NCBI GenBank assembly: GCA_009914755.4
Contig: CP068257.2
Location: 18,912,001-18,976,000, forward strand
DNA from: the human T2T-CHM13v2.0 reference genome, Homo sapiens
Length of the DNA: 64,000 bases
Reading direction: 5' to 3'
This document shows positions 1-64,000 of this stretch, one piece after another (the first letter of the stretch is position 1; the number at the start of each line of letters is the position of its first letter). A program made the position numbers and the translations under genes. The notes under the pieces are model-generated. The model was not told where the DNA came from and ran no database searches. It saw only the letters and a list, made by a program, of their open reading frames with translations.

Positions 1-2514
1 TTTTTAGCAAAAGATAACAAAGCACAAGTATTGAGATTCTGGAAGGACATCACGCAAATGTTGTTGAAACATATATGGATTAAAATAATCTTACTGTGCT
101 CTGTTACTGGAGTTCATTATAAATATGGTCTCTAAAAGTAATGTTTAGGTTAACCCACAGTTAAAACAATGTATAATTCCAACATTTTTTCTCTCATTAA
201 AAAGAAAATTTAAATTGCCCTACTTTGCAAAGGTTATAAGAGTCTCATTTTGTTTGGCATCAAAAACTGCAAGAAAAGTCTACTACAAACTAACAAATAT
301 TTATTGGGCCTTTGTGATGTGCCAGCTTCAGCCAGTTATGGGAAAACAGATTCAAATATGTTTCTTGCTATTATGGGTCTTAAAGTGTACCTGGAGAGTA
401 AGTCAATGAAAGTAGGATAGCACTTCCTGCTATAATTGTTTGTGTGAATGTTTTGCATAAATTTGGGGGTATAGGCATAAAGGAACTGACGATAGTGACT
501 TTTTCAGAAAATTTCTCTATAGGCAGTGTGATTCATGAACAATACATAGGGATTATCTATACCATTTTAAAAATAGAAAGGAAGGCTTTTTGTTTGGAAT
601 GACCAATAGATTTGAAATAATATTACCCTTAGGATTATGACAATTAAGGCCATCTCACAAGCCTAGAGCAAATACTACCATTGGAAATAAGATGGAGGAA
701 GCAAGTAAAAACTAGATGATGAAATAACTTTGGTGCAAAGCTAATTACTGTGCAAATTATTATAAATATTATAGAGAATCATTAAAAGATTATAATGTCA
801 ATAAAGTTTTGGTCATTCTTGATGTGCCGATTTCTTCAGTGGTATATTATTAAAAGGGGAGACAGCTGAAATGCTTGGGGCCCACAACAAAGAAACACAT
901 TTGGATAGACAGAATGGAAAAATTTATCACAATGGTTTTCCATCTCTCTGTCCCCCTCCCAACACCCCGCTCACTAGTGAGAGTTACTTAAGAAAGAATA
1001 CAAAACTTGTTAATTTCTAAGTATCAGAAATAGAGAAGATAATCAATAACATTACAAAAAAATAGTTTGTAGCCTTAAAACTGCCATGTTTTAAGTTTCA
1101 TAATAACTGTTTCCTAGTATTAGCCAAAGATGTGACTAAATTGATAAAATATTAAGTAAGTATAAAAATACTTGAAAAGGCAAATAATTATACACACCTA
1201 AATTAAAAACATTGAGTAAGAACTAAGAGATCCTGCAGAAACTGATCTGTTTTGGCCTTATAAACTCTACATATATTCTTTTAAGAGGAGTTAAACTTCC
1301 TTTTGTAAACCCTGGACAGGACATGTGTACTATCGCAATGTTGTATGCAGATTAGAACATGCTGTCAGGCCTTGAGTTAATTGAGTTGCAACTTCCCAGG
1401 GAAGTTGAACCTGTCACTCTGACTCCACCAACTTATCTAGTGATGCCTAACAACTCAGGGCTAACAGGACACCCTGGCTGAAGAGTTAGTGCAGTTTCCT
1501 AAAGTGTTTACACTTGGTTTCTCACTGGAAAATCTGGCTCATCACACATCCAGAATGTATGAAGCAATTTAGATCTACAGACAATAGCCAGATGGGCTGC
1601 CTTGAAGAAAAAAAGTCTCTTGTTTACAGATAAAGTAAGGAGAGAAATGCCGCCTAAGGCCAAGTGCCCAAAAACTGCCTGGGCAAGCTTCAGGGGGCTA
1701 AATTCCCAAACTCAACCTGCTGTCTCCAGAGGGTAAATTTTTGTATTGGAATGTATTATAGAGTTCATGATAATTGTTTGTATTCTATTGAAGCAACAAC
1801 TCATTTTGCATGGATTAGGAAGCCCTTTACAGAGATATGCCATGAGGGAAAAAATTGCCTTTGATATAACAAATAAGCAGAATTAACCTTGAAATGAAGA
1901 TTATAATACATTACAGTGCTATGTAGAAAATATCAGAGAAGTCAGAAGTAACTCTGTGTAAAGAGTAAAAACCTTGACAAGACTAATTCTTTTTCATTTT
2001 TTTTTCCTAGAATAGAGATTTGTTTTTATTTTTCACTTTAAATGATGTAAGTATGAAAATAAATCTCATTTTTATATACTTAAAATCATACACTTTATGT
2101 CATTGAAATGAGACAGGTACATAACAAGGTATCTTACTCTTGTTTGTTTAGAAAAAAGAAAAACAATAGCATCTTACAAGAGCAGGGATAAAATAATAAA
2201 TGTCCTAGATGATGACTTGGATTTGAAAAATATTCAAATTTTATCTCGTTTCCTATATAAATCTTTGAACGTACTGCTCCATATCGAATTCTACATTGGT
2301 TTCTTCTCTTTCCATTTTAATGAGTCTTTTCTAGAAAGTCAAGATCTCTTGAGTTTGGGGAAATGTAATCAACTCAAAACTGTTCAACAGCACAGAACTT
2401 TGCAATGTTTATGGAGTGAAAGCACAGCCTGCTGCGATGAGTTATGTCTGTAAAAAAAAAAATTAAACTTTGATAATCCATAAGTCCTAGCCTGGGGGGG
2501 TACAAGCATATGTT

Positions 2515-2515
<1 letters not shown>

Positions 2516-2554
<39 letters not shown>
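2516..2554. repeat. (TG)n microsatellite (~19 units) preceded by A9
   Basis: Uninterrupted gtgtgt... run read directly in the sequence. Confidence 0.95.
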
Positions 2555-2555
<1 letters not shown>

Positions 2556-3712
2556 TTTTACATATACAAATATGTCTGTTAAAAAGTGGCCTGTATATCC
2601 AAAGTGTAAGCTAGGTATAAACCTTTGGGGTCTATAAATAGTATCTGGTAATGTGTTACAAAATGTAAGATATCACTATTATGAACTTTTCTTTTTTCGG
2701 GAAGAAACTGTCTACATCTGAGTTGAGTCTGTGAAATTAGTCATTGTAAAAGCAACTAGTTAAAAAGGCATTTACCTTTAATTATTTTATTTAAATTTCA
2801 ACCCATGACTAGTAAAGCAATGAAGAAAAGGTATTTTAAAGTTAAGAATACTTCTATCTTTATAAAGAAGTAGATACTATTCCAATCTCATTAGGAAAAA
2901 TAATCTGCACGCCTAGAGAAGCCTTAATCAGCATGTATTGAGCATCAACTAAGTGCAACATTTCTGTTAAGACACTGTTAAGGATCAACGAAGAAATAAA
3001 ACAGTATCTCCAAGAAAGTTGACTCTATACTTTCCCTGAGCATTAGAGTCAACTGGAAAGTCTTTCAGAATACCAATTTACGTTATCAGTCTAATGATTC
3101 TAAATCAGAATCATGTGGGTGTGGAAGTCAGGAATCAGATTCCCCAACTGATGGAGGTACAACCCAGCTAGAAAAATGCTATATTGGAGAGGTTCTTCCC
3201 AAATACCAGTGTTCATAAGAATCACTTGGGAATCTTGATAAAATACGTTTTCTTATGGAGTAGGTGTGGCTTCCACACAGAAATTCTGTGAGAAGCTACA
3301 TCCTCAATCAGCTCTACATGTTGACGTGAAGCTGTAATTTAAAATTTAGAGGACAGAAGAAACCATAAAGTAACCAAGTTAATTTAAAGTGATTCCAGAC
3401 TAATAGTGCACTAATGTCTGGCAGATGAAATATACCTTCCCTCTGTAGGAATCCACCACTATTTTGGCACTTGAATAATTCCCACAAATAAATTGTTAAA
3501 TAAAACAAAGACTTCAGGAATAACACTCTTTTAAAGTAGTGATCTCCTTTGCTGAAGTAGGAATAAACTGAGCTTTATTCTATGAACAGATCGTTTTGAT
3601 GGTTTTTGGGGGGAGGAATATTTAAAAACCTAAACTAAAAATCTGAACTGAAAAAATGACATTGGAAACTGTTCATAGTAAATGTTAAGTAAAAAAAAGA
3701 AGGCTACAAAAT

Positions 3713-3740
3713 TGTATATATATATATATATATATATATG
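3713..3740. repeat. (TA)n microsatellite
   Basis: tatatatatatatatatatatatatatg run. Confidence 0.9.
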
Positions 3741-6428
3741 GTGCAGTCCCATTTGCTTAAAAATATGTATATATAAAAAAGAGGTAAGAGCTAAAAATTC
3801 ACACACCAAATGTTAACTTGTCTCCAGGATAAATAAGCATGTACTACTTTTAATCAGAGACAAAAACCAGTGTGTTTTCAAAAAGTGGAGAGCTAAGTCT
3901 CTGTTCTAACTTCTTGCTATCATTGTTGACAATATGTTCATATTAATTCAGCACCATTTATGGCCTCTTAGCCAAGCATATCCTGTTTGTGACAGTATAA
4001 GTCATTGTAATGGAAAAGATTATGATGCACTGGCCTGATCTAAGACTTCACTGCATTCATCAGCCACAGGAGACAAAGACATGCACTTTTTTCATAATTT
4101 TTTTAGTAATAATTGACTATTAGAGAAAATGAATGGCACATAATAATTACGGGCAGACAAGATGGTCAGCAAATCAAACTGGGAAATGCAGTCTCAGTTT
4201 TATTAATGCGGTGATTTCAGAACATTACAAAGATATTATTGTTTTGTTCTCAGTCTACTCCTGAAATCACTGTTTTTACCAGAAGTTTCAAAATTCTTTG
4301 CTGACCGCAGTGACCCCCAATGTGTTTTTAATTCAAGAATCCAGTAATCCCACATCAAGGATTTGGTGCTGAACATTTTATGTTTAATAATATTCAGGGT
4401 CATTTTGAACTCCTCCCTGTGCACATAGCCAGTAATAATGCACGGTGATATTGCAGTAACATTTCTTGCCTCTGACTAGCTGCCTGCTGCCCAGGCATAA
4501 AATCTTAAAAGTTTTATTTTCCATTAAACTTGAAATATCAAAAAAAGGAGTCAGGACAGAAACATATTGACACATAAAAGACATGAAATTGCATAGGCCA
4601 CCAGAGGTTTTTAGGAAAACTGTGGATGTTGGAAAAGGTCTTTTAGAGCCTACACCTAAAGCCTTTCCTCTGATTCAGTGTCATAGGCAAAGAGTGCTTT
4701 TGCAATTTCATGGATAAAGGCTCAAGCAGAGAGAATTCAGATGTAGATCCTGAGGCACATGTGCCTGGGTTTCTCTACTTTTTTTTTGAATGATGTTAAA
4801 CCAAAAATAAGGAATTTATTACACAGGCAAAAACTAGAATGACAATTAGTTCCATTGCCAGATTTACAACACCAATCTGTGCATTTTGAAGAAGGCTAAC
4901 AAAAATAAAATAAATCTTATACTAAATTGTTGGCTTTGAGAAAACGAAAAATGGGAATGACCCTACTGCAGTCACTAAACACAGTAGGATAGATGGTTCT
5001 CTTGGGAAATATTCTTATAGATTATATAAACAGAAAGGACTTTGAAGAAAAAGATCAACCTACATTAATAAGCTAAAATTTAAAAATTGAGCGAGCAATG
5101 GAGGTGCTCAAAGGTAGAATCAGTAGCCTGATTTCTTGTTTCACCCTTAAACTCACAAAAAGACATCTCTCTAAATAATAAAGGACAATATTTCAAAATT
5201 ATTGCTGATAGAGGTAGACAAAGCTTACCATTACATAGTCTTTCTATGTATTCTAAATTTGTGGTGAGCTCTGAGACTGATTCTATTTTCCTACTTACAC
5301 TTCCAGCTCAGAAAAGACAAAAGATTTCTAAAGACAAGTGAACATGTTGTTCAAAGTTCAAACCTAGGCCATAATTTATCTCAAGGAAACATTTTTTTTC
5401 TCTTGAGACCATATAGACTATAAGTTTTCCAGGCCTGATAACCAAGAGAAAATTTGGAGTATTCTGGGATCTTACTAAAACCTGCAGGCAATGAGGTCCT
5501 AGGGTTTTCTGAAATATCCATAGCACCCATGACAGCCAAGTAGTCAGATACTTAATGAAACTGTAATACAAGTTGTGATAGAATAAGCATGGTCTCCATT
5601 CTTTCTGAAGGAAGCTACCTTGCACTTGGTTTTCTCCCCTGGCTAGCTTCCTATTGGTCACTTTCGTGTGTTCATGCAGTCAAGAATAGCTTATCCACCA
5701 TCACAAAAATCAATGTAAAAGTCTGAACCTAGCTCACTCTTGGACCCCAGAGAGAAAAATAATTTTCTTCCACTTCAATTTAGTCCTGCCTCAGTGAGCC
5801 CTCTGATACTGCCTCAGAATTAAATCTTCCCAGCTTATATGTTTGAGAAAATTCTAAACACTCCACAACCTCAAAGCTCAGTCAAGATAACAATATAATA
5901 GTTCAGCACTTCCTTTCTTGAAGTCAGTATTAGGTACTATTTTTTAAATCTCAGGTCATTCATTTATTTGCCCAGACTTCCCTTTATTATAGACCAAAAA
6001 AGATGTTTAAGCATGATTTGCAAAAATTTCCATCCAAATGCCACCTCTCTAAATATCTGCTTATGGAATTATACAATTTAAACATTCGAAGTTTTACAGA
6101 AACAGGAAAGACTATCTCCAGCATTATAATAAAAGTATTTATTTATTTATTCATTTTTTTAATTGTGTGGGTACAAGTAGGTGCATATATTTATGTGGTA
6201 CAAGGGATGTTTTGATACAGGCATGCAATGTGAAATGAGCACATCATAAAGAATGGCAGTATCCATCCCCTCAAGCATTTTTCCTTTGAGTTACAAACAG
6301 CCCAATTACACTGAAGTTATTTTAAAATATTCAATTAAATATACAATTAAGTTATAATTGACTATATAGTCAACCTTTTGTGCTATCAAATAGTAGGTCT
6401 TATGCATTTCTTCTAATTTTTTTTCCTA

Positions 6429-7001
<573 letters not shown>

Positions 7002-8339
7002 TTAAAATTTACACATATATATGTGTATATATATATTTTTTTTCTTTCTTATTTTTTCTTTCTGAGTTTAGATTTTGCAAGTTAGGGGGTGCATTGATAT
7101 TAATAATTATAACTCTTTTACAATTCTGAGGAAAATGTCAACGTCAGACCGTGCTGTCCATGCCTAGAACATGGGCCAGTCAAATGGATGATGCAAATTG
7201 AGACCCAAAGAGTGCAAGCGTGAAATCTATGAGTACATGAAGACACCTTGCCATGGCTTCAGGGAACCCATCTCAGATGGGTACTGTGTGAGAGTTGGTG
7301 GATCTCCTGAGTGGACCACTATTTTAGGTTGAGTTAGACAATAAACAGGTGCTACTGGGGGACAGTAGCATCAGCAAGTTGGTTGGAGAACACAGCAGAA
7401 ATTCAGGATCTGCTTCTGTCAGGGCAGATGAAGCCAAATCAGTAAGCAAAAGTTGCCAGGTTTTGAATCAACTGGAAAAGACAACTTAAATTATGAGTTC
7501 AGTCAAACATGGATTTCAGCTTGCACTGAGTATTACAGACCCAGTGAACGAGGCAAAGACATTTTGCAGAGCCAGGGGCCCTCTCTTTGCCAAGCACCCA
7601 ACACTTATGTGAAGGAGAGAAGCAGGTGCAAGTGTTAGAGAGGGATATGTAGCTGAGAGTCTGGATACTTTAATGAAACAAAGCCTTATATACAAAGACT
7701 GTTTAAATTAGTATCTGTGATAAATGTCACTAATGAAAACAGGGCGTTTCCATCTCCATTCTGGTTATGCAGCAGCATGCTGGAATCCAATTAACCATCC
7801 AATTGTAGTTTCTGAAGAAATCGACATAACAGGTTATAACAAGTTGAAAATGCTATTTTCTCCACATATCAGAGTTGTCATGAACAAATTTTGACACCCC
7901 TCTCTACAAGCTTTCATTATTGTTGCTTTTTCCACCTCTTACAATGAAAAAAACTCTACATAATTTAATTTAAATGCTTTCTCTAATTTAGTAGTAGGTT
8001 GCCAGCATTTAAGTAATGCCTAAGATACAATAGGTACAAAATTATCATTGTTAACTAAGGTAATCAATATTTATTGAAGATTTTTGCTCCTTCTCTTGTG
8101 AGTAACTCTTTTCTAGCATATGAACCTTGAAAATCAACCAGGAAAAGAATATTTCCACTAAAACTAAACACAGAAATGGAATACACATAAGGACACATAC
8201 GTCTCAAAATAAGGTTTGACAAAATAAATATCAATGGACAAAAATTCACAAATAATTTCTAAATTTACGCTCTCTATAAATACTAATAAATGAGAAAAAT
8301 TTCAGGCACTGATAAAACAGGAAAAAATGGGTACTTTTT

Positions 8340-8880
8340 AAAAAATATAATTTGGACTTTTATTTTAGATTCAAGGAATACATGTGCAGGTTTGTTAATA
8401 TGGGTATATTGCATAACACTGAGTTTTGGAGGCACAAATAATCCTGTCACCCACATAGTGAGCATAGTATCCAATAGGTAGTTTTTCAGCTCTTGTCCTC
8501 CTTCATCTATTCCCTGTTTAGTAGTTCTCAGTGTCTATTGTTCTCATCTTTATGTCTATGGATACCCAAGGCTAACTTTCAACTTATAAGTGCCTCCAAA
8601 ACTCAGTGTCGTGTAATAGACCCATATTAACAAACCTGCACATGTACTCCTTGAAACATCCACTTATAAGTGAGGTTAGCATTGGGTAGCCGTAGACATA
8701 AAGATGAGAACATGGTGTATTTGATTTCCTGTTCCTGTGTCAAGTCACTTGGAATAATAGCCTCCAGCTGCATCCAAGTTGCTGCTGCAAAGGACGTGGT
8801 TTCATTCTTTTTTATGGCTGCAGAGTATTCCGTGATGTGTATTTGCCATATTTTCTTTATCCATCCATAACACATGTTAT
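8340..8880 (-). mobile_element. L1 3'-end fragments (old L1P/L1M-like) carrying an internal inverted duplication
   Basis: Matches the L1 3'UTR/ORF2 end in reverse complement (acatgtgcaggtttgttaatatgggtatattgcat...; cacttataagtgag...ttttttatggctgcagagtattccgtgatgtgtatttgccatattttctttatccat). Segments 8380-8440 and 8590-8640, and 8538-8600 and 8660-8712, are reverse complements of each other. Confidence 0.75.
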
Positions 8881-10089
8881 TTTTAAATCTCAAACAGCTT
8901 ACAATCTGCATAGTGTACAATATATATGAGTAAACACTTGTGTAAGTATTGATAATTATCATTCACAGATTATTTAATACGTGTCTTACATTGTTCAGGA
9001 CATTCATACATATTTCCTCATTTAATTATTAATATGCTGTGATTTATTATTATTACTCCTACTTTTTAGATAGAAGCACTCAACAGTTGAGAGCCAAATA
9101 ATCTGCTAATATTACAGAGTGTAGAAATTTCACACCTGGTACTCAAACCCAGGCCATCAGACCTCAATGCCCTTCCTCTTAAAGTCTACCCCAGGAAATC
9201 AAAGAGAAAACTGAAAATTGGCCAGGAGCTAGAGGGAATATTACATACAGTGCAACACTGTCATACGGCTGACTTCTTAGAAGTAATGGAGACTAAAATT
9301 TAACAAAATAACATATTTAGAGTTCTAAAAGATTATTTTGTAATCTGTCAACCCAGAACTATCTATCTAGTGGGACAATCCTTTCAAATGAAGCTAAAAC
9401 AAAAGCATTTTCAAACAAAAATGCCTCAGAGATTTTGCACTCAACAGACAGGAACTACAAAAAATGGTCAATGAGAATCTTCAGAAAGAAGGGAAATGAT
9501 ATATGATAGAATGCAGATCTTCCAGAAAAAAAAGATTGCTAGGAAACTGAAAATTGAGGCTGCCTATACATTACCTTGTAATTATTTTTATGAATGATTT
9601 TATGTGTGTGTATATAAAAATGAAGATGTATTAAAAGATGAAGAGAAAGAATTTAAAATGAATACAAAATAGGTGAAACCAATACAATATTTGTGTATGT
9701 TAGATACGTATTCAAATATGCCAATATTTGTATTAAAATTAAATATTAAAATAGGTTTAAAATATATGGGGGAGAATAAAAAACGTAAATTATGCTCATA
9801 AAAGATACCAGAAGCAATTTTGGAAAAGGTAAATTGAAAGACCCCTAAAAGGTATAATTGTTTCAATTATAGCTTCCTTGGGATTATCAAGGCAGTGCTA
9901 TATTGAAATGTATATAAGGAAAAAGGAGCTAGGAATTATAGATTGTTTTTTCAAATAATAGCTTTTTAGAATTTTTAGTGGAGAGAATAGAAATAACATA
10001 ATAGTTCAAGGAGATAATATGGTCAAAATAGAACATTTTATAAAGTAAAATTCCTGAATGATTTTATATGTACGTTTATTTTTTTTAAA

Positions 10090-10390
10090 GTCTGTCCACA
10101 GTGTCTCATGCCTGTAATCCCAGCACTTTGAGATGGTATAGATGGGAGCATCACTTAAGCCCAAGAGTTTGAGACCAGCCTGGGCAACATGGAGAGACCC
10201 TGTCTCTACAAAAAATAAACATTATCTGAGGGTGGTGACACACACCTGTAGTCCCAGCTACTTGAGAGGCTGAGAGAGAAGAGTCCTTTGAGTCCCAGAG
10301 TTCAAGGCTGACATGGCTATAATCAAGCTACTGTACTCCAGCCTGGGTGACAGAGCAAGGCAATGTCTTAAAAAAGAAAAAAAAAAAAAT
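10090..10390 (+). mobile_element. Alu SINE
   Basis: ...gtgtctcatgcctgtaatcccagcactttgag...ctgtactccagcctgggtgacagagcaagg... followed by A-rich tail. Confidence 0.9.
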
Positions 10391-10820
10391 ATTGGAAAAT
10401 GAGTAATTGGATATACAAATATGGAAGTAGTAAGAATTGTTGAAATAAATGGTTAAAGAATACAAGATTCTTTATAATGAAAACCATGTGTAGAAGAGAT
10501 TTAATTTGCCCATAGTTGAAATAATATTTGTCTTTATGATAGCAGCATAAAGACAGATAAAAAATAATATCCATTTGGATGTGGAAGAGAGGAATTTGGG
10601 GAGGTTTGATACTAAGTCATGAGATATTGGGTCATCTGCTGAGAAGTTTCAAGCAGGGGCAAAAGGGAAACTCCTTGAGGTTATGAGAGGGATCCGTTTA
10701 GAAGTACTATTTTGACATGGGAGCAGCAGCTATGTGTGTAATATATATAAGTATTTCATTTTCAATATGTTTAAATATGCTCAAACAATTCTTTGAAACA
10801 ATTACAATTGAACCCTACTA

Positions 10821-11135
10821 GGCCAGGCTCCAGCCTGTAATCCCAGAACTTTGGAAGGCCGTGGCAGGTGGATCACCTGAGCTCAGGAGTTCATGACCAG
10901 CCTGGGCAACATGGTGAAACCCCCTAAATCCTGTCTCTACAAAAAGTAAAAAATTAGTTGGGCATGGTGTTGTGCGCCTGTAGTCCCAGCTACTGGGAAG
11001 GCTGAGGTGGGAGGATCGCTTGAGCGCGGGAGGTCAAGGCCTCAGTGGACCGTGATTGTAACACTGCACTCAAACGTGGGCAACAGAGTGAGACCCTGTC
11101 TTATAAAAAAACAATAACAACAACTACAACAAAAC
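10821..11135 (+). mobile_element. Alu SINE
   Basis: ggccaggctccagcctgtaatcccagaactttggaaggccgtggcaggtggatcacctgag...gagaccctgtcttataaaaaaacaataacaacaac tail. Confidence 0.9.
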
Positions 11136-12355
11136 ACAGTTAAACCTTACTTGAAGAAAAAGGAAAATGGAGCATAGAAAGGTTGAATGGTTTACATAAG
11201 TTAACTAGAAAATAAGTAGTAGAGTCAAGGTTTTGAACTCAAGACTCAACGTTGGGAGAGCGAGAATACAGGGTCTCTCTCTGAGTCATAGGCTTTTACC
11301 CAGACTTTCTTTTAAACCAGGCTGCTGGGTGAGAAAGCACCATCTACTGGTGTTTTGGGCAGACTAAGTATTCCTTGTGCCAGATCGTTTCATGCCTTGC
11401 AGAATGTGTAACATCCTACTATATTTCAGAACCACCCTCTTACTCACTGTGAAAAAGAGAACATTTTCTAAATTCTCTCCTTTTGGTGATATTGCCACAG
11501 GCAGAAAATTATTCCAAATGTTTCTATAGCCCAGGGCCCTCTGCCCTCAGGTGCATTCCTGAAGGCAGAGGAAGAAACAAGCCCCACTGAACCCAAACTT
11601 CTTAATTTACCCTACTCTCATTCACATATTTCTTTTTCATATCTTCTGCTCTCTTGAGGCGGCTTTTACATTCTTCCCCAGAATGTAATTACAGAGCATG
11701 CCAGAGAAAACAACCAATAAAGGGACTGAAAAATATTATCCATATGGATACAGGTCTGTCAAATCATTGGTCATCCAATTAAAAGATAATCTCCCCTACA
11801 AGAGTCTGGAAACATGTATGCCTCCATTCAATTCTTATTATTACAAGTTGTACCAAGTATAGGCAAAATTACAAATGCTAAATATATGTAAGGCAAGAAT
11901 GTATTGCACATTCCGTGACATGCTGCCTGATTTTCATACGATTCCATGAAATACTCTATTTTGAGCTTTATATTTTCTTAGTAGCTGCCTTTTAAACATC
12001 TGTCCTTGTAGTTCATACTGAAGGTTTTAAATTGAGGAACTAGTAACACAGTAATTGGGGACAAAACGACAACATTTCCTACATGGAGGATAAAATAGAA
12101 TTCCTGGTTCCCTGTGCAATACAATTTGATATCCATTCCACTCAACACACGCAGACATATACAGGCCATACAAATTGATACACTCACCCTTTGGCCAGAG
12201 AAAATCAGCGTTAATATTGTCCATTTCACCGCTGTTCAACATGCACGACAGACGAATTTTTGGGTGTCATTGTTATTCACCAGATTGTTTCTATTAGATG
12301 TTACTTTGCGTATCTATAGTGCCTAAGAAACCACAAAAATAGGACCTCCTAGGAG

Positions 12356-12433
12356 AAGGTTGGTGCAAAAGGAATTGCAGTTTTTGCCACTATTTTTAAT
12401 GGTGGAAACCGCAACTGCTTTGCATCAACCTAG
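12356..12433. mobile_element. MADE1 (Hsmar1-derived MITE), ~80 bp palindromic element
   Basis: aaggttggtgcaaaaggaattgcagtttttgccactatttttaatggtggaaaccgcaactgctttgcatcaacctag, compared with the MADE1 consensus ttaggttggtgcaaaagtaattgcggtttttgccattaaaagtaatggcaaaaaccgcaattacttttgcaccaacctaa (from memory). Confidence 0.7.
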
Positions 12434-12741
12434 TAACAACCATTGTAATATGTTGGCGATTTTATGGACCAGAAATCTGTGCAAACCACCACAGAGAGGA
12501 CTCAGCTCGGTTCCACAATGACTGAGCTTAGGTGGTTCAAACAAGTGGAAATGACTGTCATGGCTTACTGAGGACCATAGATATGAAGTCTTAGTTTTGG
12601 CTGTTTGTTGATCCAAAATGTCTTCTTCAATCACATGTCTGACATCTGGGCTAGGCTAGCTGGACAAGTGGAGGTTGACTGGGCAACTTTTTGTCTTTGA
12701 ACGGTACAAGTCTCAAGGTTGTTGGACTCTTTACATCATGA

Positions 12742-13126
<385 letters not shown>

Positions 13127-15485
13127 TACAAGGCTTCTTATAAAGTAGCTTTGGAAATCTCAGAATGTCCTTTTCCACAAATTCAATTAATCAAGTAAAC
13201 AAGGCAAACCCAGATTCAAAGGGAGTAGAATTAGACTCCACCTCTTAATGGGAGAAGTAGCAATAATTTGAGGCCATCTGTAACATCCGTGGCAGACTCT
13301 GATATGTTTTACTGGCTCAGAACACACAGTGTTGAAGAAAAGTATAATCAGCTTGATTACACAGCTGTCATAGTTTAATTCATGCAAATCATACTAAAAT
13401 ACTTCCACAGGTTGGTTCCTTTTCTGTCCCTGATTCTACCCTGGGTTTTGTGTTATCAAATGACTCACATCAGCCAACAATTAAAATTTTTCCCCTCCTC
13501 TCACTTCTCACTATTAAACAGGTTTTATCTCATGTAAAACTGTTAGTCAAATGTAATTCATTTTTATTGTAACTTTATACCCAGGGTTTTATAGGCACTA
13601 TGTCTTTGAAACTATTAGTAGACATATATGATTTTCCTGAATTCCCATCAAACGCTGTTTCTATATCATATCTTTTTTTTTCTTAATAAGATGGAGGAGA
13701 TACATAAGGTCTCAATGAAAATGACAAAATTTAGGAGGCTGTAGGAAAATAAAAGCAAACACAGAAGCAGGAGAAAAAGAATGAAATAAATAAAGGAGTG
13801 ATGTTGGGTGTTATGTTCCGTCATTACTTGTCAATTTAACTAACTGGCTCAAAAAGCATTATTTTAATATCAACTAATTAAATGTATTCTGTGTATAGTA
13901 CTCAGTTGCTCTAATTTTTGAAATGCATAGAGACAAAATTTTTGAGAAACTATATTTTACAATTTTAACAGATTATAAAATACAAGCTCTTTTAAACATT
14001 ACCATGAGATTACCTGCTTTTTAAAATCATAAAATTTCTTAATTTAAATTCCTCTGGGTGGAATTTAATGTATTAACAGCCAACTGATGGAAGGAGAAAA
14101 GAAAGGGAGCAAAGGCAGTGCAACATATTTTCCATTTCAATTTAAGAAAAGTTTTACTTAGAGTTGTTATCAAGATAATACTCCACAGACTTGTTAAACA
14201 ATTATGGCAAAACAATTTGAGTAGCAGAAGTGTATCCAGGATACTGCAAAACAAATTATATGGCTTTCCTATTGAGAATATATTAATAGGTTTAGAAGTG
14301 GTAAGCTCTAGATATATTGAGGCAAAAAGAAAAAAATCATGATAATGATATTCATCCTCACGTACTTTATTATTTCATTTTGTAGAGATCAAAATGAATA
14401 CATATAACTAAGCTTTATTTTATGAGTATTTCTTACTTTACCAATTGATAACTGTCAAAATTATGTAATTCAATATTTAGTTAGTCTATAAGCTTTCTGG
14501 TAGTTTTTTCATAGGAAATTCAGTACTGATATGCTCTTGGTCCATTTAATCCAGATTTTATCATATAAAGGTAAAAAAATCAGAGAATATATGAAAAACA
14601 ATACTTATTTGATAAATTGTCTTTCTCACCAGTAGAACAAAATGCATTTGATTCATAAACATGGAAAGGAATACAGATATAAGCAAATATGCATACACAC
14701 ATATCCATAGTTACATAACTAGATAGAAATGATTATATATCTCGCAATTTTTAAGTGATGAGAAAAGCCCTATTATAATGTGCCCAACAGTTGAGATTGT
14801 TGTTTCGCTTTTTCTACTGTGAAATAAAAGACAGATATTTTTCAGCATAATACAACTCTTCCATTTACTTAACAATTTTCAGTTATTAGAAGCAGATGGT
14901 GTTTTGGTGGTAAACACAATTAATTTACATTTTAGAGAATTTACTTAATTAGAATTGGACTCCATGTCTCGCATACATTGGATTTCATCATTATACATAC
15001 TGTTTATAATTCTGCCGGCTGTCATAAATGTACACTTATTTTTTCAATTCATAAAAATATAACTTCTAAAAAGGAGATAATCTATCCATTTTCCTGCATA
15101 ACCTGAAAATAAAATACATTGTTTCAAAATTTCATTTTAAAAGATGTTTGAGCCATCAATTTATCTTGTTTTAAAGTGCGTGAAGAAGTCAAAGTATGTA
15201 CAACTTTAAGTACATATCTCCATTTTATATCTCTTCAATGTTAATGTATTTTTTTAGTTCTAAAATGTTAACTGAAGTATTTCATACTTTATAGATCTAT
15301 AAAAATACTATTGATGACAAAAACATGCTTATTGAACCATGAAAACATTTCCAATTTATTCAGTTTATTTCCCCAAAATGTTACCAAAGTATATTTATAT
15401 AGTCTGATGATAAGTAAACACTCTACCCAATTTCAGATGTTGGTTCTGTAAAATGTTATTCATTGAAATGACTGATGTTTTACAC

Positions 15486-15782
15486 TTTTTTTTCTTTTTT
15501 GAGACTGAGTCTCACTCTGTTGCCCTGGCTGGAGTGCAGTGGCATGATCTCAGCTTACTGCAACCTCCGCCTCCTGGATACAAGTGATTTCTCCTGCCTC
15601 AGTCTCCCAAGTAGCTGGGATTACAGGAGTGCAACACCACGCCCAGTTAATTTTTGTGTTTTTAGTAGAGACGGGGTTTCACCATGTTGGCCAGGAGGGT
15701 CTGAAACTCCTGACTTTAGGTGATCCGCCTGCCTCGACCTCCCAAAGTGCTGGGATTACAGGTGTGAGCCACCACGCCCAAC
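15486..15782 (-). mobile_element. Alu SINE (reverse orientation)
   Basis: ttttttcttttttgagactgagtctcactctgttgccctggctggagtgcagtggcatgatctcagc...gtgtgagccaccacgcccaacc. Confidence 0.9.
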
Positions 15783-16311
15783 CGATATTTCACACTTCGG
15801 ATGTGCATGCATGTATGTGCATGCTCATGCATGTGTCTCCTCCCAATTACATTTGGTATTCTAATTTTATATTGCTGGATTAAATATATCATAGAGGTAT
15901 TAATTCAAGTTATTTAAATTTTAATATTTATGAAAAATGCTCCTTCTTACTATTTCAGACTTTATTTTACTTGTGCCATAGATTTATTCTTTAGAATAAA
16001 TCATTTATGATGTAATTATTTAAAATAAATCATTTATGATTTAATTATTTAAAATAAATCATAAATAAATAAATCATTCTTTAGAATAAATCTATAACAT
16101 TTATTTTATAACTTTCTCAGGGTTATAAGATCCCTTTTACCTGTCATGCAACATCAGCAAAGGGTTATTTTAATACTTTGAGCATATTATTATTTTGCTT
16201 CATGGAAATGCAATTAATAGTTTTTCTTGAATAATTTCCTTTAATAATGATCTCTACTTAGCAAAACAGGCTATGGTTAAGAGTATGTCCCTAAAAGTAA
16301 TTTTTAAGAGG

Positions 16312-16425
16312 GATGATCTTGTTTTGTTGCCCAGGCTGGAATTGAACTCCTGGGCTCAAGCAATCCTCCCACCTCAGCACCCCAAGTAGTTGGGACTACA
16401 AGCAATTGTCACTGTGCCCCAAAGA
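16312..16425 (-). mobile_element. Alu-derived monomer fragment (FLAM-like, ~110 bp)
   Basis: ttgcccaggctggaattgaactcctgggctcaagcaatcctcccacctcagcaccccaagtagttgggactacaagc matches the reverse complement of the Alu left arm only. Confidence 0.6.
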
Positions 16426-17449
16426 GTTATGTATTTTTAATCTAATTAGAATAAAATTCTAAAGAATATTTTGAATTTGTTTAAAACAGCTTAAACTTAA
16501 TATGTTCTTAGAAACTGTTCTTAACAAGTTTGGGGGCTTAGGATTAGATTTGATTATTACTTATCTTACATCTAAAAAATTAATTCTACATCATCATTAA
16601 AAATGATGTCCAGATATTACGAATGATAATTTAGGGTCCAAAAGTAATAGTTAAGTGGTCTGACAACTTCCCTTAATAGTAAGATGTTATAATCAATAGG
16701 CTTATATTTTACATCTTGTTAGCAGGTTTTATTGAAATACCAATAAAGCATCAGTAAAAATTAATTGTCTTTGTCGGTGATTATTTACTTGACTCTGTTG
16801 TTAATATTTCAGACATCAGCTTTACATTTTTACCCCCATTTAATGGAAAGCTTTTTTATTTTCAGAAAAAAATATGGCATCTATCTTTCCACTGACTATT
16901 AGGGAAGCTATCAAGTAAATATATTTAAGGTAATAATTAGTAATAAACTTTTTTTACCTACTGCATGAAGTATTTTAGATTTGGGAGAAAGAGTGTTTAG
17001 ATATCTATTTCAGTATTCAGCTCCAGCTCACTCTACCTCTAATATTGTTAAACTATTTATCTTCTCGGATTTATCATTTATCTATCCTGGTATCACTAAG
17101 CAGTCAAATTGCAAATCTATAAGGACTTGAATTTTGAAAAGTGCCACCATAGCTTTGTCAATCTAAAATGTAGAATGCATGTACCAGACTGTACACATAC
17201 CCAAGGAAGACCCAGGAAAGAGAAAGGCACCAGGCACTGACTTCTGGCTGCAAAAGTAGGAAGTAAAATCTAAGGCTGTATTGTAAAGTGTCTACAGTTT
17301 GAATGCGTGTCTTCTTGGTCCCCTTGTCAAAGGGTGAAGAACATATCATCAAGGCATTTAAAGAAATCTGGCCAATCATCAGCCAGCTAATATATCATAC
17401 TTCCCAGATGGGAATGCAAGGATGGTAAACTAAAAAAAAAAAAAAAAAT

Positions 17450-22325
<4,876 letters not shown>

Positions 22326-22509
22326 TTACTTCAAGCATTTAAATTCTATGATTAGGGGCTCTTTTCAACAAGGAGTCTTTTTGTAAAACATATATACAAT
22401 TCAAAAATATAAAGATATCAAATAATTCAACTAATAAATCAAACCTAACCCTATCAACCAAAAACTTCAACTATTAAATGTTTACTTTTTCTATGCCCTT
22501 AGTGGTCTC

Positions 22510-22720
22510 TATAGCCAAATTGCCTAGAATTGAATCCTAACTCACTATTTATCTTTTGTGTTACTTTGGTTAATGTATTTAACCTCTCTGCGCCTAAGTT
22601 TCCTTTTGTTAACTCAGAAGGTTCTAGTGAAGACTAAATAACTCAATTTCCATAAAGTGAGTATAGCAATACCTGGCATGTAATAAAAGCCACATAACTG
22701 TCAATGTTATAACAATAACA
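22510..22720 (+). mobile_element. MIR SINE fragment
   Basis: aacctctctgcgcctaagtttcc...ataaagtgagtatagcaatacctggcatgtaataaaagc resembles the MIR core cctctctgtgcctcagtttcc...agcgcttagaacagtgcctggcacatagtaagcgctcaataaatg. Confidence 0.5.
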
Positions 22721-24500
22721 CATACAAGCACACACACACACAAATGTCTTTGCACATATAAATGTTAACATGTGTGTTGACACTTAGTACATAATTGATA
22801 TTATTATAATCACTTTGACTGTAAGAATAACCTAATTAAGATTTACAAAATTGATGTCTTTGAACTTTTTTCACTTAAATGTACATTAAGATTGAACATA
22901 AATTTATATGGTTTTATGTGACAATCATTGCTTATTAAAATTCTAGCACATAGAACTTTATGCAGAAACAATAAAAGAATATAAAGGAAGAATATATGTA
23001 AGTTTGAAAACCAAAGGGTAGACTAAATAGAATAGTTCGTGAGGTGTTTAATAATAATGTTTCTTGAAAAATATTCCTTGTAAAAATATATTAATAAGCT
23101 TTTCAGTCTAATTGCACAAGTGTTGATTTTTAAATGAATAACAATTTGTAATGTTAGCTGATCTTATTTTTTATAAGCCTATGTCTCCAGCAAATCAGAA
23201 AATTTTGAATCTAAGGAATTTTATATAGCAAAGTAGTATCCATTACACTTGGGATTGAAAATATCTTTCCAAATCATTAATAGCTTTAATATCCAAAGAA
23301 CTACGATACTGCCTCAGGAAAAAAATATCAAAATTTCTGTGGCCATTTACACATTTTCTTTTCTGTTTTTATATGTACAGAACACTGAAGGCTGAGAGAT
23401 AAGAAATAAGAGAAAAATAATAAAATAGACAAACAAAGAGATAAAAATTTATTAAAACTTAAAATATATATGAGTCGACTAACTAAAAGAAAAATTATTT
23501 ATGTCCTTTCAAGGTATGGACTCTGTCTATTGCATTGTTTTCACTGTTTTATATATATCAAATAAAATTGCAGTGTTTTTATGTGTGTGTCTGGGTGTGT
23601 GTTTATGTGTTAATGAACAAACAAAGGAAAAATTATCTAAATTATAAGCCATTTTAACTATATGATTCTGAACTTATTAAATAGTGTATTTTTGAATTCT
23701 TATTGATTTTGTCTCTGAAGAGGCCACTGAACCTGTCATGCATGAAGAAATTGCTTCGGAGGGCAACAGATTTATCTGGGCAATTACTATATTGACTAAG
23801 GAACCAAGGAGCCCAAGTTCCTTCTTAACACAATTGTTATTTCATTGACTAGTGTTACATGAGAGACAAGGAGAGTCAGAGTTCAAGGACAGCGGAACGA
23901 TGATGGTCTCCTGGGAACGAAGCGCGATGCTCCATAGAGACTTGAATTCTAGAATAAATCGCTGGAATTGTGTTGGCAGCAGTATGGATCCATTGTTTGA
24001 AACTAAATTCATCACGGTGGTTGCCACGCTGACTGAAATAAATGCCCAACAATATACAAACGCAACCATTGTTCCCCAGTGGGAATTATTTTAGTCATTG
24101 TTAGTGTGTTTTTTGTTGCTTACATTATATCTGGAAATGCAACTGATATTTGGGAGGCAACTAATATCACAAACAACAAGAAGTTAATTTAACAGTGTTA
24201 TATTTTTTCTTTCTAGTACTAATTTATTTTAAATGGCATACCATGGCCCATAAAAAACTTACATAAGTTTCAAGTCTAAATTGTATGATAAGCCCAATTT
24301 CTCAAAAAGAAAATGGCCATTATTAGAAGTTATATTCAATGCAGCAACTAGCCTCAATGAGAAAAGTCATACATATGCTGGTGTTTAAATATTCAGTGTA
24401 AATGTATGTTGTCCACTTCTTATTACTTGATGAATACTAAGGGAAAAATAAGCCTGAGTGAAGAAATAAAGACTTCTTGTGGGTTAAAAACTACAAAATT

Positions 24501-24817
24501 GGTCAGGTGCAGTGGCTCACGCCTGTAATCCCAAAACTTTGAGAGGCTGAGGTAGGCAGATCACCTGAGGTCAGGAGCTCAAGACCAGCCTGCCCAGCAT
24601 GGCAAAACTCCGTCTCTACTAAAAATACAAAAAATTAGCCCGGCATGGTGGCAGACACTTGTAATCCCAGCCACTCAGGAGGCTGAGGCAGGAGAATCGC
24701 TTGAACCCGGAAGTCGGAGGTTCCAGTGAGCCAAGATCACACCACTGCATTCCAGCCTGGGTGACAGAGAGAAACTCCATCTCAAAAAACAAACAAACAA
24801 ACAAGCAAACAAAAACA
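24501..24817 (+). mobile_element. Alu SINE with (CAAA)n-type tail
   Basis: ggtcaggtgcagtggctcacgcctgtaatcccaaaactttgagaggctgaggtaggcagatcacctgaggtcaggagctcaagaccagcctg... TSD ctacaaaatt before (24491-24500) and after (24818-24827). Confidence 0.9.
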
Positions 24818-26478
24818 CTACAAAATTAGCTTTGTTTTCACGTATTCCTTTCTCAGGTACTTTATATGGGACCTCTTTGTTTCTTCTCACTATCATAATT
24901 CATCCTTTGCCCCGAGTCTTGAGAGAGAACCATTCAGGTTCCCATTGCCCTCTTCCATAAAAATGTCTCAAAACATGGTCCCTAAACCTACCCTCTTGAT
25001 GTAAAGGTTAATGCTAAAAAAACACAGAAAAGATATAAGCTTAATGCTTTTCTCCATTTATTATTTGCATTCATTTAATAATTATTTATTGAGCACCTGT
25101 ATGTGTTAAGAGTTGAATGTACAATGACACGCACATTATGTCAAAGAACTTCCAAGTGCTTACGTAAACTTGCTTCTTTGCCAAACATCCTTACGTTCAT
25201 TTTAATTTAATTGTAAAGTAAACTAAAACACATTGACACACACATATACACAATGTACTTAAAAGTGGTCATTGTTTCAAACTGCATAGTTATTAATAAT
25301 GATATTACCAGGAGTAGCTTAAAATGGTGACAACTGGTTTGATTACAGGTTTACTTGCAATTAAGGTAGAAATTTGTCAATGTTTAAAAAATGTAATTAT
25401 TTTAGTATTTGATCACAAAGAATTAAGTGAAATAAACATAAACGTAGAAATGAAGAGTACATACTTTTACTGATGTATCTTTAACAGTTTTGTATTTTAA
25501 TCCTTAGAAATATTCATATAAACCCAAACATTTTGGCTTAAAGTGCTATATTTTGACAAATATTTGAGGACTTTTCATGGACTCTAATGTGGTTTAAATT
25601 ATGTCTCCTCTGTGTATTTATCTCATAATCTTCTGCAAAGTAGTCAAATGGCTAAGCCTCAGATATATTACCTGCAAAATAGAAATAATAATACCTATGG
25701 GCAGATTTATTATCAAGATTAAGATAACATAGGCAAAGTAATTAGCATAAGCGTCTAGCACACATTAATATCAATAAGTGGTAGCTGTCATTTGAGGGCA
25801 TATTTAGCAATAGACCATCTTCCTTCCCACAAATGAAGTACCTCCCAGTAAGCAAACGATGGAGATATAATTCCTAAAGCCACATTTCTAAACCTTATGG
25901 CGCTAACACCAGATTTGGAAAATTCTTGAATATACATAGATTTGGAAGTGGAGAAATGAAAAGTATTCTCAGAATTGGACAATGTTTCCTTGGAATTGCT
26001 TTCATCACTTCAAGACTTCTCTCAGCTATGAGATATCATTTATCTACTAATTTTCCTGAGTATAATTTTTGCTGTTCACTTCTAGATTGCAATAAATCTT
26101 TTATTTCTATAGTAATGATATGAAATATGAAATTTCACTACTCAAAAATCTTACATATTTTAAGTTTTTATGTCCTATATCAAAGCAAAATGTATGTAAT
26201 TAACTCCTATATTCCAGAAAAACATTGCTTTATTAATTACATTAATAGGTGTGATTTTCTTTATTAAATTATATTTTACTTAAGGCTCAAATCAGCCCTA
26301 TTTTTTATGTTAGTGAAGTTTTCCTACTCATTAATGTGAAATGTTTGCTCAAAGACGTAATAGGGCACTGTTAATGGAAAGGATTTCAGCGAAGTGTGAA
26401 CCATTTACAATTAGGTAATACCAATCATGGTGAGAAAGAAGTTCCAGAAAAACTAACAGTGTTAATATTAAGTGTATC

Positions 26479-26760
26479 ATGGTGCCTGCAATCCCAGAAC
26501 CTTGGGAGGCCAAGGTGGGCAGATCACCTAAGGTCAGGAGTTCGAGACCAGCCTGGCCAACGTGGTGAAACACCGACTCAACTAAAAATACAAAAATTAG
26601 CCAGGCATGGTGGCTCGCACCTGTAATCCCAGCTACTCAGGAGGCTGGGGTGAGAGAATCACCTGAACCCGGGAGGCAGAGGTTGCTGTGAGTTGAGATT
26701 ATGCCATTGTACTCCAGCCTGGATAAAGGAGTGAGACTCTGTCTCAAAAAAAAAAAAAAA
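26479..26760 (+). mobile_element. Alu SINE, slightly 5'-truncated, A15 tail
   Basis: tggtgcctgcaatcccagaaccttgggaggccaaggtgggcagatcacctaaggtcaggagttcgagaccagcctggccaacgtggtgaaacaccgactc...gtctcaaaaaaaaaaaaaaa. Confidence 0.9.
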
Positions 26761-27435
26761 GTATGTCATGGAAATGTTTAATACTTACTAGAGTAAATCA
26801 AGCTAAAAATTAAAGTACTGTTAGCAAAACATTTTCAGAATGCAGTGTCACTTGGGAATGAGAATGAGTTTAAAAGAAGGAGCATAAGAGTTAAAAGTAA
26901 AATGTTAATAAATGTTTAAAATTACAGTATTTTATAATAAAAATGATAAGTTAAACCATCAAGATTGTCTGTTGAAATTTCCAAGTGGACTTACTGTAAT
27001 TCTAAAAATTCTTTTTTTAGAATTTTAGATGACTTAGAAACTCATCAAAGTCATTTAATATTCCATAAAAATAACTAAAAAATAAGTTTATTCCTTTAAG
27101 AACAATTATATCCACAAAGAAGAGCAAATGTCAGAAAAAAATATATTAAGCAAGTAGAAACATATGTGAAGACTATCTCATTTGTGAAAAATTAAAATCC
27201 TTCCAAAATGGAACTCTTTTGTGGCATATCATGAAATTATAATTGAACTAAATCCAGAGTATATCCAGAGTTGAGCACTGTGAATGAATGAATGTTAGAT
27301 AAATATACAGAAACAGAGTGTGGCTGTGGAGTGTATACACCTGTCTTATATCAGTGAGAGGGATCGTATGCTCATCAAGATTATCTACTCATCGGGGATT
27401 CTTTCTAAACCTTCTTCTTTTTTGTTGTTGTTTCT

Positions 27436-28040
27436 TTTTTTATAATTTTTATTTTTATTTTAAGTTCCAAGATACATGCGCAAGATGTGCAGTTTTGTTA
27501 CACAGGTAAACGTATGCCATGGTGGTTTGCTGCACCTATCAACCCATCGCCTAGGTATTAAGCCCAACATGCTTTAGCTATTTTTCCTAATGCTCTCCCT
27601 TTCCCTACCATCCCCCAACAGGCCCCAGTGTGTGTTGTTCCCCTCCCTGTGTCCCTGTGATCTCATTGTTCAGCTCCCAATTATAAGTGAGACCATGTGG
27701 GGTTTGGTTTTCTGTTCCTGTGTTAGCTTGCTAAGAATAATGGCTTCCAACTTCATCCATGTCCCTGAAAAGGACATGATATTGCTCTTTTTTATGGCTG
27801 CATAGTATTCCGTGGCATGTACGTACCACATTTTCTTTATCCAGTCTATCATCAACGAGTATTTGAGTTGATTCTATGTCTTTACTATCATGTATAGTGC
27901 GGCATTGAACATATGCATGCATGTATCTTTGCAATAAAATGATTTATATTCCTTTGGATATATACCTAGTAATGGCATTGCTGGGTCAAAGGATATTTCC
28001 GGTTCTAGATCTTTGAAGAATTACTACACTGTCTTCTATG
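27436..28040 (-). mobile_element. L1 3'-end fragment (L1PA/L1PB-like), reverse orientation
   Basis: ttttaagttccaagatacatgcgcaagatgtgcagttttgttacacaggtaaacgtatgccatggtggtttgctgcacc...ttttttatggctgcatagtattccgtggcatgtacgtaccacattttctttatccagtctatcatc...tatacctagtaatggcattgctgggtcaaaggatatttccggttctagatctttgaagaattactacactgtcttc. Confidence 0.85.
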
Positions 28041-28866
28041 ATGTAGTAAACCTTCCTCTTTAAATTATCCATTTATAAGAGAAATATTTGAAATATTTTC
28101 ATTTGAAAGAGTGTACTGAAGAAATGTCTGCGTAAAACAAAACACTTCATTCTATATCACGTGGAGTTAGAAATCACTTGGAATGTCCATTAATTCTTGA
28201 TATTACGATTGAGATTACACACAGATCATATTGACAAATTTTTTTTTTAAAGTTAACCTCTGAAAAAATGTTCTTGCTCTCTTGCTTCTGAGTTTGAAAC
28301 AGAGTTGAGGGAATATTGTGTTATAACTGACAATGGGAATTAGCACTGGAGTTCAGCTTAGGTAAAATCATTTTCTAAAGTTATGCACTTTCAGTAAGAA
28401 AGCAAAATGAGTTACTATTAAGATGTAAAATATGTGGCTGTGAGTACTTATTTTTACATATTGACAAGTTTACTTTCAAAACGTAATTTCAACTACATCC
28501 AGAAAAAACTGATATATATATTTTTACACCTATAGACTTATCTAAATGTTAATCATTATACTTAGAAGATGGGACAATGAGATATACATCATATATTTGA
28601 GATGATTTTATATGACACAGTTTCATAATCAACCAAAATGGGAAAACATGCAAACATTTGAATGGCTTACATAAGAAACAATCCAAATTAGCTCTCCTCT
28701 TTTTAGTCAGAAAAGTATGGATGTAAAATTGTCAGGTACTTATGGAAGTAAATACAGGAAGTTCTTGTGAAATGCATTAGGGTCAACTGGAATTGAATAC
28801 TTGTTCAACATTTATTGACATTATATTAGCAACAGGTGATGTGAGAAATAAGACAGTCATATTTCT

Positions 28867-29174
<308 letters not shown>

Positions 29175-30865
29175 AAGACAGTCATATTTCTTAAAACATT
29201 TATAGTTATGTAAGATGAACAAAGAAGTCAACAGTTACAATGGGAAGGTATAAATGCTATGGCAGTGAAATGTTGTCAGTTCTATAGGATCTGGGAGAAA
29301 ATAGGACAGTCTTTGCAAAATTGGAAAAGAAAAAGCACTTCATGTAAAACTAATACACACACACACACACAGTCTAATACTGTTTCAGGGTAGAGAATCA
29401 GAATTGGGAAACATGTACACCATCATGATTCTGAGGTATTTGACAAGTCCCTTTACTTCTCCGGTTGATCTCTGGCTTTAAGTTTTAAATTAGAAACATA
29501 CCATTTAAAATATGTGTACAAATGGAGTGACTTTTTGTGTTCCTCTTTAAAGAAAGCTTCACTGACAATGGAAAAGTTGACATGATTTAATGTTTTTCCC
29601 ATGAACATAATATTCATATTTGCAGCAATAAAACAGCTTTGCCATTATATTCTATATTCATTAACAAAAAGTACTATTTTAGATTGCTATAACTAATGAC
29701 AAATTTTAAAAGATTTTATTTATTGGCACTTACCACAAGCCAGGTAGTTTGCTGAAATCATTGCATATACCAACTGATTTAACACCAAGCATACTGTGAG
29801 ATTGGACTTGCTATCATTTCCATTTTATAAGTAAGAAAACGAGTACAGAGAGAAAAAGACACTTCCCAAAGCCTCCCTGACAGTTAAGGGGAAGAGCCAG
29901 GATTCAAGTATAGTTTAAGAGCAAGTTCTTATAAACTACATGCTAAATACATTACAATATCATGTTTTACATTTTTCACTAGGGCTTTTAGGCCAGATGA
30001 TATAAACTCACATTGATCCCTGTTCCACTGGTGGCAGGCCTGTGCAAACCTACCCCGAAGTCCAAGGAAGCTAAGAGGACAGGGAAGAAAGAGGTTGACA
30101 TACCCAGTTTCTCAGAAAGAAACATTGAAAAAAGCCATGTCTGTGTCTTGGGCAGCAGTGAGACAAGATGATGAATTCTTGTGCCATCAGCCCCCAGACT
30201 CAGGGCTTCTATACCATAGAGAAAGGGCATACATGATTAAGAAGAGATATGTAGTGCAATTGAAGTATGATAAAATCAAGGTTGTTTTGACCTAAGGGCA
30301 GGATTTGCATACCTGCTTTTACCTAAGGAACAATAGGTAAGCTAGATATCTTAGACCTTCCTTAAACTAGGGTTAATTAGACATCAGTATAGCAAATTAG
30401 CATCCAAGATGGAATTACTTTAGACTCCACAGTCCCATTATATCAACAGCCCTAGCATAGGCCCTTATTTATAAGTACCCAGTGCTATACTGTAAAATAA
30501 CATTATAACCAGTCTTTTCATTAAAAGACTATTTTAATCGTTCTTCCAAACAGATGTTGGAAGATTTTAAGATTATTGTTATGTTTATACAGATATGCAA
30601 GTAGAATAAGAAGAGTACTTTCATATAGCACCATGAGTATGAAAGCAGTAGATACAATTATTAAAAGTATAAAAAAAGTAAAAAATCTTTAAAGGATACA
30701 CGGTTACCTTTTTAAATCATATCTAACTGCCATGTTTATATGGAAGAAATAAAGAGCACATAGTTATTTCTTAGCCAAAAAAAAAAAAAAAGCCTGTGAT
30801 TATACAAAGGATATCTAATTAGGGAAAAAATGTAATCATAGCACTTAAAATTAAATTAAATATAA

Positions 30866-30975
30866 CCTGAGTTTCAGTACCAGCTCTGTTGCTAAGAAGC
30901 TGTGAGGCCTGTGAAAAATCATTTAATTTCTCTGAGCCTCAGTCTGTTGATCGGTACTAAAGGGAATAGGAATCA
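30866..30975 (+). mobile_element. MIR SINE core fragment
   Basis: cctgagtttcagtaccagctctgttgctaagaagctgtgaggcctgtgaaaaatcatttaatttctctgagcctcagtctgttgatcggtactaaagggaatagg compared with the MIR consensus ...ggctctgccacttactagctgtgtgaccttgggcaagtcacttaacctctctgtgcctcagtttcctcatctgtaaaatgggg. Confidence 0.55.
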
Positions 30976-32486
30976 CAAATTGATCTCTGAGGTCCCCTCA
31001 GACTCTCATAAACTATGATGATATGAAATTAGCAGAGTTTGAGTAGAATGAATTCAATAGAGGTAAACATGCCAATTACTGCATACTAATTTAGTGCTTC
31101 TCTCTCTGAAAGGCTTGTGCTTTAAAAGACACATATAGCAAATAGAAAAGATTTATGTAGAGATACTCAAACTATTTACCACCATATTTTACTTGCAGAA
31201 AAATATTTCCCAAATCAAACATCTTAATACATTTGAAATTTAATAATGAAAGAATTAACTCTAGCAATTTAAAGAGAGGTTTGGGGTTATGTAAAAATCT
31301 TCATATCTATATGCAACAGAAAGAATGCTCCATTACAAGCTATATGCATGGCTGTATTTGTGAGGTAGCCTTTTCACTAATTTCCCTTGCATGTTCTATT
31401 CAAACAGCTGTTTTTTGTTAGATAAACATTATTATATCTATTACATTCCTTTGCTCTATATTAAAACAAACTTATACGCCACTAAATTCTAACATCATAC
31501 GTTGGAATTTGATATTGTAAGTATGTCTCTGACATGTATAACTTTTTTGAAATTTTTTAAAAATGTATTGGATATTTTTCTAAGAACAAGTAGGAGTTAT
31601 ATTTTAAATGGAAACATGTTTCTTTTACTAGCAAAAGAGACTCTCCTTCTAGTATTCATCTCTCAAATTCAATGACAACTTATGACAAATTCAAATAGGA
31701 GACAACTGTCCTTTCAGAAAAAAACCTCTAAAATATTTTGGGATTTTTTTCCTCCCACATAAAAACCTCTATGTCTAAAAAGATTACGTTAGATTACAAA
31801 TGCGGAAACAATGACACAAGAGGGGAAGCAGTGAGTGCTTCTATGAAAGAAAAGACTGACTACTCCAAAGATGATATACGTTTTCAAGGCAATGATGGAT
31901 ACCTTTAACATGCCTTGTGAGACAGAAGGATTAGTTCTTTCATCTTTCAGCCTGGCCAACACCTGCGTCCTCATTTTCCTAGGTGTTGAAATAGAAAGAA
32001 AGCACGGAGGCAGCACAGCTCTGCTATAAAAGGCTTTGCCTCCAAATACAAAATATAACTTTTGCTTGAATTCCTTTGATTACAAGATGTTTATATGGTC
32101 ATTTCGATTAGCCTTGCAATGAAGCCAACTGCAAGGACAACTAGGAAATATCTGGGTGCTCACAAAAACAGAGCAAAGAAAATTTTGATTAGCAGTTAGA
32201 GACTCAAATGTACCTATGGTTTTTGTATTGTGTTTGTTTTGAGCTGCTACCAGTTAATTCTAACTTTTATGTTATAATGCAGCATAATCAATGTCCTTGA
32301 ATTAACTTCCTAAAACATAGAGGATAAAAGGCTATATTAACATATTTTTCCAGAAAATGTAAATATACTAGCTAATAAAATAACAAGATCAAATTATAAT
32401 TGAGAAAGTACTGCTGTTTAAATATTTTTAAACACCTAAAATGGGAAAAAACTTATTAAACATTAGAAAAATATTTTTATGTCTTA

Positions 32487-32817
<331 letters not shown>

Positions 32818-33699
32818 AAGAATTGACAAACGTAGGAGCAGTTATGTAAATACTTAACATGCTTATTGCTTTATGTAACACAAGCCTTTATCACATTGAT
32901 TGGAGTTTTTTCTGAGCTATATGTAAAAACAGAAGGTCAGAAAACTTACAAAATCATTATTGTAAAGTAAAGAAGAACTAAACTGTGAAATCATTGCTTT
33001 TTTTAGATGAAGTTACTGAAGTGACTCAAGATGCTAAATTCAAAATTTCTTCAGTTACCATTGTACTTGTGGAAAAATATTGTCAAAAAGTGTCATTGTT
33101 TATACAGGAAAACTTTCTTTAAAGTTTAGAGTAAGACAATAATCAAATATCACATTATCATGCTGAAAAAAGATGGAAAGTCTATTAATATATATGCCTA
33201 TATATTTATTTGTTAAGCAAACAATATGTATTTTTTCTATCATGCTATGTTAGAATTTTTGTGTCTAGCTATGATGGAGTAATCATGAACATCTATGAAA
33301 CTACAAAATATAGGAGGTAAAGATTTTTCAGTATTTAACAGCAGGTAGGAGCAGGACAGGATGTGATATTTGAGAGAAATACATAGAAAGAGGTGAATCC
33401 CATATTGGCCCCTGATTTTGGTCTAAGAGAAGTTTCTCAGCGAAAGTGTTGTAAGCTTTTTTCAAATTTTGAATCTTACCTCCTCTTCAGCACAACTTGC
33501 CTGCCTACATGTGGAGAAAGTTCTGTGTTTAAAATCTCACGTGATTAGATTGGGCCCGCCGGAATAAGCTCCCTATCTTAAAGTTTGTAACCTTAATTAT
33601 ATACAGAACCCTCACAATTGTTTTCTTCTCTTATTCTCTTAAATGACTGCCATCAGTTTAAAGCAAAAAAAAAAAAAAAAAGATAAAATGACTTTATTT

Positions 33700-34478
<779 letters not shown>

Positions 34479-35680
34479 GTTTAACATATTTTACTATATG
34501 TAGAAGAAAAATATACAGGAACAATAACATAAATGTTGGGCAGAGGTAAAGGGAGTCATATTTTTCTCATTTTGTTATGATTTACCTGAAGTGGTACAAT
34601 ATTAATTCTTAGCAGACACTTGTAGAAGATGCCTATTTAGATTTCAGGAGCAGTGACTTCCCAAACAAAATATAAAGCAGTATTGCTAGAAAGCAAATAG
34701 AGAAAATAAATGGAAAATATTTAGAAGTATTTAATTAACTCAAGACAGGAAAGAGAAAAAACAGAACACACAAACGTGGAAAGGGCAAGGTATAAATGTT
34801 TTTAGATGGTATTTAAACATAAACCAAGTATAAAAGACAGAGATTGGCAGCTTTTATGTAAAAAGCAAGACTTAACTATGTGCTGTATTGAAATTTCGTT
34901 TGAAAAATCAATCAATGCAATTTACGCCAGTAACCTAATAGAGAAGAAAACATATCATTATTCCCATAGATGAAGAAAAACATCTTGACAAAATGTATTA
35001 TTTAAACCATTCAGCAAATTAGAAAGAGAAGAAAATTTCCTCAGTTTGAGAAAGGGAATCAATGAAAAACAGCTAATACCACATTTAATGGTGAATGACA
35101 GCTTGAAGTTCTCCTGAAATGAGAACAAAGGCAATAAGGTTTATTATCATCACTTCTATTCAGCAACATAATTATGGACTGTAGCCAATTAAATAAGGCA
35201 AAAATACGTATAAGAATTGAAAGGAAGAAATAACTGTATTCAGACATAAAACGGTTAGATACACAGAAAATAGTAAGGAATCTGCCACAATTAATGAAAT
35301 TCATATGTAAGTTTTTCAAGCCCGTGTACTACAAGGCACATATTGCATTCCCTACATACTACCAAAAAAATGGAAAATAAAATTAAGAGCACAATGCCAT
35401 TTAAAATATCATCAAATTGCTTAAAATACAAGTAAGTTTAGATAGAAAGGTAATAGATAACAGTTGATAGATAGAAAGATAGCTATTGTTATAGGTATTA
35501 TATGCTAAAAATTATAAAACATTTTAGGAAATAATTGAAGGTGACTTTTAGAAGCTAAGTTATATCGTAGAATCATGGGTGGAAAGATTCAATATTATTA
35601 AAAAGTCATACATCTCCATTAGTATATAGAGTCAATCAAAAGAAAATTTCAACAATTTTTATAGCTTCGCTTTAGATATT

Positions 35681-35747
35681 GACAAGCTATTTACAAACTT
35701 ATTGAAGAAATGCAAAGCAACAAAGCCAAAATAAACTGTAGAACAAG
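35681..35747 (+). repeat. Left arm of ~80-bp inverted repeat (continues at 36031-36043 after an Alu insertion)
   Basis: gacaagctatttacaaacttattgaagaaatgcaaagcaacaaagccaaaataaactgtagaacaag is about 92% identical (5 mismatches in 67 bp) to the reverse complement of 39259-39325. Identity resumes after the Alu with agattttaaaaat, matching the reverse complement of 39247-39258. Confidence 0.8.
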
Positions 35748-36027
<280 letters not shown>

Positions 36028-36159
36028 AAAAGATTTTAAAAATGAAAAACTTGGAGGACATTAACGTCTGATTTCACAACTTATTATAATAGTACAATAA
36101 TTAAGAAAGTGGTATATTGGTGACAGAAAAGGTAAATATGCCAATGGAAGAAGTAGAGC

Positions 36160-36313
36160 CTATATATATATATACCCAGATATATATATATATATATATA
36201 CCCAGATATATATATATATATATACCCAGATATATATATATATACCCAGATATATATATATATATATACCCAGATATATATATATATACCCAGATATATA
36301 TATATATATACCC

Positions 36314-36360
<47 letters not shown>

Positions 36361-36559
36361 CAGATACATACATATACCCAGGAGGGGTGTGTGTGTGTAT
36401 ATATACCTGGGAGGGGGTGTGTATGTGTCTGTGTGTGTGTATATATTTATAAATTTATATGCAGAAGGGTGTATACACACACACACTTGGAATGGTGTAT
36501 GTATCCATATATACACATATATATGTGGGAGTGTGTGTATATATATAGACAAGAGGATG

Positions 36560-36619
<60 letters not shown>

Positions 36620-37130
36620 CCCAGGAGGGTGCATATATAGATATATACAGCGAGGGTGTGTGTATATATACACACACACACACACACACATATATCCAGG
36701 TGTATATAAATATATACATACAAGCGGGAGGGTGTGTGTATATATATATATATGCGGGAGGGTGTATATATATATACATACACACCCAAGAGGGTGTGTG
36801 TATATATATATACCTGGAAGGGTGCATATATATATGTGTATATATATATACCTGGCAGGGGGTATATATACATACCTAGGAGGGGTGTGTGTATATATTT
36901 TTATATACCCGGGAGTGGGTGTATATATATATACATACACACTCAGGAGTGTGTGCATATATATGTATCCGAGAGTAGGTATATATGTGTGTGTGTATAT
37001 ATATATGTGTGTGTGTGTACATATATACACACACACACACACATATACACACCTGGGAGTGGGTATTGGAGGGGGTATATATGTAGATATACACCCTGGA
37101 GTTGGTATATAAATATACACCCAGGAGTGG

Positions 37131-37192
<62 letters not shown>

Positions 37193-37234
37193 CTGAGAGT
37201 GTGTGTGTGTGTGTATATATATATATAAACACCC

Positions 37235-37282
<48 letters not shown>

Positions 37283-37434
37283 GTATATGTATACCTGGGA
37301 GTGGGTATGTATATGTATACCTGGAAGTGGGTATATATAGATATATATATCTATATATGCCTGGGAGTGGGTATATGTGAGTGTATATATATATATGGGG
37401 GCAGGTATAATATATATATAATGGGAGTGGGTTA

Positions 37435-37488
<54 letters not shown>

Positions 37489-37557
37489 TACCCAGGAGGG
37501 GTTATACATATATATACGTGGGGTTGGGATGTATATATACCCGGCAGTGGGTATGTG

Positions 37558-37599
<42 letters not shown>

Positions 37600-37812
37600 C
37601 CGGAGTGGGTATATATATATACACCCGGGAGTGGGTATATATATATACACCCGAGAGTGGGTATATATATATACAGCCGGGAGTGGGTATATATATACCC
37701 AGTAGTGGGTATATATATACCCAGTAGTGGGTATATATATACCTGGGGGAGGGAATATATATATATACCCAAGAGGGGTAGGGGTATATATATATATATA
37801 TGTGTGTGTGTG

Positions 37813-37858
<46 letters not shown>

Positions 37859-38357
37859 AGGGAGTGGGTATATATGCATATATACAACTGGGAGTGGGTA
37901 TATATACATATATATATGCAGACACATACCCAGGAGTGTATATATATATACCTGAGAGTGTGTGTGTATATATAAATATACACACATACACCCGAGAGTG
38001 GGTATGTATATGTATATACCCAGGAGTGGGTATGTATATATACACCCGGGTATGTATATGTATATACCCGGGAGTGGGTATGTATATATACCAGGGAGTG
38101 GGTATATATATACCTGGGTGGGGGTATATATATGTATATACCCATGTGGGGGTGTATATATATATATATAATATATATATATATATACACACACACCCAG
38201 GAGTGGGTATATATATATATACACCCGGGAGCAGTTATACACCACTCCCAGGCTTATATAGATTATACCCACTCTCGGATATGTATATATACACACACCC
38301 ACCCCTCCCGGATACATATATACACCCATCTGGGTATATATATATACCCACTCCCAG

Positions 38358-38396
<39 letters not shown>

Positions 38397-38606
38397 CACT
38401 CCCAGGTGTATATATGTGTATACCAACTGCCAGGTATATGTGTATATACCCCAACCCGCGTATATATATACGAACTCCCAGGTATATAAGTATATATTTA
38501 GCTGCTCCTGGGAGCAGCTAAATACACACACACCTGGGTTGGTAGGGTGTATATATATACACACACACACCCAGGAGGGGAGGATTATATATATATATAT
38601 GTGGTG

Positions 38607-38643
<37 letters not shown>

Positions 38644-38653
38644 GTGGTGTGTG

Positions 38654-38708
<55 letters not shown>

Positions 38709-38766
38709 ACCTGGGAGGGGGTAGTGTGTGTGTATATATATACACACTATATATATATACACACAG

Positions 38767-38797
<31 letters not shown>

Positions 38798-38902
38798 CTG
38801 GGAGGGGGTATATATATGAGCAGGTGTGTGTGTGTGTGTGTGTGTATGTATATATATATATATATACACACACACACCCAGGAGGGGTTATATGTGTGTG
38901 TT

Positions 38903-38949
<47 letters not shown>

Positions 38950-39085
38950 CCTGGAGGGGGTATATGTGTGTGCATGTGTGTTTGTGTGTGTGTGCGTGTG
39001 TGTGTGTATATACCCGGGAGGGGTATATGTGTGTGTATATATATACCCAGGAGTTGGTATATGTGTATGTATATATACCCTATAT
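36160..39085. repeat. 2.9-kb compound simple-repeat/minisatellite array of (TA)n and (CA)n/(TG)n blocks punctuated by a recurring ACC(C/T)GGGAG(T/G)GGGT-type core
   Basis: The first ~200 bp are about eight copies of (TA)n-ACCCAGA. After that, roughly 70 units of variable length follow the pattern (TA)n(CA)n-CCCGGGAGTGGGT-(TG)n(TA)n, with long pure (CA)n, (TG)n and (TA)n tracts, for example 36560-36602, 37131-37180 and 37237-37270. The very long Y/I/C/V-rich ORFs in the supplied track are translation artefacts of this array. Confidence 0.9.
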
Positions 39086-39123
39086 AAAAAAAATATTGAT
39101 ATTTTATATCGATATATAGATAT

Positions 39124-39180
39124 GTATCACTGCAATTGGCTACTTTTAGACTCCTGGTGATTGGTGCGTTTTACAGAATA
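39124..39180 (-). mobile_element. Short LTR12-like fragment (~57 bp), reverse orientation, at right edge of the array
   Basis: Reverse complement attctgtaaaacgcaccaatcaccaggagtctaaaagtagccaattgcagtga is about 90% identical to 33826-33878 of the LTR12 fragment in this window. Confidence 0.55.
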
Positions 39181-39246
39181 TAATATATAAATATATAGAT
39201 ATGGATTTATAAATATATCAATATAAAAAATATATGCCCTGTATGT

Positions 39247-39325
39247 ATTTTTAAAAATCTTGTTTTACAGTTTATTTCGGCTTTGTTGCTTTGCATTTCT
39301 TCAATAAATTTGGAAACAGCTTGTC
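39247..39325 (-). repeat. Right arm of ~80-bp inverted repeat flanking the array locus
   Basis: Reverse complement gacaagctgtttccaaatttattgaagaaatgcaaagcaacaaagccgaaataaactgtaaaacaagatttttaaaaat aligns to the left arm at 35681-35747 and 36031-36043. Confidence 0.8.
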
Positions 39326-39439
39326 TAGTAATAGATGTTATATACATATATATAACCAATTTGTTTTTTATAGAGCTATGAAAGCATTTAACATACAAAA
39401 GAGTGTATTTTCAATAAATTGTCTTGAAGCAAGTGACTA

Positions 39440-39730
39440 TCAATAATAAAAAATAAAACTTGAATGTTACCTCATACCACAGCCTTATTATAATTAATAA
39501 ATATAATCAATATAATATAATTATAATTATCATAATATATAGTTTTATAAGATGTAGTATTATAACTAATAATTTAGTATTCCAATTAATAATTAATTAT
39601 AATTATTATAATACTATAATATAATATAGTATTAGAAAACATGATGGTTGCATAGTATAATTAATTATATTAATATAATACTAAAATAGTAATTAATAAA
39701 AATAATTAATCAAATTAATTTGTGTATTAG
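39440..39730. repeat. AT-rich (~90% A+T) low-complexity tract full of short palindromes (aattaatt, ataatat, atatcgatat nearby)
   Basis: ataatcaatataatataattataattatcataatatat...ataattaattatattaatataatactaaaatagtaattaataaaaataattaatcaaattaatt. Confidence 0.85.
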
Positions 39731-42700
39731 AGTTGAAGAGATCATTTAACTTTGAAATCTAGAACTCTAAAAATTCCTGGAAAAAATATTTCTGACCTTT
39801 AGATGAGCCAATATGACAATTTTACAAAGAATACAAACACTTCTTAAAATGATCAATTGGACTTCATCTAAATCAAAAATATATTTGAAAAACAACACTG
39901 GAGAAGGAGAGTGAGAGACAGAGAAAGAAAGAGAGAGATTTTAAAAGAAAGTCACTCCTTAAAAGGGAGAGGAAATATTCACAATATACAAATATATGTA
40001 ATGATTGAGTTGAATGAAGAATCTAGAATATAATGAATAATTAACTATGAGGCAAAAAAAAAATGGCTAAAGTCTTGAACAGACATTTCACAAAAAATGT
40101 TATGTAAATTACACTTCATTAGCTATCAGGAAAGTGCAAATTAAAACCATAATATAAAGTACTTTTTTTTTACCTTTTCTATGTTTATATATGTTTAGAT
40201 ACACAAATGCTTACCATTGTGTTACAGATGTCCATAGTATTTCATACAAGTAACATGCTATACAGGTTTGTAACCTAGGAGCAATAGCATAGGCCTTAAA
40301 GCTAAGGTGAGTAGGAAGCTGTATCATCGAGGTTTTTGTAAGTATACCCTATGATGTTCACATGAAAACAAAATCACCTAATGACACATTTCTCAGAACA
40401 TATTCCCATCATTAAGTGACACATTACTGTATCATTGTTGCAATGTCTAATTTTTACTTCAATTCTTTCAGTTTCTATTTTATGTCTTTTGTAGATTTGT
40501 TGTTAAGTACATATATGTTAATGATTGTTACATCTTTCCGATGGATTGACCCTTTATAATTAGGAAATGTCCCTCTAGTAATATTTTTTTCTTTAAAGAC
40601 TATGTTGTCTGACAGCTTTTCTGGCTCTTTTTATGATGTTTGCAGAGTATTTCCTTTTTAATACTTTTACTTTCAACCTATTTGTGTTATTTGAATTTCA
40701 AATACATCTTCTTTAGAAAGCCTATAGTTGAATCTTACTTAATTCAGCCTGACAGTCTTCACTTTCGATTGGATTATTTAATCCATTCATACGCTGTAAT
40801 TGATAGGATTTCATTTATATTTTACATTTAGCTTTTTGTTTTTTATATATCTTCTATTTTTTAGTTTCTCCATTTGTTCTTTCTTGCATCCTTTTGCATT
40901 AAATATTTTCCAACATTTTAATTCAATTAATATTTTAGTTTTTGAGGTTTTTCTTAGCGGATACACTAGGGATTATGGTATAAATCTTAACTGATCATAC
41001 TCTAGCTTTATAATGACTTAGTTACAATAAGATGTTAAAATATTCCACCTATACTGTTCATTTCCTTCTCCACTTTTTTATGCAGTTACTGGTATATATA
41101 CTGTTTATATTTGATATAGACCTAACAGTACATGGTTATACATATTACTTTGTATTACCTTATGTATTTTAAAGAGGCTAACGAAAGAAGAAAAACAAAG
41201 ACATATTTATAGATTTTGTTATAGCAACCCTTTTATTTACTGTTTCTTGCTCTCTTCATTTCTTGTGGATTTGAGCTACTAACTAGTGTCATTTGTTTGT
41301 GCCAATACAGCTTTTTTTTCACTCAACTGTTTTATGCTGTTATTGGCAAATGTATTACATTTCTAAAAGTTATAGGTTCAGCAGTGAAGTACATACATAT
41401 ACTTTTGAGACAATTGCTTTTTAAATCAGTAAAGAGAAGAAAAGAGGAAACAAAATGCAATTATACAGTCTTTTGCAACTACCAACATAATTAGCTTTAC
41501 CTGCACTCATTGTTTTTTATTCTAATCTAATGTCTCGCTTTTATTTTAAAGAACTTCCTTTAGAATTTCTTGTAAGGTATGTCTTTAAGCAATGATTGTG
41601 AAGCTAAAATTGTCTTTATTTTTCATCATTTTTGGAACTTAGTTATAATTAGCAAAACATGAATATAAGACTCTTGATTTGCAATTCTTTTGTTTTGTTT
41701 TGTTTTGTTTTCCTACTTTCATCTCTTTGAATCTGTTGTACCATTCTGAAATTCATTGTTGAGATAAGAAGTCAGCCAACAGTCTTACTGGGATGCAAAC
41801 ATGCATACTGAGTCATTTCTCCATTGATGTTTTAAAGATTTTCTCTCTGTCTTTGACTTTTAACATTTGATTATGACGTATCTGAATGTAGATCTCTTTG
41901 TGGTTATCCTCTTTGGAGTTTGTCATACCTCTTGAGTGAGCAGATTAAATTTTTATCAGATCTGGAAGTCTTTCAGCCCTTATTCCTCTATGTTGTTTCT
42001 TCTTCTTTCTCTCCCTTCTCATACATATTTTCCGGGATAAATGTGTATCACATCCTTTCAGGCACTATTTTTCTTGAATTGTTCTTTGATTGGTGTTTCA
42101 GATTACATAATCTCTATTGATCTATCTTCAAGTTTGATCATTCTTTTATTCTCCCAATTCAAAACTATTTTTAAATTCCTCTGGTGAATGTCTAATTTGG
42201 GTTGTTGCATTTTTCCAACTGCAGAATTTCCATTTCATTATTTATAATAATTTCTATGATTTTATCAATACTCTGTATTTAATAAGATACTTTCATTTTA
42301 TCTTCTTGCATTTTTTTTTGCATAGTTTACTTTTTGAACATATTTACGGTAGCTACATTGGGTTTGTGATGGCTGATTTTATGGTGAACTTTACTGAGAC
42401 AGGAAGTGCCAAAAATCGTTATTTCTAGGAGTGTCTTTGAGAGTTTTCTGGATGAAATTAGTATCTGAACCAGTGCATTCAGTAAATTAGATGCATCTCC
42501 TCCAAATGTGCATGGGTATTGTTTAATCTTGTGAGGGCCTGCATAAAATAAAAAGGTGGAGGAATGAGAAATTTGCCCTTTTTTTCTTCCTGCTTGCCTC
42601 CATAAACTAGGACCTCAGTCTTCTCCTGCCCTCTTTTGGGATTTATATCATCAGCTTCTCTGGTTCTCAGTCCTGTTGAAACAGCCTCGTTGTCTGAGTG

Positions 42701-42949
42701 CCACATGAATTTCTTTGTCTCACAGCCGAGGAAATCAAGGAAATGGACATTCCAAGGGTGAGGTTAGAGCAGAAGTTTAATAAGTGAAAGAGAGAAAGCT
42801 CTCTGCTGCAACCCCCAAAAAGGTTGCTGTTATTACAGTTGAATGCAAAGGCTCTTATAAACAACAAATGAGGGCTGGACATCTCATTTGCATAAGGAGC
42901 AAATTTCTGGCAGCTCCACCCCAATCTGTTGCGCATATGGGCCCTTAGT

Positions 42950-43345
42950 TTGAGTTACTCCATATTGCTTTGCTCCCCTTACTGTGCCTGTGTTGAGGGA
43001 TGGAATTTTCCATTGTGGGCATGTCTGGGCAAGTCACATGTGTAGCCTTTCTTATCTATGTGGCTGTGGGCATGTCTTAGGCAAGCCCCTCTGTGTAAGT
43101 TCCCTTATCTATGCCTGCAGCTTGAATTTTTAGGCTGTTCTTTGGTTTAAAACAATTTACCCAAGGACCCACCCTAACTGACTGCCTGACCAGTTTCTTC
43201 CTTTCTCCTCTCTCATTGTAGTCTCAGATACCACTAGCTTTCCTGAGTCTCAAGCTTGCAGATGGCAGACTGTGGGACTTCTCAGCCATCATAATTGTAT
43301 GAGCCAGTTCCTCATAATATATTTTCCTATCTTTCATGCGTGTCC
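42950..43345 (+). mobile_element. ERV LTR-like 3' terminal fragment (family not determined by eye)
   Basis: ...gcagactgtgggacttctcagccatcataattgtatgagccagttcctcataatatattttcctatctttca resembles the typical ...tgtgggacttctcagcctccataattgtgtgagccaattcct...ca LTR 3' end. Confidence 0.4.
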
Positions 43346-43346
43346 A

Positions 43347-43860
43347 TGTGAAGAGACCACCAAACAGGCTTTGTGTGAGAAACATGGCTGTTTATTTCAC
43401 TGGGGTGCAGGTGGGCTGAGTCCTAAAAAGAGAGTCAGCGAAGGGAGATGGATTACCATTAGTTCTTATAGGTTTTGGGTTAGGTGGTGAAGTTAAGAGC
43501 AATGTTTTGCGGTCAGGGTGGATCTCACAAAGTACATTCTCAAGGGTGGGGAGAATTACAAAGAAACTTCTTAAGGGTGGGGGAGATTACAAAGTACATT
43601 GATCAGTTAGGGTGGGGTAGGAACAAATCACAATGGTGGAATGTCATCAGTTAAGGCTGTTTTTACTTCTTTTGTGGATCTTCAGTTACTTTAGGCCATC
43701 TGGATGTATACGTGCAAGTCACAGGGGATGCAATGGCTTGGCTTGGGCTCAGAGGCCTGACACTATCTATGTATCTATATGCATCTATTATCTACCTATC
43801 ATCTATCTCCTACTGGCTTTGTTTCTCTGAAGAACCTTGACTAACATAAGGTTTTTGTCT
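43347..43860 (+). mobile_element. ERV LTR-like fragment beginning tgtgaagagaccaccaaacaggctttgtgtgag..., containing a ~32-bp x3 tandem repeat (43525-43623)
   Basis: tgtgaagagaccaccaaacaggctttgtgtgagaaacatggctgtttatttcactggggtgcaggtgggctgagtcctaaaaagagagtcagcgaagggagat is a motif I recall from an ERV1-class LTR. Family assignment is uncertain. Confidence 0.4.
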
Positions 43861-44274
43861 TTTAGTTCCATCATCTGGGCCCCTTCAAAGACAGATTCTA
43901 TTTCCTGTTTTTGGTTTCTAAGTATGTGTACACTTACTTGTTTGTTTGTTTGTTTTTAGAAAGCTGGCCATTTCTGATGATACAGGATGGCAACTCTATA
44001 TCCTGAGGGTCCCTTCCCAGAGGTTGCTGTTGTTGTTTCTTGCTTGGTCACTTTTTATTTGTTTGTTTGTTTCTTTATAGATTTTACTGAACTAATCCTG
44101 TAAAATACCTTTTCTTTGCATTTGAAAGCCTCCAATATTTCTGCTTAAATTATTTTCCCCTTATTTTTATATTTGAGCTGAACTTCCCATGAATCAGTGG
44201 GTTCAGTCACTCTTGAGTTGGCCTAAGCTGTTTATTTTATTTTACAAAGGGTTTACATAAGGCATCTGAGCTAT

Positions 44275-44352
44275 TTAGATTTTACTGTTTGCTGTGAGAT
44301 GACTCTGTGTGTGTGTGTGTGTGTGTTTGTGTGTGTCTGTATGTCTCTGTGT
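44275..44352. repeat. (TG)n microsatellite, imperfect
   Basis: ctgtgtgtgtgtgtgtgtgtgtttgtgtgtgtctgtatgtctctgtgtgtg. Confidence 0.9.
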
Positions 44353-44825
44353 GTGACTTTTTATGTTCTAAGTTTCATCTAGACACCACTAGTTTGAAGT
44401 CACCCTATTTCATCACTCCTAAGTGAATTTGGTCTTGGGATGCACGCAGTGTTCCAGAATGCCAGGAATTAAGTAATTTTGTTTTAATCCTAACTGTCTA
44501 GAATCACTCATGGTTCCCAGTAGCTTTTTATTCAATTAGTGGTTTTATTTAAGCCCTTATGTCAGTGGATCTTTTATCCTCTGTTGATGAGTCTGTCTGT
44601 GGCTTGTGGATACACTCAAGTCAACCCCACGTCTTGCTCTGATTGCTCCTGAGTGGGTGCAAACTAGATCATGTTACAAACTAGTGCACAAGCTCCCTAA
44701 ATCCCAGGGTGTCTCTCATTCCAGAAGGCCTATTCTTGACTTTCTCATTCCTTGTTTCTCTCTATTAAACTTACTATGGAGCTACCAACTCCCTCTTATT
44801 TTTTCTTTAACAAGATCTCTTTCAT

Positions 44826-45256
44826 TTTTTTTTATTACACTTTAAGTTTTAGGGTACATGTGCACAACGTGCAGGTTTGTTACATATGTATACATGTGCC
44901 ATGTTGGTGTGCTGCACCTATTAACTCGTTATTTAACATTAGATATATCTCCTAATGCTATCCCTCTCCCCTCCCTCCACCCCACAACAGGCCCCGGTGT
45001 GTGATGTTCCCCTTCCTTTGTCCACGTGTTCTCATTGTTCAATTCCCACCTATGAGTGAGAACATGCAGTGTTTGGTTTTTTGTCCTTGCAATGGTTTGC
45101 TGAGAATGATGGTTTCCAGCTTCATCCATGTCCCTACAAAGGACATGAACTCATCATTTTTTATGGCTGCATAGTATTCCATGGTGTATATGTGCCACAT
45201 TTTCTTAATCCAGTCTATCATTGTTGGACATTTGGCTTGGTTCCAAGTCTTTGCTA
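44826..45256 (-). mobile_element. Young L1PA-type 3'-end fragment (~430 bp, 5'-truncated), reverse orientation, with TSD
   Basis: tttattacactttaagttttagggtacatgtgcacaacgtgcaggtttgttacatatgtatacatgtgccatgttggtgtgctgcacc...cccacctatgagtgagaacatgcagtgtttggtttt...ttggttccaagtctttgctatt, a near-perfect match to the L1PA/L1HS 3' end as I recall it. tttcattttttt is present at 44815-44826 and 45257-45268. Confidence 0.88.
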
Positions 45257-45683
45257 TTTCATTTTTTTAACATCATCCTTTGGCATGAGGTTTTCCATTT
45301 TCCATTTCCACACAAATGAAGTGTAGAGGAAACAAAATTTCACCTCGATGCTCTTAGCGTTCCAAATGGGTCGAATAATTACACTGATCTAAGATATAGA
45401 TTAATAGAGAAAAAGTCTAATACAAATTTTATGTAGCATTGGAGCCCTCATAAAGAAATGAAGACCCCAAAAAAACAAAGTCAGTTACTTATTTACTGAA
45501 TTGGACAAATAGTCAACTTGAGAATGTGATAAGGCAAAGGGCCTTGGGTTAACACAGTTAACTGGGTAGAGAAGTAGCTAAAAAGATAAGGGTTGGTGTA
45601 CTAACCCTTTAGAAGTAGCTAAAAAGATAAGGGTTGGCTTGAGTCTCAACTTTCTCGTCCTTGATTAGAATGTTTTTCTCTAG

Positions 45684-46010
<327 letters not shown>

Positions 46011-49000
46011 CCCGAATTTCTTCTGCTGTTAAGACATAGCATGAAGGTCAGAATGATCTTCTTGCACCTGCTGTTTTTCATGTGCTTTTAATTTACTGTT
46101 TATGCCAGGGTGGTACATTTTTAACTCCTTCAAAAGCCAGTCCCCTTAAGCAGAGCTTTTCCTGGAGACTCTCACTGCCTCTACAGTGTACGGAATTTTT
46201 AGAAGTACATTAAAATAATGCTAAGTACTTTCTTATTATGCAGAAGCAAATTGAATTTAAAAACTAATCTCAGATGAGTGTTAGCCATGTGTTTTGTTTT
46301 GTTTTAGCCTACTTAGTGAGATGTTTTAAAATCTGTGCATTATTTGATCATTTTTTCTGCTTTTGCTGTTGCGTAGTGCATTTTTGAGGGATATTTAATA
46401 TTACCTGTTACTACTCACTAAATGTCAGTAGTACTATACCAATCATTGTGACTATCACAATGCTGTAGCAAATTTATAATGTATACACTTTTATAAGAAT
46501 GTGGCCATAGCATATATATATTCTATAATTAGAGTGTTTATGACCATAATATATCTTTGACAAAATTTAATCTCAGTTTGCGAAGATCTACCTCATTTTT
46601 AACTGCTATTTAGTTTCAATATTATGTATGTATTTTATTTTTCTATTCCAAAACTAATATTAGGTTGCCCTCTGTTAAAATTTTCCAGGTGGATTCGATT
46701 CCAAAGGCTCCTATTTAAAAACCTTTAAAAGTAATTTCTTTCAGATTAATTCATTATCACCATAGTTAGACCAAACAAAAATTATTTTAAAATATGTCAT
46801 GCCTTTTAGCTTAAATTTTACTTTTCACAAACATGATTTCTTTTGATTTTCCCAACCTACTAAGATTCTATTATCATATGTTGTAGAGGAAAAAATGAGG
46901 ATCAAAAGGGCTAAGCAATTTTGAAATGATTGAACAACATTAAGAGTCAGAGGGAAATTTAATAGCAGGTGGTTATGGCTCTTCTTTTCCACTCTAAGGC
47001 AGGGCCACTCTCCTATGTCTGATCTAACCACTTCACACTTCTACCAATAGTCTTGAATTCTGGTCTTTTAAAATATTTCTTCCTTCATCCAGCTTTCCTG
47101 AGTAGGATCTAGTGTGTAAATTGAAATGTCCCTTCCAAAGAAAGCCTATAAGCAATGAAATTGTTTAGAAATTGGGGAAATGTCTGTTACCTTGCCTACA
47201 AGATCCTATTCCATTTATCGATTGCAATTGCCTCGATCAAAGCTGAAGGGCACATGAAATTCACTATGAAGCCTGCAAACTGCAGAACTTGTGGCATTTA
47301 TTTCTTTAGTTTGTTTCAGTACAAAACCTTGAAATTTGCCCTTGTATTCTGAACAGATTTTTAACAAGCATTATTGCTATTGTGTGTTTAATATCAAAGA
47401 ATAAACAAAGACAATTCCCTTGAAAAAATTATGCTAATTGATTGAAAAGCATCAAAAACATTTACAATTCTTTTAATGAGTAGATAATTCTGCATTGATT
47501 TTTTTGAAACACAAGCATTTTCTGGCATAGAAATATGCCAGATCTCTATTGGTTATATTTTGCTTATATTTTTCTCTAAGTCAATATTATGAATGCTATG
47601 TTTCTATTGCTACACATACATTATTTTACCTCTAGTTGACAATGAAAAACAGCAGACTAGCCAATTATATAAAAGGATCATAAGAGAAAATATATTTTCA
47701 TTTTCTGGAAATTGTATTTCTCCCAAATCTCATCTTCATAGAGTCTACAAATTCATTTTCCTTAGATTAAAATTGCTTCCAGACAAAAAATCCAGAATGA
47801 TAATTGGAGTATTATCTTCCTAGTTGGAAGTCAAAAATAGATACTTTTTTTTCTTCTGTTTAGGTAATAATAGTTCTCATCCAAAATAGGAATCTGGCAA
47901 AGAAAATGAAGGAGGGAGAGAGAGTCGCATGGTTTGACTTTGATTTTTTTCCATGTAATAATCAGGAGATAATTCTGATCGCATGCATCATCTGGTGCGA
48001 GAATAACGCCCATTCAATTGAGCCTTTTCATCTCTAAAGGCCATTTTATCCTCAACTTTATAGTCACCTTTCTTGACTACAGTCGCAATAGTTAACTCTG
48101 TAAGTTTGAAGATATTATGGGAAGTTGAGGGATCTAAAGAGCATGTGAATAGGCTGACACTGTATCAGGGAAAATAAAACAAAACAAAAACAAAATAGCC
48201 TGTCATTTATGGAAGAACATTTTGGGCTCTTTAATGTGAGTTAAGAAGAACATATTTTACCTCTTATAATAGGATGTTATTAATGGTCGAAAATATGCTA
48301 CTAAAATAGAATCAAGCTGGAGAAACCCACCCCCAACTATAAGAAATGTGGCTTGGAAATATAAAAGGACTCACACTGAAGAATAGTCCTAAGAATGTTA
48401 GATATGTGGTAATGTCTTCAGTGGTTCCAGCTCTGTTTGATGACATAAAATAATCCATTCTGGAGAAAAACTTTATGAATTTTTGGGATGTGGGAATGCT
48501 TCATTTTCTCACATCCATTCAAAGACACATGATAATGCATATTAGAGATGGACCTTGAAAATATAAGAATGCACACCTAACTGAAACCCAAGTAGTATGG
48601 AAGTACTGAAAAGCTCTCCATTTCAACAATTATTTTAAAAGTCACATGAAAACTACTAGAATGAAATTCTACAAATGTAAGTAATATGGAAATCCTGAAA
48701 CAAATTAATTATTGTATAGTGCTTGAGAAAATTCAAAACATGAAAGAAATAGTATATGAGTTACACATATATTGTGTTTATCAGTGGTTCATTATGAAAG
48801 AGGGTCTCTGCGCTACAATTTTCACTGCTTTTGCAAGGGAACATTGAGGTGAGAATTGCTCAGATACTTCGTAATCAACAGTATGAGTTTAACGGGCAGT
48901 GGTTTTTTTTAAGCCAGTTAAAGTATTTTTCTATCCATTTTAAAGTGTGTTGAATCTTAGAGTGAACTAAAATGTATTCCTAATATATAGGTAGGTTTAA

Positions 49001-50172
49001 TTTTTATATAGTTGTTTAATTCTTCTGTGATTAATAGGCCATTGAAAAATGAGTATTTGATTATTGTTGAGATTTTTCTTATTCACCTTATCTGGAAGGT
49101 TCTGAATATCCTCACCCATTTTATATATTCCACCTTTTATTCATATGGGAAAAACTTCTCTTTTTTGGTGTAAAAATATTTATCTTATTTTCTTGCTAAT
49201 AAAGAGTTGGGGTTAATCTGTAAGGATGTAAAGTTTATTATGGAGTATAGTCTCATGTGAAATATTATTTTCATATATTGCCCTTTACTGTTTGTCATTA
49301 TTTCTGCTTGTTATTTGGATATTTCACTTGAATTAAAGAGAGCACTGTGATAGAACAATATATTGTGTCTAATCTGAGAGAGAAAACCTCCAGTCTCACC
49401 CTCAAGTATAATGTTAGATCTGGGTTTTTAATAACTGCCTTAATGAAGGTTGAAAAAAAGAAAATACTGTAACATGTTTATTCATTTAGATATTTAGAAA
49501 GTTATAAATATTTTATACATTCTTGAGATAATTCTTTAGAAAACAAGAAATTTCTTGTTGCATATAATGTGTATGCAACACATTAGATCAGTAATATAAC
49601 AAGCTATGTGGAAGAATAACAGCAGTAAAAGGCAATTATATATTAATACATTTAAACAATAAGAATTATCGATTACATTATTAAAAATCAAAGAAGATTG
49701 ATGACTGACAGGCCTGTTAATATGTGTTGCATGGTAATTGTTTGGGTGTCTGTGTGCATATGTGTACACATATACACAAATACATATATATGTATAGTTA
49801 TATATTATTTATAAAACCATCAAATCATCAATTTTAACATAAATTTACATCATAATGTTTTATATAATCTCTAATTATAACTTGCATATTCTTTTATCAA
49901 CTTATTTTCTATATAAAAATTTCTAAGGTCCTCAAGCTGCCATTATATTCCTCAGGACAAAGGGCGTTTTAGTCTTTACATTTTAAAGTAATTTATAATA
50001 ATGTGAGATGATGGATATGTTAATTTGCTTGATGCAGTAACCACTTTACTATTTATATGTAGCAAAACGTCATATTGTACATTTTAAATACATACAATAA
50101 AAATGAGTAGACTAATTTATGATTTATGTTATTACTTAGTCTTTAAAAATTTCATGAACAATTATTTGGTTA

Positions 50173-50591
<419 letters not shown>

Positions 50592-50994
50592 TAGATTTTA
50601 CAACAAATCTATTTCAAATTATGTAGTATTACTTACACGTTAAATGTATTGTGCATGGAAGTCAATGCTTTAAAGATTTTAAAATATTTTAAATATGATT
50701 GTTTTAGTTAAATAGAATTTGACTATGTTAAGTAATTTGTCCAAATGATTGTATATTTTGGATTAAAAATAAGTTTGCAACAAACTTTTATTTCAAAATA
50801 CTAACATCTGTGTTTATCTAAATCAAAAACGTGATAAAGTTCTATTTCAAAAAATAAAATAAAAATTTCAGAATACATAAAGTAGAAATTAAAAGAATTT
50901 CTTAATTTTAACTTTCTGTATACTTGCTATTAGTTTATAATATATAGACTATCTTAAGTTAAACATTGGCATTTGTAATAACAGGTGCTGTACA

Positions 50995-51060
50995 TATGTG
51001 TGTGTGTGTGTGTGTGTGTACATATGTCTCTGTGTCTCTGTGTATATGTATGTGTGTGTG
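50995..51060. repeat. (TG)n microsatellite, compound
   Basis: atatgtgtgtgtgtgtgtgtgtgtgtacatatgtctctgtgtctctgtgtatatgtatgtgtgtgtg. Confidence 0.9.
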
Positions 51061-51082
51061 TTAGAATTAAAAAAGGAATCAA

Positions 51083-51202
51083 GAAGCTGAGGTGGGAGAG
51101 TAGCTTGAGCCCAGGAGTTTGAGGCTACAGTTACATGCTCACACTCCTGCACTCCAGCCTGGGCAACAGAGTGAGACCAAGTCTCAAAAAAATAAAAATA
51201 GA
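51083..51202 (+). mobile_element. 5'-truncated Alu (right-arm ~120 bp) with TSD
   Basis: aagaagctgaggtgggagagtagcttgagcccaggagtttgaggctacagt...cactcctgcactccagcctgggcaacagagtgagaccaagtctcaaaaaaataaaaatag. TSD aaaaaggaatca at 51070-51081 and 51203-51214. Confidence 0.8.
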
Positions 51203-52475
51203 AAAAGGAATCATTGCATGTGAGAATACATGAAACTCTTTTTGTGTTCATTAGCTACAGAATGTTTTATTGTTTGTAGTCCCATAAAGTGAAATAAGTT
51301 AATTAGTCTGCAAAAACTCTACAGTATTAACAAAAAATACATAATTTAAAAACAAATGGACAAAGAGAAAATGTGTAAGGGCCAGTAAAGCAGAGCATAG
51401 TTGTTAAAGGACTTGTTAACATATTATAATAGGCTGTTAGATAAACTACAGCAAACATTCTTTTGAAGTCACTACTATGCTCAAAATCATTAAAAGAGCA
51501 TCCTATGGGCCTTAGAAAAAAACAATATGTAAAAAGCTGAGACTGATCAGGCTGCTCCCAGAACATATAAACTTATCATTCATAGGGTGTGGAGAGAAAA
51601 TGTTAATGCCAGAGTGAAACAAAGGCAGTGAGTCCATGAAATATTCCAAAGCTCCAAAATGGAGCTAAACCTGAAAGGACTTCTTTAAGTCAAGATCCAA
51701 TAAGAGGGAATGCTCAATTGCTTATATGACATTGACGTTATTTCTTTCTCACATGGCAGTCCATAGGTGATTGCTCCAATATTGGTAGAGTTTCTCCTCT
51801 GTGGAATTATCCAGGACCATAAAATGGCAGATTGGTGTTAGTCATACTAAGCTTATGGCTTCCATCACTAGGTCTACAGTTTAATATTATAGAAGCCATT
51901 TCTGTCCATATGATCGGTAAAGACGGCAAAAAAGGTTATCAGTTGACATGTACTTTTGAATAAATTCAGGGTATTTGAATTGGCAATATGTACGAATATT
52001 TGACACATGCATACATCTTTGGTACAATGATTCTACTTCTAAGAATTTTATTTATAGAGGAATTATATAGATGTGTACAAATATGTGAACAGTAATGTAG
52101 CATAGCATTGATTATATGATTAAACTATGTAATCTCTATTTTTTAAAAAATTTATGTGTTACTGGTGATTTAAAGTAGCCTTGTTTTTCAGACCTTAGTT
52201 AATAAACATAAAAGAATAAGGAGAGATTTCTGAAATGTAATTTTAAGAAGAAAATATTTTTAAATGTTTAAAAGTGGAAGAATTTATTTTATCTTCCTTT
52301 CCGGATGTTAAAAAGCCAGAATCCCCCAAATTAAATGCATAATATTGCATATTATATATTTATGTAATTTGATTGTATTTGCATATATATACACATATGT
52401 GTATAAATATATATATATACACATATGTATATAACTAAATGAAATTACTAGAAATATGAACTAATGAAAATAATA

Positions 52476-52715
52476 GATAGTGTTAGAGAAAGGACATGGG
52501 CTTGGAGAAACATTTATCTCAATTTGAATCCCACCTCTACTATCTGTGAGATTTTCAACAAATTATTGATTTTCCCTCATTTTCAATTTCATTACTTGAA
52601 GAATCAGTCCAACGAAGACTTTATTTGTGTAACCATGGATACTAGATGAGGCAGTGTTTGTAAAGTACTCAGTACAATGCTAAGAAGTAAGTGCTCAACA
52701 ATGTTAGTTTTATTG
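52476..52715 (+). mobile_element. MIR SINE, near full-length
   Basis: ...ggacatgggcttggagaaacatttatctcaatttgaatcccacctctactatctgtgagatt...gtaaagtactcagtacaatgctaagaagtaagtgctcaacaatgttag tracks the MIR consensus (..gggctctggagccagactgcctgggttcgaatcccggctctgccacttactagctgtgtgac...gtaaagcgcttagaacagtgcctggcacatagtaagcgctcaataaatgttag). Confidence 0.65.
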
Positions 52716-53820
52716 CTGTTTTTGTTGTTTTCATTATTGTTACTGACATACATATTTATTAAAGCTATCTCTGAAATCATCTGTGTCAATAATTGTACAC
52801 ATACCGTTTTTAAAGAGGTTAACCAGGCTCTGCTACAATATTTCCAGGGACAGGGACAACATTATATTTTAAGAGATCCCACAACCTGTAAGTATTATAA
52901 TTGTACATAACTGTTGCTATACAAAATATACCCCAGTATATGTTAGTAAAATGTATAACTTTAATATTTTAAATATATATCCAAAATTCTTGTGTTTTCC
53001 TAAAAATATATGAGTAAGTAATTCATACATTTAAGGTATTTTATTATTTAGAATAAAATCAAAAGTAACTATAAAGGATAACTAGCATATAATCAATTAG
53101 ATGAGACAAAATGCAGTTATGGATTTCCTTTGAAAGCCAATTTTTTTTAAAAAAAACATATATTGAAGATGGAAGGCTTATACCTTGCAAAACAAGGCTT
53201 ATATCTTAAGCCATTCTTGAAAAATAATGTTTAATATTTAGGAAAATGGCAGACTTGTACCCTTCCATATTTCTATTATAATAGACTTATTTTGAAAATT
53301 AGATTTTGCTTATTAGCATGTTAAATTTCATTTTGCTGGGAGAGGGAGATTAATGAGCTTAAAGCAATAATTGCCTAGGCACCTGTAAGAAAGCACTCAT
53401 ATAGAGGAAGCCTTTGATTTTAGTTTTCTTAAATACAGATCTCTTAGATTGCTTTCTTTTTGCACATAGCTAGAATGTAATTAAAATAGATAATTAGAGA
53501 AAGTAATTACTGAGTACTTCTTTCATCCTTGTGCATTCATTAAGGATTATATATAAATCTAAATTAGCCCGAAATGTACAGTAGTTGACAGTTTGAAAAC
53601 TATCTTGAAGTATAACATTAAGAACAGTCATTTTTTCTCATAAATGTGTGTGTTTAACTTGGAACCATGCACAGTTCTATTAATTTGTATAACTGGGGTT
53701 TTAAAATGATGCAAAGTAGTGAATGATGGACTAGCAGAAAAATCTAAATTTCTATTTTATATTTATTTTAAATAAAAAGAAAGAGATTTATTTTCCTTAT
53801 TCTATTTTACTTGTTTATAA

Positions 53821-54172
<352 letters not shown>

Positions 54173-55550
54173 GGCTGAGTCATTATTATTTTTATTATTT
54201 CTATAAGATAAACTCTATGCAAATTGATAGCTTTTCCAACTTAATTGTCCTGTTCAGAATATGAGCTAAGGTCAATTTTTCTTATTATTAAAAACAAAGC
54301 ACCAAACAATGTGAATTGTTACTGCATTATAGTCATTGGTGTCTCCTACTGGAAGTAAACTCCAAATATGTTAATTGTATAGAATTCCAACCCAAATAAA
54401 GAATCATAGAAGAATCCCTAGTGTTACTAGATATTAACATTTGCAATCTTGAGTAAATTAGATTATGATGTGAATTGAATGAATTTACAGGCAAACCTTG
54501 TTATATTGCACTTCCTTTTACTGCACTTTGCAGATACAGTCTTTTTTTAACAAATTGAAGATTTGTGGCAACCCTGCATCCAGCAAGTCTATTAGCAACA
54601 TTTTTTCAACAGCATATGCTCACATCATGTGTCTGTGTCACAATTTGGTAATTCTCACAATATTTCAAACTTAATATTGATTATTATTAAATCTATTTTG
54701 GTGATCTGTGACCAGTGATCTTTGATGTTGCTATTATAATCGTTTTGGGGAATCCCAAACCAAACTTATAAAAGACAGCAAACTTAATTGATAGCGGGAG
54801 TGTGCGTTCTGACTGCTCTACTGACCACCGTTTCGCTTGTCTTCTCACCTTCTCTTAGGGTCTCTCTGTTCCTTGAGACAAAACAATATTGAAATTTGGC
54901 CAATTAATAACCATACTGGGGCCTCTAAGTGTCCAAGTGAAAGGAAAAGCTGCATATCTCACCTTTTAAATCAAAAGCTAGAAATGATTAAGTTTAGGTA
55001 GGAAGACATGTCAAAAACCAAGAAAGGCCCAAATTAGGCCTCTCGCACCAGTTAGCCAAGTTAGAAAAGCAAAGAAAAAGTTCTTAAAGGAAATTAAAAA
55101 GTACTACTTCCGTGAATACATAAAGAATAAGCAAAACAGCTTTATTGCTGATATAAAGAAAGTTCAAGTGATCTGGGTAGATGATCAAACCACAATATTC
55201 CCTTCAGACAAAACCTAATTGAGGGCCAGTATTAACTCTATTGAATTCTAGGAAAGTCAAGAAAGGTAAGGAAGCTACAAAAGAAAATTTGAAGCTAAGA
55301 GAAATTAGTTCATGAGGTTTAAGGAAAGAAGCTGTTTTTATAACATAAATGTTCAAGATGTAATAGCAAGTGCTGATGTAGAAGTTGCAGCCAGTTTTCC
55401 ACAAGATCTAGCTAAGAAAATCAATGAGGGGGGCTACACTAAACAACAGATTTTCAATGTACATAAAGCAGCTTTCTATTAGAAGAATAGACCACCTAGG
55501 AGTTTTAGAGCTAGAGAGGAATCAATGCCTGACTTCAAAGCTTCAAAAAA

Positions 55551-58500
55551 TAGGCGGCAAGATGGTGGAATAGTAAGCCACCAAGGGCTACAGCTCTCTG
55601 TGACTCCAAGTGAAGTTGAAAAGCATTCTAGGCCATAAGAACTGCAACTCTTAGGTGAGTCCTACGGCTGAACTAGGCCCAGAGAAGGGTAACTAGGGAG
55701 TCACATGACGTACTGAGATAGAAGCTGGGGTAGCCAAAGGAGTTCCGGCAAGGGAGTTCCCCTAACCTCAGGCTGCACACCTCAGAGCTCCAAAAGCGAC
55801 TCTTCCCTTCTGCATGAGGGGAGCAAAGGGAAGAGCAGATAGGACTTTGTTTTGCATTTTGGATACCAGTTCAGCCACAGAAGAACTCTGGACACCAGCC
55901 AGAGTTGTGAGGTCCCTGTTCCAAGCCCTAGCTCCCAGATGACATTTCTAGACATACCCTGGGCCAAAGAGAATCTGCTGCCTTGAAGAAAAGAACCCAG
56001 TCCTGGCACCATTCATCACTTGCTAGTTAAAGAGTCCTTGGACCCTGAATAACCAGCAGTGATACCCAAGTCCTACATCAAGGGCCTTTGTGAGCCTCTG
56101 AAACTTGCTGGCTTAAGGTGAGACTCAGCATTCTACCATCTGTGGTGGCTACAGGGCAAAACTCCTTCGGCTTGAGAAAAGCAGAGCAAAAATTAAAGGG
56201 GACTTTATCTTTCACCTTTAGGTATCAGCATGCCCACAGCAGGGTGGAGCACCAAGCAGCGTGTTGGAATCCCTGATTCTAGGACTAAAGTCTTAGATGG
56301 CATTTCTGGACCTGCCCTGGGCCAGACGGGAGCCCACTTCCCAGAAGGTGAGTCCCAGGCCAGGCAGCATTCAGGACAAGCTAACTTAAGAGACCTTGGG
56401 CCTTAAGGAAATATTGGCAGTATTCTGGAAGTACTCTTTGTGACCTGGGGTGGTGGTGACTCTGGGGTGAGGCTCCCCTGCCATTGGAAAAAAACAGGGA
56501 AGAGTGGGAAGGACTGCATCTTGTGGTTGGAGTACCAGCTCAGCTGCAATACAATAGAATACCAGGTAGACTTCTACAATTTTTGACTCTAGTCCCTGAC
56601 TACTGGACTGTACTTCTGGACTCACCCAGGACCTGGTGGACCTCGCCATCCTGAAGGGAATGACACGAGCCTTGCTGCCTTTAATATCTACTGATAGTCG
56701 AGTCTCAGGGCCTTGAGCTAACATAGGTGGTGGCCTGGGAGTGGTTACAGCAGGCCTTGGGCAAGACTTAGTGCTGTGTTGGCTTCAGATCAGACTCAGC
56801 ACAGTTATAGTGATGGTGGCCACAGGGGTGCTTGTGTCACTCCATCCCCAGCTTTAGGTAACTCAGAACAGTGAGAGAGAGAGAGAGAGAGAGATTCTGT
56901 GTGTTTGGGAGGTTGTAAGGGAAGAGAACAATAGTCTTTGCCTGATAATCCAGAGAATTCTCCCAGATCTTGTCCAAGACCTTCTAAGGTGGTATGGTAC
57001 CTCTACAAGTCTGCAAGAACCACAGTATTACTGGGCTTTGGGTACCCTCTAAAGCAGATGGAGTTTAGATCACAACACCCAAGTCATTTCAAATACCCAG
57101 AGAGACTTCCCAAGAAGGACAGCTACAGATAAGCCTGGACATTGATGACTACAATAAATACCCAACTCTTCAATGCCCAGACACCAAAGAACATCTACCA
57201 GCAATGACACCATCCAGGAAAACATGGCCTCAACAAATGAACTAAATAAGGCATTAGGGACCAATCCTTGAGAAACAGAAATAAGTGACATTTCCCATAG
57301 ATAATTCAAAATAGCTGTTTTGAGGAAACTCAAAGAAATGTATGATAATACAGGAAAGGAATTCAGAATCCTATCAGATAATTTTAATAAACAGATTGAA
57401 ATAATTAAATATAATCAAGCAGAAATTCTAAAGCTGAAAAATGCAATTTGCATACTAGAAAAAGAATTAGAGTCCTTGAATAGAAGAATTGATCAAGCAA
57501 AAGAAAGAATTAGTGAACTTGAAGATAGGTTATTTGAAAATACACAGTCGAAGAGACCAAAAGAAAAAGAATAAAAAGCAATGAAGCATGACTACAGCAT
57601 GTAGAAAATAGCTTCAAAAGGGCAGATCTGCAACTTATTGGCCTTAAAGAGGAGGTAGAGAAAGAGATAGGAGTAGAAAGTTCATTCAAAGGGATAATAA
57701 CAGAGAACTTCCCAAATCTAGAGTAAGATATCAATATCAAAGTACAAGAACACTATAGAATACCAAGCAGATTTAGCTTGAAAAAGCATACCTCCAGGCA
57801 CTTAATAATCAAACTCCGAATGTTCAAAGATAAAGAAAGGATCCTAAAAGCAGCAAGAGAAAAGAAACAAACAATATTTAATGGAGCTCCAACATATCTG
57901 GTGGTTGACTTGTCAGTGGAAACTTTACAGGTCAGGAGAGAGTGGTATAACATGTATAAAGTGCTGAAGAAAAATAACATTTATTAGAAGAGTATATCTG
58001 GTGAAAATATATTTCAAACATGAAGAAGAAATAAAGACTTCCCCAGACAGGTAAAAGCTGAGGGATTTCATTAATACCAGACCTTTTCAACAAGAAATGT
58101 TGAAAGAAAGAAAAGAACATTAGTGAGCAATAAATAATCACCTGAAGGTACAAAACTCACAATAATAGTAAGGTAGAAAACTCACTGGAAATAGAATATT
58201 ATAACACCGTAACTGTGGTGTGCAAACTACCCTTATTCTAAGTAGAAAGACTAAAGGATGAACCAATCTAAAATAATAACTACAACAACTTTGCAAAACA
58301 CATTCAGTACAAACAATATAAATAGAAACAACAAAAAGTTAAAAAGTGGGGGGATGAAGTTAAGGTATATTATTTTTATTAGTTTTCTTTTTTCTTATTT
58401 GTTTATGCAAATGATGCTGTTATCAGGTTAAAATAATTTGTTATAATATAGTATTTGCAAGACTCCTAGTAACCTCAAACCAAAAAACATACAGTGGACA

Positions 58501-61314
58501 CACAAAAAATATTATATCACCAGAGAAAATCACCTTCACTAGAGAAAGATAGGAAGGAAATAAGGAAGAAAAAAAATAAAGAAAACAGAAAACAAATAAC
58601 AAAATGGCAGGGGTAAGTCCTTACTTAATGTAAAAATGTAAATGAACTAAACTCTTCAATCAAAAGAATAGACTGGATGAATGGATGAGATAAATAAGAC
58701 CCATTGATCTGTTGCCTACAAGAAGCACACTTCACCTATAAAAACACAAATAGAGTGAAAATAAAGAGATAGAAAAAGATATTTCATGCCAATGGAAACC
58801 AAAAAAGAGCAGGAGTCACTTTGCTTATATCAGTCAAAATAGACTTCAAAACAAAAACTATAAGAAGAGACAAAGAAATTCACTATATAATGATAAAGGA
58901 GTCAATCCAGCAAGAGGATGTAACAATCTTAAATATATATGCACTCAGCACTGGAGGACTCAGATATATAAAGGAAATATTATTAGAGCTAAAGAGATAG
59001 ATAGGCCCCAATACAATAATAACCAGATACTTCAACACCCCACTTTCAGCATTGGACAGATCTTCCAGACAGAAAATAAACAAAGAAACATCAGACTTAA
59101 TTGGCTCTATAGACCAAATGGATCTAATGGATATTTACAGAATAGTTTCACCTAATAGCTGCAGAATACACATTCTTTTCTTTAGCACATGGATTATTCT
59201 GAAGGATAGACCATATTTTAGGTCACAAAACAAGTCTAAAAACATTCCAAAAAATTGCAATCATATCAAGCGTCTTCTATGACCACAGTGGAATAAAACT
59301 AGAAATAAATAACATGAGGAATTTTGGAAACTATACAAATATATCAAAGTTAAACAACATCCTCCTGAATCACCAGTGGGAAAATGAAGCAATAAAGAAG
59401 AGATTTGAAAACATTTTTGAAACAAATGATAATGGAAACACAACTTACCATACCTATGGGATACAGAAAAAGCAGTACTAAGAGAGAAGTTTGTAGCTAT
59501 AAGTGCCCACATCAAAAAAGAGAAAAAAACTTCAAACGAACAATCTAATGGTGCATCTTAGAAATTAGAAAAGCAAGGACAAACCAAACTCAAAATTAGT
59601 AGAAAAAAATGCGTAGTAAAGATCAGAGCAGAAAAAAATGAAATTGAAATTAAAAAAAAAACAGTGAAAAAAAATTTGTTTTTTTGAAAAGTTAAACAAA
59701 ATTGACAAACTTCAGCCAGATTGAGAAAAAAAAGAGAGAAAATCCAAATAAACAAAATCAGAAATTTAAAAAGAGACATTAAACTGATATTGCAGAAATT
59801 CCAAAGATCATTAGTGGCTACTTTGAGCAACTATATGCCAATAACTTAAAAAATCTAGAAGAAGTGGACAAATTCCTAGACATATACAACCTGCCTAGAT
59901 TGAATCAGGAAGAAATTCAAAACCTGGTTAGACCAATAACAAGTAACAGGATCAAAGTTGTAATAAAAATGGACAAATGGGATAACATCAAGCTAAAAAA
60001 TCTTCTGTAAAGAAAAAGATAATCAACAGAGTGAAGAGACAACTCACAGAATGGGAGAAAATATTTACAAACTACCCACTTGACAAGAGATTAATAAGCA
60101 GAATATATAAGGAGCTCAAACAACTCTATGTGAAAAAATCTAATAATCCAATCAAAAGATGAGCAAAAAATATGTATAGACTTTTCTCAAAAGAAGACAA
60201 ACGAATGGCAACCAGGCATATGGAAACGTGTTCAACATCATTGATCATCATAGAAATGCAAAGTAAAACTATAATGAGATATCATCTCATCCCAATTAAA
60301 ATGATTTATATACAAAAGACAGGCAATAAAAAATGCTGGAGAGGGTATGGAGAAAAGGGAACCTTTGTACATTGATGGTGGGAATGTACATTAGTACAAC
60401 AACCATGGAGAACAGTTCAGAGGTTCTTATAAAACTTAAAATTAAGCTGTCATATGATCCAGTAATCTCACCACTGGACATATATCCGAAAGAATGGAAA
60501 TCAGCATATTTGAGAGATAGCTGCACTCCTATGTTTGTTGTAGCACTGTTTACAATAGCTAAGATCTGGAAGCAACCTAAGTGTCCATCAACAGACAAGT
60601 GGATAAAGAAAATGTGGTACATATACACGATGAAGTACTATTCAGTCATATAAAAGAATGAGATCCAGCCATTTTCAACAACATGGATGGAACTGGGCAT
60701 CATTATGTTAAGGTCATCCAAACTGGAAATTAAGAAGTCAAATTATCCTTGTTTGCTGATGATATGATCTTATATTTGGAAAAATCTAAAGACTTCCCAG
60801 GAAAACTGTTAGAACTGATCAACTGATTACAGATTTATTTCACAAACGTAATGATCTCCAGTTCCATCCATGTTGTTACAAATGACTGGATCTTACATGA
60901 TAAACATCACATGTTCTCACTTATTTGTGGGATTTAAAAATCAAAACAATTGAACTCATGGACACCAAGTAGAAGGATGGTTACCAGTGGCTGGGAAAGG
61001 TAATGGAGGGTTGGGGGGAGGTGGGCATGATTAATGAGTACAAAATCAGTTACAAAGAATGAATAAGACCTACTTTTAATAGCACAAGAGGGTGACTATA
61101 CTCAATAATCACTTAACTGTACATTTTAAAATAACTTGAATAGTGTAACTAGATTGTTTCTAACTCAAAGGATAAATCCTGGAAGGGATGGAAACCCCAC
61201 TTTCCATGATGTGTTTATGTCACATTGTATGCTTGTATCAAAACAACTCATGTACCCCATAAATATATACACCTACTATGTACTCAAAAACATTAAAATA
61301 AAAACTAATAAAAA
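55551..61314 (+). mobile_element. Full-length old L1 (L1PB/L1MA-like) nested in Tigger1: 5'UTR, ORF1, rearranged ORF2, 3'UTR, A-rich tail, 13-bp TSD
   Basis: Starts ggcggcaagatggtggaatagtaagc (analogous to the L1 5'UTR start). ORF1 remnants include MRKLKEMYDNTGKEFRILSDNFNKQIEIIKYNQAEILKLKNAICILEKELESLNRRIDQAKERISELEDRLFENTQSKRPKEKE and ..FKDKERILKAAREKKQTIFNGAPTYLVVDLSVETLQVRREW... ORF2 endonuclease region and ORF2 C-terminus are present (..KRMATRHMETCSTSLIIIEMQSKTIMRYHLIPIKM.., ..CPSTDKWIKKMWYIYTMKYYSVI). TSD aagcttcaaaaaa at about 55538-55550 and 61315-61327. Confidence 0.88.
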
Positions 61315-62120
61315 AAGCTTCAAAAAACAGGCTGACTTTCTTGGTAGGGGCAAATGCAGCTGATGGCTTTAAATTGAAGCCTATGCTCATTTACCATTCT
61401 GAAGTATTTAGGGCCCTTGAGAATTATGCCAAATCTACGCTGCCTATCCTGTAGAAATGGAACAACAAAGCCTGAATGACAGCACGTCTGTTTATAGCCT
61501 GGTTTCCTGAGTATGTTGAGTCCACAGCTGAGACTTAAGCAGCTGAGACTGCTTAGAAAAAAAAAATTATTTCATAATATTACCTCTCATTGACCATGTA
61601 TCAGGTCACCCAAGAGCTCTGATGGAGACGTACAAGGGGATTAATGATGTTTTCATGCCTATTAACACAACATCCATTCTGCAGCCCATGGATCAAAAAG
61701 ACATTTTATATTCGATTATTCTTGTTTAAGAAATACATTTTGTAAGATTATAGCTGCCACAGATACTGATTCCTCTGATGGATCTGGGAAAAGTAAATTG
61801 AAAACCTCCTGGACAGAATTTATCATTGTAGATGCCTTTAATTGTAATTATGTAATTACAATTGTAATTACATTTGTAATTCATGGGAGGAAGTCAAAAT
61901 ATCTACATTAACAGGCATTTGGAAGAAGTTGACTCCAGCCTTCGCTGATGACTTTGAGGGATCAGGACTTCAAGGGAAGACAAAACTACATATGTGGCAG
62001 AAATAGCAAGTTAGTTAGAATCAGAGGTGAAGCCTAAAGATGTGACTGAATTGCTTAAATCTAATGATAACCTTGAATGAATGAGAAGTTCTTTTTATAG
62101 ATGATCAAAGAAAGTTGCTT

Positions 62121-62426
62121 TTATTTTTTTTCATTGTTTAGGACAGGGTGTTGCTGTCACCCAGGCTACTGTGCAGTGGCAAGACATAGCTCATTGCAGC
62201 CTAGAACTCCTGAACTTAAACAATCCTTCCACCTCAACCTTCCAAGTGGCTGGGCCTACATGTATGCACCACAATACCCAGCTAACTTTTCTTATTATTA
62301 TTACTCTTAGTTTGTAGAAACAGGGACCCACTGTGTTGCCCAGTCTGGTCTCAAATTCCTGGCTTTAAGTAATCTGCCTCAGCCTCCCAAAGGGCTGGGA
62401 TTAAAGATGTGAGCCGCCACACCCAG
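62121..62426 (-). mobile_element. Alu SINE (older subfamily, reverse orientation) nested in Tigger1
   Basis: ttttattttttttcattgtttaggacagggtgttgctgtcacccaggctactgtgcagtggcaagacatagctcattgcagcc...ggattaaagatgtgagccgccacacccagg. It interrupts the Tigger1 transposase frame between ..DDQRKL and ..VFEMEF. Confidence 0.85.
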
Positions 62427-62826
62427 GTAGAGAATTGGTTTTTGAGATGGAATTTACTCCTGATGAAGATGCTCTAAATATTGATGAAATTACAACAAAG
62501 AATTTAAAATTTTATTTCAACTTAGTTGTTAAAAAAGTAGCAGGGTTTGGCAGGGTTGAATCCAATGCTGAAATAATTTCTACTGTGAGGAAAATGATAT
62601 CAAAAACAGCATCATATTCTACAGAGGAATCTTTCCTGAAAGGAAGATTCAGTCCAGCAAACTTCATGACTGTCTTATTTTAAGTAATTGCCACAGCTAC
62701 CTCAATTCTCAGTATCCACAGCCCTGATCAGTTAGGAGCCATTAACATCAAGGACAAGACTCTCCGTCGAAAAAATATTACAACTCACTGCACGCTCAGA
62801 TAATTGTTAGCATTTATTTTCAACAA

Positions 62827-63100
62827 TTTTTTTTTTTTTTTGAGACGGAGTCTTGCTCTGTCATCAAGCTGGAGTCCACTGGTGTGATCTCAGCTCACTG
62901 CAACCTCCACCTCTTGGGTTAAAGGATTCTCCTGCCTCAGCTTCCCGAGTAGCTGGGAGTACAGGCACGTGCCACCATGCCCAGCTAATTTTTTTGTATT
63001 TTTATTAGAGACAGGGTTTCACCATGTTGGCCAGGATGGTCTCGATCTCCTGATCTCATAATTCGCCTGCCTTGGCCTCCCAAAGTGCTGGGATTACAGG
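62827..63100 (-). mobile_element. Alu SINE (reverse orientation, 5'-truncated) nested in Tigger1 3' region
   Basis: T16 then gagacggagtcttgctctgtcatcaagctggagtccactggtgtgatctcagctcactgcaacctccacctc...cttggcctcccaaagtgctgggattacagg. Confidence 0.88.
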
Positions 63101-63867
63101 CAAACAAAATATTTTTAAATTAACGTATATTCATTGCTTTTGTAAGACATAATGCTATGGGACACTTGATGGACTATAATATAGCATAAACATAACGTTT
63201 ATATGGACTGGAAAACTGAGAAGTTTATGTGACTTACTTTATTGCAATGTTTACTTTATTGCTGTGGTCTGGAACTGAACCTGCAATATCTCTTAGGTAT
63301 TTCTGTAATTTTATAATTACAGTATTTCCTTTTTTCTCCCTTTATCCTACTCATAGATGCCTGCCTTATATTGTTTATGTATTCAAGGCCCATAAATAAT
63401 TTATTTTCCCATCAAATGTTATACATTTTATAGAAAAAAAAGAATGTAGAAACTAAACAAGTATGTTAAAACTGTTAAAAAATAAGATTTAGTTTTTTCA
63501 GGCATGTTTTATCATTTTAGAGAAATCAGTTCTGAGCAACATATACCAGATAGTTTCATATTATAAGGGGAGTAGATACACACACATACATATGTATATA
63601 TACACATATATATTTACACATACATATATGCATGTATATATATAAACAAATTAAGGTATATAACATATATTTTAAATTTTTCCCTTGTTAACTTAAATTT
63701 CAATATTTCTTCAGTGTTGTCAAATATTAAACCACAGTAATTTTTATATTAATCACTCAAGTAGAGATAATGTAAAGAAATAGAAGATTTGAAAGACATT
63801 CATGAAGAGAGGGAGAGGGAAGAAGCTTGCCCTACAAGATATTGGGAAATTGTATATCTATAGTATC

Positions 63868-64000
63868 TGATATGGTTTGACTCTGTGCCCCTGCCCAAAT
63901 CTCATCTCCAGTTGTAATCCTCACATGTCAAGAGAGGAAGGTGATTGGATCATGGGGGCACTTTACCCCATGCTGTTCTCGTGATAGTGAGTGAGTTCTC
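63868..64000 (+). mobile_element. THE1/MST-family (MaLR) LTR 5' end, continuing beyond the window
   Basis: tgatatggtttgactctgtgcccctgcccaaatctcatctccagttgtaatcctcacatgtcaagagaggaaggtgattggatcatgggggcactttaccccatgctgttctcgtgatagtgagtgagttctc matches the canonical THE1/MST start tgatatggtttggctgtgtccccacccaaatctcatcttgaattgtagctcccataattcccacgtgttgtgggagggacccggtgggaggtaattgaatcatgggggcgggtctttcccgtgctgttctcgtgatagtgaataagtctcacgag. Confidence 0.8.

What the first reader, a model, noticed from the sequence alone, without database searches (positions are those of the whole stretch)
36160..39085. 2.9-kb compound (TA)n/(CA)n minisatellite built on a recurring ACCCGGGAGTGGGT core
This is the most unusual structure in the window. 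It is a single uninterrupted array of about 2.9 kb made from three alternating pure dinucleotide tracts, (TA)n, (CA)n and (TG)n, separated at irregular 20-45-bp intervals by a conserved G-rich punctuation motif (ACC[C/T]GGGAG[T/G]GGGT and variants such as CCCAGGAGGGGTG or CCTGGGAGGGGGT). Three properties of such sequence are well established:
- alternating purine-pyrimidine (CA/TG) tracts favour Z-DNA;
- long (TA)n tracts extrude cruciforms and are flexibility/fragility hot spots;
- arrays of this kind are usually hypervariable VNTRs and are often mis-assembled.
The first ~200 bp form a distinct sub-array, (TA)n-ACCCAGA about eight times, which suggests stepwise evolution of the unit. The array produces spurious ORFs of 300-440 codons rich in Tyr/Ile/Cys/Val/His.
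Basis: partly seen in the sequence, partly recalled or inferred. Interest (0 to 1): 0.6.

Follow-up and report, generated by a model that had tools for sequence, protein, structure and literature searches.

The report
Complex TA/CA minisatellite inside old L1
A real but ordinary 2.9-kb non-coding tandem-repeat array, sitting inside an ancient L1 retrotransposon fragment of a primate genome, whose sequence shows it grew by slippage and unit duplication and was once partly inverted; nothing points to a gene or a dedicated function.

Summary
The array at 36161-39085 is real, and its boundaries are right to within a few bases. A 12-nt core, CC[C/T][G/A]GGAG[T/G]GGG, occurs 42 times in the window at up to 1 mismatch, against 0.61 expected; 37 of those are in the array. 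(TA)n, (CA)n and (TG)n tracts cover 59% of it. The eight-copy (TA)n-ACCCAGA sub-array and the 344-438-codon low-complexity ORFs are also there.

- A 274-bp block (38236-38509) carries the core in reverse orientation and is an inverted copy of 37508-37713.
- The array has zones: GGAG-G-GGG cores at both ends, GGAG-T-GGG cores in the middle (P=5e-5).
- The C/T and G/A ambiguity in the core has the spectrum of CpG decay.
- (CA)n never directly follows a core and (TG)n never directly precedes one.
- The array sits inside an old L1 ORF2, followed by a 250-bp patch holding two short inverted copies of sequence from 3-5 kb upstream.

Core spacing is 22-214 bp, not 20-45.

Best reading: a locus-specific complex minisatellite shaped by slippage, unit duplication, CpG decay and template switching. 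It meets sequence criteria for hairpin, cruciform and Z-DNA formation. Polymorphism and fragility could not be tested. Interest is low.

The parts
36161..36376 (+). Zone A: sub-array of eight ACCCAGA motifs, each followed by (TA)6-21. It contains a 44-bp two-unit exact duplication.
36377..36907 (+). Zone B: degenerate units with G-type cores (CCYRGGAG-G-GGG / GGAGGGTG) and long dinucleotide tracts, including (CA)20.5 at 36563-36603.
36908..38235 (+). Zone C: mostly T-type cores (CCYRGGAG-T-GGG). It includes the most regular blocks: 37584-37763 (period 22/26, 87-89% matches) and 38000-38091 (48-bp double unit, 97% matches).
37136..37181 (.). Longest uninterrupted (TA)n tract, 23 units.
   Evidence: DNA hairpin of 37131-37192: -19.9 kcal/mol, z = -3.9
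37433..37490 (.). 58-bp perfect palindrome made of a (TG) run, a (TA) run and a (CA) run in that order.
37508..37713 (+). Source segment of the internal inverted duplication. It carries the rare unit variants CGTGGGGTTGGG and CCCGGCAGTGGG and a (TA)17 tract.
38236..38509 (-). Zone D: block with the core in reverse orientation (ACCCACTCCCAGGT). It is an inverted copy of 37508-37713: 74% identity with gaps, with the same rare variants in the same order.
   Evidence: The long-range stem appears in the single-strand fold
38497..38523 (.). Right junction of the inverted block: perfect 13-bp arms ATTTAGCTGCTCC / GGAGCAGCTAAAT separated by 2 nt. A third GGGAGCAG copy lies at the left junction (38229).
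   Evidence: Hairpin z = -6.5
38510..39085 (+). Zone E: G-type cores (CCTGGGAGGGGG) 33-140 bp apart, separated mostly by long compound (TG)n(TA)n(CA)n spacers.
36026..36160 (+). Left flank: fragment of an old L1 ORF2. The translation [26 protein letters not shown] matches human ORF2p residues 872-900.
   Evidence: E = 0.001 against PDB ORF2p chains
35748..36025 (-). Old Alu inserted into the same L1, 135 bp left of the array.
   Evidence: Reading (poly-T tail, GGCC...GGTGCGGTGAC 5' end)
39086..39335 (.). Non-array patch between the array and the point where the L1 resumes. It is AT-rich filler plus two short inverted copies of upstream sequence.
39127..39179 (+). 53-bp inverted copy (91% identity) of the LTR12-like sequence at 33821-33873.
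39253..39325 (-). 73-bp inverted copy (92% identity) of the host L1's own sequence at 35681-35753.
39336..39494 (+). Host L1 ORF2 appears to resume here (HIYNQFVF... against HIYNYLIF...). The match is weak but collinear with further hits at 39780-39854 and 40057-40148.
   Evidence: A PDB search of this stretch found nothing

Best explanation
This is a locus-specific, non-coding complex minisatellite with embedded microsatellites. It is nested in an ancient, heavily mutated L1 ORF2 fragment of a primate genome. It has no detectable coding or RNA function. What can be read from it is how it formed and how the DNA is likely to behave.

**Shown**
- The unit is a roughly 12-nt G-rich core plus a TA-rich spacer. 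The most regular blocks have periods of 22-28 bp.
- Core subtypes are zoned: G-type at both ends, T-type in the centre.
- One multi-unit segment was duplicated in inverted orientation.
- The right flank carries two short inverted copies of sequence from 3.3 and 5.3 kb upstream.

**Inferred**
1. The array grew by whole-unit duplication (replication slippage or unequal exchange). The T-type subfamily expanded inside an older G-type array.
2. (CA)n and (TG)n tracts arose by dinucleotide slippage seeded at the two core boundaries, ...TA-CA-CCC and GGG-TG-TA... This explains why CA never directly follows a core and TG never directly precedes one.
3. The ancestral core held a methylated CpG (CCCGGGAG) that decayed independently in each unit to TG or CA.
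4. The inverted block and the inverted flank patches are scars of fold-back or template-switching repair at stalled or broken forks, as expected for hairpin-prone AT-rich DNA.
5. Zone A may derive in situ from the L1's own CCCAGAAATAA sequence at the junction.

**Predicted, not tested**
- Length polymorphism, hairpin or cruciform and Z-DNA formation, and replication difficulty.
For: - Real tandem structure and core enrichment.
- Zonation of core position 9: 12 runs against 25.4 expected, P = 5e-5.
- Core positions 3-4 are TG 20, CA 17, CG 10 and other 6, scattered at random along the array (runs P = 0.31). This fits independent CpG decay after amplification.
- Polarity: none of 21 (CA)n tracts begins directly at a core 3' end, and none of 27 (TG)n tracts runs directly into a core 5' end (my reading of the flanking contexts listed).
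- The inverted block is collinear with 37508-37713 through rare unit variants. Its right junction is a perfect 13-bp-arm palindrome.
- Flank patches are 91-92% identical to upstream sequence in inverted orientation. That is far closer than independent copies of so degraded an L1 should be.
- L1 identity of the left flank (E = 0.001). Weak collinear continuation on the right and further left.
- No Rfam family in the window.
- Array ORFs have only low-complexity matches in a 5.8-billion-protein collection.
- A recent duplication survives at 97% identity (48-bp unit at 38000-38091).
- The general background that transposable elements often seed tandem repeats is in PMC3389668.
Against: - No second haplotype, individual or species could be examined, so polymorphism, age and the order of events are inferred from one sequence.
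- The origin of the main core is unresolved. Its resemblance to the antisense L1 'PLLGIYP' codons (string confirmed in PMC6447604) is reached by 3 of 1000 shuffles of that 126-bp piece. That is roughly 0.15 after allowing for having picked the piece out of a 6-kb element, so it is not significant.
- The L1 nucleotide consensus at the insertion point comes from my memory only; no paper holding it was found.
- Continuation of the L1 to the right of the array is weak.
- Spacers are not centred palindromes above a block-shuffle control: 0.46 against 0.49. The 'palindromic' character is therefore local, not general.
- The LTR12-like patch could come from another copy of that family rather than from the local one.
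Confidence: 0.8

Rival explanations
1. Assembly artefact: the array, or its inverted block and patchwork flank, is a mis-join or a collapse/expansion produced when a low-complexity region was assembled.
For: Sequence of this kind is hard to assemble (general knowledge). The inverted block with a fold-back junction is also the form that chimeric reads or assembler errors can take. Nothing independent could be retrieved to check it.
Against: - Units are heterogeneous and zoned.
- The longest exact non-dinucleotide direct repeat is only about 44-50 bp.
- The inverted block is only 74% identical to its source, and the flank patches only 91-92%. An artefact would give near-identical copies; these have diverged in the genome.
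Confidence: 0.07
2. A functional DNA element: a chromatin or replication feature (matrix attachment or DNA-unwinding region, insulator) or a recombination hot spot that acts through the G-rich core.
For: There is a high density of one conserved core. Base-unpairing and hairpin potential is strong and purine-pyrimidine alternation is extensive.
Against: - The core decays as neutral CpG-containing DNA does.
- The PRDM9 13-mer CCNCCNTNNCCNC is absent from the array; all 5 window hits lie outside it.
- The classical minisatellite core GGGCAGGANG is absent.
- There is no canonical G-quadruplex motif with loops up to 12 nt.
- No Rfam match.
- The host is a dead L1.
Confidence: 0.08
3. A member of a dispersed repeat family: the internal tandem-repeat region of a transposable element or a multi-locus satellite, not a locus-specific array.
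For: The core resembles short pieces of L1 (antisense CCCATTACTGGGTATATACCCA) and of Alu (CCCGGGAGGCGG, the off-array hits). An LTR12-like piece lies next to the array, and LTR12 elements carry internal tandem repeats (PMC3389668).
Against: - No other copy of the unit exists in the remaining 61 kb of the window.
- None was found in the metagenome, prokaryotic-genome or viral collections. These collections are poor in primate DNA, so this is weak evidence.
- No paper holds the unit strings.
- The L1 resemblance is not significant after correction.
- No transposon ends flank the array; the L1 appears to continue on both sides.
Confidence: 0.05

Closest known systems
Complex or compound minisatellites (VNTRs) with embedded microsatellites, including tandem repeats nested in transposable elements (survey: PMC3389668)
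   Same: Head-to-tail units of 20-60 bp with variant subtypes arranged in zones, embedded (TA)n, (CA)n and (TG)n tracts, a location inside a retrotransposon fragment, and no coding capacity.
   Different: The unit sequence was not found in any paper or collection searched. The array contains an internal inverted duplication and short inverted copies of nearby sequence in its flank. Population variability, the feature that gives VNTRs their name, could not be tested.
Flex1-type (AT)n repeat of common fragile site FRA16D (PMC12972899)
   Same: Uninterrupted (TA)n tracts. The longest here has 23 units, just above the roughly 22 units reported to form cruciforms in vivo and equal to the shortest tract, (AT)23, reported to raise fragility in yeast.
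   Different: Here the TA tracts are many, mostly short (94 tracts, only 5 longer than 30 bp) and broken up by G-rich cores. Chromosomal position relative to any fragile site is unknown.
AT-rich minisatellites of rare fragile sites FRA16B and FRA10B (PMC2875025)
   Same: A kilobase-scale AT-rich minisatellite predicted to fold into multiple hairpins.
   Different: The 33-bp FRA16B unit is absent even with 3 mismatches allowed. Those units lack a G-rich core, and fragile alleles reach up to 2000 copies.
Palindromic AT-rich repeats (PATRRs) of 11q23, 22q11 and 17q11 (from my own knowledge)
   Same: AT-rich DNA containing inverted repeats that can form hairpins or cruciforms.
   Different: PATRRs are near-perfect palindromes several hundred bp long with no spacer. 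Here the large inverted pair is 74% identical and its arms are about 520 bp apart. The perfect palindromes are only 58 bp and 13+13 bp.
GC-rich hypervariable minisatellites with the shared core GGGCAGGANG (from my own knowledge)
   Same: A short G-rich core repeated in tandem, with strand asymmetry.
   Different: That core is absent, and this array is 65% A+T.

Membership tests
Minisatellite / VNTR | Tandem head-to-tail units of about 10-100 bp sharing a consensus | tested here: met
   TRF periods 22-60 with core-bearing consensus units. 53 cores at 18 per kb.
Minisatellite / VNTR | Copy number varies among individuals | not testable with these tools
   No second copy of the locus could be retrieved.
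Tandem repeat derived from a transposable element (L1) | Array lies within a transposable-element copy | tested here: met
   The left flank matches ORF2p residues 872-900, E = 0.001. There are weaker collinear matches on the right and further left.
Tandem repeat derived from a transposable element (L1) | Repeat unit alignable to the element's own sequence | tested here: inconclusive
   The best match to a published 126-bp L1 piece scores 31, and 3 of 1000 shuffles reach that. It is not significant once the choice of piece is allowed for. The link between zone A and the L1's CCCAGAAATAA rests on a consensus recalled from memory (one search found no source).
Cruciform-forming (AT)n repeat, Flex1 type | Uninterrupted AT/TA tract above about 22 units | tested here: met
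   (TA)23 at 37136-37181, 100% matches. Threshold taken from PMC12972899. The margin is one unit.
Cruciform-forming (AT)n repeat, Flex1 type | Replication stalling or breakage at the tract; location in a fragile site | not testable with these tools
   Needs experiments and the chromosomal position.
FRA16B-type AT-rich minisatellite | 33-bp unit ATATATTATATATTATATCTAATAATATATC/ATA | tested here: not met
   No match in the window with up to 3 mismatches.
PATRR | Near-perfect palindrome of several hundred bp without a spacer | tested here: not met
   The inverted pair 37508-37713 / 38236-38469 is 74% identical and about 520 bp apart. The longest perfect palindrome is 58 bp.
Z-DNA-prone alternating purine-pyrimidine sequence | Long strictly alternating Pu/Py tracts containing CA/TG | tested here: met
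   80 tracts of at least 12 nt total 1960 bp (67% of the array), the longest 74 nt. This is a sequence criterion only. Much of the alternation is TA, which favours cruciforms over Z-DNA.
G-quadruplex-forming repeat | Four G3+ runs with loops of 12 nt or less | tested here: not met
   No motif with loops up to 7 or up to 12 nt. 10 motifs on + and 4 on - appear only when loops up to 25 nt are allowed.
PRDM9-motif recombination hot spot | 13-mer CCNCCNTNNCCNC | tested here: not met
   All five window hits lie outside the array.
Protein-coding gene | ORF product with homologues or domains | tested here: not met
   The 428-aa ORF finds only four weak YIYI/THTH low-complexity matches, none containing the translated core. 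ORFs overlap in several frames on both strands.

The most novel reading that the evidence does not exclude
The array may be a self-propagating hairpin-prone minisatellite. Its unit, TATATACCCA-GGAG-TGGGTATATA, is close to its own reverse complement. If so, it grows and rearranges mainly by fold-back or template-switching replication rather than by simple slippage. The internal inverted duplication, the perfect 13-bp-arm junction and the two short inverted copies of sequence from 3-5 kb away would then be a preserved record of repeated fork collapse at a natural, so far unrecognised, fragile or highly polymorphic site.
Probability: 0.15. Interest if true: 0.45.

Novelty: new member of a known kind. 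Interest (0 to 1): 0.2.

Why it matters
It matters little in itself, because arrays like this are common in primate genomes. It is useful in three ways:
- It is a warning that the long ORFs here are artefacts.
- It marks a region likely to be hard to sequence and possibly polymorphic.
- It is a compact worked example in one sequence of how a complex repeat records its own history: subtype zonation, CpG decay, polarity of CA and TG tracts, an internal inversion, and inverted copies of nearby sequence in its flank.

If long-read haplotypes showed frequent structural change here, the locus could serve as a natural model for instability driven by (TA)n tracts.

Tried and rejected
1. **Other copies of the locus or unit.** No matches to the exact left flank or to a degenerate unit pattern in the metagenome, prokaryotic-genome or viral contig collections. 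These collections hold little primate DNA, so the negatives are weak.
2. **Exact-protein look-ups** of a flank ORF and of the 438-aa array ORF found nothing.
3. **Protein homology search** with the 428-aa array ORF returned only generic low-complexity hits.
4. **Literature string searches** for six unit variants and for six L1 junction strings found nothing.
5. **Core derived from the antisense L1 'PLLGIYP' codons.** The human L1 string is confirmed, but the match is not significant after correction, and the window's own L1 copies differ at the key bases. Kept only as a lead.
6. **Core derived from Alu CCCGGGAGGCGGAGG.** Only 9-11 nt are shared and no further Alu sequence follows. Rejected.
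7. **Spacers as centred palindromes.** Not above a block-shuffle control.
8. **Palindromic symmetry around 38510** beyond the 13-bp arms shows only the generic ~70% similarity between units.
9. **The L1-derived patch was copied before the Alu inserted.** Removing the Alu extends the alignment by only about 6-7 bases, score 128 against 116. Suggestive, not decisive.
10. **PDB searches.** The right-flank and far-left L1 translations found nothing.
11. **Motif and family searches.** Rfam, the PRDM9 motif, the classical minisatellite core, the FRA16B unit and canonical G-quadruplex motifs are all absent from the array.
Full report

Yes. Reading 35900-39400 shows low-complexity sequence starting at 36161, directly after ...GTAGAGCC, and ending at about 39085.

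Tandem Repeats Finder (TRF) does not call one 2.9-kb array. It calls about 20 overlapping local arrays with periods 22-60. Their consensus units contain the proposed core, for example TATATATATATACACCCGGGAGTGGG at 37584-37741 (6.4 copies, 89% matches). This is the only large tandem array in the 64-kb window.

Counts for the core and the tracts:
- The degenerate core CCYRGGAGKGGG with up to 1 mismatch occurs 42 times in the window, against 0.61 expected from shuffles. 37 hits are in the array. The other five lie outside it, and the ones I read look Alu-like (CCCGGGAGGCGG type).
- With up to 2 mismatches there are 53 cores in the array, 18 per kb against 0.38 per kb elsewhere.
- Tracts of at least 3 units of TA, CA and TG cover 39%, 10% and 10.5% of the 2926 bp.
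- The eight ACCCAGA motifs of the first sub-array are at 36174-36358.
- ORFs of 438, 428 and 344 codons exist and are about 40% Tyr plus Ile.

Two details are wrong. Core spacing is 22-214 bp with a median of 40, not 20-45. The array is neither uniform nor in a single orientation.

**2.

(a) *Orientation.* 45 cores are on the plus strand and 8 on the minus strand. All the minus-strand cores lie in one block, 38236-38509, where units read ACCCACTCCCAGGT.
- The reverse complement of this block aligns best with 37508-37713, at 74% identity including gaps.
- The alignment runs through rare unit variants that occur once in each place and in the same order: CGTGGGGTTGGG, CCCGGCAGTGGG and a (TA)17 tract. 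So the block is an inverted duplicate of a multi-unit segment about 520 bp upstream, not generic unit similarity.
- Its right junction is a perfect palindrome with 13-bp arms, ATTTAGCTGCTCC-TG-GGAGCAGCTAAAT (38497-38523). A third GGGAGCAG copy marks the left junction.
- As single-stranded DNA this junction folds at -12.4 kcal/mol, z = -6.5.
- The whole 37500-38480 stretch folds at -268.7 kcal/mol against -167.7 for shuffles, z = -16.5. The outermost stem is formed by the two copies.

(b) *Zonation.* Core position 9 is G in the first seven cores (36377-36886) and in six of the last seven (38570-39024). It is mostly T in between. That gives 12 runs against 25.4 expected, P = 5e-5. The array can be divided into five zones:
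- A: 36161-36376
- B: 36377-36907
- C: 36908-38235
- D: 38236-38509 (inverted)
- E: 38510-39085

The simplest reading is that a T-type subfamily with short TA spacers expanded inside an older G-type array with long compound spacers. A 48-bp double unit still 97% identical (38000-38091) and a 44-bp exact two-unit repeat in zone A show comparatively recent duplication.

(c) *The C/T and G/A ambiguity.* Core positions 3-4 are TG in 20 cores, CA in 17, CG in 10 and something else in 6. This is the spectrum expected when a methylated CpG decays on either strand, which is established knowledge about CpG hypermutability. The states are not clustered along the array (runs P = 0.31), which fits independent decay after amplification. 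I infer that the ancestral core was CCCGGGAG[T/G]GGG.

(d) *Polarity of the dinucleotide tracts.*
- (TG)n tracts mostly begin at or near a core 3' end and run into TA.
- (CA)n tracts mostly begin in TA and run into a core 5' end.
- From the flanking contexts listed, none of 21 CA tracts starts directly at a core 3' end, and none of 27 TG tracts runs directly into a core 5' end.
- I infer that the boundaries ...TATA-C-ACCC and GGGT-G-TATA seeded AC and GT slippage respectively.
- This order creates local palindromes, such as a perfect 58-bp one at 37433-37490.
- Spacers as a class are not centred palindromes above a block-shuffle control, 0.46 against 0.49. The palindromic character should not be overstated.

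**3. Surroundings**

The window is primate DNA:
- There are Alu elements, including one that looks close to the Alu consensus, starting at 33921.
- An L1 3' end at 45042-45257 (minus strand) matches human ORF2p residues 1204-1275 at E = 7e-40.
- Rfam finds nothing in the window.

The array lies inside a much older L1:
- Immediately to the left, 36067-36153 translates to [26 protein letters not shown]. This hits solved LINE-1 ORF2p structures at residues 872-900 (E = 0.001).
- An old Alu (35748-36025, minus strand) interrupts the same L1.
To the right of the array they lie at 39345-39494, 39780-39854 and 40057-40148.
- A PDB search of the right-hand stretch found nothing, so continuation of the L1 is probable but not proven.

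If the L1 does continue, the array plus a 250-bp patch occupies a gap of only a few L1 nucleotides. The left flank ends ...GAGCC. From my memory of L1 consensus sequences, the next bases would be CAGAAATAA... The first array units read CCCAGATATATA, and the sequence just before the apparent resumption reads TAGTAATAGATG. This suggests that zone A arose in place from the L1's own CCCAGAAATAA. The point rests on a recalled consensus; I found no published copy of it.

**4. The right-flank patch**

Between the array and the apparent L1 resumption, two segments are inverted copies of upstream sequence:
- 39253-39325 matches 35753-35681 at 92% over 73 bp.
- 39127-39179 matches 33873-33821 at 91% over 53 bp.

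The first source lies in what appears to be the host L1 (collinear match nearby). That element is so degraded, about 45% amino-acid identity to ORF2p, that an unrelated L1 copy should not be 92% identical to it. The patch was therefore copied locally and relatively late. The second source lies in a sequence I recognise as LTR12-like (from my own knowledge). There, another family member cannot be excluded as the source.

The two pieces are each inverted, but their order is not that of one inverted segment. Two short, separately copied pieces from nearby are what template-switching repair is known to produce. That attribution is inference.

Removing the Alu from the source extends the first alignment by only 6-7 bases. 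This hints that the copy predates the Alu insertion but does not prove it.

**5. How it most likely works**

Nothing indicates a gene or a structured RNA:
- The ORFs overlap on both strands.
- They have no homologues beyond YIYI/THTH low-complexity hits.
- No Rfam family matches.

The best-supported account is a neutral, self-perpetuating repeat with four processes acting on it: unit duplication, dinucleotide slippage at core boundaries, CpG decay, and at least one fold-back or template-switch event inside it with probably another at its edge.

Its physical properties are predictions from sequence:
- 67% is strict purine-pyrimidine alternation in tracts of at least 12 nt.
- One pure (TA)23 tract is just above the roughly 22 units reported to form cruciforms in vivo, and equal to the shortest tract that raised fragility in yeast (PMC12972899).
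- There are many hairpin-capable stretches.
- There is no canonical G-quadruplex motif with loops up to 12 nt.

**6. Comparison with known kinds**

It is a complex minisatellite nested in a transposable element. Thousands of tandem repeats derived from such elements have been catalogued in the human genome (PMC3389668).

It is not any of the following:
- The FRA16B repeat: the unit is absent (unit sequence from PMC2875025).
- A PATRR: there is no long near-perfect palindrome.
- A classical GC-rich minisatellite: that core is absent.
- A carrier of the PRDM9 13-mer.

It shares with the Flex1 repeat only the marginal length of its longest TA tract.

The core's origin is unresolved. It resembles the antisense strand of the L1 'PLLGIYP' codons (CCCATTACTGGGTATATACCCA, confirmed as human L1 sequence in PMC6447604). 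Two units (37698-37731) differ from it by one base in 18. However, 3 of 1000 shuffles of that 126-bp piece score as well. After allowing for having chosen the piece from a 6-kb element, the match is not significant, and the window's own L1 copies differ at key bases.

**7. Limits**

No other haplotype, individual, species or paralogous locus could be retrieved. The collections available hold mostly microbial DNA. Hypervariability, fragility, age and the possibility of mis-assembly therefore remain untested. The divergence of the duplicated pieces (74% and 91-92% identity) does argue against an assembly artefact.

**8. Verdict**

This is an ordinary, locus-specific complex minisatellite with an unusually legible history. 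Novelty: a new member of a known kind. Interest: about 0.2.

Noticed in passing
window 33700-33920 and 33921-34100: An LTR12-like sequence with repeated CCAAT-box motifs (caccaatca...) lies on the minus strand. It abuts an Alu that looks close to the Alu consensus, starting at 33921. Part of the LTR12-like sequence (33821-33873) is the source, or a relative, of the inverted patch at 39127-39179.
   Followed up: partly
window 45042-45257 (minus strand): The 3' end of a young L1. Its translation matches human ORF2p residues 1204-1275 at E = 7e-40, which places the window in a primate genome.
   Followed up: yes
None covers the ORF2 position where the array sits.
   Followed up: partly
window 39480-39720: A second AT-rich low-complexity stretch of several short TRF arrays (units such as ATAAT and TAATTAATAAAAA). 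It lies inside the presumed host L1, about 400 bp right of the main array, and has no G-rich core.
   Followed up: no
window 39900-39940: A short purine-rich (GA)n-like tract: ggagaaggagagtgagagacagagaaagaaagagagagat.
   Followed up: no
window 40150-40400: The host L1 match stops at about 40148, after a T run. An unrelated sequence follows (tatgtttagatacacaaatgcttaccattgtgttacag...). It looks like another interspersed repeat but was not identified.
   Followed up: no
window 15986-16062: A 29-bp AT-rich tandem repeat, 2.7 copies at 93% identity. It is the only other TRF hit scoring at least 90 in the window.
   Followed up: no
window 39088-39104 and 39216-39234: A 10-bp inverted repeat (ATATTGATAT / ATATCAATAT) brackets the first inverted patch. 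It is AT-rich and may be chance.
   Followed up: no

What the first reader, a model, noticed from the sequence alone, without database searches (positions are those of the whole stretch)
38222..38525. Internal ~275-bp inverted block inside the array, bounded by GGGAGCAG microhomology and a 14-2-14 palindrome
Throughout the array the core reads ACCCGGGAGTGGGTATATA on the + strand. Between about 38235 and 38510 the units appear in reverse complement (TACCCACTCCCAGGTGTATATA, ATACCCACTCTCGGATATG and so on). The proximal junction is ...tatatacacccGGGAGCAG|ttatacaccactcccagg.... The distal junction is the near-perfect palindrome tatttaGCTGCTCC-tg-GGAGCAGCtaaata at 38496-38525. Both breakpoints therefore carry GGGAGCAG/CTGCTCC. 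This is the signature expected from a replication-based template switch (fork stalling and template switching, or fold-back priming) in a hairpin-prone repeat, not from neutral unit turnover.
Basis: seen in the sequence. Interest (0 to 1): 0.55.

Follow-up and report, generated by a model that had tools for sequence, protein, structure and literature searches.

The report
Small inversion inside AT-rich minisatellite
About ten units (274 bp) of a 2.9-kb AT-rich tandem repeat in a primate genome are flipped, and the junctions carry extra copied bases, so this is a real but ordinary scar of a copying or repair error with no sign of function.

Summary
The minisatellite at 36161-39090 has units of (TA)n plus the core CCyGGGAGTGGG. 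It reads forward everywhere except 38235-38508. All 11 reverse-type core 6-mers lie in that block and none of the 71 forward-type ones do. GC skew flips from +0.26 to -0.37 and back to +0.25.

It is the only complex perfect palindrome of that size in the window. GGAGCAG/CTGCTCC occurs three times in the array, all at the two junctions.

A pure cut-and-paste inversion cannot add a copy, so some copying occurred. When reverse-complemented, the block is only 74-77% identical to any other array segment. That is the normal level between segments, so it is not a recent fold-back duplicate or a fold-back read chimera. Its rare variants run in the same order as those at 37491-37690.

The best reading is an in-situ inversion of one ~283-bp higher-order copy lying between two direct GGAGCAGCTAAATA units, by a template switch and return. 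Repair of staggered breaks by end joining is a live rival. No orthologue, second haplotype or reads could be obtained. This is a known kind of event and of low interest.

The parts
36161..39090 (+). AT-rich minisatellite. Units are about 22-30 bp: (TA)n, often with CA/TG runs, plus the core CCyGGGAGTGGG. Cores of the GGAGGGG type sit at both edges of the array.
   Evidence: TRF periods of 22-30 nt and multiples; core table; sequence.
36161..38234 (+). Left domain, forward orientation. GC skew +0.26.
38224..38234 (+). Unit G1: forward core variant CCCGGGAGCAG. GGAGCAG at 38228-38234 is the left arm of the 7-nt inverted repeat that brackets the block.
38235..38241 (.). TTATACA. The breakpoint is ambiguous over these bases. 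They read equally well as a forward spacer start (compare GGAGGGG+TTATACA at 37501) or as the reverse complement of TGTATAA belonging to the first inverted unit. At 7 nt this is the shortest spacer between cores in the array.
38235..38508 (-). Inverted block of 274 bp. It holds nine reversed cores (38242, 38268, 38298, 38325, 38347, 38395, 38423, 38449, 38471) with their spacers, plus an inverted half G unit. GC skew -0.37.
   Evidence: The reverse complement aligns at 74-77% to forward segments.
38495..38508 (-). Left palindrome arm TATTTAGCTGCTCC, an inverted copy of GGAGCAGCTAAATA. It contains CTGCTCC (38502-38508), the right arm of the 7-nt bracketing inverted repeat.
38509..38510 (.). TG, the palindrome centre. 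It falls at the core's own CCyGGG dyad.
38511..38524 (+). Right palindrome arm GGAGCAGCTAAATA (unit G2). Forward orientation resumes here.
   Evidence: The DNA hairpin has -12.4 kcal/mol, z = -5.7.
38511..39090 (+). Right domain, forward orientation. Cores are of the GGAGGGG type with long TA/CA/TG spacers. GC skew +0.25.
37491..37690 (+). Forward paralogue of the block. It carries the same order of rare variants: a G-like core followed by TTATACA, GGGTTGG, GGCAGT, a long TA run, GAGAGTGGG and a GCC-core.

Best explanation
The feature is a real inversion, in place, of one ~283-bp higher-order segment (about ten units) of a non-coding AT-rich minisatellite in an Alu-bearing primate genome.

Inferred ancestor: A - G1 - B - G2 - C, all forward. 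G1 and G2 were two consecutive copies of the rare unit CCyGGGAGCAGCTAAATA, each starting a higher-order copy.

Inferred event: one switch and return of a polymerase during replication or break-induced repair.
1. The nascent strand copied A and the G1 core as far as GGAGCAG.
2. It moved to the complementary template near the left edge of G2.
3. It copied B and the right half of G1 backwards, giving revcomp(B) + TATTTAG + CTGCTCC.
4. It returned to the original template at G2, with CC microhomology at the core dyad.

This one event yields the retained forward GGAGCAG, the inverted block and an inverted second copy of GGAGCAG. The inverted G1 half lands next to the identical G2 half, which makes the perfect 14-2-14 palindrome.

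Shown: the orientation flip, the junction sequences, the extra copy, and the colinearity of the block with a forward paralogue. Inferred: the ancestral state and the polymerase-switch mechanism.

The block has no detectable function. Its likely consequences are (a) a new stable hairpin or cruciform site and (b) a barrier to unequal exchange. The block sits exactly between the central GGAGTGGG-type domain and the right-hand GGAGGGG-type domain.
For: - The inversion is real in the sequence.
- GGAGCAG/CTGCTCC occurs only three times in the array, all at the junctions. About 0.06 occurrences of GGAGCAG on one strand are expected by chance in 2.9 kb. A conservative inversion cannot raise the copy number.
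- The arrangement is a(7) - inverted spacer - a'(7), with the inner edges of the repeat at the block boundaries. This is the four-point '3-1-2-4' pattern (PMC5453318) and the pattern of inversions flanked by inverted repeats (PMC8755829).
- The reverse-complemented block carries G, GGGTTGG (38451), GGCAGT (38426), a long TA run, GAGAGTGGG (38268) and a GCC-core. The forward segment 37491-37690 has the same order (37521, 37543, 37653, 37676). The right flank restarts with G (38511) then GGGTTGG (38536) (alignments). This fits forward higher-order copies of which one was flipped in place, and it explains why two identical G halves abut.
- The block is as diverged from other segments (74-77%) as forward segments are from each other (70-76%). 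It is therefore resident sequence, not a fresh copy.
- The palindrome is unique in the window and absent from simulations.
Against: - No ancestral or alternative allele could be examined. Four scans of metagenome and genome contigs and one of viral contigs found nothing. The two-G ancestor is therefore an assumption.
- I could not find convincing complementarity to guide the first switch. The nascent ...GGGAGCAG end is identical, not complementary, to the landing strand, so the microhomology is weak.
- At ~270 nt the inverted segment is about ten times longer than the template-switch inversions documented in PMC5453318 and PMC8755829.
- One staggered break plus one blunt break, with fill-in and end joining, gives identical junctions.
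- The higher-order structure of the array is loose. The three-way alignment has 73% mean column identity, so the colinearity argument rests on about five rare variants.
Confidence: 0.5

Rival explanations
1. Inversion by two double-strand breaks repaired by end joining. One break in G1 is staggered with a 7-nt overhang (GGAGCAG) that is filled in. The other, nearly blunt, lies just 5' of TGGGAGCAG in G2. The fragment is re-ligated in reverse. In a variant, the left palindrome arm is a 14-nt snap-back templated insertion made by polymerase theta at the right-hand end.
For: - The predicted product, A - a - revcomp(B) - revcomp(a) - C, is exactly what is seen.
- The proximal inter-core spacer is only 7 nt, against 10 nt or more elsewhere, which fits loss of a few bases at a joined end.
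- The array is strongly hairpin-prone and so plausibly break-prone.
Against: - It needs two independent breaks within about 2 nt of homologous positions in the only two G units, with nothing known to target them.
- A 7-nt stagger is unusual for spontaneous breaks.
- The snap-back variant leaves the third GGAGCAG, at the proximal junction, as coincidence.
Confidence: 0.25
2. Inverted insertion or duplication by multi-step template switching (FoSTeS/MMBIR). The ancestor had a single G unit (A - CCyGGGAGCAGCTAAATA - C). The nascent strand copied G, folded back on it for 14 nt, then copied about 260 nt from a misaligned array segment on a sister or homologue in inverted orientation. It then returned to G and re-copied GGGAGCAG.
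For: - All three G copies would derive from one rare unit, which removes the need for two G units in the ancestor.
- Deleting 38235-38510 restores a regular unit, CCCGGGAGCAG+CTAAATACACACACA+CCTGGG.
- CCCGGGAGCAG and CCTGGGAGCAG look like an 11-nt target duplication with one mismatch.
- The array's right flank also carries inverted copies of sequences from 3.5 and 5.3 kb away. The locus may therefore have a history of such events.
Against: - No donor exists. The best match of the reverse-complemented block is 74-77% identical, no better than background.
- It needs three switches instead of one.
- The G-then-GGGTTGG order in the block and in the right flank is explained more simply by adjacent higher-order copies.
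Confidence: 0.15
3. Assembly or cloning artefact. The flip arose in a bacterial clone of a hairpin-prone insert or from mis-assembly of low-complexity reads, and is absent from the real chromosome.
For: - AT-rich palindromic DNA is unstable in E. coli clones and hard to assemble (general knowledge).
- The provenance of the window is unknown and no reads were available.
Against: - Fold-back chimeras give exact mirror copies. Here only 14 nt are mirrored, and the block has its own diverged sequence with no duplicate elsewhere.
- The block is far shorter than a long read, and the junctions are clean and in unit register.
Confidence: 0.07

Closest known systems
Short template-switch mutations: the four-point model, event type 3-1-2-4 / 1-3-4-2 (Loytynoja & Goldman 2017, PMC5453318), and the classic Ripley quasi-palindrome model
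   Same: An inverted repeat (GGAGCAG ... CTGCTCC) separated by an inverted spacer. One extra reverse-complement copy is created. A perfect hairpin-forming palindrome is the by-product.
   Different: The inverted spacer here is about 267 nt, against tens of nt in the paper. The event lies inside a tandem array, a kind of region those genome scans filter out.
Microinversions flanked by inverted repeats between human and chimpanzee (Potapova, Kondrashov & Mirkin 2022, PMC8755829)
   Same: A perfect short inverted repeat whose inner edges abut the inverted segment. The candidate mechanisms are the same: template switching at the inverted repeat, or MMBIR repair of a break.
   Different: Their events are 17-33 nt and lie in unique sequence. 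This one is about ten times longer, lies in a minisatellite, and has a third copy of the repeat forming a palindrome.
FoSTeS / MMBIR and serial replication slippage in trans (Lee, Carvalho & Lupski 2007; Hastings et al. 2009; Chen et al. 2005; cited from my own knowledge and as named in PMC5453318)
   Same: A replicative rearrangement with an orientation change, short junctional homology and small duplications at the breakpoints.
   Different: Those models were built for kb-to-Mb complex rearrangements with identifiable donor segments. Here the scale is 0.3 kb and no donor can be identified.
Palindromic AT-rich repeats (PATRRs) and AT-rich minisatellite fragile sites such as FRA16B and FRA10B (from my own knowledge; FRA16B AT-rich minisatellite mentioned in papers listed)
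   Same: AT-rich, strongly hairpin-prone tandem or palindromic DNA. The array is also bracketed by an inverted repeat.
   Different: It is not a near-perfect long palindrome. The arms formed by the block and its flanks are only 70-77% complementary, and symmetry is perfect for only 14 nt. The unit sequence differs, and no link to fragility or translocation is known. No paper was found for the unit.

Membership tests
Minisatellite / VNTR | Head-to-tail tandem units of about 10-100 bp | tested here: met
   TRF finds periods of 22-30 nt and multiples across 36161-39077. A regular alternation of core and spacer is seen.
Template-switch event (four-point model, type 3-1-2-4) | A segment present as the reverse complement of the adjacent reference sequence | not testable with these tools
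   This needs an ancestral or outgroup allele. None was found. The inversion is shown only relative to the rest of the array.
Template-switch event (four-point model, type 3-1-2-4) | An inverted repeat created at the edges of an inverted spacer | tested here: met
   GGAGCAG at 38228-38234 and CTGCTCC at 38502-38508 abut the block. These are the only copies in the array apart from G2 at 38511.
Template-switch event (four-point model, type 3-1-2-4) | Short range (tens of bp) within one replication fork | tested here: not met
   The inverted spacer is about 267 nt. The paper restricts itself to events of a few tens of bp.
Microinversion flanked by inverted repeats (PMC8755829) | A perfect or near-perfect inverted repeat juxtaposed to the inversion boundaries | tested here: met
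   A perfect 7-nt inverted repeat with its inner edges at the block boundaries.
Microinversion flanked by inverted repeats (PMC8755829) | Length of 17-33 nt, and an exact reverse complement of the orthologue | tested here: not met
   The length is about 267-274 nt. Comparison with an orthologue was not possible.
Fold-back inverted duplication | The inverted segment is a mirror copy of the adjacent flank, starting at the junction | tested here: not met
   Anchored mirror alignments at the distal junction give 14 perfect nt, then 40/60, 79/120 and 137/200 matches. Local identity of the block to the right flank is 70.6% and to the left flank 77%, which is background level.
PATRR-type palindrome | A near-perfect AT-rich palindrome of several hundred bp with a symmetric centre | tested here: not met
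   Arm complementarity is only 70-77%. A forward-only control region folds as well as the region containing the block.
Structured RNA gene | A match to an Rfam family | tested here: not met
   No Rfam hit at gathering score anywhere in the window.

The most novel reading that the evidence does not exclude
The locus may be a recurrent hotspot for inverted copying at nested scales. Three layers are visible: a 14-nt palindrome arm; the 274-bp flipped higher-order copy; and two inverted patches of 53 and ~80 nt at the array's right edge, copied from 5.3 and 3.5 kb to the left. On this reading the AT-rich minisatellite grew at, and keeps provoking, template-switch or fold-back rearrangements. It would be a natural, PATRR-like model for replication-based inversion inside tandem repeats.
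Probability: 0.15. Interest if true: 0.5.

Novelty: new member of a known kind. Interest (0 to 1): 0.25.

Why it matters
The junctions are cleanly readable. They give an example of an orientation-changing mutation inside a tandem repeat, a kind of region that genome-wide template-switch scans filter out.

If other haplotypes or apes keep the forward state, the locus would let one test two things: whether single switch-and-return events reach ~0.3 kb, and whether an inverted block stops homogenisation across an array.

In practice, such blocks break the assumptions of VNTR genotypers and aligners. No gene, RNA or regulatory function is indicated, so the biological weight is small.

Tried and rejected
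1. Recent inverted duplication of a flank or of any array segment: rejected. The best reverse-complement match scores 166 at 74.5% identity, inside the range for forward blocks against each other (scores 113-246).
2. Extended mirror symmetry at the palindrome: only 14 nt are perfect. The weak unit-level symmetry (G then GGGTTGG on both sides) is better explained by adjacent higher-order copies.
3. The idea that the inversion makes the region exceptionally hairpin-prone: rejected by a control. The region with the block has z = -13.7 and the forward-only control z = -13.8.
4. Independent copies of the locus or junction: none found. Two patterns were scanned in metagenome contigs and two in genome contigs, and a unit pattern in viral contigs.
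5. Literature search for the unit sequence: only an unrelated KLF4 promoter paper.
6. Rfam scan of the window: nothing.
7. L1 twin priming as the origin of the inverted L1 fragments flanking the array: rejected on geometry. The 3'-most ends face each other.
8. The truncated core CCCGGG at 38045 as a second inversion junction: rejected. Orientation stays forward on both sides, and a GGG...GGG slippage deletion explains it.
9. Locus or gene identification by protein search: not attempted, because it would not bear on the question.

Full report
**Context**

The window is AT-rich, with 29-42% GC in 2-kb bins. It carries many Alu copies, so it comes from a primate genome. No structured RNA is detected.

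A complex AT-rich minisatellite lies at 36161-39090. TRF reports periods of 22-30 nt and multiples of these, with consensus units such as TATATATATATACACCCGGGAGTGGG. Each unit is a quasi-palindromic spacer, GGG-(TG)n(TA)n(CA)n-CCC, plus an asymmetric core CCyGGGAGTGGG. Only the AGTGGG tail of the core reveals orientation.

**Check of the observation**

- Fuzzy matching of the 13-mer core finds forward copies at 36406-38224 and 38710-39046, and reverse copies at 38240-38470.
- A table of GC islands shows nine C-rich reversed cores at 38242-38482, with forward cores resuming at 38533 and 38570.
- In a k-mer dot-plot restricted to informative 9-mers, reverse-complement matches outnumber forward ones only in the bins 38250-38499.
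- All 11 reverse-type core 6-mers lie in 38235-38508, and none of the 71 forward-type ones do. GC skew is +0.26, -0.37 and +0.25 for left, block and right, with Fisher p = 2.5e-9.
- The spacers are inverted too: TGTATATA follows the reversed cores.
- It is the only perfect inverted repeat of 14 nt or more in the window that is not made of dinucleotide runs or of the array's own GGG(TA)nCCC spacer. None of 20 Markov simulations produced any GC-containing perfect inverted repeat of 10 nt or more.
- As single-stranded DNA the palindrome forms a 13-bp hairpin of -12.4 kcal/mol, z = -5.7.

**What the junctions say**

GGAGCAG/CTGCTCC occurs in the 2.9-kb array exactly three times: 38228 (+), 38502 (-) and 38511 (+). 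The longer variant GCAGCTAAATA occurs only in the two palindrome arms.

The structure is therefore: A - CCCG[GGAGCAG] - inverted block - TATTTAG[CTGCTCC] - TG - [GGAGCAG]CTAAATA - C.

A conservative cut-and-paste inversion neither creates nor destroys sequence. I could not write any reconstruction in which re-inverting the block removes the third copy. So either the ancestor already had an odd cluster of G-type units, or at least 7 nt were copied during the event. This is the strongest point in favour of a copying mechanism.

The proximal breakpoint is ambiguous over TTATACA (38235-38241). These bases fit both a forward spacer (compare GGAGGGG+TTATACA at 37501) and the reverse complement of TGTATAA. 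At 7 nt it is the shortest inter-core spacer in the array.

**Is the block a copy of something?**

No. Reverse-complemented, it aligns best to 37508-37713 (score 166, 74.5% identity) and to 38052-38219 (the end of the 37850-38234 segment; 77% over 172 columns). Forward 275-bp blocks of the array match each other with scores of 113-246 and 70-76% identity.

Anchored mirror alignments at the distal junction decay to background immediately after the 14-nt arms.

This rules out a recent fold-back duplication. It also argues against a fold-back read chimera, which would give an exact mirror.

**Colinearity with a forward paralogue**

Read in forward sense, the block carries rare variants in this order: G unit, GGGTTGG (38451), GGCAGT (38426), a long TA run, GAGAGTGGG (38268), then a GCC-prefixed core.

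The forward segment 37491-37690 shows the same order: a G-like core, GGGTTGG at 37521, GGCAGT at 37543, a long TA run, GAGAGTGGG at 37653, and the GCC-core at 37676.

The right flank starts again with a G unit (38511) followed by GGGTTGG (38536) (alignments).

The simplest reading is that the array contained successive loose higher-order copies, each starting with a G-type unit. The copy between G1 (38224) and G2 (38509) was flipped in place. Placing the inverted right half of G1 against the identical right half of G2 then produces the perfect palindrome without any further assumption.

**Mechanism**

The layout a - inverted spacer - a' is the outcome of a single switch-and-return event, type 3-1-2-4 in the four-point model (PMC5453318). 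Potapova et al. found a perfect or near-perfect flanking inverted repeat at every definite human-chimpanzee microinversion. They discuss both template switching and MMBIR as causes (PMC8755829).

I favour this class of mechanism with confidence 0.5. There are caveats:
- The inverted tract is about ten times longer than the documented events.
- I found no good complementarity to guide the first switch.
- The ancestor is inferred, not observed.

The rivals are as follows.
- Staggered break plus blunt break, with fill-in and end joining. Optionally the 14-nt arm is a polymerase-theta snap-back insertion. The product is identical. Confidence 0.25.
- Multi-switch inverted insertion into a single G unit. 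This leaves the ~260-nt donor unaccounted for. Confidence 0.15.
- Artefact. Confidence 0.07.

**Hairpin-proneness**

An 831-nt stretch including the block folds at -212 kcal/mol (z = -13.7). A forward-only control stretch folds at -205 kcal/mol (z = -13.8).

The block adds one new, stable and sequence-complex hairpin, the palindrome. Otherwise it does not change folding potential measurably.

**Comparison with known systems, and novelty**

- The array is a minisatellite (membership met).
- The inversion resembles template-switch inversions flanked by inverted repeats. It meets the flanking-repeat criterion, fails the size criterion, and cannot be tested for the ancestral reverse complement.
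- It is not a PATRR and not a fold-back duplication; both were tested and not met.
- No paper mentions the unit sequence.
- No independent copy of the locus was found in the accessible collections.

I rate it a new member of a known kind, interest 0.25.

**Seen in passing**

The array's right flank contains the only two local repeats found in 39000-42000. Both are inverted copies of sequence from the left side of the array.
- 39247-39325 matches 35681-35747 plus 36030-36043. This is an old L1 ORF2 fragment, 92% identical over 73 nt, and an Alu splits the left copy.
- 39127-39179 matches 33821-33873. This is an LTR12-like CACCAATCAGC repeat, 48 of 53 identical.

Their order is not a mirror image, and both pairs are about 91-92% identical. 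This suggests one older complex rearrangement in which the array sits between inverted arms. That is the basis of the more novel, low-probability reading that the locus is a recurrent site of inverted copying.

Noticed in passing
35681-35747 + 36030-36043 versus 39247-39325: The whole array is bracketed by an inverted repeat of ~80-88 nt. It is 92% identical over 73 nt (E = 7e-25), and tblastx suggests weaker homology out to ~35605/39401. Both arms are fragments of the same stretch of an old L1 ORF2, with their 3'-most ends facing the array, so the geometry is not that of L1 twin priming.
   Followed up: partly
33821-33873 versus 39127-39179: A 53-nt piece of the LTR12-like repeat (CACCAATCAGC motifs) found 5.3 kb left of the array reappears, inverted and isolated, 40 nt from the array's right end (48 of 53 identical). 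Together with the L1 patch the order is P..Q..array..P'..Q'. Each patch is inverted but the order is not mirrored, which looks like patchwork from an old multi-step rearrangement.
   Followed up: partly
35748-36027: An Alu in minus orientation, with a probable target duplication AGAA(C)AAG, interrupts the left L1 arm. It is absent from the inverted right-hand copy, so it inserted after that copy was made.
   Followed up: partly
36161-36900, 36900-38508, 38511-39090: The array has a domain structure. GGAGGGG-type cores with long CA/TG spacers sit at both edges. The leftmost part has truncated CCCAGATA units. Homogeneous GGAGTGGG-type units fill the centre. The inverted block sits exactly at the boundary between the central and right domains.
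   Followed up: partly
38045-38050: A truncated core CCCGGG lacks AGTGGG. It looks like a palindromic left-half/left-half junction, but orientation is forward on both sides, so it is most simply a GGG...GGG slippage deletion.
   Followed up: yes
38253-38260 and 38483-38490: The rare spacer variant CTTATATA, near the left end of the block, and its reverse complement TATATAAG, near the right end, each directly follow a reversed core. They form an 8-nt inverted pair inside the block. This may be chance or a trace of a nested event.
   Followed up: no
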